Assembly (NCBI GenBank): GCA_965644295.1
Contig: CBFFRP010000066.1
Span: 1-64,000 of the forward strand
Length of the DNA stretch: 64,000 bases
From: Paraphysomonas bandaiensis
Lineage: Eukaryota > Protista > Chrysophyceae
Direction: 5' to 3'
Positions 1 through 64,000 of the stretch are shown piece by piece. The notes beneath the pieces were generated by a model. It saw nothing but the letters and a program-made list of their open reading frames with translations. It was not told where the DNA came from and did not search any database. Both the position numbers and the translations under genes were made by a program. Position 1 is the stretch's first letter, and every line of letters begins with the position of its first letter.

Positions 1-157
1 TACAGAATAGCATGCCTCCGGTATTCACAAATGCCAACGGGACTAGGTGTTACGTAGCCGTCAAAACGAAAATCCCCGGAGAATTATAAGTTATAATAAT
101 GATTTGATATGGAATGGAATTGAGAGAGCAATAAGAATAATGTGTCCAGCGTGGAAC

Positions 158-3100
158 TTAATAAGACGCACGGACCTGAGGATATTTGTTGGCAAAATCC
201 TCGTCCACGAGTACCATTGTGCTAGCATTCACCTCGGAATGAACAAAGCAATGCACTAGGTAATTATCATAACGGTAGGTACGGAGAGTGAGAAGATCCT
301 TCACCGATAAAACTCGCTTAGAGCTCTTGTGATACCAGTGTGTGAACTGGATAGGAGCTACATAAGTAATGAGATGAGAATCTGGTAATTCCAACTCATC
401 GTACCAAGCATCACCATAAATTCGCAAATCAACATAGGCTAGATCACCAGGTTGAAACTGAGTGATCGGTTGCCTGCGGAAATCCGCGATGTATTTCTTT
501 GCATAGTCAGCAGTATAAATAAGATGGTAAAGATATCGTTTTCGAGAACAGAATTCAGCATAAGGAACGGAATCAAAAATATCCTTGCTGTAAGGGACTT
601 CTCGGACATCTCCATCTTGAAAACGCACAGTGAAAACCATGGTAGATCGAACCTCTCTATCACCACGGTAATAAAGGATTTCATCAATAACATGTTGATC
701 CTGATCCCGTAAAGCCATTTTATAAGCAGCATCAGAATCTCCCGGAAACAATTTAACATCGCTCACGGAAACACGAACCACTTGCCCAGTGGCGAGATGT
801 TGACAGTCTACGTCATTCTTGTACTGGGACTTGACTGAGAAAGGTCCCATATACCGGTGAGACATCTTAGGATGAACCTTTGCCCCTTTGTCAAATAAGA
901 CAAAATCTCCCGGTTGATACCTATTCTGTCTATCGGGATGCACACCTGTTCCTGCCCTCTCCGTGGCTAACTTTTGCTGATAAGCTTTGGAAGCCTCTCG
1001 GAGTTGGGCTAACTGATCATTAAGCGCAGTGAGTCTAGCATGCGCCCGATCGGGAAGATCTTTGATATCCATGTTCAAATAGTCAAGATCCTTTGAGCCA
1101 AACGTCAACTCAAAAGGCGAAAATCCTGTTTCCGAAGACACTTCAGAATTTAGAAGATATTGAACACTTGCTAACCAACTAGGGTCCTCAAAGATGTCTT
1201 GTCGTTCCTCCCGTTCACTGTAATCATAGACCAGAGCACGTAGATGTCGAACTACTTCTCCAATAATTCTTTCACATCCATTTGCATGGCGATTGGCAAT
1301 ACTAAAAGTGTGCCGAACACCCATGTACTCCGTCAACTGTTTGAACAAATCTGAAGTCAAATCCGGTCCTTGATCCGAGATTATTAGATCTGTGTGACCG
1401 TAATGACTCCAGTATTTCCATATAGTATTTGCAAGATTAAGAGCCGTCACACCTTTGACAGGTTCAAGGTACACAAACTTGGTGAAAAGATTGACCACCA
1501 CGTTGATATGTGTATATCCCTCTGCACCGTGAGGTGTGATCTCAACAGCATCTATACCAATCGCGCTACGAGCATTTGGGGGCTTGAGATTTCGTACGAT
1601 CGGAATAAGAGCCTCCTTCATAGCCAACCTCGTTTTCACACAATTTGGGCACTTAGAGATATAATCCTCAACAACCTTGTAAGGAATATTATGACCCGGG
1701 AACTCTTTGTTTAAGCGTATCCAGGTAGCCCTTCCCCCCATGTGTCCAACTCGCGCGTTATGAACCTCACGCAACGCCGTCTCCGGTGATACATGAGATG
1801 TTGGAGGGTCCTCAATCTCTCGATCATCCGGGTTCATAAAGTTACCCAGAAAGTTAAAGTACTCATACTCATTACAGTCATCCCCCATGAAATAGGCGTC
1901 ATCATATTCCTCCTCTGGGAATATTCCAGAGAGTACAGCGACCTGATGCTCTCTAGATAACCAGTCCGCCAACCAATTCTTGGCACCAGATATATGACGA
2001 ATGCTGAAGTTGAAAGACTGCAAGAATATCCTCCATCGTGTAATCTTTGGAACATCCGAAGATTCCATCCACAATAGATTGTTATGGTCGGTCTCAATTG
2101 TGAATTGCTTGCCTATTAAGTAATAAGCCAAGTGTTTAACACTGTAGAAAATTCCATATGCCTCTTGCTCTATAGTTGACCACTTCTGAGCTTGGGCAGA
2201 AAACTTTTTGGAAATGAAAGCTATAGGCTGCCACTGTATGCTCCCATTCTCTAATATTTTCTTTTGCAATAACACTGAACCTATTCCCAACTCACTAGCG
2301 TCAGTACGCAATGTCCACTCAAGATTATAATCAGGATAAAACAGCTCACAAGCGTCTTGTAGTCCAGCAATGAAACGACGATACTCTGCCTCGTAGTCAT
2401 GCCGCCATGTGGACTTATCCCAATTGAAACTCGACTTTGTCATGTCAGTCAAGTGAGCAACTAAGTCAGAGTATCTAGGCGTAAAACTAGAAAAGAATAC
2501 CCCTTTACCCAGCAACGATCTGGCCTGTTTGGTGTTAGTAGGCATTGGAATCTTGCCGAGAGCCTCCTTCTTATCGGGATTAACCTCATATGACTTGTGA
2601 CGGCAAACATATCCAAAGAAATCCACTTTTCTAAACCCCAACCAGCTTTTTGGCATTTTAAGTTTCACATTCCTTTCAATACATCTGTCAATAATCTTTT
2701 CGAACTTCTCATAAGCATCCTTGGCATCATTAGCCAATATAAGCATGTTATCGAAAATGACTATGGCCCACTCAGAGAAATCATCGAATATTTCTCTCAC
2801 AGTTTCCTGTAAAACTCCCGTGGCCGGAGCAATACCCTCTGGCATGAAATTAGGAGCAAATTGCCCCCAAGGCGTCTGAATGGATAGGCGCTCAGAAGTT
2901 TCATCATCTAATGGAATTTGATGAAAAGCATTTGTTAAATCTATATCCATGTATAGCGGAAAGTTGATAATCTTGTCCAACTCATGCTTAACATTAGGAA
3001 TCGTATAATTTCCCACTTCCATGTGCTTGTTAATTTGCACATAGTCACCACAAAAACGGATATATGGAGGAGTGGCTTTGGGAGCGACCACTAGGCATGA

Positions 3101-4141
3101 AGCCCAAGGAGAACGACTCTTTCGGTAGAAATAGCCACACAGTCGCCGAAACTCCTTCTCCGAAGCCTCCCACAGCTTAGGATTGATCGGGCGAGCCTTT
3201 GGTTTCATTCGGTCCGGGAGAGTGCTTTTCCATTTTAGAGACAAAGGGTCCACACCTCTCACACCGCTCCATTCGTCAGGCACGAACACTTTTTCAGCCT
3301 TCGTTGACAACAATTCCATAATCTTAGTTTCACTTTTCATTTCATCACTGACATGAGTCTCTATCTGCTCATGATAGTCTTGGAGGGCTTCCTCCCTAGA
3401 CTTTCCTAAGAATGTCAACGCATCCTTGAATTGAACCGGTAACTCAGTTTCCTCATCCTCTGGGGCAATAGCATCACTCGCTCTTGACCATGGGTGCACA
3501 CGGTCATCAGAGTCAACCGTGTCCCCTGCCAGAGATGACAACACATTCGAATTTTCATTATCGGAGACACCCTCGATTTGAGTGTCATGTGCCTCACGCA
3601 TAACAGCACACATGAAAGGATATAATTTTCCAGTCAGCGCAGGCAACCCCAAAATAATATCATTACTCGTCATATCGATCACAAAGAATTCACCCGTATA
3701 TTGATAGGTATGACTCTTCGGATCAGTCAGCACTAAATTTAATCTGACTCCTTCATTGAGATCCTTCACCGTTCTACTATCCGCCAATACCACACGGTGT
3801 TTAGCTTTATAAAAACGGCTCGGTTCTAGTTTGTTCCGCAATCTGTCCACCAAATCCCTCGACACATAATTGGCTGAGAGGGCTCCAGTGTCACACAATA
3901 TTTTTACTAACTCCTCTATTCCAAATTTTCTATCTAAAGTAATCCTTCCTATAGTGTGCGCTGAAGAGAAGCTCTTGGATGAAGGATAGCAGGGATACAG
4001 CTTAGCCTGATCCCCGATACAGACATTGGAGGAATTCGCAAACTCATTAAGATCATTAGAATGCACTGAACATTCATCATTCTCATCCCGAGTCTTTGAA
4101 TTGGAATCCTCCTTGTCTGTATCGTCACATCCACCGAACCA
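158..4141 (-). CDS. pol: Ty3/gypsy (chromovirus-like) Pol: aspartic protease, RT, RNase H, integrase, chromodomain
   Basis: Protease LCDTGALS; RT IDLTNAFHQI...MPEGI...IFDN; RNase H TDASELGIG...EQEAYG...TDHNNL...ADWLSR; integrase HHCC (HNARVGH...CPNC) and D-D-E (GIDAVE, ISDQG, GCERI); chromo-like VIDEILYYRG. The frame is open back to 4141, directly after the gag stop. Confidence 0.95.
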   Translation of the reverse strand, partial: WFGGCDDTDKEDSNSKTRDENDECSVHSNDLNEFANSSNVCIGDQAKLYPCYPSSKSFSSAHTIGRITLDRKFGIEELVKILCDTGALSANYVSRDLVDRLRNKLEPSRFYKAKHRVVLADSRTVKDLNEGVRLNLVLTDPKSHTYQYTGEFFVIDMTSNDIILGLPALTGKLYPFMCAVMREAHDTQIEGVSDNENSNVLSSLAGDTVDSDDRVHPWSRASDAIAPEDEETELPVQFKDALTFLGKSREEALQDYHEQIETHVSDEMKSETKIMELLSTKAEKVFVPDEWSGVRGVDPLSLKWKSTLPDRMKPKARPINPKLWEASEKEFRRLCGYFYRKSRSPWASCLVVAPKATPPYIRFCGDYVQINKHMEVGNYTIPNVKHELDKIINFPLYMDIDLTNAFHQIPLDDETSERLSIQTPWGQFAPNFMPEGIAPATGVLQETVREIFDDFSEWAIVIFDNMLILANDAKDAYEKFEKIIDRCIERNVKLKMPKSWLGFRKVDFFGYVCRHKSYEVNPDKKEALGKIPMPTNTKQARSLLGKGVFFSSFTPRYSDLVAHLTDMTKSSFNWDKSTWRHDYEAEYRRFIAGLQDACELFYPDYNLEWTLRTDASELGIGSVLLQKKILENGSIQWQPIAFISKKFSAQAQKWSTIEQEAYGIFYSVKHLAYYLIGKQFTIETDHNNLLWMESSDVPKITRWRIFLQSFNFSIRHISGAKNWLADWLSREHQVAVLSGIFPEEEYDDAYFMGDDCNEYEYFNFLGNFMNPDDREIEDPPTSHVSPETALREVHNARVGHMGGRATWIRLNKEFPGHNIPYKVVEDYISKCPNCVKTRLAMKEALIPIVRNLKPPNARSAIGIDAVEITPHGAEGYTHINVVVNLFTKFVYLEPVKGVTALNLANTIWKYWSHYGHTDLIISDQGPDLTSDLFKQLTEYMGVRHTFSIANRHANGCERIIGEVVRHLRALVYDYSEREERQDIFEDPSWLASVQYLLNSEVSSETGFSPFELTFGSKDLDYLNMDIKDLPDRAHARLTALNDQLAQLREASKAYQQKLATERAGTGVHPDRQNRYQPGDFVLFDKGAKVHPKMSHRYMGPFSVKSQYKNDVDCQHLATGQVVRVSVSDVKLFPGDSDAAYKMALRDQDQHVIDEILYYRGDREVRSTMVFTVRFQDGDVREVPYSKDIFDSVPYAEFCSRKRYLYHLIYTADYAKKYIADFRRQPITQFQPGDLAYVDLRIYGDAWYDELELPDSHLITYVAPIQFTHWYHKSSKRVLSVKDLLTLRTYRYDNYLVHCFVHSEVNASTMVLVDEDFANKYPQVRASY

Positions 4142-7083
4142 TCAAGGGCGGGAATCACCGAAGTGATCCCTCCTCAAGATGGTCGGTTGTTTGTCCCTCT
4201 GCTCCGAACTTCCCGCAGACTTAAGATACGCATCGATCTTGTCCCGCATTTCGGACGCAGAATCCAACAGACATTTCGCATTATGATTATAAGGACAGTC
4301 TGTTTTGTCGCACTTGCCATACATGATTTTTCTTAGACACCCATACTTATCGGTCTTATTATTCTGAGCACCAGTTGGTCTAGCATGCATGGCTGACAGA
4401 GACCTATCAGAGTTAAAACGACGCTCCTCATCAACTGCTGCGTCATTACCCGACATTGGTTTCACATCTGTCATCATAGCGACTTGTTTATCGTCATGTA
4501 CCTCCAGATTACTGGACCGCCAAGTCTCACTCGGAGCATCCCACAAATCATCATCATTGGGTACATACCCATCATTATCATCCCACTCATCGTTATAGTT
4601 TCCTCCAGACTCATCGTAAGTATCTAGATGTGACACTTGCGAAACCCTTGGTTTAGAATCAACACGACTGTTCAACGAAGGTTTGTTGGACTGTTGAGAG
4701 AATAGTTCCTTTCTCCTCTTAAGATAGTCCTCGTGCTTCTGTTGAAACATCGTAGTCGACTCCATAGGTAACTGTCGGTACGCGATGGTTACTTGATAAT
4801 GATCCAAGAGTACAGCCGAATACTCTTTGAAAAATTCGCTCATAGAGTCAAATTTATTTGTCGACATGCACCCCAACACATACTTAACATAGGTCCCGTC
4901 ATTCAAAGTCTTAAAGAGTCTTATCAATCCGTACTCTTTGTCATCGATACGAGGACACCATGTTTTGTTTGAGACCAACATGATAGACAACATTGTTTGG
5001 AACGACTGCATCAAGTTCAATTGCTGATGATAGAATGCCTCAAAAGTCACAGCATTTACATACTTCCAGTCCATAATTTGGATATGTTTCAATGAATCTC
5101 TGAGTTCATTATAAAATGCCACGCAATTGAACACTTTGGTCTCCTGAGCCACAATGAGAAGCAAATCCGAAACATCCATTTGTGCTAGCTGCGCATGTGT
5201 GATGCTGTACACATTCCGCAGATGTGCCTTCAAACTGGTTGAAAGTACCTTTTGAATTCGCACCTCAGTTTCTTCTTGCTCTTGAAACTCTAAGATGTCT
5301 TTGATCGCTTTCGCCACTTTACCCAACTTGAAGTCATTGATGCGAACATGACACCTCCTTTCCTCTCTAGTTATGGTAAAAGCAAACTTTTTTCAAACTT
5401 GGGAAAAATTTCTAAATTTGGGACTTTTTAAAAAATTCATCATGAAAACCTCATGTTTATTGATGATATAATTTAGACAGAGGTAATGTTATAGAAGTAA
5501 GTGTTACTAAGTGTATGATATAGATATACTATATAGATATATGATATATGTATTATTATTATATAATATGAATACTCTTCTCTACTAATAACTATAATTT
5601 TCAATTCTCTTCCTGTTACGTTTACCAATGAGTACAGGCGCAGCTCCAACCGCTCCTGTGTCTACCCAATCCGTATTTGGAACAACTTCGATATCCCACC
5701 TACCTGATGTATTCGTTTTCTTCTTTCCGGAGGGTTTTATTGCAGGTTTCAACTCTTTCTGCCTTATACCTCTGATAATTTCACCATCTATAAATTCTAT
5801 ATCATACCTACCATCTTTATATCCAATAACACTACCATTGAAATTATATATATTTCTAATTTTCTCACCAACAGCATATAGTTGCAAATCATCACTACTA
5901 CAACTACTATCACTGGAATCAGATTCATATCTTTCTGAAGCCTGAGTTTTATCGACAACAACGCTATCCCTTGAGCTGCTGTAATTATCAACACAATCTT
6001 CCTCATCACTGATATCTGAAAGCTGAATAGTCTTGTGTCGCTTCCTTAAATTTTTAATCCTCCTTCCCTTATTTTTTCGCCGACTTATCATACTACTCGC
6101 GGTTTCAAATTGGTTATCCACCTCTGCGGACGACATAGAATCCGTTTCTGGTCTACAACGTCTAGTGTTACAAGTCGTTCGAAGCCTTCTTGCATGATGA
6201 TGGCTTGCAGATTGACTGGTACTACTACACAAACAAAATAGATAAGGAAGGTTATTTTTTATCAAAAAGTTATTTGAATCTCACCATTGCATGATGTTGT
6301 CATCTTCGCTACTACTTTCACAATCAACGGAGGCATCCGACAATACCACTCCACCACCATTATTGCTGGATATCGATTGTGCACGCGTAGATACGTCTGC
6401 AATATCGCGAAGCAAAACTACACCTTGATTTCCCACTCCATCAGGTGGCGAATCTATTTCACCAAACGCACTCCATCAGGTGGCGAATCTATTTCACCAA
6501 ACAGTTAAACTGTTTTGGCACTAGCCACCTCAGAACTTTTCTTCAAATCCCTGAATAACTTGCCCGCTTTCTTGCCCTTGAAGATGTTATCCATGAGGGT
6601 AGGCACATCATTAGCACCATCACCATCAACATCGGGATTCGAACCATCGTCCTCCTTGTTGCTATTATCTTCCTCCTGAGGAATAATGCGAAACTTAGCC
6701 ATGTTTTCCAGAGTGGAATACCTCGGCTGACGTTTGTGTTTCGACGTGCGCTTGGTAACCTTTTGCCGCTGATGTGAGCCCACAGAAGCCTGAGACTGAC
6801 TGCTCTCACCATCCTCAACATTTTGTACTCTATTCTCCAATATTTGCATCCTGCTGCTGAGGTTAGACACTGCAGTAGCCACCTCTGTAAAAGACTGAGA
6901 CATGGCACGAACTGTGTCCAAAATCTCCTGGTTTGGATTGATGTTTGGAGCAGAAGACTCCTGAACGACATCCTGCACACCTCCAGCAGCATCTTGTTTG
7001 GTTTCACCACTACCAGCGGCTTCCTGATCTTTCCCAGGAGTTTTCTTGCCGCCTCTCCTCGTTTTACCAGTCGGAGTAGACAT
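4142..7083 (-). CDS. gag: Gag of the gypsy element, split by a 1.13-kb insertion (coding 7083-6508 plus 5377-4142)
   Basis: Removing 5378-6507 restores ...AKTV-TITREERRCHVRINDFKLGK... in frame, about 603 aa. Coiled-coil N-terminus and C-terminal C-x8-C-x4-C-x3-H finger, directly upstream of pol. Confidence 0.85.
5378..6507 (-). other. Captured intron-containing gene fragment (Tudor/SH3-like C-terminal domain) inserted in gag
   Basis: Exon (about 6467-6285), 60-nt GTGAG...TAG intron (6284-6225), exon to stop at 5585 (YAVGEKIRNIYNFNGSVIGYKDGRYDIEFIDGE), then AT-rich tail. 35-bp tandem duplication at 6434-6502. No TIRs, only AA microhomology. Confidence 0.7.
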
Positions 7084-8546
7084 GGTTAATGAGAAGAACT
7101 TCCGCCTCAAAGACTATATCCACCAAACTTTTCCCTAACACACTGAGACAAGCAACCCTGGCAACTCCTAGAACCACTGACCCAGAACTCAACAACACAC
7201 CAAGACAAATCCCAAAGACAACCCTGCGTAAGAATCCAAAAACTCAACACTCAACACTCAACACTCAAAACCGTTGAACCCGTCGGATTTGTACAAGTGA
7301 CAACAGTTAACACACAGGCGGTATCCACGGTCGATTGACTTCGAAAAGAACCGAATTTCCTCAGTCACCACACTGTGAATCAAACAATCACCACTGAACA
7401 AAGAGCCTAGAGAACGACTACTGACAACTCACACCCAGAGAACAACAGACAACCAACAACAACCGGCAACCGAAGGCAACAGACAACAAGCCCAAAGAAT
7501 CAAGCCCAAAGAAGCGTGTCGCAGTTAGTTTCTTATAAGAGTGTGAAACAACAGCGCAAAGACAGAAATTTCTGTACGAGCAGTAGTAAATATTTACTAT
7601 AACAACACCCGGTTTGATAACCAGGGTGTTGGCTCGTAAACAATAAAACTACAACAACACCTACACTGAACCAACAAGCACAGTAATAACGGTATTATTA
7701 TTAAAACACTTTTTTCCAAGTTTAGACCTAAACTCAGTTAGTGACTCCCGCGAAGAGTCACCGCGCAATGGTATACCGCTGGCACCCAAGATCACTAGCA
7801 CCAAGCTTTGGTCTAACTTAAAACAAGTGATAAACACCATAGAAGCACATATGCACACACACACACTCCTAACATGGTGCAACACACGTGGTGTCATCAC
7901 ACCACCACAGGTTGCGCAACTCTTCAATCAAAACTGAAAAATACACAGCAACCTGACAGGGAGTGACTCACCAGCATATGCCTAGAGTACACCGTATACT
8001 ACGTATCTATACCCTACCAGAGACTGAAAACCCCATAATCCAGGAAATACATAAATACGGTACGTATAGTACGTATAGTACGCACACCACATTTGCAATC
8101 GAACCCCAATAAGCCTTGCATGAACACTCGTGCACCTCAAGTGTATAATAGCGACTTCTCTCCTTTGATGGTCACATGTACTTGCCCCCCTATAGGGTAG
8201 TACGGGTAATACATGTATGTATTTATATGGAAGTATGTACTGCAACTGCTATACAGGAATACGGGCCCACATAACTTTGATATAAATTTGCAGCAGGTTT
8301 CACATCAACCGAAGTCACCAGCAGCAGATCATAGTCGTACATCATCATCAGCAGATAAAAATTGGACATCATACCCGAACGTTGGCTCAATATGTAGGTA
8401 CACTGTGGTACATTACCAATGTCCAAATGGTGTTGCATAATATGTATCCTGAACACAATGAAGGTCCTAAAGCAATATATAGGGTCCTGATATAGGGTCC
8501 TAAACCAACATAGGGTCCTAAAAGTCAATGTAACCATGCATGTGAC

Positions 8547-11033
8547 TCAATAGCGTGTTACTATAGCCACGTAGATAGGGCATGGGAAATGCCACGTGGT
8601 CACAGTCGTGACAGGTGAGTGTGACTTGTTGTGCAATGACGATATTCTATTCACGGCGTCTATTACTATTTGCGTGGTCACCATCTTCACCCAGTTGGTC
8701 CTACTCACATATTTATTTGTTTTAAGGTTTAAAAATATCCAACTCCCGTTTGCGTTGCCGGATGGGTACAGCGCGATACATGGTTCTGTTCTGGCCTGCT
8801 CCGCGTTATTGCTCTTGACCTTCGGGTCATAGCATTCTACGTAGTCCCCGAAAGCCAGTGACAGTTCCTTTTTATAATTGGGTTTCCGACCAGTCAATGC
8901 CACTCGCGGTGCTACAGTTGTGCCATTGGTGGATGGCCTCCTCAAGTTCATGCGGCTGTTGGCGTATCTCACCAGGTCTCTGACGTTGGCATCTGGTAGG
9001 TTCCATGGTAGCCCTGAATGTACACTGCGTATTGCCTCTTTGAGTCGCCTAATCTTCGCGTCGATCTTGTCCAGGTGATCTCCAGCCCCTGCCACGTCAA
9101 TCTCCATCCCTGTGATCTTGCCTCTCAGGGCCTTGAATCCCGGCTGAGGGTCCAGGTAGGTAACTGTCGGTATGTACCCGTAGCTTCTTAACAGGTTTAC
9201 TTGTTCCTGTAGGGCCAATCCCAACTGATCCGTTGTTTCGTTTTCGAGTGAAGTAACGATGGTTAGTCCCAATGGTTCCGCTAGTGTGAGCATGAACGAT
9301 TGCTGTCTCACACTGAAGATGTCTGTGTACAGCCTTTGCTCCTTCTGCTGTTCTGCCTTCAGTTCCGGATCCGCGTATTGCCGGCTGACTTTCTTATTCG
9401 TCTGCTTGCCTCTCACCGCTTCGAACGGTCTCCCATATATGTCAAAAGCTCTTCTGATATCACTCGGGGTAAGTCGCACCCCTGTAACGTTTCCGTCGCT
9501 CACTAGCTGCACAGCATCTCTCTCCGAGTCGAAGCCCGAGTTTCGGATCAGGTCTCGTGCTTCTCGCGCTCTCGCGACTTCTACTTTCGAATATTGGGCT
9601 TCGCGCTCCGCTACAGTCGTTACGTTGACTTTGGCCGTCGCCCAGTCGCGCATGTCGGCCACATACATCTTGTTCTTTCGATAGAAAGTCAAATCACTGT
9701 CAGGTAAGTGGACAGTGAAAGACTCTCCCTGCCTATATGTCACTTCATATATGTCTTCTACGTCCGCCTGACATAGCACGCTTGCCCTTAGCTCATCTGC
9801 TGTCTTACAGGTGAAGAATTGGTCTAGCTCGCCTACATTCGGTAGTTCCAGTGCGTGTCCCGATAATCCCGCCACGGTGCATCCTTTGGACGCCGGTCTT
9901 ACATTGTTCAGTAGTCTTGGGTGTACTACCGAGACATCCGCCTGGTTGTCGAGTAATACTTCGTACCATTGGAATGGCTCGCTTCCTGACGTGAAGGCGT
10001 TCAACATTGTTGTCGTGCAGTGCTTGTTTTCTGATTCTTGGCTACTGTCTGGGCATTCGTTCATTCTGTGGCCTGGCTCACCGCAGCCCCAACATATGAG
10101 CTGCCTTTTTTTCTGACCACGTTTGCTGTTGTGCGACTTCGTGTCGTTCCCTTGTTGCTGCTCTGGTGTATCATCGCTATCTGCTGATTTCTTGCCTTTG
10201 TCAGACTTCGATTTGCTCACGAATGCGGATCCGCCGCCTGCTCTCGTTGCTCTCTTCGGCGTTAGATATTTTGATGCTTTAGTATATATTTCATTTACAT
10301 GCGTAGGTGCTGTTTGCGTTCCCATTGTTAGATCGTTGAGGTAGCTAGTTTTGAACTCGCCATATCTCGTGTCGTCCAGCCCTTCGAAGAAATCCATCGC
10401 GATGTCCTCTTCATTCATTTCCGCGTTGTTCATGTCTTTGTAGGCTTCTAATAGATGATCAAACCTCTCCTTATAAGTAACTATACTCTCATATGCTCCC
10501 TGTTTAGCGTCTTTGTACCTTTTCCTCGCTTCTGCTCGTACCACTGTACTTACGCTGGAGTTAGTGGATACTTTGTGGGTTTGTTTGATAGCCAGCCATA
10601 GTAGTAGAGGATCCTTAGTCCTGTTCATGAGCTCGTATTCATCTAATAGCTTGACTGCATCCATTGATTCGTGGCTCAGATGGTCTACCATGAATGAGTA
10701 GAATGCCGATCTATCGTTCCGCATCTTGTCTATTAATCTCCCTCTGGTCTTGGTCTTGTCCTTCATCAAGTCGAGGTTGACTCCATAGGGGTCGTCTTCC
10801 AAATCAAAATCCTCTGGGTTTATCGCATCGGGCTCATAATATTTGTCCAGCTCTACTAGGCGTGCAAGATCACCGTACTTTTGCATGCCCACCACTACAA
10901 GCCTCTGTTTGAATGTGGCGAAGTTCGAGTTGGCACCGTATCTTAAAGTCGGTACATGTTCTGGTCTATCGGTGCTCGGTTTCTTGCCGAATCTTGCAAA
11001 TCTTGTTGGCTTGTCGTTCGTTGTCTTCTTCAT
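8547..11033 (-). CDS. Ty1/copia (CoDi-like) Gag-protease-integrase polyprotein, truncated before RT/RNase H
   Basis: Gag DPLLLW motif, CCHC knuckle CWGCGEPGHRMNEC, protease VLLDNQADVSVV, integrase LYTDIF...YLDPQ...KIDAKIRRLKE, C-terminal FGDYVEC...CIALYPSGN. Order is PR-INT with no RT. Confidence 0.85.
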   Translation of the reverse strand: MKKTTNDKPTRFARFGKKPSTDRPEHVPTLRYGANSNFATFKQRLVVVGMQKYGDLARLVELDKYYEPDAINPEDFDLEDDPYGVNLDLMKDKTKTRGRLIDKMRNDRSAFYSFMVDHLSHESMDAVKLLDEYELMNRTKDPLLLWLAIKQTHKVSTNSSVSTVVRAEARKRYKDAKQGAYESIVTYKERFDHLLEAYKDMNNAEMNEEDIAMDFFEGLDDTRYGEFKTSYLNDLTMGTQTAPTHVNEIYTKASKYLTPKRATRAGGGSAFVSKSKSDKGKKSADSDDTPEQQQGNDTKSHNSKRGQKKRQLICWGCGEPGHRMNECPDSSQESENKHCTTTMLNAFTSGSEPFQWYEVLLDNQADVSVVHPRLLNNVRPASKGCTVAGLSGHALELPNVGELDQFFTCKTADELRASVLCQADVEDIYEVTYRQGESFTVHLPDSDLTFYRKNKMYVADMRDWATAKVNVTTVAEREAQYSKVEVARAREARDLIRNSGFDSERDAVQLVSDGNVTGVRLTPSDIRRAFDIYGRPFEAVRGKQTNKKVSRQYADPELKAEQQKEQRLYTDIFSVRQQSFMLTLAEPLGLTIVTSLENETTDQLGLALQEQVNLLRSYGYIPTVTYLDPQPGFKALRGKITGMEIDVAGAGDHLDKIDAKIRRLKEAIRSVHSGLPWNLPDANVRDLVRYANSRMNLRRPSTNGTTVAPRVALTGRKPNYKKELSLAFGDYVECYDPKVKSNNAEQARTEPCIALYPSGNANGSWIFLNLKTNKYVSRTNWVKMVTTQIVIDAVNRISSLHNKSHSPVTTVTTWHFPCPIYVAIVTRY

Positions 11034-11074
11034 AATTTCCTCTTACGCAGAGAAAAATACGGTACTCGGTCGAA

Positions 11075-11314
11075 TGTTACGGATGTTACAAATCAATAAA
11101 CGGACGGAATACCCCCGTTGCTTTCACACAGTCTACACTACAGGTAGTCAAAGCAAGGTTCTCTTTATAGTTACTACAGAACTTCTCAGTAAGAGGAAAT
11201 TATGCCTCTATTCTACAGCCGTACACTACACACTGCATAATATAACACCATACACCTCTATGTGCCCTATGCATATCTTATACAGTCACTTCAAGTACTA
11301 AACTGAAAAGAACA
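11075..11314 (-). repeat. Candidate 5' LTR of the copia element
   Basis: Minus strand TGTT...AACA termini ending about 40 nt before the gag ATG. No second copy in the window. Confidence 0.3.
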
Positions 11315-11899
11315 TCCTCTTATTTCTCTACGGTATGTATGTACATGTATTGTGTAGATGTAGATATTGTTGAATTCCATTGTACAATTGAATACGTAGT
11401 AATACTGTTACCTCAATCACCTACAAATGGAATATTCCATAAGGGTGAGGGGGAAAACCATATATATAAATACCAGATATTTATGAAGAAAGCATATGTT
11501 TTTCTCGGGACATGTGCTTTCGTCAACTTGGCAAAGAGTTTCTTGAAGAAAATAACCAAAAATTTGTGTGGACTTCAACTGCATCATCACTGGATCCAAA
11601 AACTTCAATATTCATATCTTCATGTCATAAAAATCTATGGTTTCTATATGTATTTGAATATTATATGGATCTTTTCATAGGGTTACATCATGTGTATGTG
11701 TCATATGTATCACATATACATGCATTAGTCACTTTACATAACTTTATATAGCTTTAAATAGCTTTGAACAAGAGTTAGTGGAGTAATAGAAGTCTTCTTG
11801 TAAGAACTATCATCAATTCATTGCATTGTTTGCATATTAATTGATTGATATTATATACATTCTATCGACTCACCACAGCCGTACATTACCTTTAAAAAT

Positions 11900-14820
11900 A
11901 TGGAAATGGTTGCACAACCAGTTGATCCAGAGGTATGTCTATCAAGCGACATTACTGTTGAAACAGATACGACATCATTGGAGTCACTTATTGATAAGTA
12001 TCCTGTGATTGTATTCTCTAAATCTACGTGTCCATTCTGCATTGAGCTGAAGCGCATGTTATCTACTTATGGAGTACATTATCAATGTGTTGAACTTGAT
12101 CAAACAAATAAAATGAAAGAATATCAATTGGAATTGAAAGATAAATATGGGATAAGTACGGTACCTGCTTTGTTTGTGGATAAGAAATTGGTTGGTGGCT
12201 GTACAGCAGCCAAGGAACTGGAGTTTAAGGGTGATTTTCAAAACCTGATTACTAAACATGTCACTAAGGACATTCCGCATGAGACCCGTGTATCTCGATT
12301 TAACTTTTTTTACTTTCCCGAATCAGTAAACAAAAATGCTGTGCGTGTTTCGGGATTGCTCTCAATGATCTATGCCATTCTCTGTGTTGGTTTTTACAAT
12401 CGACGCGAAACAAAATGGTTTGTATTGGCTATAGCAATAGACTACTTTCTTCGGATTATTTTTGGTGGAAATGGTGCCCCGATAGGTATGATAGCCAATG
12501 TAATTGTTGCTCCTTTCCCCCCTGTCTTCTCAGCCGGCCCCCCAAAACAATTTGCGGCGTGCTGTGGATGGTTCATGACTGCTCTTTCAGCAGCCTTGTA
12601 CTTAAGTGGCCAGCAACTAGGAGGGGTAATTATGATTGCAATGCTGATTCCACCAGCTGGAATGGAAGGAATTCTTGACTTTTGTTTGGTGGGGTTATTA
12701 CTTCTATTGTAAATGTCATAGTAATCGTATTATTCTCAGGGATGTTGGATGTTCGGGATGGCCATCAAATTCAAGATCGTACCTCCATCTATCTACCGCC
12801 CCTTTCTTAATTATTACCCGGCGAAAAAATGGGCCTACGATTTTGCGAACATTCCTAACAATTCATTAGAGCATGTAGAAAGTACTCATGTATTGCTTCC
12901 CGGTCAGACTCAGGAGACTCCAGTGGATTTAATTCGTAAAGATCGCGTGGAGACGGAGTACAAGAACCAGGATGCCAGCATCCGACACGTGACAGTGGAT
13001 TACTATGCTTTTCCTTTGGCTGTGTCGGCCTTGGCTCTTGTCTTTAAGACCACTGCTGATGGAGGAAGATCTCCTTCAGGAGATATTGTGGCTCAGTGGG
13101 GAACAAAGAAGATATTCCAGGCCTTAGGCATCGCTTCTGGAATTGTGTTCGGCTTAATCACACTTGCCTATTTATTCAAGGCCGTAATGTGGTTTAAAAA
13201 AATTCGTAAGGAGTGGATTCATCCCGTGTACGGAAATTTCTTCAGCGCAATCACTATGTGTTTGACAATATTCGGAGTACTTTTGTTTGACGAGGCCCTA
13301 AGATTTGGTATTGCACTTATCTGGATTGGAGCTGTTGGACAGATGACTATCACTGTAGTTCGAGTGTCCGAACTAATATACGACCGAGTCTCTAATGAAT
13401 TCATAACCCCTGCGTTGATGATGGCACCCGTTGGGAATTTTCTTTCGGCTTTAGCCCTTGCCTTGTATCCAATTCAAGATGGGGCAAAGCTTGACGATGT
13501 GAACTACGTATTTATTGCTCGTCTGTGGTTTGCAGTAGCAGCTGTATTTACAGTGGTGCTATTCACATTGACGCTTCATAAGTCTATTGTTGACCCTCAT
13601 GTCGACCCTCGCATGAGGTCTATGAATTGGATATGGATGGCTACTTTTTCTCTTGCCGGACCTGCGTACCTTGCTGTTTCTGACCATTCATTTTTTATTC
13701 AAATTGCTGTCGCCAGGGGGGTCCTTTATCAGAGCATGTGGTTGTTTGCTGTATTTTTGTTTGCCGTCAATAGCATTGGGTGGATTCGAGGGTTTTATTC
13801 TTGGGTGGAGGATAGGTCTATTTGGACCATAGGATTTTCGTGTTCCGCTCTTGCTTATAGTACCATACAGTACTATATGATTGTGGACGATTTCTTCACG
13901 CGTACTGTAGCAATTATCGCGATTGCTATTGCTTCTGTGACGGTTGCAGTCTGCTTCCTGTATACATCAATGTGGGCAGTCAATTTGTCTCTATTTAAGC
14001 CGCGAAACAAATGGGGTCCAGTCAGTTTCATGAAGCTCACTCATGAGGTGTTTCGATTTGCTCTGCCTAATTTACAGAAGAACTTGTCCACTCTTTCGTC
14101 TGCAGGCAATCCTATTGCTATTGAAAACTTTATCGCTGAATTGGAGCAGTTTTTCGTGGTATATGGCGAACACGCACAGCATGAGGACTCTATTTTGTTT
14201 CCATCCCTACGACGCTTCCATCCAGGGCTGAATCCCGATATGGATTCAGAGCATGAACTGGGGCACACTCTTGTCAACGACATGAAGGCTGCAATGATGT
14301 CATACAAGAATGATGGTACTGCTGAAAATTTACTGTCTGTACTTCAATTGAAGCTGCCGGAGTTTATCAATCATACTCTTGAACATGCAAGGAACGAAGA
14401 ATCTACCATAACTGTCGTTGCTCGGAAGTACCTCACATTAGATCAGCAGAAAGAAATTACAAATCGTGTTTGGGAGTCGACCCCAACTGAGAGTTGGTAT
14501 CGTGTCATCCCATATGTACTTACGAATCTGCCTGTACCGATGTGGAAGGTACGGTAAATGGTAACCATATTATGTACTGGTCAATATTATTCGCAGTTAT
14601 GCCGTGCTTCTATTGTATTGTACTAATTATTTATATTAATATTACGCTTGTTATTTAGATCCGCTATTTGAAGACTTTTATTTGGGCGAACCCTGATCGC
14701 GCCCAAGAGATTGGAATCCTTTGTTATCGAACATTGAATTCCCTTGATTGGAGTTTTGTCTCCAAGGAGCTACCAGAGATTGTGCCGCGTGGATTACCGG
14801 GATGGAGACGCGTGTACTAA
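11900..14820 (+). CDS. Glutaredoxin-DUF4395-SLAC1/TehA (TDT) channel-hemerythrin fusion, about 919 aa; exons 11900-12688, 12740-14548, 14659-14820
   Basis: Grx CPFC, TVP, GGC; DUF4395-like VNKNAVR, PPKQFA, FCL/GC across a 51-nt GT-AG intron; TDT motifs EWIHPVYGNFF, TPALMMAPVGN, SIWTIGFS with about 10 TM helices; hemerythrin H, HAQHE, H, HARNE. Both introns are phase 0 and join in frame. Confidence 0.85.
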
Positions 14821-15440
14821 AAGGAAGCTATCCTGCTTGGATTTGCTGAATTTAAGCGGCAATGTTTAGTCTCTTATATTTTATACTGATGCTTAAGGAT
14901 ACATCAAAAGTTTCCTGTACTTTCAGCCAAGCGTATTTCCTATAATAATTCAGTTCTTCAAGGTGTTGAGTTTTCCTTATTTATAAGCAATTAGAAGCTC
15001 TAATGTAAGGTATTCGAATTATGGCCGTTAGTTTAAGAATACAGTACATGAAAATTGTAGTTAAAAATTGTAGTACATGAATCACTGATAAGAAATATAT
15101 ACTTTTGATGAAGCGCTGTTAAATGAGAGTTGCAGAGTAAATTCAACAGGATTTTTACTTCTTGTACGAGATTTACACACTTTATAGACTTTATAGCAAG
15201 ATGTGGTTGTAAATCGTAAATGCGAGCAAATTTAGGGTTGCAATAACGCAGGTAAAAGAATCAAGTCAAGGAAAAAATACTGTAAATGTAATTAGTAATT
15301 AGGCCGCGAGAAGATGATATAAAAATACGCAGCTACTATACTATAGTCAAGTTTCACCCACCGCATATTCACTCTATAAATAGTACATTATGTACAAAAC
15401 TGGACCCAAGACAATACTAAGGGTAGTTGATGTGCTGTAT

Positions 15441-16996
15441 TTATAACGAGCGGAAAAAGTGGCGAAGTGTTTCTCCCTCCTCTTGTGGAGTCATGCCCCC
15501 GCCCAAGTGAACCAAATTATCCAGATATATGTAGCACTCTACTGCGCCATCATCTACGCACTCACAATTATCAATTACATCGCTAGCACTACCAAGGACA
15601 GCATCGGTGGACTCGAAACAATAACCGTCACGTCTTCGTTTGATATATTCTTTGTAGTGATAGGAATTCAACAACAGAGATATGCCTGCCCTATACGCCT
15701 CTTGAGCCAGGCACATAGACTCCTTTGGCCCAGATGTACTATCCGTTTTTTCCTCCATACCTAATGCAGAGAGAACAGATCCCCATTTTATCGCAAACGA
15801 GTGGAGGAAAGTAACGTTGTCTGTATGAGCGGAGTCTTGTTGCACTTTCGCATTTTTCGTATTACTAGACAGACAAACGTCACCAGAGGACACACCTCCT
15901 GCTGCTGTTGATACAAAAGTTTGAACTGTAAAAATTGCATATCAATATCAGTCGTACCGGCAACGCGCTCAGCAGCTGACAATAATTTAGCAAGGAGGTA
16001 CTTCATTAAATGCGGTAAGTAGCAATTCCTTAGGATAAATATTATTTTGAAATATCGAGCAGTATCAATATGGCATACACACATATATAGCTATACATAT
16101 TATTCGTCAACAAATTATATGACTTGCTTACATGTCGGAAATAAGGTACTCCAATTCATACCAAAGCATCTCATCAGTGGGAAACAATCCACAGAAGAAA
16201 CGCTTTGGCTTACCAGCGTTGATGGACAATATTGCCCGGAAAAATCCAACCTGATACAACATAAGTACATCATCCCGGTAAACCAAGGTGCATATTCAGT
16301 ACTCGCACTCATAACGACAAAACAAGCCCACAAGGTCACACCACACCCAATCTATACTCACTAATCGGAGACACTCACCTGCTCGTCATAAGTAGCTTGG
16401 TCTTTGAAATGATACATGTGCTTGATATCATGCACCAAAAACTCAAATGGATCTCTGCTATGCAACTGGTCTCCAGCCATATACTGTAGTTTGGCAACAT
16501 GGCAGGTAGACAGTTGTTCAACAGATGTAAACATAGTCACCACACGATTGCCATCTGCTTGCATTCGAAGAACTTCCATAGGAGTCGGTATTTCTGTCAT
16601 AAGAATTACTGGCATATTCCCTTGAGCCCATTGAACAATTACACGATTAACAAAATCATTGGTATTCTTTTTAATTCCTAATAAACGACACTTGTTATAT
16701 ATACAGGCTATCGTGGGGTCCGTTTGTCCCAATTTCTTCTGAATATAATTAATGGATATAAGAGATTCTAAACCAGGTATCTCTGAACATCTAGATGATT
16801 GATCATTGGCTTCTAAATCATTTGAAATAGGAGGGTTTATATATGAAGATATCCATTTATTGCCACGACGTATAGATATATAAGACAATATGAATGAACC
16901 GACTAGATCTATAGCAGAGAGGTGATGAGAGTGATAGAGGGAAAGCCAGTGAGTGAGTATGGGGTGAAGGAGTTTAGCTTCGTCTTGTAGAGTCAT
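15441..16996 (-). CDS. Conserved-looking hypothetical protein, multi-exon (16996-16379, 16250-16132, 16028 onward; 3' structure uncertain)
   Basis: GT-AG introns join to give RDPFEFLVHDIKHMYHF...EQVGFF...ELEYLISDMNCYLPHLMKYLLAK. Confidence 0.65.
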
Positions 16997-17037
16997 GCGG
17001 TGATAGATATGGAAATATATGGAGAGATATGGACAGT

Positions 17038-17240
17038 GTATGTATGTATGTATGTATGTATGTATGTATGTATGTATGTATGTATGTATGTATGTATGTA
17101 TGTATGTATGTATGTATGTATGTATGTATGTATGTATGTATGTATGTATGTATGTATGTATGTATGTATGTATGTATGTATGTATGTATGTATGTATGTA
17201 TGCATGTATGTATGTATGTATGTATGTATGTATGTATGTA
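17038..17240. repeat. (TATG)n/(CATA)n microsatellite
   Basis: About 50 near-perfect tetranucleotide units in the divergent intergenic region. Confidence 0.99.
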
Positions 17241-17512
17241 GCTATATATTCATGTGTATTGCGTGTTCGTCATATGTGAGTGAGTATGTGACTGTGTATT
17301 TCCATAGCATAGTTATCTCCATATGGAATAGAATCAAACCCACACTATAAAAACAAACTTCACATATCATTACCATCCCCCTCATGATCAATCCTTACTA
17401 TCCTCTGTATCAGCAACCTCTATCATCTATTCATCTCATCGTTCCCATCTTCATACACACTTATTAAATATTTTAAATATTTATATATATATATATACTT
17501 ATATATATAATT

Positions 17513-18983
17513 ATGGGAGTTGAAAGTGATTTTAGATCAGCATCTAATAAATCAATGAGTCAAAAACGTTCAGGAGATGTTGCAGGTCTTGGTCCATTAT
17601 GTGAATATCGTACAAAAAAACGTTTTGTATGGCCTGATTCACTTCATAGACATTTTATACGTGCAATATTTAGTGTAGGTTTAATGCATTGTAGTGCTGA
17701 TATTGTTAAAGGCATGTTACCTGATGAGAAATATGATATACAAGCAATTGAAAATTTTCTTCAAAAATTCAGATATTTTAACCACTCTCAAATTAAGGTA
17801 TTGTGTTATATCATATAATTAAGTAAAGTAATATATATGTGTAGAATTTTTTGAAGAAGCCTACCGCCGATAAGTCTACTGTCCCGACTGATGATCCCAC
17901 GAGTGATATAACAGCAATAAATCGATCTATCACCGCTCAAATTGAGTTGATCGAAAAGTATCGTCTGTCTCTTATGAAGCAGATAGCTATTCGTGATGAA
18001 CTTGTGGAGAAGGTACATTGTTTCAAGATTCATATTCTCGATGCTATGATGCACTGCATTGAATTTTTGTGTAGTTTTCTTTCTACTTATGTTTGATCTT
18101 GTTGTGATTGCTACCATATTTTTCTATTGACATCGCTCGCTCATATAATATTGGGCATGGTGCATAGGTCAAGCAGAGCCGGAGTAATGAGTATGCCCGT
18201 GAATGCGCCCGTGAGGGTAATCACTTCCCGTATCCTGTCCAACCAGCCCTTTCGGTCCCTCACATTGCCCCTGCACTCCAGCCGTCTGCTGTTTCAGCTG
18301 TGCCTCCATTCCAGCTTCCTCCCCAGCATTATGAGTCAGTCCAACAGATGCCACCTCGAGAAGTCTTTCAGTCACCCTACCCAGATCCTCATGGGAATGG
18401 ATATACGAACGCTGTTCCGTACATGGAGTCAATAGGTTCTGGTGTACCGGTGACTGGTTTACATCAGCAGCAGCGGGGAATGCTTGATATTCATTCTGTG
18501 CCTTCAGAGCAACTCCCCCATGGCTCTGCTGTGTCGCATCGACAGATGACGAAATCCCGCCCTCATACTCAGCGGTCATCCGAACTGACTATGCTCTCTG
18601 CTATGCGGAAACATATGTCCATGCACCGAGAGCTGCTGCAATTCAATTCTCAGTATGCCGGTCAACCTGTGGTCCATGAATCTAGCAGTCGACATGTCGC
18701 AGAGGCGTCCAATTGTGGCAGTGGCGGTGCTCTTCATCGTGGGGTACCTGATAAGGCGGAATATAACCTGCAACGCACTGGAGACGATTCGGAAAAGATT
18801 CATTCTCTACTTGCTTCTAACTCACAGCACTCAACAGAAGGTGTCCCTCAGAGTTATCACGCGATAGTCAATAGCAATGAAGATTCGAGTGGTTCATTGC
18901 CTGTTATTTCAGGAGGCGCAATGTCTCATCCTGTCCCGACAGATGATGAGATCGATGCCAGCTTGTTCGATTTTTTATATTAA
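17513..18983 (+). CDS. GARP/G2-like (SHAQKYF-class) Myb transcription factor, 3 exons
   Basis: KKRFVWPDSLHRHFIRAIFSVG motif; introns about 17798-17844 and 18013-18167; coiled coil, Q/P-rich region and acidic C-terminus. Confidence 0.75.
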
Positions 18984-19500
18984 TCTCATCAAGCTACTGG
19001 TATGTGTCTCCTGCCAACACTTTGAAGTTAAGTGGTCCTTGCTAACAAGGTAGCAACTGTGCGACTATCAGTGGCTCCCAACTCAAGTATTCAGTAGACT
19101 TTTTTTATATGGGAACATCCGTTTCATTTTGTGCCCCCCCTTGGTCATGTTTCGTGCCAAACTCGTGTACTGTGTACATATGATATATCTGCGGTGGAGT
19201 TTTACTTTTATCACACATAAAAATTTTGATGCGTATTTACACCATAATATCCCGTAATTTCTTTTAAGTAGTAGATTAAAGTTTTATGCAATGATTCTTC
19301 TATAATATATATGTCATTTAAGGTATGCCGTTTGTATGAATCAGGTGTGCTGGATACACGTAGGTGTTCAAGTTTATTAATTAGAAAATATGTCGCTATT
19401 GTACTGATGTGCTTTGTTAGAGTTGGACATTTCACTGAAGTTAGCTTTGCTCTACACGTAAACCTTAACCTTGCTTTGCTGAACACAATGCACTTTCAAG

Positions 19501-22085
19501 TGTTGAGTTTTGCTGTTGGAGCAATTAAAAGCTGTAATATTAAGGTATTGGAATTATGACGGTTTTAGTCGAAAATACAATAGTGGTTAACAGTATTATG
19601 AGAACTAACATGATGGCTACTGTAGCAATGAAACTGAATATTATATATTGATCATACAAGATAGTGACGATGTAAGATCGTACGAGAAATGGTTGGTCGT
19701 AGAGATAACATGAAATTGATGAATGAGAAGAGATATTGATTATAGTTTTATAATAAGATTAATGAGTGAATACACGTCCAGTCAACATACACATGCATGC
19801 GTTTGCTGCAAATTAACGACAAATCTTGAGCATATATAAATTTCACCTAATCTTATAGTTCATTACAGTACACCATCTAGTTCTCATTATTGCTTGCGCA
19901 TGTAACAGAAAAGCAATAACTGTACCCCAATGAATGAACTGATTATTACTCAACAGCCCAATAGTACTCCAGCTACACACTCTACTACTCTAGTCTCTAG
20001 TACCACTACTTATTACCTGAGACTAGCCGGGAGTCTCTGGAGCTTAAAGCCATTTCTGATGCAATTCTCTTTTTACCACGACTGAGAGCATTGCTCAGTA
20101 AGTCGAGCATATCCACTACCTCACCTGCATAGTCTTCTTTTTCCATTTCAAACACGGTTTCATGCTGTAAATCAGCACATGAATCAACGACGTACTCGGA
20201 CTGAACTTTCACTGCGCATTTCAAATGCTTTTCTCCCCTCCAATACTAATAGGCATTCTGCTTGCTTGCGTCATCTTCAATAACCTCGAGACATACACTC
20301 TCCGCTTTTCTACAGGTCACGGGAACCCACTTGTCACGCTCATTTTGTCGATAATGAGGCATAAACCTTTACAATAGCTCTCCCGCATAGTAATGAAGCT
20401 TGCTATACGAACTCACAGTTAATAATGGCTCAAACCATCCCTATCTGCTTCTTGGAGTTCCAAAACGCTGTTCATATACCAGTGCCTGCCAATACTTCAA
20501 TGTTCTGTTCGACGTCACACTTTAGTCAGCCGCATAGCATTTGCGATTACTACTCAATCACAACTTCACTGCAATCAAGTCAGAGTTATCATCACGACTA
20601 AGATTCGTGTCCTCACAGGGAGTGTTGCCTGGAGTGACACTTCTTTATTGGCATGCTCCATTTCTAATAGGCTTCTGAGGAATGTTTTTTTGGACAAGAC
20701 GATGAAAAACGACGCTTTTGTTCCCGTTAGCAGGAAGGGCATCCCAGTAGAGCTCATAGAACTCCCATACATACACTCGTATCCAGAATATACTCCAGAG
20801 CGCAAGTAAAAATCCCTTGCCTGACAATCCTGGAGTTTTACTTGCGCTCTGGAGCTGGAGGAAGATTTTACTCCCTTGCCTGACGATCCTGCAGAGTGTT
20901 CGATCATGGAAGGCCGCAGTCCTGATCCCTTCTATCAGATATTGCATGCTCTTACTTGTCCAGATACACTGGATGAAATGATTCGTTACTAATATTCGCC
21001 GCAAGAGAATGGATACTTTAAACGAGCAGCACCATGTGGCAGCTCGAACTGGAGACATCACGGTATCATGACCAGCTCACTTCTTCCTGCATCGTTTTGT
21101 TTCTACTTGTAATATTTTTTGCTATCTGTTCCTTAGTCTTAGTTTGTTCCATTTTTACCATTAACTAACATTCGATACTTAGTAACACTTACTTCGACAC
21201 GTAGTAACCTTTCGACACTTAGTAACACTTACTTCTATTCACACTTAGTAACAACTTATATTATCATGTAATATACACAGTAGTCAACAAAATATCAATT
21301 AACTAAGATGTGATGGCTACTGTAGCAATGAAACTGAATATTATATATTGATCATACAAGATAGTGACGATGTAAGATCGTACGAGAAATGGTTGGTCGT
21401 AGAGATAACATGAAATTGATGAATGAGAAGAGATATTGATTATAATTTTATAATAAGATTAATGAGTGAATACACGTCCAGTCAACATACACATACACGA
21501 TGGCTACTGTAGCAATGAAACTGAATATTATATATTGATCATACAAGATAGTGACGATGTAAGATCGTACGAGAAATGGTTGGTCGTAGAGATAACATGA
21601 AATTGATGAATGAGAAGAGATATTGATTATAATTTTATAATAAGATTAATGAGTGAATACACGTCCAGTCAACTTAGTAACACTTACTTCTACTCACACT
21701 TAGTAACAACTTATATTATCATGTAATATACAGTAGTCAACAAAATATCAATTAATTACTTAGTTAATCATCCAATTGTGTCATAACTTGACATAGTAGC
21801 GGATGGTAGTTGAAAACAACTGCTGAAGCGTGACCATTGGAATGTAACTGGACAGATGAGCAGGAGTCCATACATACGACTTGTAGGGCGGGAGGAACGA
21901 TCAGTAATACTGCTGTGTACAGTAGAAACATACATAGGAAATAAAATCAGTACTATTTACTATTTTAAGGCGAATTTACATAAAAAAACGAAGAAGAAAC
22001 GTTGCTAGAGACTAGAGGACATACTTGGATCCATCAGATATGGTAGAATTACAGCTTTTAATTGCTTCAACAGCAAAACTCAACA
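19501..22085. mobile_element. Non-autonomous 2585-bp element with 38-bp TIRs derived from a copia LTR end and a 5-bp TSD (TCAAG)
   Basis: TGTTGAGTTTTGCTGTTG(G/A)AGCAATTAAAAGCTGTAAT at 19501-19538 and inverted at 22048-22085. TCAAG at 19496-19500 and 22086-22090. Confidence 0.85.
21220..21754 (+). repeat. B-A-A-B repeat: two tandem ~175-bp copies of 19612-19787 flanked by ~80-bp direct repeats
   Basis: gatggctactgtagc...cagtcaac at about 21313 and 21499; ttagtaacacttacttcta...aatatcaattaa at about 21220 and 21674. Confidence 0.9.
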
Positions 22086-22915
22086 TCAAGTAAGAAATTG
22101 TAATTAATAATCTGAAATCTGAGCCCTAACCCTAATATGGAAGGAATTAGTAAAAAATATTTTAAATAATACTTTTTACATTGTTGTTAATATCTTCATA
22201 GTTACTTATTGTGCATAGTTATACCCTTTTCCAACCATCATCAAAAATTTCACCAGGTTTTATACATTTCACCAGGTTTTGGTATTACCTCGACTTCTAG
22301 TTGACTTCTAGTTGACTGCTAGTTATACATGTATCGCAATTTAAAAGATTTCACATCTATTTTACCTCTATGGGACTAGATAGTCATAGCATAAAGGTTA
22401 TTGTGATCACTGTTGTTTCGTCTCACTGCATTCTACATTGAGTGGGAGTATTAGAATATGGATCTTATTCTAGTATATTCAGTATATATGTCACTTGAAG
22501 ACAATGTAGGAAAATACAGTAAAATATAGTGATGTACAAATGCTGTGATGATATTGAGAAACTGAAATAGTTTGATCTTTTAAGATATGTTTAGTAACGA
22601 GAGGTTCGCATATGTAGGATATTATGCGTGGAACAAAATGAGTTTGTGTTGTTTATCACAGCTTCGTGTAAACGATATTAATAAATCTATCTAGTCTTAC
22701 GACAAATTCTCTGTGATCTACTGAACAATATCTTATGAGCAATATCCAACACGCTGGTGGAAATAAAACTCGGTGTTTTTATTTCGTTGTATACTTCAGG
22801 TTTTGATTCTTTTGGCGGTGCGGGTGGTTGACGATGCATTTTTTTATTATAATCAACATAATTTTTAGATGGTTAAATTTCCAACCACATTTTTTTCTTG
22901 GTATTATTAAAAGAC

Positions 22916-23345
22916 ATGTCCGATAAACTCGATATCGAACAAATCGGAGCTCCCATCGAAGAAAACACTCTGGAAAATCAAACCCCTCTTACTAAACCTA
23001 AAAAAACGAAGTGATGCACAGATGAAAGCATCTGAAAAAGTTCACGAAAAGAGAATGGCATCTATCAAAGAAAATCAACAACCAAAAAAGAAAAAGGTTA
23101 AAACACCTATGGTCTCTACTAAGTTATTACCGCAAGAGGAAGAAGCAGGCGATAGTGATGATAATCCATTTATAGTTGTTTAAAGAAAACGTGTTACACG
23201 TAAACCAAAAACTCGAATCATAGTAGAGGAATCAGATAGTGAAGAAGAAGAGGAAGAATCTATCGATGATGATTACGAAGATGACGAATACGAACACTAT
23301 AAACGAGGGCCTAAGCGACAAACAAACCACAGAGCAAGAGTCTGA
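22916..23345 (+). pseudogene. Degraded intronless K/E/D-rich ORF, possibly a virophage/Polinton-like virus relic
   Basis: MSDKLDIEQ...PLTKPKK, frameshift, RSDAQMKASEKVHEKR...FIVV*RKRVTRKPKTRIIVEESDSEEEEE. One frameshift and one internal stop. Confidence 0.4.
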
Positions 23346-23560
23346 AATGAGCGATTTCAAACATGCAGTATGCATTTGCATCAACTCGACGTTATCTCAC
23401 GCTTCTGTTATGCGAGACTTATCAACTTTCAAATCTGAAACCACAGTATTTTCAAGTTTTCAAAATTTAAATGAAAGCGCGAATTAATTATTGCGATAAT
23501 TTGTGATTGTCATACTCAAATATCGAACAACTGGCACTCATAACGCACAAGACTATATCA

Positions 23561-24326
23561 TCACAAATACTTATCTTCCAAGGCTTCGTACTTCTCATAA
23601 TCAGTTCCGTACTCCCAGGGAATATAACCATCATCACCGCTTCTCTTAGCCTTGTTCTTCTCAGCTTTCATGGACTTGTGCTTGCCTTTGTTGACCAGAT
23701 CCACCGCTTGAATTTTTGTTTTTTGTAGTTTCTATAATATTTACAAGTGAGAAAAAAGTTGAGCAAATTGCATAGAAATATACCGAGATTTCAGCAGATA
23801 GAGTAGTTAAGCTCTCTGCGGAAAGTTTTTCTCCATTTCTTTTTAGGATCTCAGAGAGGAAAGCAGTAAGACAGAACGATGTGGAATTCGCCAATTTATT
23901 GGCTACTGTGATACCGAAGTTGACGTGATCTTCTCTATTTCTAAGAGATATTCCAGCCACCCCAGAAGACACTGATCGCTTGGCAGCAGTAGGGTTTCCA
24001 CCCGGGTTGAATAGTTCAGCAGCAATGTCAGCATCTGCCTCTTCGACCTGCTTCCTCTCCCGTATTCTGCGCTCCTCTTCAGTTTCATTTTCCTGCTGAG
24101 CAATCTTTAACTGGTTCTCCAATTTAGCTGCCTCAAGTCTCTCTTTTTTCTTTTGTGCTTCTATTTGAGCGGGTGTGGGTTTAGCTGCTGCAGCTGCTGC
24201 CTCAGCTGCTCTCTTTTGCTCAATGAGTGTCTCATCCTCCTCCTCCTCATTATCAAAATTGGCGTTTGAGGGAAGCTTTGGGACTGCATAAGTATCAGGA
24301 TCTTCATCATCCCAAGAGTCAGCCAT
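23561..24326 (-). CDS. eIF3j: Eukaryotic translation initiation factor 3 subunit J, 2 exons
   Basis: MADSWDDED start, ERRIRERKQVEEADADIAAELF, acidic tail YEKYEALEDKYL* after an intron at about 23783-23732. Confidence 0.9.
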
Positions 24327-24661
24327 TTTTTTAATACAATGTCTTTAAATTTATTGAGTTATGTTATGTATGTATAGCAGACCCTAACCATAACCCCGAA
24401 GGTCCTAAGTCCGTTTTTGGGATTGAGGAGTGGGATTAAGGACTGGGTTAATAATTGCGCCTTGCTCACCCCTAAAATCCTTTTGTCCTAAATATTCCAT
24501 ATTTGGGGATTTTTTGGGGAAATTTAAAATGGCCTACAAATCAATATACAGTACATAGTGCATCAGTATATACAAAGCATTGCATACCCACAGAGCTTAA
24601 AAAAGGGATTTTCATAAAAAGATAGGAAAATGTGGTATGTTGTACTGTTGTCACGTATCGA

Positions 24662-24800
24662 CAGTCAGCATCATTTTTTTCGGAAATATATTGAAGCAAA
24701 TATACTCTATATTACTGAAATAAAAGTACGGCTGGAATATAGATAATTGTTGTCTCAATATTAGAGGCATCTTTGAACAAAAATATACAAAGGATGTTGA
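24662..24800 (+). mobile_element. ~135-bp MITE-like repeat, copy 1
   Basis: Core cggaaata..ttgaagcaaatatac...tcaatattagaggcatc...aaaatatacaaa shared with three other copies; imperfect TIR CAGTCAGCATC...GATG(C/T)TGA. Confidence 0.8.
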
Positions 24801-25266
24801 TACGTCATGGCGCCAACAGCATAAGAAAAAAAAAAACTTCGTCTTCTAAAGTGGCCGAAGAAGTACAGCTAAAAAGTGAATGCGGCTTGAAAGGGTGGGA
24901 TATGTTCTGTTTGAAAAACCTGACGCACATACTATCAAACTTACCTCCCATTGACCCTCGTAGATGAGATCAATGTACAGTACAACTATAAGGCATACAG
25001 CATACCACACACCCAACCTGAGGATGGAATGGGCTACTAGTAATATGTAGGTAGGTATGGATGACTGATAGTGTACATCATACCTTATAGAACACACAAA
25101 TAGGAGATGAAGTAAGTCATTTCATTTCATTGTGGGATAACATGCATCGAGAGGTCAACTGGAGTGTTACCGCATGTTGCATGTGTTCATATTTGGAGGT
25201 TTGATAGCATCAACTCTCGTATATTTTATTACATGCTCTCATGTGTGCATATACATATACATACAT

Positions 25267-28200
25267 ATGAATCCATCCATTCGCTGTGTATGTCTGCTTA
25301 TCAGTTTATTTAACTCTCGTATCGTAACACTCACAATTGCCTCAGTTGTCTCTCAAGAGTCAGCGCTATGTGACTTCATTCAGGCGACTGATGTTACCTC
25401 CATATGGTCTGAGTGGACCTGTGAGGATGTGGGGAATAAATGCACTTTCACTGGAATAACTTGTTCAGGATCCAACATAACCAGAGTGAGCTTATATGAT
25501 GATGGGATATCAGGATTTCTCCCGTCCTCTATCGGTAATATGACTGCATTGACATATTTGAGCATTGGTTCCAACTCTCTCAACGGTACTCTCCCCTCAT
25601 CATTGGGTCAGATGACTGCATTGACATATCTGCATATTGCTGACAACTCTCTCAGCGGTGCTCTGCCCTCATCATTGGGTCAGCTTATTTCTCTTGTTGA
25701 GCTCCGTCTATATGACAATTCCTTAATGGGTTCTCTCCCGTCATCATTGGGTGATATGACTGCATTGACATATCTGCATATTGCTGACAACTCTCTCAAC
25801 GGTACTCTGCCCTCATCATTAGGTCAGATGACTTCTCTTGTTCATCTCAGTCTATATGGCAATTCCTTTATGGGTTCTCTGCCGTCATCTTTGGGTGATA
25901 TGACTGCATTAACATATTTGAATATTAAGTACAACTCTCTCATCAGTAGTCTGCCGTCATCATTGGGTCAGCTTACTTCTCTTCGTTATCTCGGTCTACA
26001 TGTCAATTCCTTAACGGGTACTCTCCCGTCATCTATCGGTGAGATGACTGCATTGACATATTTGAATATTCACTCCAACTCTCTCTTCGGTACTCTACCC
26101 TCATCATTGGGTCAGCTGACTTCTCTTGGTTCTCTCTATCTACGATACAATTCCTTTACGGGTCCTCTCCCTGACTCTTTTTCCAGTCTCACCAAATTAG
26201 ATATTCTAAGTGGTGAGGACAATATGTTCACAGGTGTCTACCCTACCGAGCTATGCACAATGACTAAATTATCAACATTCTACCTCACCCAAACCGCTTA
26301 CCATGAATGCTTGAGGCCCACGTCCGCACCGACTCCTTTCCCCTCAGGACAACCATCTAGCACCCCTACAGGGCAGCCATCGGGTGAACCAACAGGACAG
26401 CCTTCAGGTCAACCATCTCCGGTTCCCACTGGGCGTCCATCATGTCAACCCACAGGTGAGCCATCTGGGATCCCAACAGCACAGCCATCAGGTGAGCCAT
26501 CTGGGATCCCCACTGGACAGCCATCATGGCAACCAACAGCACAGCCATCAGTGGAGCCATCTGGGATCCCAACAGCACAGCCATCATGTCAACCCACAGG
26601 TGAGCCATCTGGGATCCCCACTGGACAGCCATCATGTCAACCAACAGCACAGCCATCATGTCAACCCACAGGTGAGCCATCTGGGATCCCCACTGGGCAG
26701 CCATCATGTCAACCAACAGCACAACCATCAGGGGGGCCATCTGGGATCCCTACCGCACAACCATCTGCTGAGCCATCTGGGATCCCAACAGGACAGCCTT
26801 CATATCAACCCACAGGTGAGCCATCTGGGATCCCCACTGGGCAGCCATCAAGTGAGCCATCTGGAATCCCTACAGGACAGCCATCATGTCAACCAACAGC
26901 ACAACCATCAGGGGGGCCATCTGGGATCCCTACCGCACAACCATCTGCTGAGCCATCTGGGATCCCTACAGGACAGCCTTCATATCAACCCACAGGTGAG
27001 CCATCTGGGATCCCCACTGGGCAGCCATCAAGTGAGCCATCTGGAATCCCTACAGGACAGCCATCATGTCAACCAACAGCACAACCATCAGGGGGGCCAT
27101 CTGGGATCCCTACCGCACAACCATCTGCTGAGCCATCTGGGATCCCTACAGGACAGCCTTCATATCAACCCACAGGTGAGCCATCTGGAATCCCTACAGC
27201 ACAGCCTTCATGTCAACCATCTCCGGTTCCCACTGGGCGTCCATCATGTCAACCCACAGGTGAGCCATCTGGGATCCCCACTGGACAGCCATCATGGCAA
27301 CCAACAGCACAGCCATCAGTGGAGCCATCTGGGATCCCAACAGCACAGCCATCATGTCAACCCACAGGTGAGCCATCTGGGATCCCCACTGGACAGTTAT
27401 CATGTCAACCAACAGCACAACCATCGGGGGGGCCATCTGGGATCCCTACCGCACAGCCATCTGCTGAGCCAGCTGGGATCCCAACAGCACAGCCATCATG
27501 TCAACCCACAGGTGAGCCATCTGGGATCCCCACTGGGCAGCCATCATGTCAACCAACAGCACAACCATCAGGGGGGCCATCTGGGATCCCTACCGCACAA
27601 CCATCTGCTGAGCCCTCTGGGATCCCAACAGGACAGCCTTCATATCAACCCACAGGTGAGCCATCTGGGATCCCTACAGCACAGTCATCAAGTGACCCAT
27701 CTGGAATCCCTACAGGACAGCCATCATGTCAACCAACAGCACAACCATCAGGGGGGCCATCTGGGATCCCTACCGCACAACCATCTGCTGAGCCATCTGG
27801 GATCCCTACAGGGCAGCCTTCATGTCAACCATCTCCGGTTCCCACTGGGCGTCCATCATGTCAACCCACAGGTGAGCCATCTGGGATCCCCACTGGACAG
27901 TTATCATGGCAACCAACAGCACAACCATAAGGGGGGCCATCTATTGAATTACACCCTCTATTGTGTCACGCAAAACGACGACCTGTTAGCTACCTCGTAT
28001 GAAGAAATGCTCTCGAATGCAGTCGTTTGGGAAACTCTCTGTTGTAAGAACATATTTGTGGATTTGAATATGCTTGTGCTGCAAGAATATAGTGTGGGCT
28101 GGAATATGGTTGCAGTAACCTTTTCGGCAGCTCCGTCATCCGGCAGTGATATGTGGATATCTGCTGAGGTGTCAAATAGCAGTGGTTCGTACACTGCATC

Positions 28201-31200
28201 CCCCTTTCTGGATAACACTGTGACTGTTACACATTCTTCATGGTCGAAGACACATTTCTTCACTGTCGCCAACTGTGCACCGGGACTGTACACACTGCAG
28301 GTGACTATGATGGATTTTGCAGTGCAGCAGGAGTATGATGTGATCTTCCGAAGTGGACAGTCGTTCACTGTAGAACCCTCTGCAGTAGAACCCAGCACCC
28401 CGCGTTTAACGTCAGCGCAATTCTTGAAGAGTGGTGAGTCGGCTGTCCTGAAATTTGATTCACCTACGGACAAGGCGCAATATTCCTCATATTTCAAGTG
28501 CTCCCGTCTCCTGGATTTAGCTGGGGCCTCATCGTCGGACTGCCTCTGGACCTCTGCCACCACACTTACTGTGTATTTCAAAGGGCCTCTTCTTCCTGAA
28601 GTGGGTGATAGTGTGGTGCTGCTGCAGGGTCAAGTGAGAGCTCAATGCACCTCCACATCATCCGAGTGCACTGGCTGGGCTACTGTGAACAGAACAGAGA
28701 TGGTTTTAGCTGCCCCCTACGACCCCATCTCACCCACGCTCGTTGTGACATACCCAAAGGTCTCCGGTCCCTGTGACAGCCCTGTGATCGATATTACTGC
28801 CTCCTCTGGTTCGGGTGGTCGACCATGGAAGCACTTTAACATCACTGTGACCAGTGTTAGTGATACTGTCCATAGAGTTCAGAAATGGCTTACAGGGAAT
28901 TACGTGATTAGCCCACCACCTGCAATGCCCGCCCAACTATTTCAAGGTGGTTATAGGTACATCTTTGAGCTATGGCTGTGCAATTTTCTCAGTGAATGCA
29001 GCTCTGCCATAGCTATCATAAAAACAGTCAATGATATTCTGCCGCATGTTTCTATGGTGGGACAACTCTCTCGACAGATATTCACTTACACTCCTCTGGC
29101 ACTGCAGTCAAATGCTTTTCTAACTGAATGCGACGGTTCTGCATCGTATTCCAACTTAATATATGATTGGAAAATATTCGAGGGTGAAATGGAGCACTCT
29201 GAGTTAGTATCATTGTCGAGTGACCCGAGAAAGTTTAAGTTACCACCTTATTCTTTGAATGTAAGTTCTGTTTATGAAATAAAGTTATCTGTGACAAGCT
29301 CTCTGTCGGGGCTGTCGTCGTCAGCACTGGTATACGTGTCAGTAGTTCAGTCCGATATTGTGGCAATCATTGAGGGAGGATCACAGCAATCATTGCGAAT
29401 CGGCGGGAGTGTGTTATTGGATGCATCTGGCAGTTATGATAAAAACATTCCACCCGAATTACGCCCTCCAGCTGAGAGCAGTGGGTTTGAATTCCGTTGG
29501 ACTTGTATGCAGTTGTTTCCAGCTCTCCGTCTGCGGTGTGATGATTTGAATATACAATCGAACAGTATCACAACTCCACATTTACTACATATATTCACTA
29601 CGAATAAGACAAAGGAGCACTCGGAGTATTCGATAAGTGTGGAGGTGCTTAGTGTTGCTGACGGCAGGCACGCAGAGAGCTCAGTGGTTGTGCGGGTGAC
29701 TGAAGCATTGGCTCCGATTGTGTCTATAAGGAGGAGCGGAGCAGCGAAAGGTGTCAACCCTGCGTCTTCTCTAGTTTTGCTGGGAACAGTGCATTTAAAT
29801 ATAGCTCAATCAGCAATTTGGACTATCAACGAGCCGTCTGTTGCTCTGGCTTCTATTACATCTACCGCGACGTATGTATCACTAGCGAAAGGGCTACAGT
29901 CCGTCAATTTGGTTGTTAGTGCCGGGTCTATTCCTGGTCGGTCGGTTCCCTATGTGTTTTCACTTACCTGTGGCTCGTCCACAGCATCATTGACAGTTAT
30001 TTTTAATACTCCTCCTCAACCTGGTCAACTTTCAGTGTTCCCTCCCTCAGGTATAGCGTGGGATACAGTCTTTACACTCATTGCGGAGTCTTGGACTGAT
30101 GAAGACTTGCCATTGTCCTATGTAATGGGTTATGTGGAGGATGGCCGCTATCCGATTGTGAGAAGTCGGTTGGAGACGTCGTATGCCAGCTCCACATTTC
30201 CACCTGGGGACAGTATGAATGGATACATACTGTTGTGTTATGTTCGTGTGATGGATAGTTCGGATGCAGTTTCTTGGTTGCAGACGTCGGTTGTGATTCG
30301 TTCCAATACAGCCCTCTCGGCAACATTAGCTAGCGAGATGTTTCGATTGGAACTAGAATCGAGCGGAAACAATATTGAGTTGACGAAGCAAATCCTCTCA
30401 TTGTCCAGTTCTTATCTGAATACCAAGAACTGCACCTCAGCACCCAACTGTACCACTCTGAACCGTCACGAGTGTTTTAGTGTTGATCATACATGTGGAT
30501 CATGCTTGGCTGGGTATGTGGGAGAAGAGGGTGCATCTAACCATGGTTGTGTACCTGAAAATGATTTGTTGACACCTTCTCCTGGTGTGGTTTGTGGCAC
30601 TGACTATGACTGCAGTGTATGGGAGTACTGTAAGATTACGGAGTCACCCTCCGTTTGTGATTATCGTCGGCAGACATGCACCGGTAACTGCTCGCGTCGA
30701 GGCACTTGCATACTTCAGGACAGTGACAGCGGAGCTGCTGTATCCGAGTGTCTATTGATTGACTCTTCATGTGAGGCGAAGTGTCTATGTGATGAAGGAT
30801 TCAGTGGCTTGTTTTGTGAGTATACAGCTGAGGAGGCGAGAATACGCACTAATATGAGAGAAGCCAATCTCAATGAGTTAGATGGTGTCACTAGAGTGGA
30901 TGATCCAACTGTGGAGTCGATGTTGGAGTGGCAACAACTTTTAGTAACACTTACGACACAATCGAGTGAACTATCTGAAGTGGGGGTAGAGCATGGTCTC
31001 AATATTGCTGACGTGATTTTAAGCAACACTACACTGCAAACGGTGGACATATATGAGGCGTATAGTGACACTCTGACAGCAGTAGATAGCATTGCCACTG
31101 TGTCAATGAATATTTTGTCACCTTCATTGGACTCGTCGAATACCACTCACCCTCACCGCAGCCTCCTTAACGAGAGCTCATTCATCGCGTCCCGAGTTTC

Positions 31201-34200
31201 GTCCACGCTGGACATGTATGGGTCAGGTGTAAGAAGATCTCTGATTGAGGGCCAACGCGGGAATCGGATTTTACGGAAGTCATTTCAACAAATCACAGAA
31301 GTTTTTTCCTCTTCAGTTAATAGTGAAGATATTTCAATGACAGTACCACAGTCATTTGCAAAGACATCAGCTGGATTACTGCCCTCGTCTCTCCAATTTC
31401 TTAGAAACAGTACACGGCACCCCTCACGGAGTTTGAAGGTTTCATTGAGTAGTATTCGGTCGAAGCTTTATGGCAATGTGAATTACAATTCGGATGTGTT
31501 GCAAATGGCTATTGATGGCTCGATATACACCAACGACTCTTTCAAGATAATTATACAAAATAATTATCCTATCTACTACGGCCGAGTACACGCCAGCAAT
31601 AATACCACTTTAAACGTGACTTGTGATCATGATGTGTACAGTACTCACATAATACCCTGTCACCCGTCAGCTGTGAACGTCACTTGTAATGGCACAGCCG
31701 CAAAAGTACGGCTACGTTGCCCGGATGTTTTCTCTGAACCTCATTGCCGTGTCTTGTCTACCAGAGGGAACTTCAACTGCACAGTTGACTCCTATACTTC
31801 GTGGAACACCACATGCTTGTGTCGGCTCACTTCATCAGGATATCACTTTGGAGGTAATGGACTGTCATCGTATGATGCAAACCTTTCTCCCTCTCAGCGA
31901 CGCGTGGACGGAACAGGGAAAGAGCAGGCGATTCTGCGAGAGTCGGGGTATGTAGAGCTCGTGAGCACATCAGAGTACGTTGCTGGCGACTTTTCTGCAA
32001 CAGTTGTTTTGGCTCAGGAGTTCGATTCACCTGAGGACTTGCAAGCAGTACTGTTGGTTGTATCGTTGTTCGGGACAATTTGGGGCATGGGATTCCTTGC
32101 TATGTGTTACCTGTTTGGAGCGTCAGCGTATGGTTCCAAAAGTGAGAAATTAAAACAGTGTGCGACGACCCCGAGTCTTGACCATAGTGCTTCCCAAAAT
32201 GCAATTACCGCGGATTCTATGAAAATGCGACTTCATTCATATGTAAAGGAGGTTTTCCCGGCAGTTTACAACGCAGAATCGCCGTGGAGTCGATTGTGGA
32301 GAGAGCTGAAGAGCCACCATCGTTACATAGCTTTAGTTCTCTCGAAGGACTATACAAATACAGTGAACCACAGAATTCGAGTGTTGCTGCACCTGTTAAC
32401 GACACTTTCTATGCTGATGTTTTTCCTAGCGTTGTTGTACGACTTTGAGGTAGTAGCATTAATTATTATCACCCAACTATATTTACAGTATATTGTTTTT
32501 CGTCTCGCTAATGAGTTCATATAGTATCCAGAAGACAATGGAAAGTGTGAGGCTCATACCACTGCCTCACAGTGCGCAACTGAGAAGTCGATGCTAGATT
32601 CATCCCAGAGAGTGTGTCAGTGGGTTGAAGATGACGACACGATAGCGGGATATTCGTGTGTATTTGTTAGCCCTGAGGTTACTCTGAAGGTACATAAACT
32701 CCCTTTTCCATCTTAGCATCGGTCTTTACATCTCGTCTGTATGTGTTCATTAGGCTATCATGATTGCCTCTGTTATATGCTCCATCTTCAGCATGTTCGG
32801 AAATGCAATTGTCGACTTTATATTCGACATTCTAGCTGCTCCCACTGCATGTTGCTCTAGGCAAAATGCTGCTGAGCTAAGAAATGGTCAGATTCAACGG
32901 CGTGTGTCTCAATTTGGCAGACGAGTTTCAGCCATAACTACAAATATATCTGATCAATTTAGGAGTAGTGTGGGGAGGAAGAGAAAAACGTCGTCTTTCA
33001 TAACGATTGAATCCACACGTCACCTGCCATATTCTTGTATTGCTGCCCAGCAGTTGGCGTTATCTTCGCTTGGCAGTATCGTCGCAGAAGTAAATCCATC
33101 GTTACAAACCATTGAACGTCGTTCCAGTCGTAGTCAGCGCTTAAGCAGAAATACGGATGCACCCCACCCACATTCGAGTAGTTTCCAGTCCTATTACGAC
33201 CGCTGCCCCGTTAGCCAGCGAACTGAGGGAGTGGATAAAGTTGCAGCAATTCCGTCTACTGTTCTGTCCATCTCAACGGATGATTTATATACGGACCTGT
33301 GCAGCGATATTGCGGAGCAAATGAGATACTTAAGAACCGCTAGACAAAAGGATGCATTTATGATGGCCTGGTGGTATGTATAATGTTGTGTTCTTTATTT
33401 TGTTGCGTTCAATGTGTTTCTTGCAGCTTAGGAAGTAATGATCAATTTAAGCCAGAGTATGCGAGTATTATTGAGAAAACATTGAAGGAACACCTTGCGT
33501 TTGTAAAGAAGGAAGTGGCTCTCAAGCGGAATAAATTGAATCAAATAGAAGACATACATATTGGTCTGGAACTGCTCCATATGTTTGTGCTGGATGTCCT
33601 CGGTAGAGGTAAAAATTGTTCATATGTTGCACATGCGATATTGTAATCTGCACCACAAAATATACTTACCTACTTGGTGTATGTAGCTTCACCGGCAGCC
33701 CAAATATTTGAAACAAAATCAGAGGAAGAGTGAGTTGACTATGATACACTAGTGAACCATTGCTGATATCTCGTATTTGTTGTGTTGTATTTTTGCAGAT
33801 TTCGCCACACCTACGTTGTTTCAAAGTTTGTAAAAGGCATAATGTGGGCTTTGGTTGTGCTGTTGAATCTCTGCTTTATTTTTTACTCCATGTTGCGAGG
33901 TTTGCAAAGAGGACTCGAGTGGCAGATGGTGTTTCTTTTTGCATGCATTCTGCAATTTCTATTTGAGATTTTGCTGTATGAGTCGTCTGAAGTCGCCATA
34001 ATTCATTTTGTCATTCCAAGTTTAGTCCGGTATGAAGTTATGGCTGCTCAAACTGCACTCTACAATGCAATTGAAAGTATCAGTAGTAGGTCAGAAGAAA
34101 CGAACGATCTGATACTTGATACGCCACAGTATTTGTTTGTGTCCGTAAATGTTGCCAAATTTTTCCCGCATCAATTGGAGAGCGCAATTGTACGGTCCTA

Positions 34201-34987
34201 TCACAGCCTTTATCCGGGTGCACTGGCTAAGAATTGGAAAGACAGAAGTGAATTTTACTGTAGAAGAGGTGCTGTGGTTCCTTCCGGTCGAACTTATGCG
34301 AGGCGTTTCTCTGTGATAGCTCTGTTGTCTCTCTTGGTTCAACAACTCGGTGCAGTGAGCAGCACTTGGCAGCGCATGATCATTCATCTTCTCCAGCCAC
34401 TCTTTGCAGTATCTCTGATCATGATGTGGCAATATATGTGGCATCATCCCGTATATTTCATTGTTCTACTGGTACTTGCATTGTATGTCGGATACCGCTA
34501 TCTTTCCTCGTGGAAAAATCAGGCTGAAGAGCGAATTTCAAATAAAGTCGGTCAATGTCCAGCATTAATGTCACCCGATTCCGCTGCTTCTTGCGTTCCT
34601 GGAGAGGAGGGAACGCATGTAGCCACGGAAGAGGGACACATTCCGCGTCACCTCTCCAGTGACACTACTATCCATCAGCAGCGACACACGAACGATTTCC
34701 CCGCTATTGTAGAAGAAGTGCCCAACACCACCATTGCTCCACTTCTACCAGCAACTGCACTTGACCCCATTTTTGCTGCTGACACAGATACCGAAGGTGC
34801 TGCTGTTGAGAATATTTCCTATGGCGATTCTAGTAATTATCGACCTGCTGAGAAAACCGGTCTCAAATTTCAACATAGTATCGCACCCGATGATTACATT
34901 GCAAGGAGTAATGTTGCGCATCTGCTAGATATGGATTTCTCTTCTGATAGTGAGCTCGAATGGCCTGACTTATTCAAAAAAGTGTAA
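25267..34987 (+). CDS. Giant membrane receptor: signal peptide, plant-type 24-aa LRRs, PT/PS stalk, PKD/REJ-like region, EGF-like Cys region, GPS-like motif, multiple TMs; multi-exon with a frame break at about 27930
   Basis: LxxLxLxxNSLxGxLPSSLG repeats; SGSGGRPW, VLLDASGSYD, WTDEDLPLSY; GPS-like CTVDSYTSWNTTCLC; hydrophobic C-terminal exons to the stop at 34987. May be a pseudogene. Confidence 0.75.
26317..27942 (+). repeat. Coding tandem array of 12-nt-based units (P[ST]xx tetrapeptides) with a 180-bp higher-order repeat
   Basis: PSGIPTGQPSCQPTAQ repeats; near-identical 180-bp blocks between about 26701 and 27180. Confidence 0.95.
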
Positions 34988-35714
34988 GGATGAAAATCTG
35001 AAATTATGTTTTGTGATGTTAACAATAATTACTTTTTTATCAGATTTGGTGACAATTATGAAAACGATGATTCAACTGAATTTGAACTCTGATACATTCT
35101 GTGGAGGGCAAAAACCGAAACCAACTGAAGTATGCATATCGTGCGACAGAACTTGCGTGGTATCTAGCGTGTACAAGAAACAGAAAACGAGTTATTGATG
35201 TGAGGTTGGCCGTATTTATTACTAATTTTGCAACATATATATCTGCTTGGCTTTAATTATGCTGTCCTATGCATTATGTTGCATGTATGTTTTTTAATAA
35301 ACATCTTTTAAAAGTTTTTAATAAGTAATACCACGATTTTACATCATAAACAACCGCACTATAAGTTCTCTATATTTACACTCTAAAATAAACACTAAAA
35401 GTTTGATATCTTTCATCTTCAATTTTAGTACGTTATTGAATAAAGTCATTGTTGACACTCGAGTCATGACACACTTGCGTGAATACGTCCGAGGATTCAG
35501 TTTCGGCAATATGTTCACATGACTTGTTTCCGACACCATCGTTATTACAATCTTTCGAGAAGGAAGAACACATTCTCTTTGATTGTGGTAGTAGTCTTGC
35601 TGGTGTTAATAATAAATACGTAAATATTCCCTCCTTTTGTTGACTTTGTATTTGTCACCTCTTTTTTAATAGCTGTAAGTTGTAAGGACCATCTCCGGGT
35701 GGATGCTGAGGTTA

Positions 35715-36440
35715 GGGGCGCCTTATACGGAGCTCTTCGAAAAAAAAGCAAAAAGGCTCTACTCTCGCCGCCGAGAGTGTTTTGCAAATATGCCACCTTA
35801 TACAAAAAATAGTCAAATGGCTTTTCTCTCCGCGCCGAGCGTCCAAAAGTACGGAAAAATCACCTTATACGGACTGGAAGGAAAGAAATCGATCCAACCC
35901 AATACAGTATCCACCGAGTCTATTGGTGTATATATATACTGTAATAGACTATTGAGTAGCCATTACATCCTGATGTCAAGTAATCAACAATTAATTGAGG
36001 AAGGAGATTGCTATGAATGCATCGGTATAGAGCCATCATGGCTTTCCTTAGCATTTAATTCCATTGATTTTAACACAGTAGAAAGTAATGTGCTTCATGT
36101 ATTTCGTGAGTCCAACAGACAACGTAACCACGAATATGGCTTGAATGATATGAACGAAATGCCGGATAACCACTTTTAAAAAATGGTTCGAATGTCGAAA
36201 TCTTCCTTCGAAGTTCTAGCGGAAGCCCCATAAATCTAAGGACACGACTCTTGCTATTCTGGAGACCACTGCGATGTGCATATAGTAGGTGGACATTAGT
36301 ATGTAATGTCGCTGCGAAGTTGCACAACTTCCTTGTTGACATAGGTGAAGGGAAAGATATACCTTAACGCGGGTCTGAAGATTATGAAGAGAATGCTGTA
36401 TTCCATACCATCAGACAAAGCGTATAATTCAAACAACGGG
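35715..36440 (+). pseudogene. Internally deleted PIF/Harbinger transposase remnant
   Basis: DNHF..FRMSKSSFEVL (N-terminal motif) fused to FWRPLRCAYSRWTLVCNVAAKLHNFLVD (C-terminal motif); possible left end TTA|GGGGCGCCTTATACGG. Confidence 0.7.
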
Positions 36441-36530
36441 CTAGTTGACTTCTAGTTGACTGCTAGTTGACTCATGAAGAGAATGCTGTATTCCATACCA
36501 TCAGACAAAGCGTATAATTCAAACAACGGG
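36384..36530 (+). repeat. 57-bp perfect direct repeat flanking 3 x 11-mer (CTAGTTGACT-N)
   Basis: 36384-36440 equals 36474-36530. The insert 36441-36473 matches the 11-mer array at about 22296-22325. Confidence 0.95.
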
Positions 36531-39500
36531 GCCTACATATACTCTAATGACACCGATTCGGTGAATGGCAAGTGGGTTCAAATTGTGCTCCCCTATAAAC
36601 TTAGGGTTACACATTTATAATTTAAACACAAGAAAAAGGGTAACACAACAAGAGAGAACAATGAATAGTTGCTGCTTACTGGGGTCTGATGACGGGGTTA
36701 CATCGACTCTGTTAGTTTTCCGTCTACTCAAGATAACACATTATTTACAGACCACCTCTAAGCGAGACAGCACATTAAAAATCGTGATTACATCAGCTGT
36801 ATATATAGTTTTTAACACGATTAATATTCGGATCACAGGTGATATACCTGGTCTCTAACTACTTCATCCACTGCGTAACGCAGATACTCGGAAATGGCAA
36901 GCGGGAGTAAATAACTGAATCCTAGTTTAATGGAGAGACGGGTTACAATTGAGCTCTCTTCAACGAAAAGCAGCTTTTAAAAATCCGAACCGCCTTTTTT
37001 AGATTGCGCCTCACAAATTTGTGATTGTGGATTTTAGCCCCATTTTCCCAGCCCCCTTGAACTGATATTACATATACATATATGAAATTAATTACAACGC
37101 CACAGCTCATCATGACATACACCAATAATGCAACACACACTGTCTTTACAAACATAATGTTAACATTATCTACACTCATTTTTACCATTACACCCTGTGT
37201 TTCGAGTAATAGGACTGAAGAGCCCTGTGTCCTCTGGATGACTATCAATTATTACTATTATGCAGAGCAGTGGGATACATTAACCACTACTGAGACTCTA
37301 TATTCGACTTAATACTGCAGACAAAGTGTTTGGAGGGGAGAGAGGGTGTGGGGGGGTCACGTATCCTCTCTGTGGTTAGGATTCGAAGCGGGTTAGTATT
37401 CGACCGAAAAAGATGGGATTCCACACACACAGTGTACTGTGAGGTCATATACTCACCAGAAGTTGGGACATGCCCAAATAATATTATGTCATAGCAAAGG
37501 ATGGAGGGCATTGGTAAGCTATATCAATCAATTTGATTAGATTTAAGTGCAACACTGCCGTCCATAGAGAGTTTGTGGATATATATGCTACCTTGTAACC
37601 AGCTGAGGCAGCTTATTATTATAGTCCTGTGGGACCGACCTATCAGTAGAATATAAGCGATATTCATTTGTAGAAAGGGCTCTTACACTTTTTGGGCTTC
37701 TTTGGGCGTTATACATTAATGTTGCAGTGCCCTTTACTAGCTTCTTGTTTGTTGCAGGCATCCCATGTTAGATTGATGCGGAGTCACAGCAAGCTAGTGT
37801 TCACTCGTGTCATATATCTTACACCTAATATGTGACAATCATTCAGCGTTATGGGGGTCTTGTTGCATTTACAAATTATGCAGTTGTTGCCATAGTTGTC
37901 GATGTAAATGAGTTTTATTGTGAGTGCAGCTGGTGATCGTTAAATATTTGTGCATGCCTAGTTTTTGCTTGCGCAAGAGACTTCGTCACCTGTGTCTTTG
38001 GTGCCTTGTGATTTGGTGTCATATATATACATACATTCTGTGTGTTGACATTATAATATTATATCATTGTAATCGAGGCTATCTAGTGTAAGTACTACCA
38101 TTAATGGGCCATTAATGGCTACCAGGCCCTGTATAGTCACACAAATTATTAGCTGAATTTAATTCCTTTGTAACTATAATCACCCGTTACACCTATGAGC
38201 TGACTTCACCTATTCCACAGTATTAACTCACTTCAATTGCACATCATATATCACATCATATTGAAGAACTCAACATGCTTTCTTCTTAGTATGATAAGCG
38301 TACTGAATTTCGTGGGTTCTGTAGTATAATATCAAAAATTTGCAAGAAAATATTGATGAGTGTATAGTATGTGTCTGCATAGTTTATAGTATAGTTATGT
38401 CGTAATCGTACAGTAGTAAAAATAGGTGATTTATGGTACAAGGATAAGGATGAAGTAGTGTAGGCTCCGTATCGACTTTCCTTTTTACTCTAATTTTTTA
38501 AATGATCAAAAGTATGTATTCTGTATACAGGAGAGCTATGATATATATACATGTATATAATCATGTATAAACACACGCCACACTGCATCATGACATCATA
38601 GTAACTAACACTGAGTTGCACTCTTTTGCTGTCTTATCGTAAACGAAATGCAATTTATTGAAATTGTATGATACAGTTAGTGGTAAAGACCGACACATAG
38701 ATTAGACTTGAGCTGACTATGGAACTCAACCGCTTTGAGCGTATATATGGAGGCGTATACTGGTACACTGTCTCTGATTTCATTCTTGGTACTCGTCTGG
38801 TAACATAGGGTACAATGAGCAACATCAGACTATAAGCTCATTGCATCACTATGCAGAGTCGGCGTGAGTACATCTTTATCGATACCGATGGGCTTTCCTG
38901 TTGGTTGTCCAATAAGCGAGCTTGTAGGATTACCCTATGTCCGTTCTACTGCTGTAAAGATTCAGAAACTGTCGAACCGGGCAACTATATAAAATGTATA
39001 CATTAACTGCGATGTTCGTTGTCTTTCGTGTGATAATGTAATTCCGGTTAATTGTAAATTTATTATGGCTAATTGGTAATTGGCATTTTCAATGTTATAC
39101 TTTTTAAATATGCCGTAGCAAAGGATGCATTATATTTAGCCGATAATATGCAACCCTGGTAGTCTATTTGTAAGTGTGTTTATATTAAAATCAATCGGTC
39201 TACTTAATACTTTAGTGTACACTGTAGTACATACCGATCAAATGTATCATTAGATACATTAATTTTATTTTCTCTTCCTTGATTATCGGTTCGCTGAAGT
39301 GTTAATACTTAAATCATTTCGTCTATTCGGTGGTTTGCCACTCTAAGTAATAGATAAAAGCTTAGGGTGTGCGAACAATAGCATTGCAATATATTGTTCC
39401 CTATCCCTGATATCTACCAGTGTTGTGTTCACTTTATGAACACTGCTGGAATCAGCTCAACAACTTCTTCCACTACAATGATCAACCAATTACACTACTG

Positions 39501-39950
39501 GTATCGCCAAATCACCATAGGTTCCATGATTGACCTCTTCTACAGGCTTTATTTTCTTGAAGTGTCTACATATAGTTTTATAGCCAAATAGGTTCACACA
39601 CTTTTCTCTTATCCGTCTCGTACAACCCACATGTCGTTTGTATGTCACAATGGAGGCAGCTAGTGCCATGCATTAACGTCTTCTGGCCATAGGTGCCCAA
39701 CTTTTCTCATACTGGGTCACTCATGCTAAATACCACCAACTCAGAGCACTTTATAGTGTTAGTACGCTAAATCACTCACTGTTACTTCATCCTTGCTTGG
39801 AATCATGACATCAATCATAATGTTGGTATGAACTACCAGCACCAACACTAGCTTCTTCCTTAATATCTTCTTTGTTATCAGTGGAGTTACTAAAGTCTCT
39901 CTCCTCATATAGTCGTCTCTGTTTCCTAACTCGGTCATTAAGACTGAGTT

Positions 39951-40076
39951 CAGCATCTTAGTTTTCGGGAATAATTTGAAGCAAATATACTCTATATTAC
40001 TGAGATACAACTACGGCTGGAATACAGATAATTGTTGTCTCAATATTAGAGGCATCTTTGAACAAAAATATACAAA
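39951..40076 (+). mobile_element. MITE-like repeat, copy 2 (right end truncated)
   Basis: Aligns to 24662-24800. Confidence 0.8.
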
Positions 40077-40612
40077 CGCAGTTCCATCCATAGCGGATAG
40101 TGTGGTACTTCAAGAAGTGGGAATTCGCTGTAGTCCATGAGGGTAAAAATCATGAAAAAAATCGTGAAAAAGTACCTTTTATGTTTAATTCCAGAATTTT
40201 TCATTTTAGCAATCGAAATACTGCGGTTTTAACACGAAATAGTCCATTTCACCATAAGGTACTGTATTACGGATCCTGTCCTGCCTACGGGATACTGCAG
40301 AACTGAACATGGTGCCGTATTATCAGGGCTTTTTACTGCTTTCTTCTTTCGAAATCAGGGATATTTAGAGTTTTGGTCATATTTAACATACTTTTTCCAG
40401 TTTGATCATATACTTCTTCGTTTTTTTGTGTAATTAAAGGTTTTCAGTTTGTTTGATACAGCTAAAAACCAGGGATTTTTAGCCTGGTCGTCATATTCCC
40501 ACCCAGTGAACTGGTCGGAACTCTCTCGAGCTCTCCAGTGGAGTGTGTGTGCATGAGCAGGTCGCTGGTGACTGTAAGTGTATAGTTCGAGTGAGTGATT
40601 GATAAGTTCGAT

Positions 40613-41469
40613 ATGAGGGAACATGAAAACAATTCGACATCTACACGCAATCAAAGGATCCAGCGTGGTTTTAGTGATGCTGACCTTTCAGTTTGGCAAC
40701 CAGTTACTGAAGGTCAAATATATCCATATACATGATAATATCCATAATCAATTGATTAGAATCTGAAGTAGATGCGGAAGAGAGCGTTATGCTGGTCAAA
40801 AAAGGTCGTAGTCTCGAGGAAATTGTCCAACAGTGTTGCGCTAATATGATGGCCTCACATGAGAAGAACATGGAAGACTTACGAAGCAGACATGAGAAGA
40901 ACATGGAAGACTTACGAAGCAGACATGAGAAGAACATGGAAGACTTACGAAGCAGACTTGAGAAGGATGTGGAAGGGTTAAACGGCCGTATAAAAGGGTT
41001 AAACGACCGTATAAATAGACTGGAGGAGGATAACTCAGTGTTAATGAGTATCGCTGTCAATGATAGAGAGGCATTACTTGTTCGACAGATTGCCTACGCA
41101 TATCAAACGCACGCTTCAAATATTCTGCAATTTGGGAAAGACTTCCGCAAAACTCATGCTCAGTTGAAAAGTATGGTTAACAAGGCTGGAGGTTCTGTCC
41201 GAAACCAGTTTCAGACCATCGAAGCAGAGTTTTTGAAGCATGGAATTAATGAATGCGATATTGAGGTCCTCGTCAAGGAAATACGAGACGTAGGATTTGG
41301 AACAAGCCATCCAACATTAACGATTTATGGTGACCATCTGACAAAAGCGGATATGATGGGAATTATTGAACGACAAGCGGGAAGGCTATTTTTTGATTCT
41401 GAAAAGGCTCGAGTGTTGCTTGAAGTTGTTTGCACGATTGCGAACGCTGAAACGAACTTCTTAGTATAG
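40613..41469 (+). CDS. Hypothetical coiled-coil protein, paralog A; exons 40613-40712, 40760-41469
   Basis: A 47-nt GT-AG intron joins MREHENN...VTE to ESEVDAEESVM in frame; 11-aa repeats HEKNMEDLRSR. Confidence 0.75.
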
Positions 41470-43348
41470 TTGTTGAATAGTAATTTGAACTGATATACCC
41501 TTTATGTGTAGTATTCTTGTACTTGGTTTTATGTGTTCGATTTCCGTTTTAGTTAAGTTTTGAGTTTTGTAAACTGTAATCAAATTTAATCAATTGTTAG
41601 ATAATTGTAATAAACATTAACTTGTTTATTATTTGTTTCTGTAGTCGTGCGAAGTTGATTATGACACGTAAGCGTAGAAACATGAATCCATATCGTCTGT
41701 AATTGTTGCTGTTCCTACGAGCCAATTACATGTTGCGGGATGCTTATGCCCTTCATGAAGCCCTGCAAGAATATCCTGATGTGCCAGTGGAGAGCGAGAA
41801 GTAGTTACGATTCATAGTCTATTATTACACTTATATTAGTAATTAAGGGAGCACTATACTATTTATTATGAGCGGTATTATCTACTTTAAGTTAGTAGAT
41901 ATTAATGGCCATTATATTTTCCGGGATATTTTTCAATATTACCATTATAATTGCCGGTGATGACATTCTCAACTACGTAGTCCCTCACTGTCGTCATAAT
42001 CTTCTCCCTCATAGAGCAAAAAATATTATTTAATTAGTTACCGTCAGGGTAGGTAAGTGCCTTCTTGTACGAAAGTCGTGGAGATCGAGCTGATGTTCAT
42101 CATCCTTCTATTTTTTCCACGAAAGGAAACGAGGAAGATTATCCATAATATAATACACTCCAACTATTGATAGTACACGTACTTAGTGATACTTTACGCT
42201 CCACGTATCTATTCACCAGCTTGCTGGGCAACCAAAACTCTATCTTTCCATCCAGCGTGATGTATGTCCATTCTCGACCGCAACTTCTTTGTTATTTTCA
42301 TACATTCTATCAAAATCACTCGTGCAATGACTACTGGGTATTATCATTTTCTTTAATAAATGAATTATTGTCTAAACAACACACAATGACTGCTGTCATA
42401 TCAGCAACTTCGATATATTATCATACTATATTTGTGTTTAATAATGTCAATGTTGATAAATGGTGATTCATCATCACGAATAATTTAGATCTGCTTCTGC
42501 AGATGTCTGTCTGACTTCTGGTGTAGTGTCAATGAATCGTTATTCTTTCATGTAGTCAGCGAACTATAGAATCCATCTCTTAGTTTCAGAATGAGCACTT
42601 TTGAACTCGTGTTAATAATGGCTATTATATAAATAGTAAGTTTCAAAAAGCTATATAGGCATGCAGGCATGCATGGTTATGTGTAATATCTAATATCTAA
42701 TTTCTGAAGTAGAAACTGGCTATTAATGACTAGGAAGCTGCTTCTAGAATTTTAATGGGAAAATAGGTAAGGTAATACATATTTTTAGATATAGCAGGGT
42801 TTTGAGGAGAATTCAAGAGTAATAAGTACAGTTAAGAGTTAAGTATTGCAATTAGGCTTCAGTACCATTTACTATCCACATGGAAAAGGATGATAGCACT
42901 ATTAATGCCGCAGTTGCCTCAGTACAGTGGTATACTGATTTTTTTCTAAATACTATTCTGCCATATCAAAAGAGTAGTTGTAGAGAGTGCGAAGTACTGT
43001 TTTAGTGTTTTAGTGTTTTAGTGTATATGATAAAGTTTGTGGTCATGTTAGTGATACTACAAATTCAAAGTGTTAAAATTTAGAGAAAAGAATAAAATGT
43101 GAAAGACTTTTATTGGGACTAGTTATTCCTATAGGTCGAAAACTGTAGGAGTAAGAAAAATGGAATGGGGCTGATGCAGAATTTCTGAGTAGCGAATGGT
43201 GTAAATTGTAATGCCACATCCTCGAGAAATACGAAATTCAACTAAGTTCAAAGGGCAGATACGACATAAGTCCATATTATTAGAAATTAGACGACTACAT
43301 ACAAGTTCAACATGATACTTATGAAGTTTCGAATGAACAACTCAAAAG

Positions 43349-44783
43349 CTAAACAGGAACCCCAGCAGCAAGCTGATTTTTTTGTCGTTGCTGTTCTCGT
43401 ACCCGCGATTCCTTCCGACGGTTGGTTATTTCAGTGTATAGCCTATCACGGTACTGCTGGGCGGTAAGTTTTGTATTGTCATCGATAGCTAAACGTAAAG
43501 GCCCATAGGGGTAAACCGGCTCCTCGTCTTCATTGTGAAATTCGGCCACATACACATGTTTCAGTAACTCCAATGATGAGGGGCGATTATCAGGATTGAA
43601 GTGTAGACATTCTTTGATAAAATCCATGGCTTCTGCACTTGCATTGGGAATCATCTCATTGACAGACCGAGTATTGAGTGGAGGCAGAGACTCGAGCATA
43701 GTAGAGGCATAGGGAGATGTCACAGCGTCGATGTCTTTTCTCGGGGGCGTACCTGTATGACAACAAGTATTACTCCAAACACATGCAGTGCACTAATCTA
43801 TGCTTACCTGTCACTTCTATAATTCTTTCGATCTGGTTCATTGTAGACGTTCCAGGAAACATAGGGCGCCCATTAATCATTTCCCCAAGGATGCATCCGA
43901 CGGCCCATATATCTACTCCAAGAGTATATCGGGTCGATCCGAGAAGAATTTCTGTTCATATAAGTTTAGAAAAGTGCGAATTACTACAACAGTATCGTAA
44001 TTTGAGAGTGATACATCATGCGTGCCAATTATACTACGCACGAAAACTTACCGGGAGCGCGATACCATCTTGTAGCAACGTAATCAGTTAATACAGGGGC
44101 TGGGCCACTTGTCTCTGCGAGTGATCGACATAACCCAAAGTCACATATTTTAACGTGACAATCGGAGTTCAGCAGCAGGTTTGAGGGTTTAACATCTCGG
44201 TGTAGAAGATCGGCAGAGTGAAGGTATTTTAAAGCCTTCAGGAGTTGCCATATAATGTACTTCTTGTGAATATCTTGCAATATGCCGGCTCGGATAACGG
44301 CATGTAAATCTAGAGACACATAAGATTAATTTAATCAAATCCAAATAAAAACACAGAATTATTGAACAAATACGAAAAAGATTCTATCTCACCTGTCTCC
44401 ATGTGGTCAAATGTCAAATATATATCGCGGTCATTTTCGGCCTTAATTACATGTTGTAGTCGAATGATATTTTCATGCCCCGTCAAAGACTACACACCAA
44501 ACTAACATAACTCAATAACATAACACCAAACTCTACCTGTAGGTACATAATTTCTCTGAAAGTTCTTTGAGAGTCTGTTGCATTTCTGAATGCATCAAAG
44601 CATTTTTTTAATGCCACAACTCCTCGAGATCTCTTATCAACTGCTTTCCAAACAATTCCATATGCCTTTCAACACAATTACATGCAAGATCAATCTATTA
44701 ATCAAGTCATAACTCACTCCTTTGCCAAGACGTTGACATATTTCAAATTTCCGCACCACATGACGCTCAATGTCCTCTGACAT
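43349..44783 (-). CDS. MAPK15: Atypical MAP kinase ERK7/ERK8, multi-exon
   Basis: [64 protein letters not shown]. Confidence 0.95.
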
Positions 44784-45079
44784 CACTTTCTAGTTGTATA
44801 TAAGGCTTATTTGCAAAAAACTTTTAGTTGACATGCACTATCATATTCAGTAGTCAATGAAATGATAAATATATCATGCAATTTATGTCTTTATATCCAT
44901 TAAATTTAGTGGAATCTATTGATGTTGTTTCATATGGGATTGTACGTTAGTAATGCACTCATCGTCACTCTTGTACTGGACAGAGTCTGACCCTACGAGT
45001 GTATTCCTGATAATACACTATGGTGGAGAAGGGAATACAGTGAATTGAAGGCGTTCGATCAGCACGCTGACGTTAGTTG

Positions 45080-45570
45080 TATGTGTATAACTATATAAGT
45101 ACATGTCAAAGTATGTATGTACATATATATCAGTATATAAGTACATATCTAACTATATTCGTAGCATATGTCGTAGTGTATAAGTACATGTCTAACTATA
45201 TATATAGTCCATGTCTAAGTATATAAGTCCATGTCTGTGTGTATAAGTACATGTATAACTATATAAGTCCATGTCTGTGTGTATAAGTACATGCCAAGGT
45301 ATAGCTATAAGTACGTGGAGGGGTTAGCTGTTAAGTACATGTATAACTCTATATGTAAGTACATGTCTAAGTATATAAGTACATGTCTAAGTGTATAAGT
45401 ACATGCCAAGGTCTAGCTATAAGTACGTGGAGGGGTTAGCTGTTAAGTACATGTATAACTCTATATGTAAGTACATGTATAAGTATATAAGTACATGTCT
45501 GTGTGTATAAGTACATGCCAAGGTATAGCTATAAGTACGTGGAGGGGTTAGCTGTTAAGTCCATGTATGT
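45080..45570. repeat. Tandem array built on TATAAGTACATG with three ~115-125-bp higher-order units
   Basis: gctataagtacgtggaggggttagctgttaagt occurs three times between the divergent MAPK15 and Orai-like genes. Confidence 0.9.
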
Positions 45571-45645
45571 ATGTATAGGAGCCTGCCTCTCTCTATATCT
45601 TCCCTCAGTTACTCTCCCCTCTCTTACCCTCAACACTCACTCTCT

Positions 45646-46983
45646 ATGGAATCATTTATATCTACTCTCTCTACAGGACTGCCTGATATGGCATGGAGAC
45701 ATCAGTTACGTGCTGATGATATGCAATACAGAGCACTAGTGAATGAACGGCGTTGTATTGATGATGCAAGACGTACAATTGATGAGAAATCAGAACAACT
45801 CAAAGCTATTGCAGAGATATCTACTATCATTGCAGGCTTTACCATATCTTCTCTATGTGAGATACAGATATCTGAAGAGGTTGCAGAGTTTGCTCTAGTG
45901 CTCTTTGGGACCATTACATCCAGTGTGGTATGTGGACACTCTATGTGGATATGTGTATGTTATATATACAATGATATATATATGTTATATAAGTTATATA
46001 TACAGTGTTATATGTATTTGTTTTGTTATACACACAGTGTTAAATATATGTATGTTATATATACATTGTTATATGATATATATGTTACGCACAGTGTTAT
46101 ATATATGCTATATGTGTGTTATACACACAGTGTTATATATATGTTATACGCACAGTGTTTTTTGTACTTATATACAGTAACCATATAAGTATATACTTAT
46201 ACATGCATGTGTAGATTGCTATTACAATGGTGGCTGCATTGATCAGTACGTACGTATTGGTGGCCCTGTATCGTTATGATCCTGTGAAGAGGAATCCCAC
46301 CTTTGATTTGTTTTGGAAAAGAGTGTAAGTGCCGAATCTGTGACTTATGTATCTGCTGCTGACGGACGGGTTTGTTATAGGTGTGAAGATGACTGGCAAG
46401 TGGCGTTTAAGGCTTTTACATTTGGTATTACATAGTATACAGTGTATAATAGTGTGTTTTGTCTCTATATATATTAGTGGATATTTTCTATGCTTTTTTT
46501 CCGACTTATTTTTAGGTATGCTCCTATTCGCCTTGTCTCTGTGTGCTGCATCGTGGGTGTTGTACTGGGACCACCCCTACGGCTCTGTTGCTGCTAGTAT
46601 AGTGACGGCTATATGTCTGCTCAGCATAGCGTTTTGGTATATAAGGGTCTATTTGAAATGGGCTGGGGCGCTTGCAAAGGTGTGTTGTTTTGTTAAATGT
46701 TTCAATTAAAACTTACACTTACATCGCCGTGTTATTGGTGTACCACAATCTGTGGCATATTTGTTAATTTATATGTAATATAATTGTGATTAATGTTATA
46801 TAGGGTTACACCAAAATATCTCTACGTTCTCGTACCCTGGACAGGAAGAGCAGCAATACTACCCTCCATGTTGATAATGACTCAGAGAATGCAGTCATCG
46901 AGGACCCCCTAGGTGTGGAACTGGAAAGCATAGGTAGCCATGAAGAACCAGATGAAAACACGTATGCATTTCCAACAGAATAA
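45646..46983 (+). CDS. Orai-like (CRAC) calcium channel, about 5 exons
   Basis: TM1 QLKAIAEISTIIAGFTISSLCE parallels Orai [36 protein letters not shown]; four hydrophobic segments across GT-AG introns. Confidence 0.8.
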
Positions 46984-47533
46984 CAATCTACTGGCAAACT
47001 CATTCTTGTTATTTACGTTGGTATACATGTATTTATGTATTGTTACCCTATATTTTTTGTGTGATACGCTACTGAGGAACGTTTTCTGTAAATATAAGTA
47101 TCTCAGTTCTGTGTATAGAATAATGGAATTCGTTTATCACATTATCTTGCTAAATACCACAGTGAATGTGTAATTCTTTTTCTATAAATACAATGAAATA
47201 TGTTCCACTTAAGGGATAGATTGCTGCATGCAACAGCACGTAGATTGAATGTCACCAGCTTGTAAGTTGTCTAATGCATTCATACATTAGCTGAATATTA
47301 GTAATTAATAACAATATCTATAATTAATGTCTTTTCTGTTGCTCTTTATAACTTTATAGATATACTTAGTACTTGCCCCATTATGGGGGCGTGCCCTACT
47401 ACTAATAGTGTAGGTACGTAGGTATTATAGTGTACGTGTGGTGCTAGTGTTAAGCATTAAGCAGTACATAGATCTCTATTATAATTCTGGTGTACTCTTT
47501 GTGTGTGAATTCAAGCAAGCTCCAGTTATATCT

Positions 47534-47639
47534 ATACATACATACATACATACATACATACATACATACATACATACATACATACATACATACATACATA
47601 CATAAATACATACATACATACATACATACATACATAAAT
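47534..47639. repeat. (CATA)n microsatellite
   Basis: Tetranucleotide array read directly from the sequence. Confidence 0.99.
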
Positions 47640-47790
47640 AGTATTGTTGGACCAGTTTAAAAATTCCATCAATATAATTGGTGAGACGCTAACAATAGTA
47701 TTGCAATATATTATTCCCTAGCCCTGATATATACATATATATACATATATTTAAAGTCTTATTATTAGCAATTGGCATTAACGTTTGATT

Positions 47791-48690
47791 CTATACTAAG
47801 AAGTTCGTTTCAGCATTCGCAATCGTGCAAACAACTTCAAGCAAAATTCGAGCCTTTTCAGAATCAAAACGTAACCTTCCCGCTTGTCGTTCAATTATTC
47901 CCATCATGTCCTCTTTTGTCAGATGTTCACCATAAATCGTTAATGTTGGATGGCTTGTTCCAAATCCTACGTCTCGTATTTCCTTGACGAGGACCTCAAT
48001 ATCGCATTCATTAATTCCATGCTTCAAAAACTCTGCTTCGATGGTCTGAAACTGGTTTCGGACAGAGCCACCCGCTTTGCTAACCATACTTTTCAACTGA
48101 GCATGAGTTTTGCGGAAGTCTTTCCCAAATTGCAGAATATTTGAAGCATGCGTTTGATATGCGTAGGCAATCTGTCGAACAAGTAATGCCTCTCTATCAT
48201 TGACAGCGATACTCATTAACACTGAGTTATCCTCCTCCAGTCTATTTATACGGCCGTTTAACCCTTTTATATGGTCATTTAACCCTTCCATATGGTCATT
48301 TAACCCTTTTATATGGTCATTTAACCCTTCCATATCCTTCTCAAGTCTGCTTCGTAAGTCTTCCACATCCTTCTCAAGTCTGCTTCGTATGTCTTCCATA
48401 TCCTTCTCATGTCTGCTTCGTAAGTCTTCCATGTTCTTCTCATGTGAGGCCATCATATTAGCGCAACACTGTTGGACAATTTCCTCGAGACTACGACCTT
48501 TTTTGACCAGCATAACGCTCTCTTCCGCATCTACTTCAGATTCTAATCAATTGATTATGGATATTATCATGTATATGGATATATTTGACCTTCAGTAACT
48601 GGTTGCCAAACTGAAAGGTCAGCATCACTAAAACCACGCTGGATCCTTTCATTGCGTGTAGATGGCGAATTGTTTTCATGTTCCCTCATC
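47791..48690 (-). CDS. Hypothetical coiled-coil protein, paralog B (inverted near-identical copy of 40613-41469)
   Basis: Same intron and upstream region; 14 aa longer from two extra heptads. Confidence 0.75.
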
Positions 48691-48896
48691 TCGAACTTAT
48701 CAATCACTCACTCGAACTATACACTTACAGTCACCAGCGACCTGCTCATGCACACACACTCCACTGGAGAGCTCGAGAGAGTTCCGACCAGTTCAGTGGG
48801 TGGGAATATGACGACCAGGCTAAAAATCCCTGGTTTTTAGCTGTATCCCTGTGTTTTGATAATCAAACACTCAAACTGAAAACTGAAACTGACACA

Positions 48897-49340
48897 CACA
48901 TACATACATACATACATACATACATACATACATACATACATACATACATACATACATACATACATACATACATACATACATACATACATACATACATACA
49001 TACATACATACATACATACATACATACATACATACATACACACATACATACATACATACATACATACATACATACATACATACATACATACATACATACA
49101 TACACACATACATACATACATACATACATACATACATACATACATACATACATACATACATACATACATACATACATACATACATACATACATACATACA
49201 TACATACATACATACATACATACATACATACATACATACATACATACATACATACATACATACATACATACATACATACATACATACATACATACATACA
49301 TACATACATACATACATACATACATACATACATACATACA
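48897..49340. repeat. (CATA)n microsatellite, about 110 units
   Basis: Tetranucleotide array read directly from the sequence. Confidence 0.99.
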
Positions 49341-49391
49341 CCAGGAGTGTTATATATAACATAAATAGATCTGAACGACTGCTTCTTTCCA

Positions 49392-50066
49392 ATGGACAGT
49401 AATCCAAGTGGCGTCATGTCATATGAGGGGGGTGAAGAAGCTCTAGCCCGTAAGCGAACAGGTTTGGAAGATGAGAAGGAGAGGGACTCTAAGGTACATA
49501 TACATACATATATAGAGAGATGATGTGTATGTATGTATGTATGTATGCGTGTATGTGTGTGTATTGTAACATATGTATGTATGCGTATGTATGTATAGAA
49601 GAGTGTTATGTATGTGTAGGTACGTATATATATGTATGTGTATATATATATGTGTATGTATGTATATGTGTGTATATCTTCGTGTGTCTTCTCTGAAGGG
49701 AATAACTGAATATACAGCAAAAAAATAGAGGCAACTACCGATGCAGTCGATGCGGGGAGCCAAAGAAAGGTCACGTGTGCCAATTAAAGCCTCGATATCG
49801 TCGTAAGGGTACTCCAAAAGATGGAGGTATGTATGTAGGCGTATCATGAGGGTATATAGATGTTTACTTATTTAGCCGTATAATTTGTATTTGCTTTAAT
49901 TTTTTTAAATTTGTATATAGTGACATGTTGTAAAGACGTCCAAGCCGAAATCGATCCTGAAATGACTGTACGAAATCTTAATTTGGCGAAACAGGGTCTC
50001 CGAGAGTCCTATATAACCATCGATGATACCCCTAGTAACCTTCTCTCTGATACGATATTGTCATAA
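49392..50066 (+). CDS. Small zinc-knuckle-like protein, 118 aa; exons 49392-49493, 49718-49826, 49921-50066 (absent from the ORF track)
   Basis: GT-AG introns splice in frame: RGNYRCSRCGEPKKGHVC (C-x2-C-x6-H-x-C), then VQAEIDPEMTVRNLNLAKQGLRESY. Confidence 0.8.
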
Positions 50067-51464
50067 GTGTTACTACTTGCTATTTGTTTCATCATTTTGC
50101 ATCCTTGTTTGCAAATTAGATGGTGATTTTTCTGGATACATAGTTAGTGGTCGTATTATGAAGCACTATATATAAGCTAATGCGGGTAAGTATTTTGTAG
50201 GTATATGAGTGTATATAATATTGCAATATGTGCGATAATAATAATAATAATCTTGTTGGCTTTCCACACTAACGCACTGTATACTGTATAGTATATGACG
50301 CAATCGCTTGCACGAAATCGTAATTTGGTTCTACTTCGAGTAATTACAATGCCTACACTAGTAGTGAATGTCTGATTATTAGCAAAAGACAAGTGAGAGT
50401 CAGAACTAATGTAGCAAAACAATTTCACTAACTAGTGCTTAACTCTGATATCCTACTATTTGGCGCTACGAAATCTGCTTGTGCGCCACTGCAAGCACCA
50501 AGGTGCAACCGCTCTCTGTCTTTAAGGTGAACAGGCCTGAATATACACAAGGAGGATCTCGAGATACTTGTAGTAGATGTTATTATTATCAATAGAGAGA
50601 ACTAATTTAGCATTGCAATTTAACTACTCTACGAAAGCAGCTTCTTGTCGTCACCGCAAGCGCCAAAGTGCAACCACTTGCACGCTATCACTCAAATCAA
50701 ACGCAGTGAACAAGCAGAATGTTGATATAGCTGACATCTACGCTTAGTCTGTAGCCTATTGGATTTTAAATGTAAAATGGAATTTTACAGGTAAAAAACC
50801 TATAAAATGACGAGAACGACGGTAGCTCGAATACATATAATAATAATATATATATACGTAAGATTTATTTTGTTTTATGCGTCTTACTATACGTTAGTTA
50901 TAACATTATTCAAAAGTTTAAAATTCGCAAAACTAACATTCCAGTTCTAATGCAATCGATTCGATTAGGGCTAGATATACAAAACATTATAATATACTAT
51001 TATATACAATTTATATTATACAGCTATGTTGTATAAAATATAAATGACAAAGTTTGTTACGCCCTGGTTCTCGCTACCAATCTGTCCATCAAATATTGTC
51101 TAAAAATGGCGGGCAATGCGATCGGAACCATGATGAATGGCCATGCGACGACGAATCCCGAGAGTCCAACGTGTGAAAAGACCGAGGCCTGTCCCTTGAA
51201 CGATACCTATAATATCTCTGCAAAGACGGGCTACACAATGCAGTCGAGGGAAGCGTGGAGGAGAACGAGAACGCATTCGTCGCTCTAGCAACAGCAACGC
51301 AAATTTATAGCGATTCCCAATCAAGAGACGATTCCCAACAACGTGGATGGTTTGTTTCAACTTGGAGATGCCGTTTCAGGAATTTATGGCCTCAAAAGAT
51401 GCGTGGTCTCTTGTCTTCCTTGTTCGTGAATAATTATATTGATCCAGAAGGACCATTTAACACT

Positions 51465-52045
51465 ATATTGTATTACGTTGTTGGGACTGATGATCATATT
51501 GCAGATATATTTACGAAAGCTACTTATGAGAGATGAGATGTTTAGGCGAGGGTCAGAAATCATCAGTGGTGGTTATTAGAGAGGCTAGCTGAAATGTCAG
51601 AGTCATACGTCCTCCTGTTTGTCCTATATGTGGTTTTTGGTGGTTGCATATCCGTCAGTTATGTCTCGTGATATGGAGAGTCTATTTGAATTGAGAGGGA
51701 GTTTTGAGTTTTGCTGTTTGAGAGCAATTATAAGCAGTAGTTCAAAGATATTTGACTTATTACTGTTAAGGGAAGAATACAGAAGAGGCTAACTTTATTA
51801 TGAGAACTAATGTCATGATAGCTATCATAGTAGTGAAACTGAAATATATTGACAGTATATATAATCGTGATATCTAATATTGTATGGAAGTGATTGGTAG
51901 TTAAGACAATATGAATTTAGCAAATAACAAGTGATATTGATCATAAGTTTATTATCTGTTACTCTATGTTTCTAACTTATGATCTAAGCATAGAACATAG
52001 AATGAGCGTATTGTTCAGTTATGTCAATTTCCATAAAACTCTACA
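51465..52045 (+). mobile_element. Ty1/copia 3' remnant: RNase H end, polypurine tract, degenerate 3' LTR (51702 to about 52045)
   Basis: YVVGTDDHIADIFTKA; PPT TTGAGAGGGAG; LTR TTTTGAGTTTT...AAAACTCTACA, colinear with 19501-19755. Confidence 0.75.
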
Positions 52046-52328
52046 CTTTTAAGCTATTTGTTAGCAAATAGTTTGATGAGCAACAACATACTTGATAATT
52101 AAAGTGCCTGCTTTGTAATGTTTGCGATCAACACTTTCACTGTTTATATACGACATAGGTATTACAGTACATCATAAGTTAACCATATATGAAGTCATAT
52201 GTATATATCACGCAGCTAGGCAGCACAACACATTATGTACGATGCTGTACAGAAGTAAGTCAAATAAATGCAACTATAGATAATTATTGAAAAGTTACGC
52301 TGCTATTGTAGAAAATAAAATAATCAGA

Positions 52329-55300
52329 CTACTGCAATAAACTAGTTCCTAACTTTTTAGTTGTGTCAAGACAACGTCCTTGAAATTTTTCCATCCCTTC
52401 AGGAACACTCGTTGCTTGATACACCCGGTAGTTCTCCTCTAAGAGTGCTTTCTGCACTGTCTTGTCAGTAATGCAGAGATGCTTACTCTCTACCCACATT
52501 GCCTGCTCGCTCGTCTGAAGGCAGGAGTACATGTTCGGACTCTCACTGAACAAGCAACCTTCATCCACTCCAACCAGCTTCACGCTCCAGTCGTAATACA
52601 CTAATGATTCGATAATATTCCCGTCTGGTGAATGAGGAGTGGATCGAATTAAATTTCGGTATGACCTGCCTTCAATTTTCCACTTTTTATAGTTGATTAC
52701 ATTAGCTCCAAGAAGAGTATGATTATGACGCAACTGATTTCTCTTACACATGACGTTGTTGCTTTTGAAGAATTTGTCGCATCCACTACCAAGAAGCCCT
52801 TCATCCATAATGTGTACGTATCTGGAATAGTAATCGTAGGATATCAAATCTTTGTTGAGATCCAAATGATCCAAAAAATTCGGATCATACCAGTCATTAC
52901 CATTCGTAATCAGTAGCCAGTCAGTATCAACTGGACACTGCTGTATCACTTTTTCAGTGATTGAAAGGTCATCCAAAGAAACCTTAATGTGATCAGGATA
53001 ATCGGCGATGCGAAGACGAGGATCATCCAGTTTCGCGATAAGTGAATACAAGCCGTTAATGGAACCTAATTCTGGAGTAGATATGTAGGCTGTCCAATGT
53101 GGGTAAGATTGGCTTATCAACGACTGCAACATTCGTTGCAGCGAAAAGACTGGGTCGTCCATATGTACAGCATATGCCCTCACAACCACACATACTCGCC
53201 CTTTAGGGGCAAAGGGCTTTACCATAATTTCATTCAGAAGCCTGTTCATGCGGGCTGGGGCAGTCTCTTCAGAATATCGATGCATCACTGTGCTGTGCCC
53301 ATTCTCCCCTATTTGCTTAAGCGAATGTAAACGACCGTTTAGAAGTTTGAGCATATTATCACCCAGCTCTATTCGAGATGAGACAGGAGGCAACAAAAAC
53401 CCATCTTCACCAGGGCTCATAATGGCTTCTTCTGAACCACCAGCAGGAGTTACCATTACCGGCACCCGTAGAACCATAGCCTCCAGAACATTGAGGGGAA
53501 ACGCCTCACCTATAGATACGCTCAAGTGAAGGTCGGCAATGGCCACATACTTGAGGGCATCATTCGCAAAAGGGAAAAATTTAACACGTGGTTTAAGCAA
53601 ATTAGATGATTCCACAAATGATTTCAGTCCCTCATAGTATATATCGTCCCCTTTCCCTCCACTCGCGGAGGGAGCTCCAATCAACAATAGCATGAAATCA
53701 TTCTGGCCAAACAAATCTCGACCCACATCACTCAACGCTTCTGCAAGAAGTCTTTGCCTTTTGCGTTGACAGATTGTACCAACAGCCGTCAATACTATAG
53801 TACTCGGCGAGATTCCCAGAGAAGCTCTCAGTGCTTGCTTGGACTCAATCCCTTCTCTTGCGCGGCGTTTAACATCGTCAGATACAACAAAGCCGCGGAA
53901 AGTCTGGAAGTGTCCAGTATCATGTTGAGACCATATGGCACGTACTTTATCGGCAACAAACACTACATTATCTACGTTATGAACAAGACTACGAACTCTG
54001 TGTTCCGACTCTAGCAGTGGGAATTCCACTCCAAACCAGTAATTACTTGGTGGTATCGCATGCGCTTTGGACAATTCCGACTCGTGTATGATCCAAGCTA
54101 TCTTTGGCACCGCAGGCCTCAAGTCGGGACGACCGGCAATAAATTTCGTCCAAGTAATGGTGTTAACAAGTACGACATCAGCCGCCAAATGGAGCTCTCC
54201 AAGTATGTCATCCAGAACTGAAGGCAATGGTCCAGATAAGAATTTCAAGTCACCTCCAATACTCTTAATGGGGCCTTCCAGATCTCCATGGTGAAATGAA
54301 ATGAATGTCACTTTATGTCCCATTTGAATCATGTATCGACCCATATCAAACAATAAGCGAGGAGCTCCATCAATGTTCAATGAATGCATGAGGATAGCTA
54401 CATGAAAGCATCCACGGCACTTGTCTGCAATAACTATGGTACCCTCACCGTCATTCGTAGAGGTCTTTCTCATTACAAACTTATTGGATGATACTAACGC
54501 CTGTCGTGCTGAACCACGACTGATTTCTGCAATCAACTCTGTTGTTCTGACATTCACATGGCGGTTAACTTTGTAGAAAACGAACTCAAATGGATTCGGC
54601 GACATGCCGCGATACCACCCTTCCTTGAAAAATATATCCAGATCAATTCCATTGCACCTGTAAGACCAAGATGTTAGACAGGAGAAGTTCGTCAGTAAGA
54701 ACAAGATATACGCATCGTACAGTCATACAATATGCTAAACAGATATTGCACCACTCCATAGCAAAATTGCCGCTACCTGTTGTATCCATCAGGTCCAGCA
54801 TATATTCCATGATAAGGCAAGTTCTTATTTCTCTCATACCATGACTTAAAATCAACCCCCTCGTAGGTGGTCTGCATGGACGCTATGTTGTAACCTGCTT
54901 CAATAACAGCCAGGGATAAATCTGATTCCCTGCTAAGACCGATTTGATACGTTTCGGCACAATCAAATATTCCTTTGCGAAGACCAATTTCAAGAACAGT
55001 TGTGTCAAATGCCATGGCCATACTCATAACATGAGGAATCGCCCTTCCAATTCCATCTGGGCAATTGACTGAGAGACCAACAAGCTTCGTATTTCCTTTA
55101 AGATGTGACAGAAACGCCTCAGTCCAATGCTCAAGAAACCAGACCGGTAAAAAAGGCCCTTTCACGCTGCTATTGATGCAAAAAAAATATGTGTACCAAG
55201 ATTTACGTTGTTGGAACCCTATACCCCATGAGCCAAAGTCTAAGCAGCTGTTGTCGCGATATATCACGCGCAAATTCGGCAGATCAGGAAAGGTAACAGT

Positions 55301-57046
55301 GTAAGCCCCGTTCACCACAATGACATAGTCAATATGCCTCGCTGCCTCATGCATAGCATCTGCGAAAACACACATCTCCAAAAAATACATCAAATTACTG
55401 CGATATTCTTCATTTTTCTCATAATACGCATACACTACAAGGACACGATCTCCAAAACCTTTCTGCACCAGTGTCTTTCGGACAGGTGCTTCCGACAATG
55501 AGCGATAACTGCCGCTCGTGGTTGCAACAGTTCTCAACAATGATTTTGTAAACTTAACATTAGCAGTTAAGAGAGCTTGCTGGTTTTTAGATTTTGCCCA
55601 TTCTAAGTAGTTTTTAGTCGCGATCGATGTATTGGCACTATTTCGCGGCATGAAGAGAGATTCATATGGATGCACTGAGTACTCGTTGTCGGGGTCCAAT
55701 TCACATACACGGCCCTCTACTGAACCGTATTTAATAAAATGCTCACCTGCCATGCGCACGGAGAGTCGGTGCAAATCCCCATAAAAATCTCTATACTTGC
55801 GGTAATTGCAACGGAAGTTGCACCCATCACCCTCTGGTGGGTTATGCTTCAAAAACAACTCGCTTGCTTCATGTAGGGGCAAATGAGCCAGCTCAGGATA
55901 CCGCCGCTTCCAGTCCGTCCACACGCACTGCTGCTGAGGATGAGTCATAGGCGTACATTGACCAGGCTCCCGTAGAAGCCACCTTCTCCAGTCGTGTCCT
56001 TTTGGTTGGCCATGCATTGCAAGGATATTGTATCCCGCCAGAAGTACCATATATGTGAATTCCATGCGGTCGACAGCAAAGCCCTTGCTAGCTAGAATCT
56101 CCATCACACGGTTATCGAAAGCAATAGGCCCACCTCTGAAATACGGCACATGGTTGATTTGAGACCGACGACTTTCCCGTGTAGATTGACATGTTAACTT
56201 GGTGCCCACAACTCGTACATCGTTGCTGAGTAATGATGTGTACGCCTTGCTCCACATGGAATAGGAAGTCATACTCCAATAATCTGGCAAAAAGGGGCCA
56301 GCATACGAAGAGTCAAGGAGCACAAAATTGTTGTAATCTTTCCAAGAAATACCATTAAAGGCACAACGAATCTTCTGCATGTAATGAGAACCGCAACCTG
56401 TCTTGTATTTTTTCGCGTCGATTTCCACTAATTTGACTTGATGTGATCCATGAAAGCCCAGATACTTTTGTGACAACAACCCCTTGCCGATGCGTCGATC
56501 AACCTCACCAACACTAAAAAACAAATGAAGAAATTCATCCTTATCAATTGCAGGATGTTTATCTAACCGCATCGAAGCCAGTTTCAAGGAATGAATATAA
56601 AACTTCACATTATCTGCGTGCTCTGGATTCATATCAGAAAGAATATGATACAATATTACTGTCCGCTCCACATTAGAATGATTAGAATAATGTCTTAATG
56701 CTCGACCACTCGCCCATGGATTAAATTCTTCCATACCATCCGGATTAATACGTTTAGTAGCTGCTTCATCTGCTTTAGATAACTTCACTATAGGGACTGA
56801 TACACTGATCTCAGGTACAGATAATTGAGATATACTGATTGTATCAGATTCAGTTTTTTGAATCATTTGTATTAAAGGAATAGATTCAGTTTGTATTGAT
56901 GGTATAGTCATGTCTATAGCAGTAGGAATATGGTGTGTATGATGTTTCATCCATGCTTGTTTAGTTTGATCTAATATGACAGATAGACATAATATGGAGA
57001 CCGCAAATATTAACAGTAGTTTACAGAAGGTAAGAATACCTCCCAT
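52329..57046 (-). CDS. Multi-domain type II membrane glycosyltransferase, about 1530 aa: 2x RgpF-like, GT4, GT2-like; exons 57046-54777, 54657-52329
   Basis: A 119-nt GT-AG intron joins the two ORFs in frame. N-terminal TM; duplicated SSxxGPFLP domain; HFIKYGSVEGR motif; GT4 EAFPLNVLE; GT2-like LQSLISQSYPHW...ITNGND. Confidence 0.85.
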
Positions 57047-57620
57047 ATTAAATGGCAAGGTATGATATGACTTGTAACGTTAGATATATCCTGTTACTGT
57101 TAATATATGAATCCTCTCGTTAAATGATGGGCTTGATAAGCTTGTTAGTGTATAGTAATACTGTGTATACATATGTATATATAGATATGTATGTATGTAT
57201 GCATGTATGTACGTATGTAGGAAGTGAAGACATATGGCTGTGGTACAGGCACGTACTGTACTGATATATAAGTACAGAAGTACGGCAGTTCAATATGAAA
57301 GTATAGGATATATGTACCTATATATAGATAGAGAGGTACGATAGTTCACATATAGCATATAAGATATATGTACCTATATATAGGTATATAGGTACGATGG
57401 GGTCGTGTGTCGTACAGAGTGTGTGGTGTATATAATTCGAGTTTTTCAGTTTAGTAGTTGAGATTACATTTTTCAGTTTCTCATTGCGATTCGCATTATT
57501 TCTATTTCTAGTCCAGAACTTCGAGTTTCTAGTTCAAAATACGTGATTTCGTAGATAGTCGAGTTTTCGTGCATGAATATTGATTTTAGTATGTACCTAT
57601 ATGTCGTAGTGTAGTATGGG

Positions 57621-57762
57621 CAGCTAGCATCTTATTTTTTCGGAAATAAATTGAAGCAAATATACTTTACATTACTTCAATACAACTACGGCTAGAATAC
57701 AGATAATTATTGTCTCAATATTAGAGGCATCTTTACACAAAAATATACAAAGAATGCCTGAC
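57621..57762 (+). mobile_element. MITE-like repeat, copy 3
   Basis: Aligns to 24662-24800. Confidence 0.8.
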
Positions 57763-57794
57763 TATATCATTTACTTTTCTTAAAGAGCACTTAC

Positions 57795-58710
57795 GGTTTG
57801 TTAGTGTTTCTGGCAGTGCACCCATCGTTGTGCTTGGACACTATCGTCTGCCCGATGGCGGATACTTTTTAGTGGGTTGTAGAGTCTAGACAAGAGATCA
57901 GCTTTTCTTGGTCCATACACAGTTGAGTCACGGCATGTGAGTCAGTTATGGGCACAAAATACTTACAACCTCACTAGAATGGACCTTGTCATTACAATCC
58001 ACGCATCGAACTGTGGTGCAATGGATGCATAGTCCACTTGCTGTTAGCCGTCGTGGATCTGTTAGCCTGTTGCACACTTGGCATCTGTCAGCCTCCCTAC
58101 CAGGAATATGTGAGCTGCCTGTGCTGCTGGATTCTTTTCTTCCGGAGTTGGAGTGTGGCGCAGAATGCGCACAACTCCCTGCAGGAGGTAAGGGTGTATC
58201 ACTACCCCCCTTTGTCTCTGCTTCTACGTTGTTAGTATGTGCCCTGGCCGTGTAGTCCGTTTGTGTAGGACTGTTCACTGTCGCATCTGCCTGAAACACC
58301 AGCATGTTGGTATCTGCTGTATTTGAACATACGTTATCATTGGCCCATTTTAGTTGGAATCTATCCTTACCCGATGCGAGAGGTCTTGGGACTCTCAAGG
58401 TATCCTCCTCTGGTCTACTCGGACGTTCCACTACTTATGGGACGGTCGTAGCAAGACTGTTCCCTTCCTGCGTCTCAATTCGCTCACCAAAGTCGTCACC
58501 TTGGTCTCTAAGAGATTAATTTTCTTCTAAAATTGCAACACCAGCATGTTGGTGTCGGCTTCATCAAGTCCAATTACTACTCCAAATATCTCTATCTACG
58601 TTGAAATCAGATATTGAAGATCTGTCCTCTTGAATCGCTGCCCTAAGCATAGTCATAGCTGAACTTAGCTTAGCTGGGTTGTGAATCTCTATTTTAGGCT
58701 CTTCTTTCAT
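57795..58710 (-). pseudogene. Degraded Cys-rich (zinc-finger-like) gene fragment
   Basis: CQVC...CIHC...CVDC followed by a GTAAG donor; flanking coding-like segments contain stops. Confidence 0.4.
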
Positions 58711-58976
58711 AGTAACAATCAATTAATAACAATGAATGAGTCTACAACTACGATACTATCTACAAGTAACTTCTATAGTGAAGAAATTTCACCCTATTTT
58801 CAATAATTAATAAGTATCTACCTACGATTCGTGATCAATGGAATGGCCATCATTCATATTCAATACCAAACACATCAGTTTAACACAGTTGATCATGATA
58901 ACTCATTATCACTGTATAAGGGAAGATACATTCAGTATTCTCATTGTAGTTGGAGCCTTGTATACGTACTTCCAAG

Positions 58977-59110
58977 CAGGCTTGCGTAACAATTAAGTGG
59001 CAATTAATTGGTGACAGGTGTTCAACAATAATAATTGCAATTATTAGTCAAGCATCCAATTATTGGCAATGCAACTAATTGGCAATTATTGCCAATTAAT
59101 TGCCTTTAAT
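58977..59110 (+). mobile_element. hAT-like terminus with AATTGCAATT subterminal repeats, copy 1 (degenerate)
   Basis: CAGGCTTGCGTAACAATTAA start. Confidence 0.55.
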
Positions 59111-59987
59111 TCTATTGATAGATTTTAGAATAACTTTCTGAACTATAATCTCATCTCAAAGAAACATTAACATTTTCACACAGAAAATTCAACATTTCAA
59201 GGTGTCAAGGTGCCATTCGCTTGCGAAAATCTAGTCATGACAATCTTAGCTCTGCTAAACAACCTCTCACAAACATTGGTAGTGCTATACGAATACTTCA
59301 TACAACGATATCGTGTTGGAAGTTTGATACGTGCTTTTAGGAGCTTTCGGTTGTCTTTATGGCCTCGTCTTCCTCCTCCTCATCTCTCTCTTCATGATCA
59401 AGTTCACCTTCGTGTGGAGGTACATCATTTATCAAAAAGCGTCGCACCTGTTCTTTTTCAGCGCGGTTCAGTTCTTCTTCCCTACCGCCCTCTCTTGAAA
59501 TCTGCATTTTGAACCATTCCCGCGTCTGCACCCACCAGGTTGAATGAATGGATATCCACACACTTAGAGCAATGTATCGACATGTTACATCTGTAACCTC
59601 TAACATTATTTACGATTCACCAAGTCAATACTTTGTAGTTCAACTGTAATATATTTCGGTTACATTTCTTATCGCTCAACGTAGATATGTCTTTTGAGAA
59701 ACGATTACCATTATAATTATTTACTAATAATCAACTGGAATACGTATGCCTCTCTAAGATAGATCTGTAAAATACGGTGAATACAATGTGAGAAACTGTA
59801 ATATGTAGTCAAAAATACTATATAGCTAACTTAGTAAATCATCCAATTGTGTCATAACTTGACATGGTTGATATGAACGAATTATATTATCATGATGTTG
59901 ATAAAGTTTAACATGGCAACACACAATTGTGTGTGAAATTTAATATTATTATCTATCTAGTTTAACTACTAAAACTTCTCTTAAGAG

Positions 59988-60130
59988 CAGGGCTGCGTAA
60001 CAATTAATTGCAATTTAATTGCAAATGTTTTTTTGAAATTAAATTGCAATTATTAGTTATAGCTCGCGCAATTATAATTGCAATTATTGCAATTAATTGC
60101 AATTTAATTGTGCCAATTATTGTCTAATTA
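59988..60130 (+). mobile_element. hAT-like terminus, copy 2
   Basis: CAGGGCTGCGTAACAATTAATTGCAATT, preceded by CTCTTAAGAG. Confidence 0.6.
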
Positions 60131-60668
60131 ACTTGGTTACTCATTGCAAACACGTATAGCATCTTCAACAGTATGATAATATTATTGACAGAGTATGATA
60201 TTTACATGGTCAAAACTCTAAATATCCAGGTTTTCGTCTGCAAAAAACTGTAGAAAGCCCTGATAATCCATGTCCATAGCGCTGCACATCCACTTCGTAG
60301 TGCAATTTAACCCTGCAGTGTCCTGTAAGGCATCCAAGATCGGAAGAACATGATTGCCACACTATATATATCTTCAACTAGAGGGGTATTGAGCATTACA
60401 TATACACTATGGATCGAGCTGAACTAAGTGAACTAAGTTTTGTTGCTCAAAATCAAGAGTAAAGACACATAATCGACCGTTAAAAAAAACTGTACCTTTC
60501 TTAATGTAAAGAAAACGTTTTAATGAGAGGCCAACCTTCCCACTATTGTACTAGCCATTAAGGGCAATAAATGGTCATCCTCCTTAATGTTTTGCAACTT
60601 CTAATTCTAATATTATATGCTCTTATACTATATAGTTAATAATTGCCAATTAATTGCAATTTAATTAT

Positions 60669-61211
60669 ATATTTCATGGTCCTGTCGCAATGTTCAACGA
60701 TACCTCGTATGGAGGGTTGACCATATTTACTGACTGGGTTAAAACGGGTCGTCCCACAGCACATCACATACACTGCAAAGGTAGTGGTATTTTCCGCGGG
60801 TCTTCTGGAGGGCCGCATGTGCTCAGAGATGGACGGGTTGTGGGGATTCATCTGGAGAGTGGGAGTAAGTCGAAGGAAATAGACGTTGATGAGTTGAAAA
60901 CTGCATCGGGGGATGATGCAATGGAAATAATTTCAAGTACAGTGAACAGCAATGTCAGTAATTTTGCATTGATATATTCATCTTTGTATATTTCAAAGTG
61001 TACTAAATTGGTAGATTGCTTGAGACAATTTGGAATTTTGTCAAGCAGTTGATGATGCACTCTATGATCAACGGGAGTATCATAAACGTAGCGTGGACGA
61101 TGTAGTAACCCGTGATATTCCCAAAATTATATATATTAATAATTAATAATATCATGGATAAAAGGGGGAAGAAACTGTTTTTATATTAATCACGCATCAT
61201 GTATATATATT
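60669..61211 (+). pseudogene. Inverted partial copy of the protease gene (C-terminal half plus 3' flank)
   Basis: Near-identical reverse complement of 61578-62120. Keeps GSSGG but lacks the catalytic His and Asp. Confidence 0.9.
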
Positions 61212-61456
61212 ATGTTATTACCTTGTATTCTTATATGGTGTTCTTTGTCGAACATAGAATTAAGTTCTCCTGACACACGATTAAGAAATCTATTGGCCTC
61301 CAGCAATTACAACGTTGACGAGGAGGTGATAGCAAAAATATATGCTTCTGGCTGGCTGTCAAGTCGGTTGGCAGTAGTTTGTAATGAAAAACAAGCTGCG
61401 TCTTTGTATATTGACAATTGACCATTTCAGACAACAGACAACTAAGATCTCTTAAG

Positions 61457-61562
61457 CAGGGCTGCGTAACAATAAATTGAATTGCAATTACAGTTAATTG
61501 CAATTAATTGTAATTGCAATTAAATTGCATGGAACATACGTAATAATTGCATTTATAATTGC
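61457..61562 (+). mobile_element. hAT-like terminus, copy 3
   Basis: CAGGGCTGCGTAACAAT, preceded by CTCTTAAG. Confidence 0.6.
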
Positions 61563-61736
61563 TCGCTGTAAGGTTGCAATATATATACATGATGCGTGAT
61601 TAATATAAAAACAGTTTCTTCCCCCTTTTATCCATGATATTATTAATTATTAATATATATAATTTTGGGAATATCACGGGTTACTACATCGTCCACGCTA
61701 CGTTTATGATACTCCCGTTGATCATAGAGTGCGTCA

Positions 61737-62865
61737 TCAACTGCTTGACAAAATTCCAAATTGTCTCAAGCAATCTACCAATTTAGTACACTTTGAAATA
61801 TACAAAGATGAATATATCGATGCAAAATTACTGACATTGCTGTTCACTGTACTTGAAATTATTTCTATTGCATCATCCCCCGATGCAGTTTTCAACTCAT
61901 CAACGTCTATTTCCTTCGACTTACTCCCACTCTCCAGATGAATCCCCACAACCCGTCCATCTCTGAGCACATGCGGCCCTCCAGAAGACCCGCGGAAAAT
62001 ACCACTACCTTTGCAGTGTATGTGATGTGCTGTGGGACGACCCGTTTTAGCCCAGTCAGTAAATACGGTCAACTCTCCATTCGAGGTATCGTTGAACATT
62101 GCGACAGGACCATGAAATATCTTGATGTGAATATCTTGTTCAACAGGATCCAGTGATATGGGTATTGCCTCTAGGTTGTCACGTCCATCCTGGAGCTCCA
62201 ACAACGCATAGTCCATTTTAGTGTTATAGCGAATAACCTTGACGGGACGGATATCGTCGTCGAAAACGAGTTTCCCGTTTCTCTTACAAACGGAAAGAGT
62301 AATGGAATACAAGAGATTTCCACGATCCATGAAGTGTTGACACGACAGTAAATACTTCGACGAGATGGCAAAACATGTTCCCACAGGCTGACAGTTGCCT
62401 CTATCACAGATAAAGAACACTGAATTCGGATAAATGGGATTTGGAAGCTCTGACATGGTAACTGTATATACAAAGCATATCATATAAAAATATTCGGGTG
62501 TGGATGGTATGAAATGATGGATGTATGAGTGATTGAGTATACAGTGAACGACTCTGTTTGAAATGCAGCAGTACACACAAACTGAAAAGTTTACCTCTCA
62601 ACTTCTTCTCTTCACGTAACTCCTCCATTCGGTACATATGCTCCTCCTTCCGGCGTAAACTTTCACGTAAAAACTCCTCCTCTTCGTGTAAAAACTTCTT
62701 CTCTTCGTATAAACGTTCAAGTTTACGGCTCCAAAATTGTTTGTCGTCGTCGGCTAGTGCTTTGGCTTCAGTATCTTCAATAGAAGACTCCACCCTTCGA
62801 ATCTGTTCATTAACTTGGTTGATTTCAGTCTCAACACGGTCTATTGCTGCATTGATATCACTCAT
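61737..62865 (-). CDS. Coiled-coil plus trypsin-like serine protease (Crinkler-like architecture); exons 62865-62595, 62461-61737
   Basis: Phase-1 GT-AG intron splices in frame. Triad LSCQH, MDYALL, GSSGGP, then VVGIH. Helical E/K/R-rich N-terminus with no signal peptide. Confidence 0.8.
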
Positions 62866-63001
62866 CTTATATACAGTGATATTAACAATGATAATATGTA
62901 TGTATGTATGTCTAGTCTGTAGAAGAGTGATTGATTCTACTATATGGAGAAGCACGTAGCTAGTAAGATCATTGACCTCGTATGCTATTGTTACGTATCG
63001 G

Positions 63002-63140
63002 CAGTCAGAATCTTATTTTTCGGAAATAAATTGAAGTAAATATTCTTTATATTACTGCAATGAAACTACGGCTGGAATATACATAATTATTGACTCAATA
63101 TTAGAGGCATCTTGGAACAAAAATATACAAAGAATGCTGA
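63002..63140 (+). mobile_element. MITE-like repeat, copy 4
   Basis: Aligns to 24662-24800, including outer ACGTATC...GATACGT. Confidence 0.8.
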
Positions 63141-64000
63141 TACGTACCCCACACTTCGATACAGCAGAAGAAATAATTCTGCCTGTGGGAATAAGTATGT
63201 CGATCCAGCAAAAAAATCGACTTTTTCTCATTATTTCTCTGAAATATATTCGTCAAAAAACAACATGCATCAAAAAAGCCTGGATTTTTTTGCTGTTATT
63301 CCCACAGACAGAATTCGCTCTCTGTGGTCGGCAACAAGTGCGATAATTGTCTGCTTACACGTTTTTCTAAACGGTCGAAACTATGTAAAATTGTGTAAAT
63401 TACGTATTATTAGAGTATGTATTTTGTATATACGGTTGCTGGTATACTGGCAGGGGTGTGTTAGATGTGAGGGTCATGTCACCATACATAGACACACAGA
63501 CAGTCTATTGTGGGGTGAAATTATGACCCAACCTGCAGATTAAAACAAAGGACGATTGATGGAGTCGTTAATGGACTGACTTGACTTCACTGTACCGCAA
63601 GCTTCATGCTGTGCAAGACCAGTACGATGACTTTTAACCGCTTGAGACAACTGATTCATGTGTGTGGTTATTACCATCAGAAGAGACAGTGAAGTGGAAG
63701 AGGGCCCTTACAAGAGGATAAAATACTGCTTGAGTCGTTATTTTGCAGAATGCATGCTCAGTGTGCATCCTGTGAAGTTCTCCCGTTAATTCAAGGATTC
63801 AAGTAATGTGACCGTTAGCTTCTTCAATATCCATCAATTTCTCGTGGTATGTATATTAGTAGGTTCTAAGTAGTAATTGCCGTTAATTTTTACTTCGTAA
63901 GATGTTAATGCGAATACCGTCTTATTTTAATTGAATACATGCTTTGTCTTTTCATAATTGATACAGATCTGCAATATTGCTGGTTTTTATATTATTTCCT

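Follow-up and report, generated by a model that had tools for sequence, protein, structure and literature searches.

A four-domain algal protein joining a glutaredoxin, DUF4395, a TDT/SLAC1/TehA-type domain and a hemerythrin-like bundle: a candidate sensor-gated anion pore

In a 64,000-nucleotide stretch of the chrysophyte Paraphysomonas bandaiensis (assembly GCA_965644295.1, contig CBFFRP010000066.1, positions 1 to 64,000; here called the window), coding sequence for a glutaredoxin, a DUF4395 domain, a TDT/SLAC1/TehA-type membrane domain and a hemerythrin-like domain follows in close succession on the forward strand. We asked whether these are parts of a single protein and, if so, what such a protein might do. 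Among TDT/SLAC1 proteins, those of plant guard cells, which kinases open, are understood best. The family includes carriers (Mae1, Ssu1) besides channels, and TehA has been linked to tellurite and Ssu1 to sulfite. DUF4395 is an orphan domain for which we know of no established function. The features of the locus are collected in Table 1.

Table 1. Features of the four-domain gene, in positions of the window
Feature	Positions	Strand	Evidence and remarks
Transcribed region (mRNA)	11747..14969	+	starts at 11747 or earlier; polyadenylated at ~14963-14969; transcript contig L001 and RNA contigs of runs X8 and X9
Coding portion of exon 1 (263 codons), with N-terminal tail, glutaredoxin and DUF4395 as far as Cys-Leu of CLGC	11900..12688	+	sequence, Pfam, transcripts
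Glutaredoxin domain, aa 36-98	12005..12193	+	PF00462 3.4e-16; TIGR02180 GRX_euk 7.7e-22; CPFC at 12029-12040; TVP and GGC motifs
DUF4395 four-helix membrane domain, aa 143-263	12326..12688, into exon 2 to ~12790	+	PF14340 1.6e-17; genome search; structure model
C-L / G-C motif (family FCxGC)	12683..12745	+	sequence; Cys codons 12683-12685 and 12743-12745; intron 1 between Leu and Gly
Intron 1, 51 nt, GT..AG	12689..12739	+	transcript contig and RNA contigs
Exon 2, 603 codons: DUF4395 end, conserved linker, TDT domain, hemerythrin-like domain	12740..14548	+	ORF, Pfam, transcripts
Highly conserved cytosolic linker (predicted), HVLLPGQT..VDLIRKDR.ETEYK.QD..IRH, outside any Pfam family	12887..12988	+	column counts
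TDT/SLAC1/TehA-type membrane domain, ~10 predicted helices, exon-2 aa 83-409	12986..13966	+	PF03595 9.1e-24; TIGR00816 5e-19; 3m71 5e-9
Hemerythrin-like four-helix bundle, ligands H, HxxxE, H, HxxxE, exon-2 aa 427-557	14018..14410	+	PF01814 1.9e-7; conserved ligands; structure model
Intron 2, 110 nt, GT..AG	14549..14658	+	transcript contig and RNA contigs
Exon 3, 53 codons (14659-14817) and stop: end of conserved helical C-terminal extension	14659..14820	+	sequence, P0001, L001, alignment A3

The open reading frames at this locus run from 11900 to 12712 and from 12749 to 14557, with a further ORF frame at 14668-14820. When the sequence is read over three exons, 263, 603 and 53 codons join into one protein of 919 residues. 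Exon 1 ends in GAC TTT TGT TTG at 12688, and exon 2 begins with GGA TGT TGG ATG at 12740 and has AAG at 14548 as its last codon. Transcript contig L001 (3072 nt) is intron-free and carries a terminal poly-A run; its three aligned blocks in the window, 11747-12689, 12739-14548 and 14657-14969, are 99.7-100% identical. Both GT..AG joints recur in contigs built from four RNA runs that belong to separate studies and, in two of these runs, X8 and X9, a single RNA contig covered 11747-14963. Transcripts and genome differed at four positions, none of which changes the protein: one falls in the 5' UTR, and the other three are synonymous changes of the third codon base. The database protein P0001 corresponds to the product begun at the second methionine (917 aa) and reads ...DFCLGCWMFG... 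and ...PMWKIRYLKTF... across the two junctions. A preliminary description made from the letters alone had spliced two listed ORFs and an unlisted last exon into a protein of ~919 residues. Its three-exon gene with junctions 12688/12740 and 14548/14659 was borne out at the exact positions by L001 and the four RNA runs, and one polyadenylated mRNA confirms the single product; instead of separate transcripts, single contigs spanning the entire coding region were found. Nothing was found in favour of two or three adjacent genes having been falsely joined by the gene model or the assembly, although prokaryote-style gene callers do split this family at introns. Such an artefact has practically no chance of being the explanation, being already refuted by the transcript alignments: polyadenylated, intron-free contigs come from independent runs and, in relatives, the joined frame is kept residue by residue over both junctions. 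The gene encodes one polypeptide of four domains, glutaredoxin, DUF4395, TDT/SLAC1/TehA and hemerythrin-like, with a conserved linker and a helical tail.

The same order of domains occurs in chrysophytes, synurophytes and green algae; its named carriers are Chlorochromonas danica, Mallomonas annulata and a pedinophyte green alga, and it was found in many further algae. The fusion is not rare: dozens of algal 50%-identity clusters contain it under automatic annotation. The architecture had been held to be undescribed; this stands as regards the literature, where full-text searches did not find it described and DUF4395 turned up in just two papers, with a single mention in each, but not as regards the databases, from which it is not absent. 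The hemerythrin gene of PMC5156380 was rejected as a description of the fusion because it encodes a different, BRUTUS-like protein. When the DUF4395 part and the hemerythrin part were each used in a word-based search, only fragments of the family came back and, at that sensitivity, no other protein context. Relatives of 705-774 aa lacking a hemerythrin match might have been a true short variant; for the one that was checked, L088, this was rejected, its 229-aa hemerythrin ORF beginning 8 nt past the 760-aa ORF in a gene call broken at an intron. The family poses an annotation problem, as prokaryote-style gene calling breaks it at introns. Some members are filed under unlikely organisms, for example an 'archaeon' genome bin and a Sphagnum moss.

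Domain profile searches were run exon by exon, hence the exon-2 numbering in Table 1, and whole-protein work was done on P0001. Conservation was counted in two sets, 26 close relatives and 73 divergent full-length relatives. The glutaredoxin match exceeds the Pfam curated cut-off and, together with the conserved active site and glutathione motifs, confirms the dithiol (CPFC) assignment of the preliminary description. In the alignment of close relatives, the first cysteine of CPFC (aa 44-47) was present in all 21 proteins having the region and the second in 18 of the 21. Residues of the glutathione site are nearly as constant as the set allows: P87, G97 and G98 occur in 26/26 close relatives and T85 and C99 in 25/26. 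The C[AP]FC active site is kept with TVP and GGC across the 73 divergent relatives, and some members of the wider family carry monothiol CxxS or CxxT glutaredoxins.

The assignment of the following membrane domain to DUF4395 was upheld by PF14340, which scored 64.5 bits against a cut-off of 24.5; its structure model (pLDDT 85.7) matched, at TM 0.83, an Atlas cluster made up mostly of DUF4395 proteins from bacteria. A CLGC (CxxC) motif split by intron 1 had been proposed and the sequence indeed gives C-L before and G-C after the intron. As FCxGC, this motif is kept in 24/26 close relatives and ~68/73 wider relatives, and all 12 of the aligned DUF4395 proteins from bacteria have it. A 'CC' motif described for the same domain fared less well: its second cysteine was found in 23/26 close relatives but varies in the wider family, and its first is not conserved among close relatives. 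The close relatives keep four cysteines of DUF4395: C160, close to where helix 1 ends on the outer side, C220 within helix 3, and the pair C260/C263. In bacterial proteins and most wider relatives, C160 and C220 give way to aliphatic or small residues. Since the 'CC' and TM1 cysteines are not conserved family-wide, a multi-step thiol relay through the membrane gains no support. Four members without FCxGC (P0033, P0036, P0110 and P0182) retain the first glutaredoxin cysteine and three of the four the full CxxC, which suggests that the glutaredoxin may act on other targets besides FCxGC, or even on others instead of it. When compared with the PDB (Foldseek, VIA), the DUF4395 model matched only generic four-helix bundles (Z ~8) and no informative solved relative. 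The idea that DUF4395 is a known membrane thiol oxidoreductase fold was dropped, as this structure search gave no relation to DsbB, VKOR, DsbD or DoxX. Around the DUF4395 genes of bacteria, 100 flanking ORFs at 52 loci yielded no conserved partner or functional clue; the commonest flanking families were HTH_3 (6/100) and BKACE (5/100), counted among ORFs called crudely in high-GC genomes, so that small neighbours may be missed.

Between DUF4395 and the TDT domain lies the conserved linker, whose residues D324, K328 and E334 (P0001 numbering) are invariant in the 26 close relatives. The TDT domain itself matched PF03595 over profile positions 1-330 of 331 with 84.6 bits against a curated cut-off of 27.9, in line with the earlier call, and TIGR00816 below its subfamily cut-off. 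A hydrophobic block at residues 345-679 is compatible with about ten helices. In the HMMER alignment to 3m71, the phenylalanine of IWTIGFS (codon TTT at 13835-13837), already pointed out as a retained TM9 residue, aligns with F262 of Haemophilus influenzae TehA. In these two proteins, F262 of TehA and F450 of SLAC1 are the pore-gating phenylalanine on helix 9. All 26 close relatives carry this residue; of the divergent relatives, 70 have a residue at the column and 69 of them carry the phenylalanine. As carriers exist among TDT members, 'channel' is only a candidate label for the fusion protein.

The C-terminal H-HxxxE-H-HxxxE domain likewise survived scrutiny, PF01814 scoring 32.0 bits against a cut-off of 25.3 and the ligand columns being nearly invariant. 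Among the putative di-iron ligands, H696, H810 and E814 occur in 26/26 close relatives and H739, E743 and H766 in 25/26; the set is also kept in the wider family, with a few degenerate members. The family profile matched FBXL5 at 7e-5, the best among solved structures, followed by YtfE at 9e-4, and H739/E743 and H810/E814 align with FBXL5 H57/E61 and H126/E130. With the model of the bundle (pLDDT 93.9) as query, the top three of 48,161 chains were hemerythrin-like over 150-169 residues: NMB1532 (Z 13.8), PF0695 (Z 13.5) and the hemerythrin domain of FBXL5 (Z 12.7, 150 residues). Helical bundles have a high background in such a search and these Z scores are supportive only. The bundle is followed by an extension with the motif ..FIWANP.RAQEIG....PEI(I/V)PRG..G..R.Y, in which G204, P224, P228, R229 and G230 are invariant (alignment A3).

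Taken together, we consider the most likely reading to be a TDT-type anion pore whose tuning depends on thiol redox conditions in the cytosol and on iron, O2 or NO, and judge its chances to be about even. The preliminary description had put forward a sensor-channel with a thiol relay from glutaredoxin to the membrane CxxC and a di-iron sensor, or a reductase coupled to export; these functional proposals are plausible. Both termini of TehA and SLAC1 are cytoplasmic and the N-terminus of the fusion has no signal peptide, so that, with a predicted four helices in DUF4395 and ten in the TDT domain, the glutaredoxin, FCxGC, the linker and the hemerythrin-like domain would all lie on the cytosolic face. 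Like those of TehA and SLAC1, the TDT domain would form an anion pore gated by a Phe, and two built-in sensors would replace the kinase-targeted cytosolic tails of plant SLAC1. At one end, the class-I dithiol glutaredoxin with glutathione may act on the FCxGC pair at the membrane surface, by reduction or deglutathionylation, and so report the cytosolic thiol redox state. At the other, the predicted di-iron domain, ~15 residues past the last pore helix, may report iron, O2 or NO status in the manner of FBXL5, BRUTUS and RIC-type domains, and both sensors would jointly set anion flux. Family precedent suggests chloride or nitrate, sulfite, selenite or tellurite, and dicarboxylates as candidate ions. 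Several observations speak against this proposal: some members lack FCxGC, some have degenerate hemerythrin ligands, TDT carriers exist, the neighbourhoods of bacterial DUF4395 are not conserved and the DUF4395 fold has no informative solved relative.

The main rival of the sensor-tuned pore is a reductase-coupled oxyanion transporter, in which glutaredoxin and FCxGC would be catalytic: where the TDT pore opens, they would reduce an oxyanion that reacts with thiols, be it selenite, tellurite, arsenate or a sulfite-derived species, and thus couple its uptake or export to glutathione-dependent reduction. It draws on the tellurite and sulfite connections of TehA and Ssu1, on the fusion in cis of a class-I dithiol glutaredoxin whose glutathione site is intact and on the vicinal FCxGC pair, which the modelled order of helices would put at the cytosolic membrane surface. 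However, it leaves a strictly conserved hemerythrin-like domain without a role, some members are monothiol (CxxS/CxxT) or without FCxGC, an arsenate- or selenite-specific domain is absent and the neighbours at the 52 bacterial DUF4395 loci give no pointer to oxyanion metabolism. We therefore regard such a transporter as rather unlikely.

Still less can be said for two further readings. On the first, the protein would be no more than an ordinary transporter of the TDT family, with added domains that serve structure or assembly and not sensing: DUF4395 would be an extra membrane scaffold, and the hemerythrin-like bundle, stabilised by metal, would serve oligomerisation or trafficking. Glutaredoxin CxxC, TVP, GGC, FCxGC and H/HxxxE/H/HxxxE are kept in relatives less than 50% identical, and such retention of catalytic and ligand residues is not expected for mere scaffolds. 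This makes a purely structural role improbable in our judgement, even with domain fusions common in protists, TM1 and 'CC' cysteines variable in the wider family and metal ligands degenerate in a few members. A transmembrane thiol or electron relay, by which glutaredoxin would pass reducing equivalents across the membrane via DUF4395 cysteines like DsbD/CcdA and the TDT domain would be accessory, is very improbable. Close relatives do keep C160, C220 and C260/C263, but bacterial proteins and most wider relatives have other residues in place of the first two, the PDB search gave no structural similarity to DsbB, VKOR or DsbD, and the strong conservation of the pore and of the gate Phe argues that transport is central.

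If the sensor-tuned pore is real, an alga could open or close an anion pathway directly on anoxia, iron status or oxidative stress without kinases, for example to release stored nitrate or to export sulfite or selenite, and DUF4395 would gain its first function. It is possible, although doubtful, that this would be the first anion channel with a covalently attached di-iron O2/iron/NO sensor and a glutathione-driven thiol switch. With two sensor-type domains with intact active sites hard-wired to a pore, thiol-redox and di-iron gating of ion flux become testable in one polypeptide, and so does the function of DUF4395, a domain widespread in Actinomycetota and Chloroflexota.

Each part of the fusion has known counterparts. 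The glutaredoxin resembles class I dithiol glutaredoxins (CPYC/CPFC type, TIGR02180) in its C[AP]FC site, its TVP and GGC motifs and, by profile, its thioredoxin fold; it differs from them in scoring below the TIGR02180 equivalog cut-off (77 vs 87 bits), in being tethered to a membrane protein and in having some monothiol orthologues. With the stand-alone DUF4395 proteins of Actinomycetota and Chloroflexota, the second domain shares the four helices and the motifs FP.PVNE, GPPK(R/Q)FA and FCxGC. The bacterial proteins, however, are unfused and have 160-200 residues, and the 12 aligned have a second, nearly invariant CxxC ~17 residues past FCxGC that is absent from the algal fusions. The hemerythrin-like domain has the H, HxxxE, H, HxxxE pattern and the four-helix bundle with extra C-terminal helices of FBXL5, BRUTUS/HRZ and bacterial RIC/YtfE domains. 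Unlike in FBXL5 and BRUTUS, this bundle, with its predicted iron binding, is joined to the last helix of a membrane pore and not to an E3 ligase, and it carries a conserved 75-residue helical tail outside known families. The membrane domain is akin to H. influenzae TehA (PDB 3M71) and plant SLAC1 (PF03595) by its full-length profile match, the gate Phe on the ninth helix and a hydrophobic span compatible with ~ten helices, at a low level of similarity (E 5e-9 to TehA and 9e-4 to SLAC1). In contrast to both, the fusion carries an N-terminal glutaredoxin and DUF4395 and a C-terminal hemerythrin-like domain, in place of which plant SLAC1 has short or kinase-targeted tails.

Between positions 11900 and 14820, the forward strand carries two long ORFs that differ in frame and a third, short one. 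Two introns read directly from the DNA (see table) separate three exons, which join into a single frame of 263 + 603 + 53 = 919 codons, the first junction falling between Cys-Leu and Gly-Cys of the CLGC motif. A 917-residue database protein (P0001, whose numbering is used here) is identical to the spliced product counted from its second methionine. It derives from a 3072-nt contig of a JGI RNA data set with an unbroken ORF and a poly-A run at its end, and placed on the window this contig splits into three blocks (11747-12689, 12739-14548 and 14657-14969) that are 99.7-100% identical. Both joints, with GT..AG ends, recur in assemblies from four RNA runs of different studies, one of them a poly-A-selected marine metatranscriptome, and in two of the four a single contig covers 11747-14963. 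The locus is one gene: the possibility that neighbouring separate genes had been wrongly joined is refuted by the intron-free poly-A contig and by the RNA-run contigs across both joints. The preliminary description had predicted junctions 12688/12740 and 14548/14659, a CLGC motif split by intron 1 and one protein of about 919 residues, and all of this was borne out. Transcript assemblies of other samples differ from the genome by four single bases (window 11819, 11992, 12592 and 13834), one in the 5' UTR and three at third codon positions, a pattern that strain variation under purifying selection could explain.

On the reverse strand at 8547-11033 lies an 828-aa ORF that includes a CCHC zinc knuckle (CWGCGEPGHRMNEC) and resembles retrotransposon Gag/Pol in content. 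Its end is some 700 nt upstream of the transcript start, so that the fusion gene directly adjoins a retroelement.

Introns and Pfam domains of the fusion gene
Feature	Position	Strand	Evidence
Intron 1	12689-12739 (51 nt)	+	GT..AG, DNA read directly
Intron 2	14549-14658 (110 nt)	+	GT..AG, DNA read directly
Glutaredoxin	aa 36-98		Pfam 3.4e-16
DUF4395	aa 143-263, continuing into exon 2		Pfam 1.6e-17
SLAC1/TDT	exon-2 aa 83-409		Pfam 9.1e-24, profile 1-330 of 331
Hemerythrin HHE	exon-2 aa 427-557		Pfam 1.9e-7

Domain searches were run exon by exon and whole-protein analyses on P0001. All four domains proposed earlier exceeded the curated Pfam cut-offs, and NCBIfam agreed for glutaredoxin (GRX_euk, 7.7e-22) and TDT (tdt, 5.2e-19; TehA, 3e-13). 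The pore belongs to the TDT family; a class-I glutaredoxin lies at the N-terminal end and a hemerythrin-like HHE domain at the C-terminal end. The profile matches, active-site and glutathione-site motifs, gate residue and ligand pattern by which these three are defined were all found. The closest solved relative of the pore is Haemophilus influenzae TehA (5e-9), on whose gate residue F262 the presumed TM9 Phe of IWTIGFS aligns.

A protein database search returned 48 relatives, most of 850-960 residues with the same four Pfam families. In an alignment of 26 full-length relatives (29-47% identity), the gate Phe is present in all 26, the cysteines C260 and C263 of FCxGC, the family form of CLGC, in 24 each, and the predicted metal ligands H696, H739/E743, H766 and H810/E814 in 25-26. 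The first glutaredoxin cysteine occurs in 21/21 relatives having the region and the second in 18, with Ser or Val in the others; TVP and GGC of the glutathione site are invariant or nearly so. The 34-residue linker from DUF4395 to the pore belongs to no Pfam family and ranks with the most highly conserved parts of the protein. When a profile of the DUF4395 part was searched against 1.84 billion representative proteins, 1783 matches were obtained (88 with E < 1e-30), many of them 800-1090 residues long and sharing the four-domain architecture. FCxGC, gate Phe and metal ligands are retained in the great majority of 73 long representatives. The 'CC' cysteine, previously listed as a feature, did not hold up as conserved among these 73, and neither did the TM1 cysteine.

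What is new is the combination of glutaredoxin, TDT and hemerythrin-like HHE with DUF4395 in one conserved polypeptide. The full-text literature searched contained no description of this architecture, as the preliminary description had anticipated, and DUF4395 is named there in just two papers, a single time in each. Members are already deposited publicly, with automatic names such as 'tellurite resistance protein TehA-like permease/glutaredoxin'; the sequence family is therefore not unseen, the architecture undescribed.

The named carriers are Chlorochromonas danica, Mallomonas annulata and a pedinophyte green alga. An ESM Atlas cluster of 59 eukaryotic proteins has the same families, and those of known phylum are mostly Chlorophyta. 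Full or near-full four-domain members are also filed under an 'archaeon' MAG (P0013, RYH22982.1) and 'Sphagnum jensenii' (P0006, CAK9252507.1). They show 43-46% identity to the window's protein over exon 2 and probably represent algal DNA that was mis-binned or entered as contamination. In an ENA metagenome relative (L088), a 760-residue Grx-DUF4395-SLAC1 ORF (4001-6283) is followed 8 nt downstream by a separate 229-residue hemerythrin ORF (6292-6981). A shorter, hemerythrin-less variant was thereby rejected in the one case checked as a split gene call, and automatic gene calls evidently split this family. The longer ORF is unbroken and has no intron within CxGC; intron positions therefore vary between species. 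In another entry (P0147, 645 aa), a CRAL/TRIO lipid-binding domain precedes the Grx-DUF4395 module, and the entry stops within DUF4395. The window's own genome (62.6 Mb, in which 15 matches spread over six contigs mark several silicon transporter genes) has single matches to DUF4395 and hemerythrin and two to TDT. The second TDT/SLAC1-family gene, on another contig (G000:C73:47602-48555; locus L004 1303-2511, - strand), encodes a plain 402-aa protein with no glutaredoxin, DUF4395 or hemerythrin part.

The first 144 residues are acidic and contain no hydrophobic segment by hydropathy, so no signal peptide is apparent. The N- and C-termini of TehA and SLAC1 are both cytoplasmic; by analogy, with four helices predicted in DUF4395 and ten in TDT, all soluble parts and FCxGC should face the cytosol, the compartment that supplies glutathione and glutathione reductase. 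About 15 residues separate the last pore helix from the hemerythrin bundle, which, given this predicted topology, must sit under the pore domain.

The earlier interpretation is supported in part: its structural side stands, with one mRNA, four profile-supported domains and conserved key residues. As to activity, the reading we prefer, at about an even chance, is a TDT-type, Phe-gated anion pathway under dual control, in which the glutaredoxin would act on FCxGC as a cytosolic glutathione-dependent thiol switch and the cytosolic putative di-iron domain would sense iron, O2 or NO. In its chief competitor, to which we assign roughly half that weight, a catalytic N-terminal module would act at the mouth of the pore, reducing a thiol-reactive oxyanion such as selenite, tellurite or arsenate. 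This would give no account of the hemerythrin domain. That the extra domains are purely structural is unlikely and fits poorly with catalytic and ligand residues retained across deep divergence. Least probable is a thiol relay across the membrane, a reading weakened by the absence of conserved intramembrane cysteines.

In the DUF4395 model (pLDDT 85.7), four long helices are followed, beyond FCxGC, by a short one; the model resembles other DUF4395 models (TM 0.83) and matched only generic bundles in the PDB. The stand-alone bacterial DUF4395 proteins that were aligned (Actinomycetota, Chloroflexota) share FP.PVNE, GPPK(R/Q)FA and FCxGC with the algal fusions. They carry a second CxxC about 17 residues past FCxGC, whereas the algal proteins lack it; the four bacterial cysteines could be metal or cluster ligands. 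Around the bacterial genes (L008-L087, match at about 6001-6500 in each), no conserved partner gene was found among 100 flanking ORFs sampled from 52 of these loci.

The model of the C-terminal 238 residues, of very high confidence (pLDDT 93.9, pTM 0.90), shows a long four-helix bundle and, after it, five short helices. Among 48,161 solved chains, this model best matched the hemerythrin-like proteins NMB1532 (Z 13.8) and PF0695 (Z 13.5), then the iron-sensor domain of FBXL5 (Z 12.7 over 150/151 of its residues), and Foldseek agreed with the hemerythrin-like matches. Helical bundles reach high scores by chance in fold comparison, so the structural match counts as support, and the stronger evidence comes from the ligand pattern. 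The H-HxxxE-H-HxxxE domain recognized earlier was likewise recovered by sequence profile, with FBXL5 (7e-5) as the best solved relative, ahead of the di-iron repair protein YtfE (9e-4), and its HxxxE pairs align with H57/E61 and H126/E130 of FBXL5.
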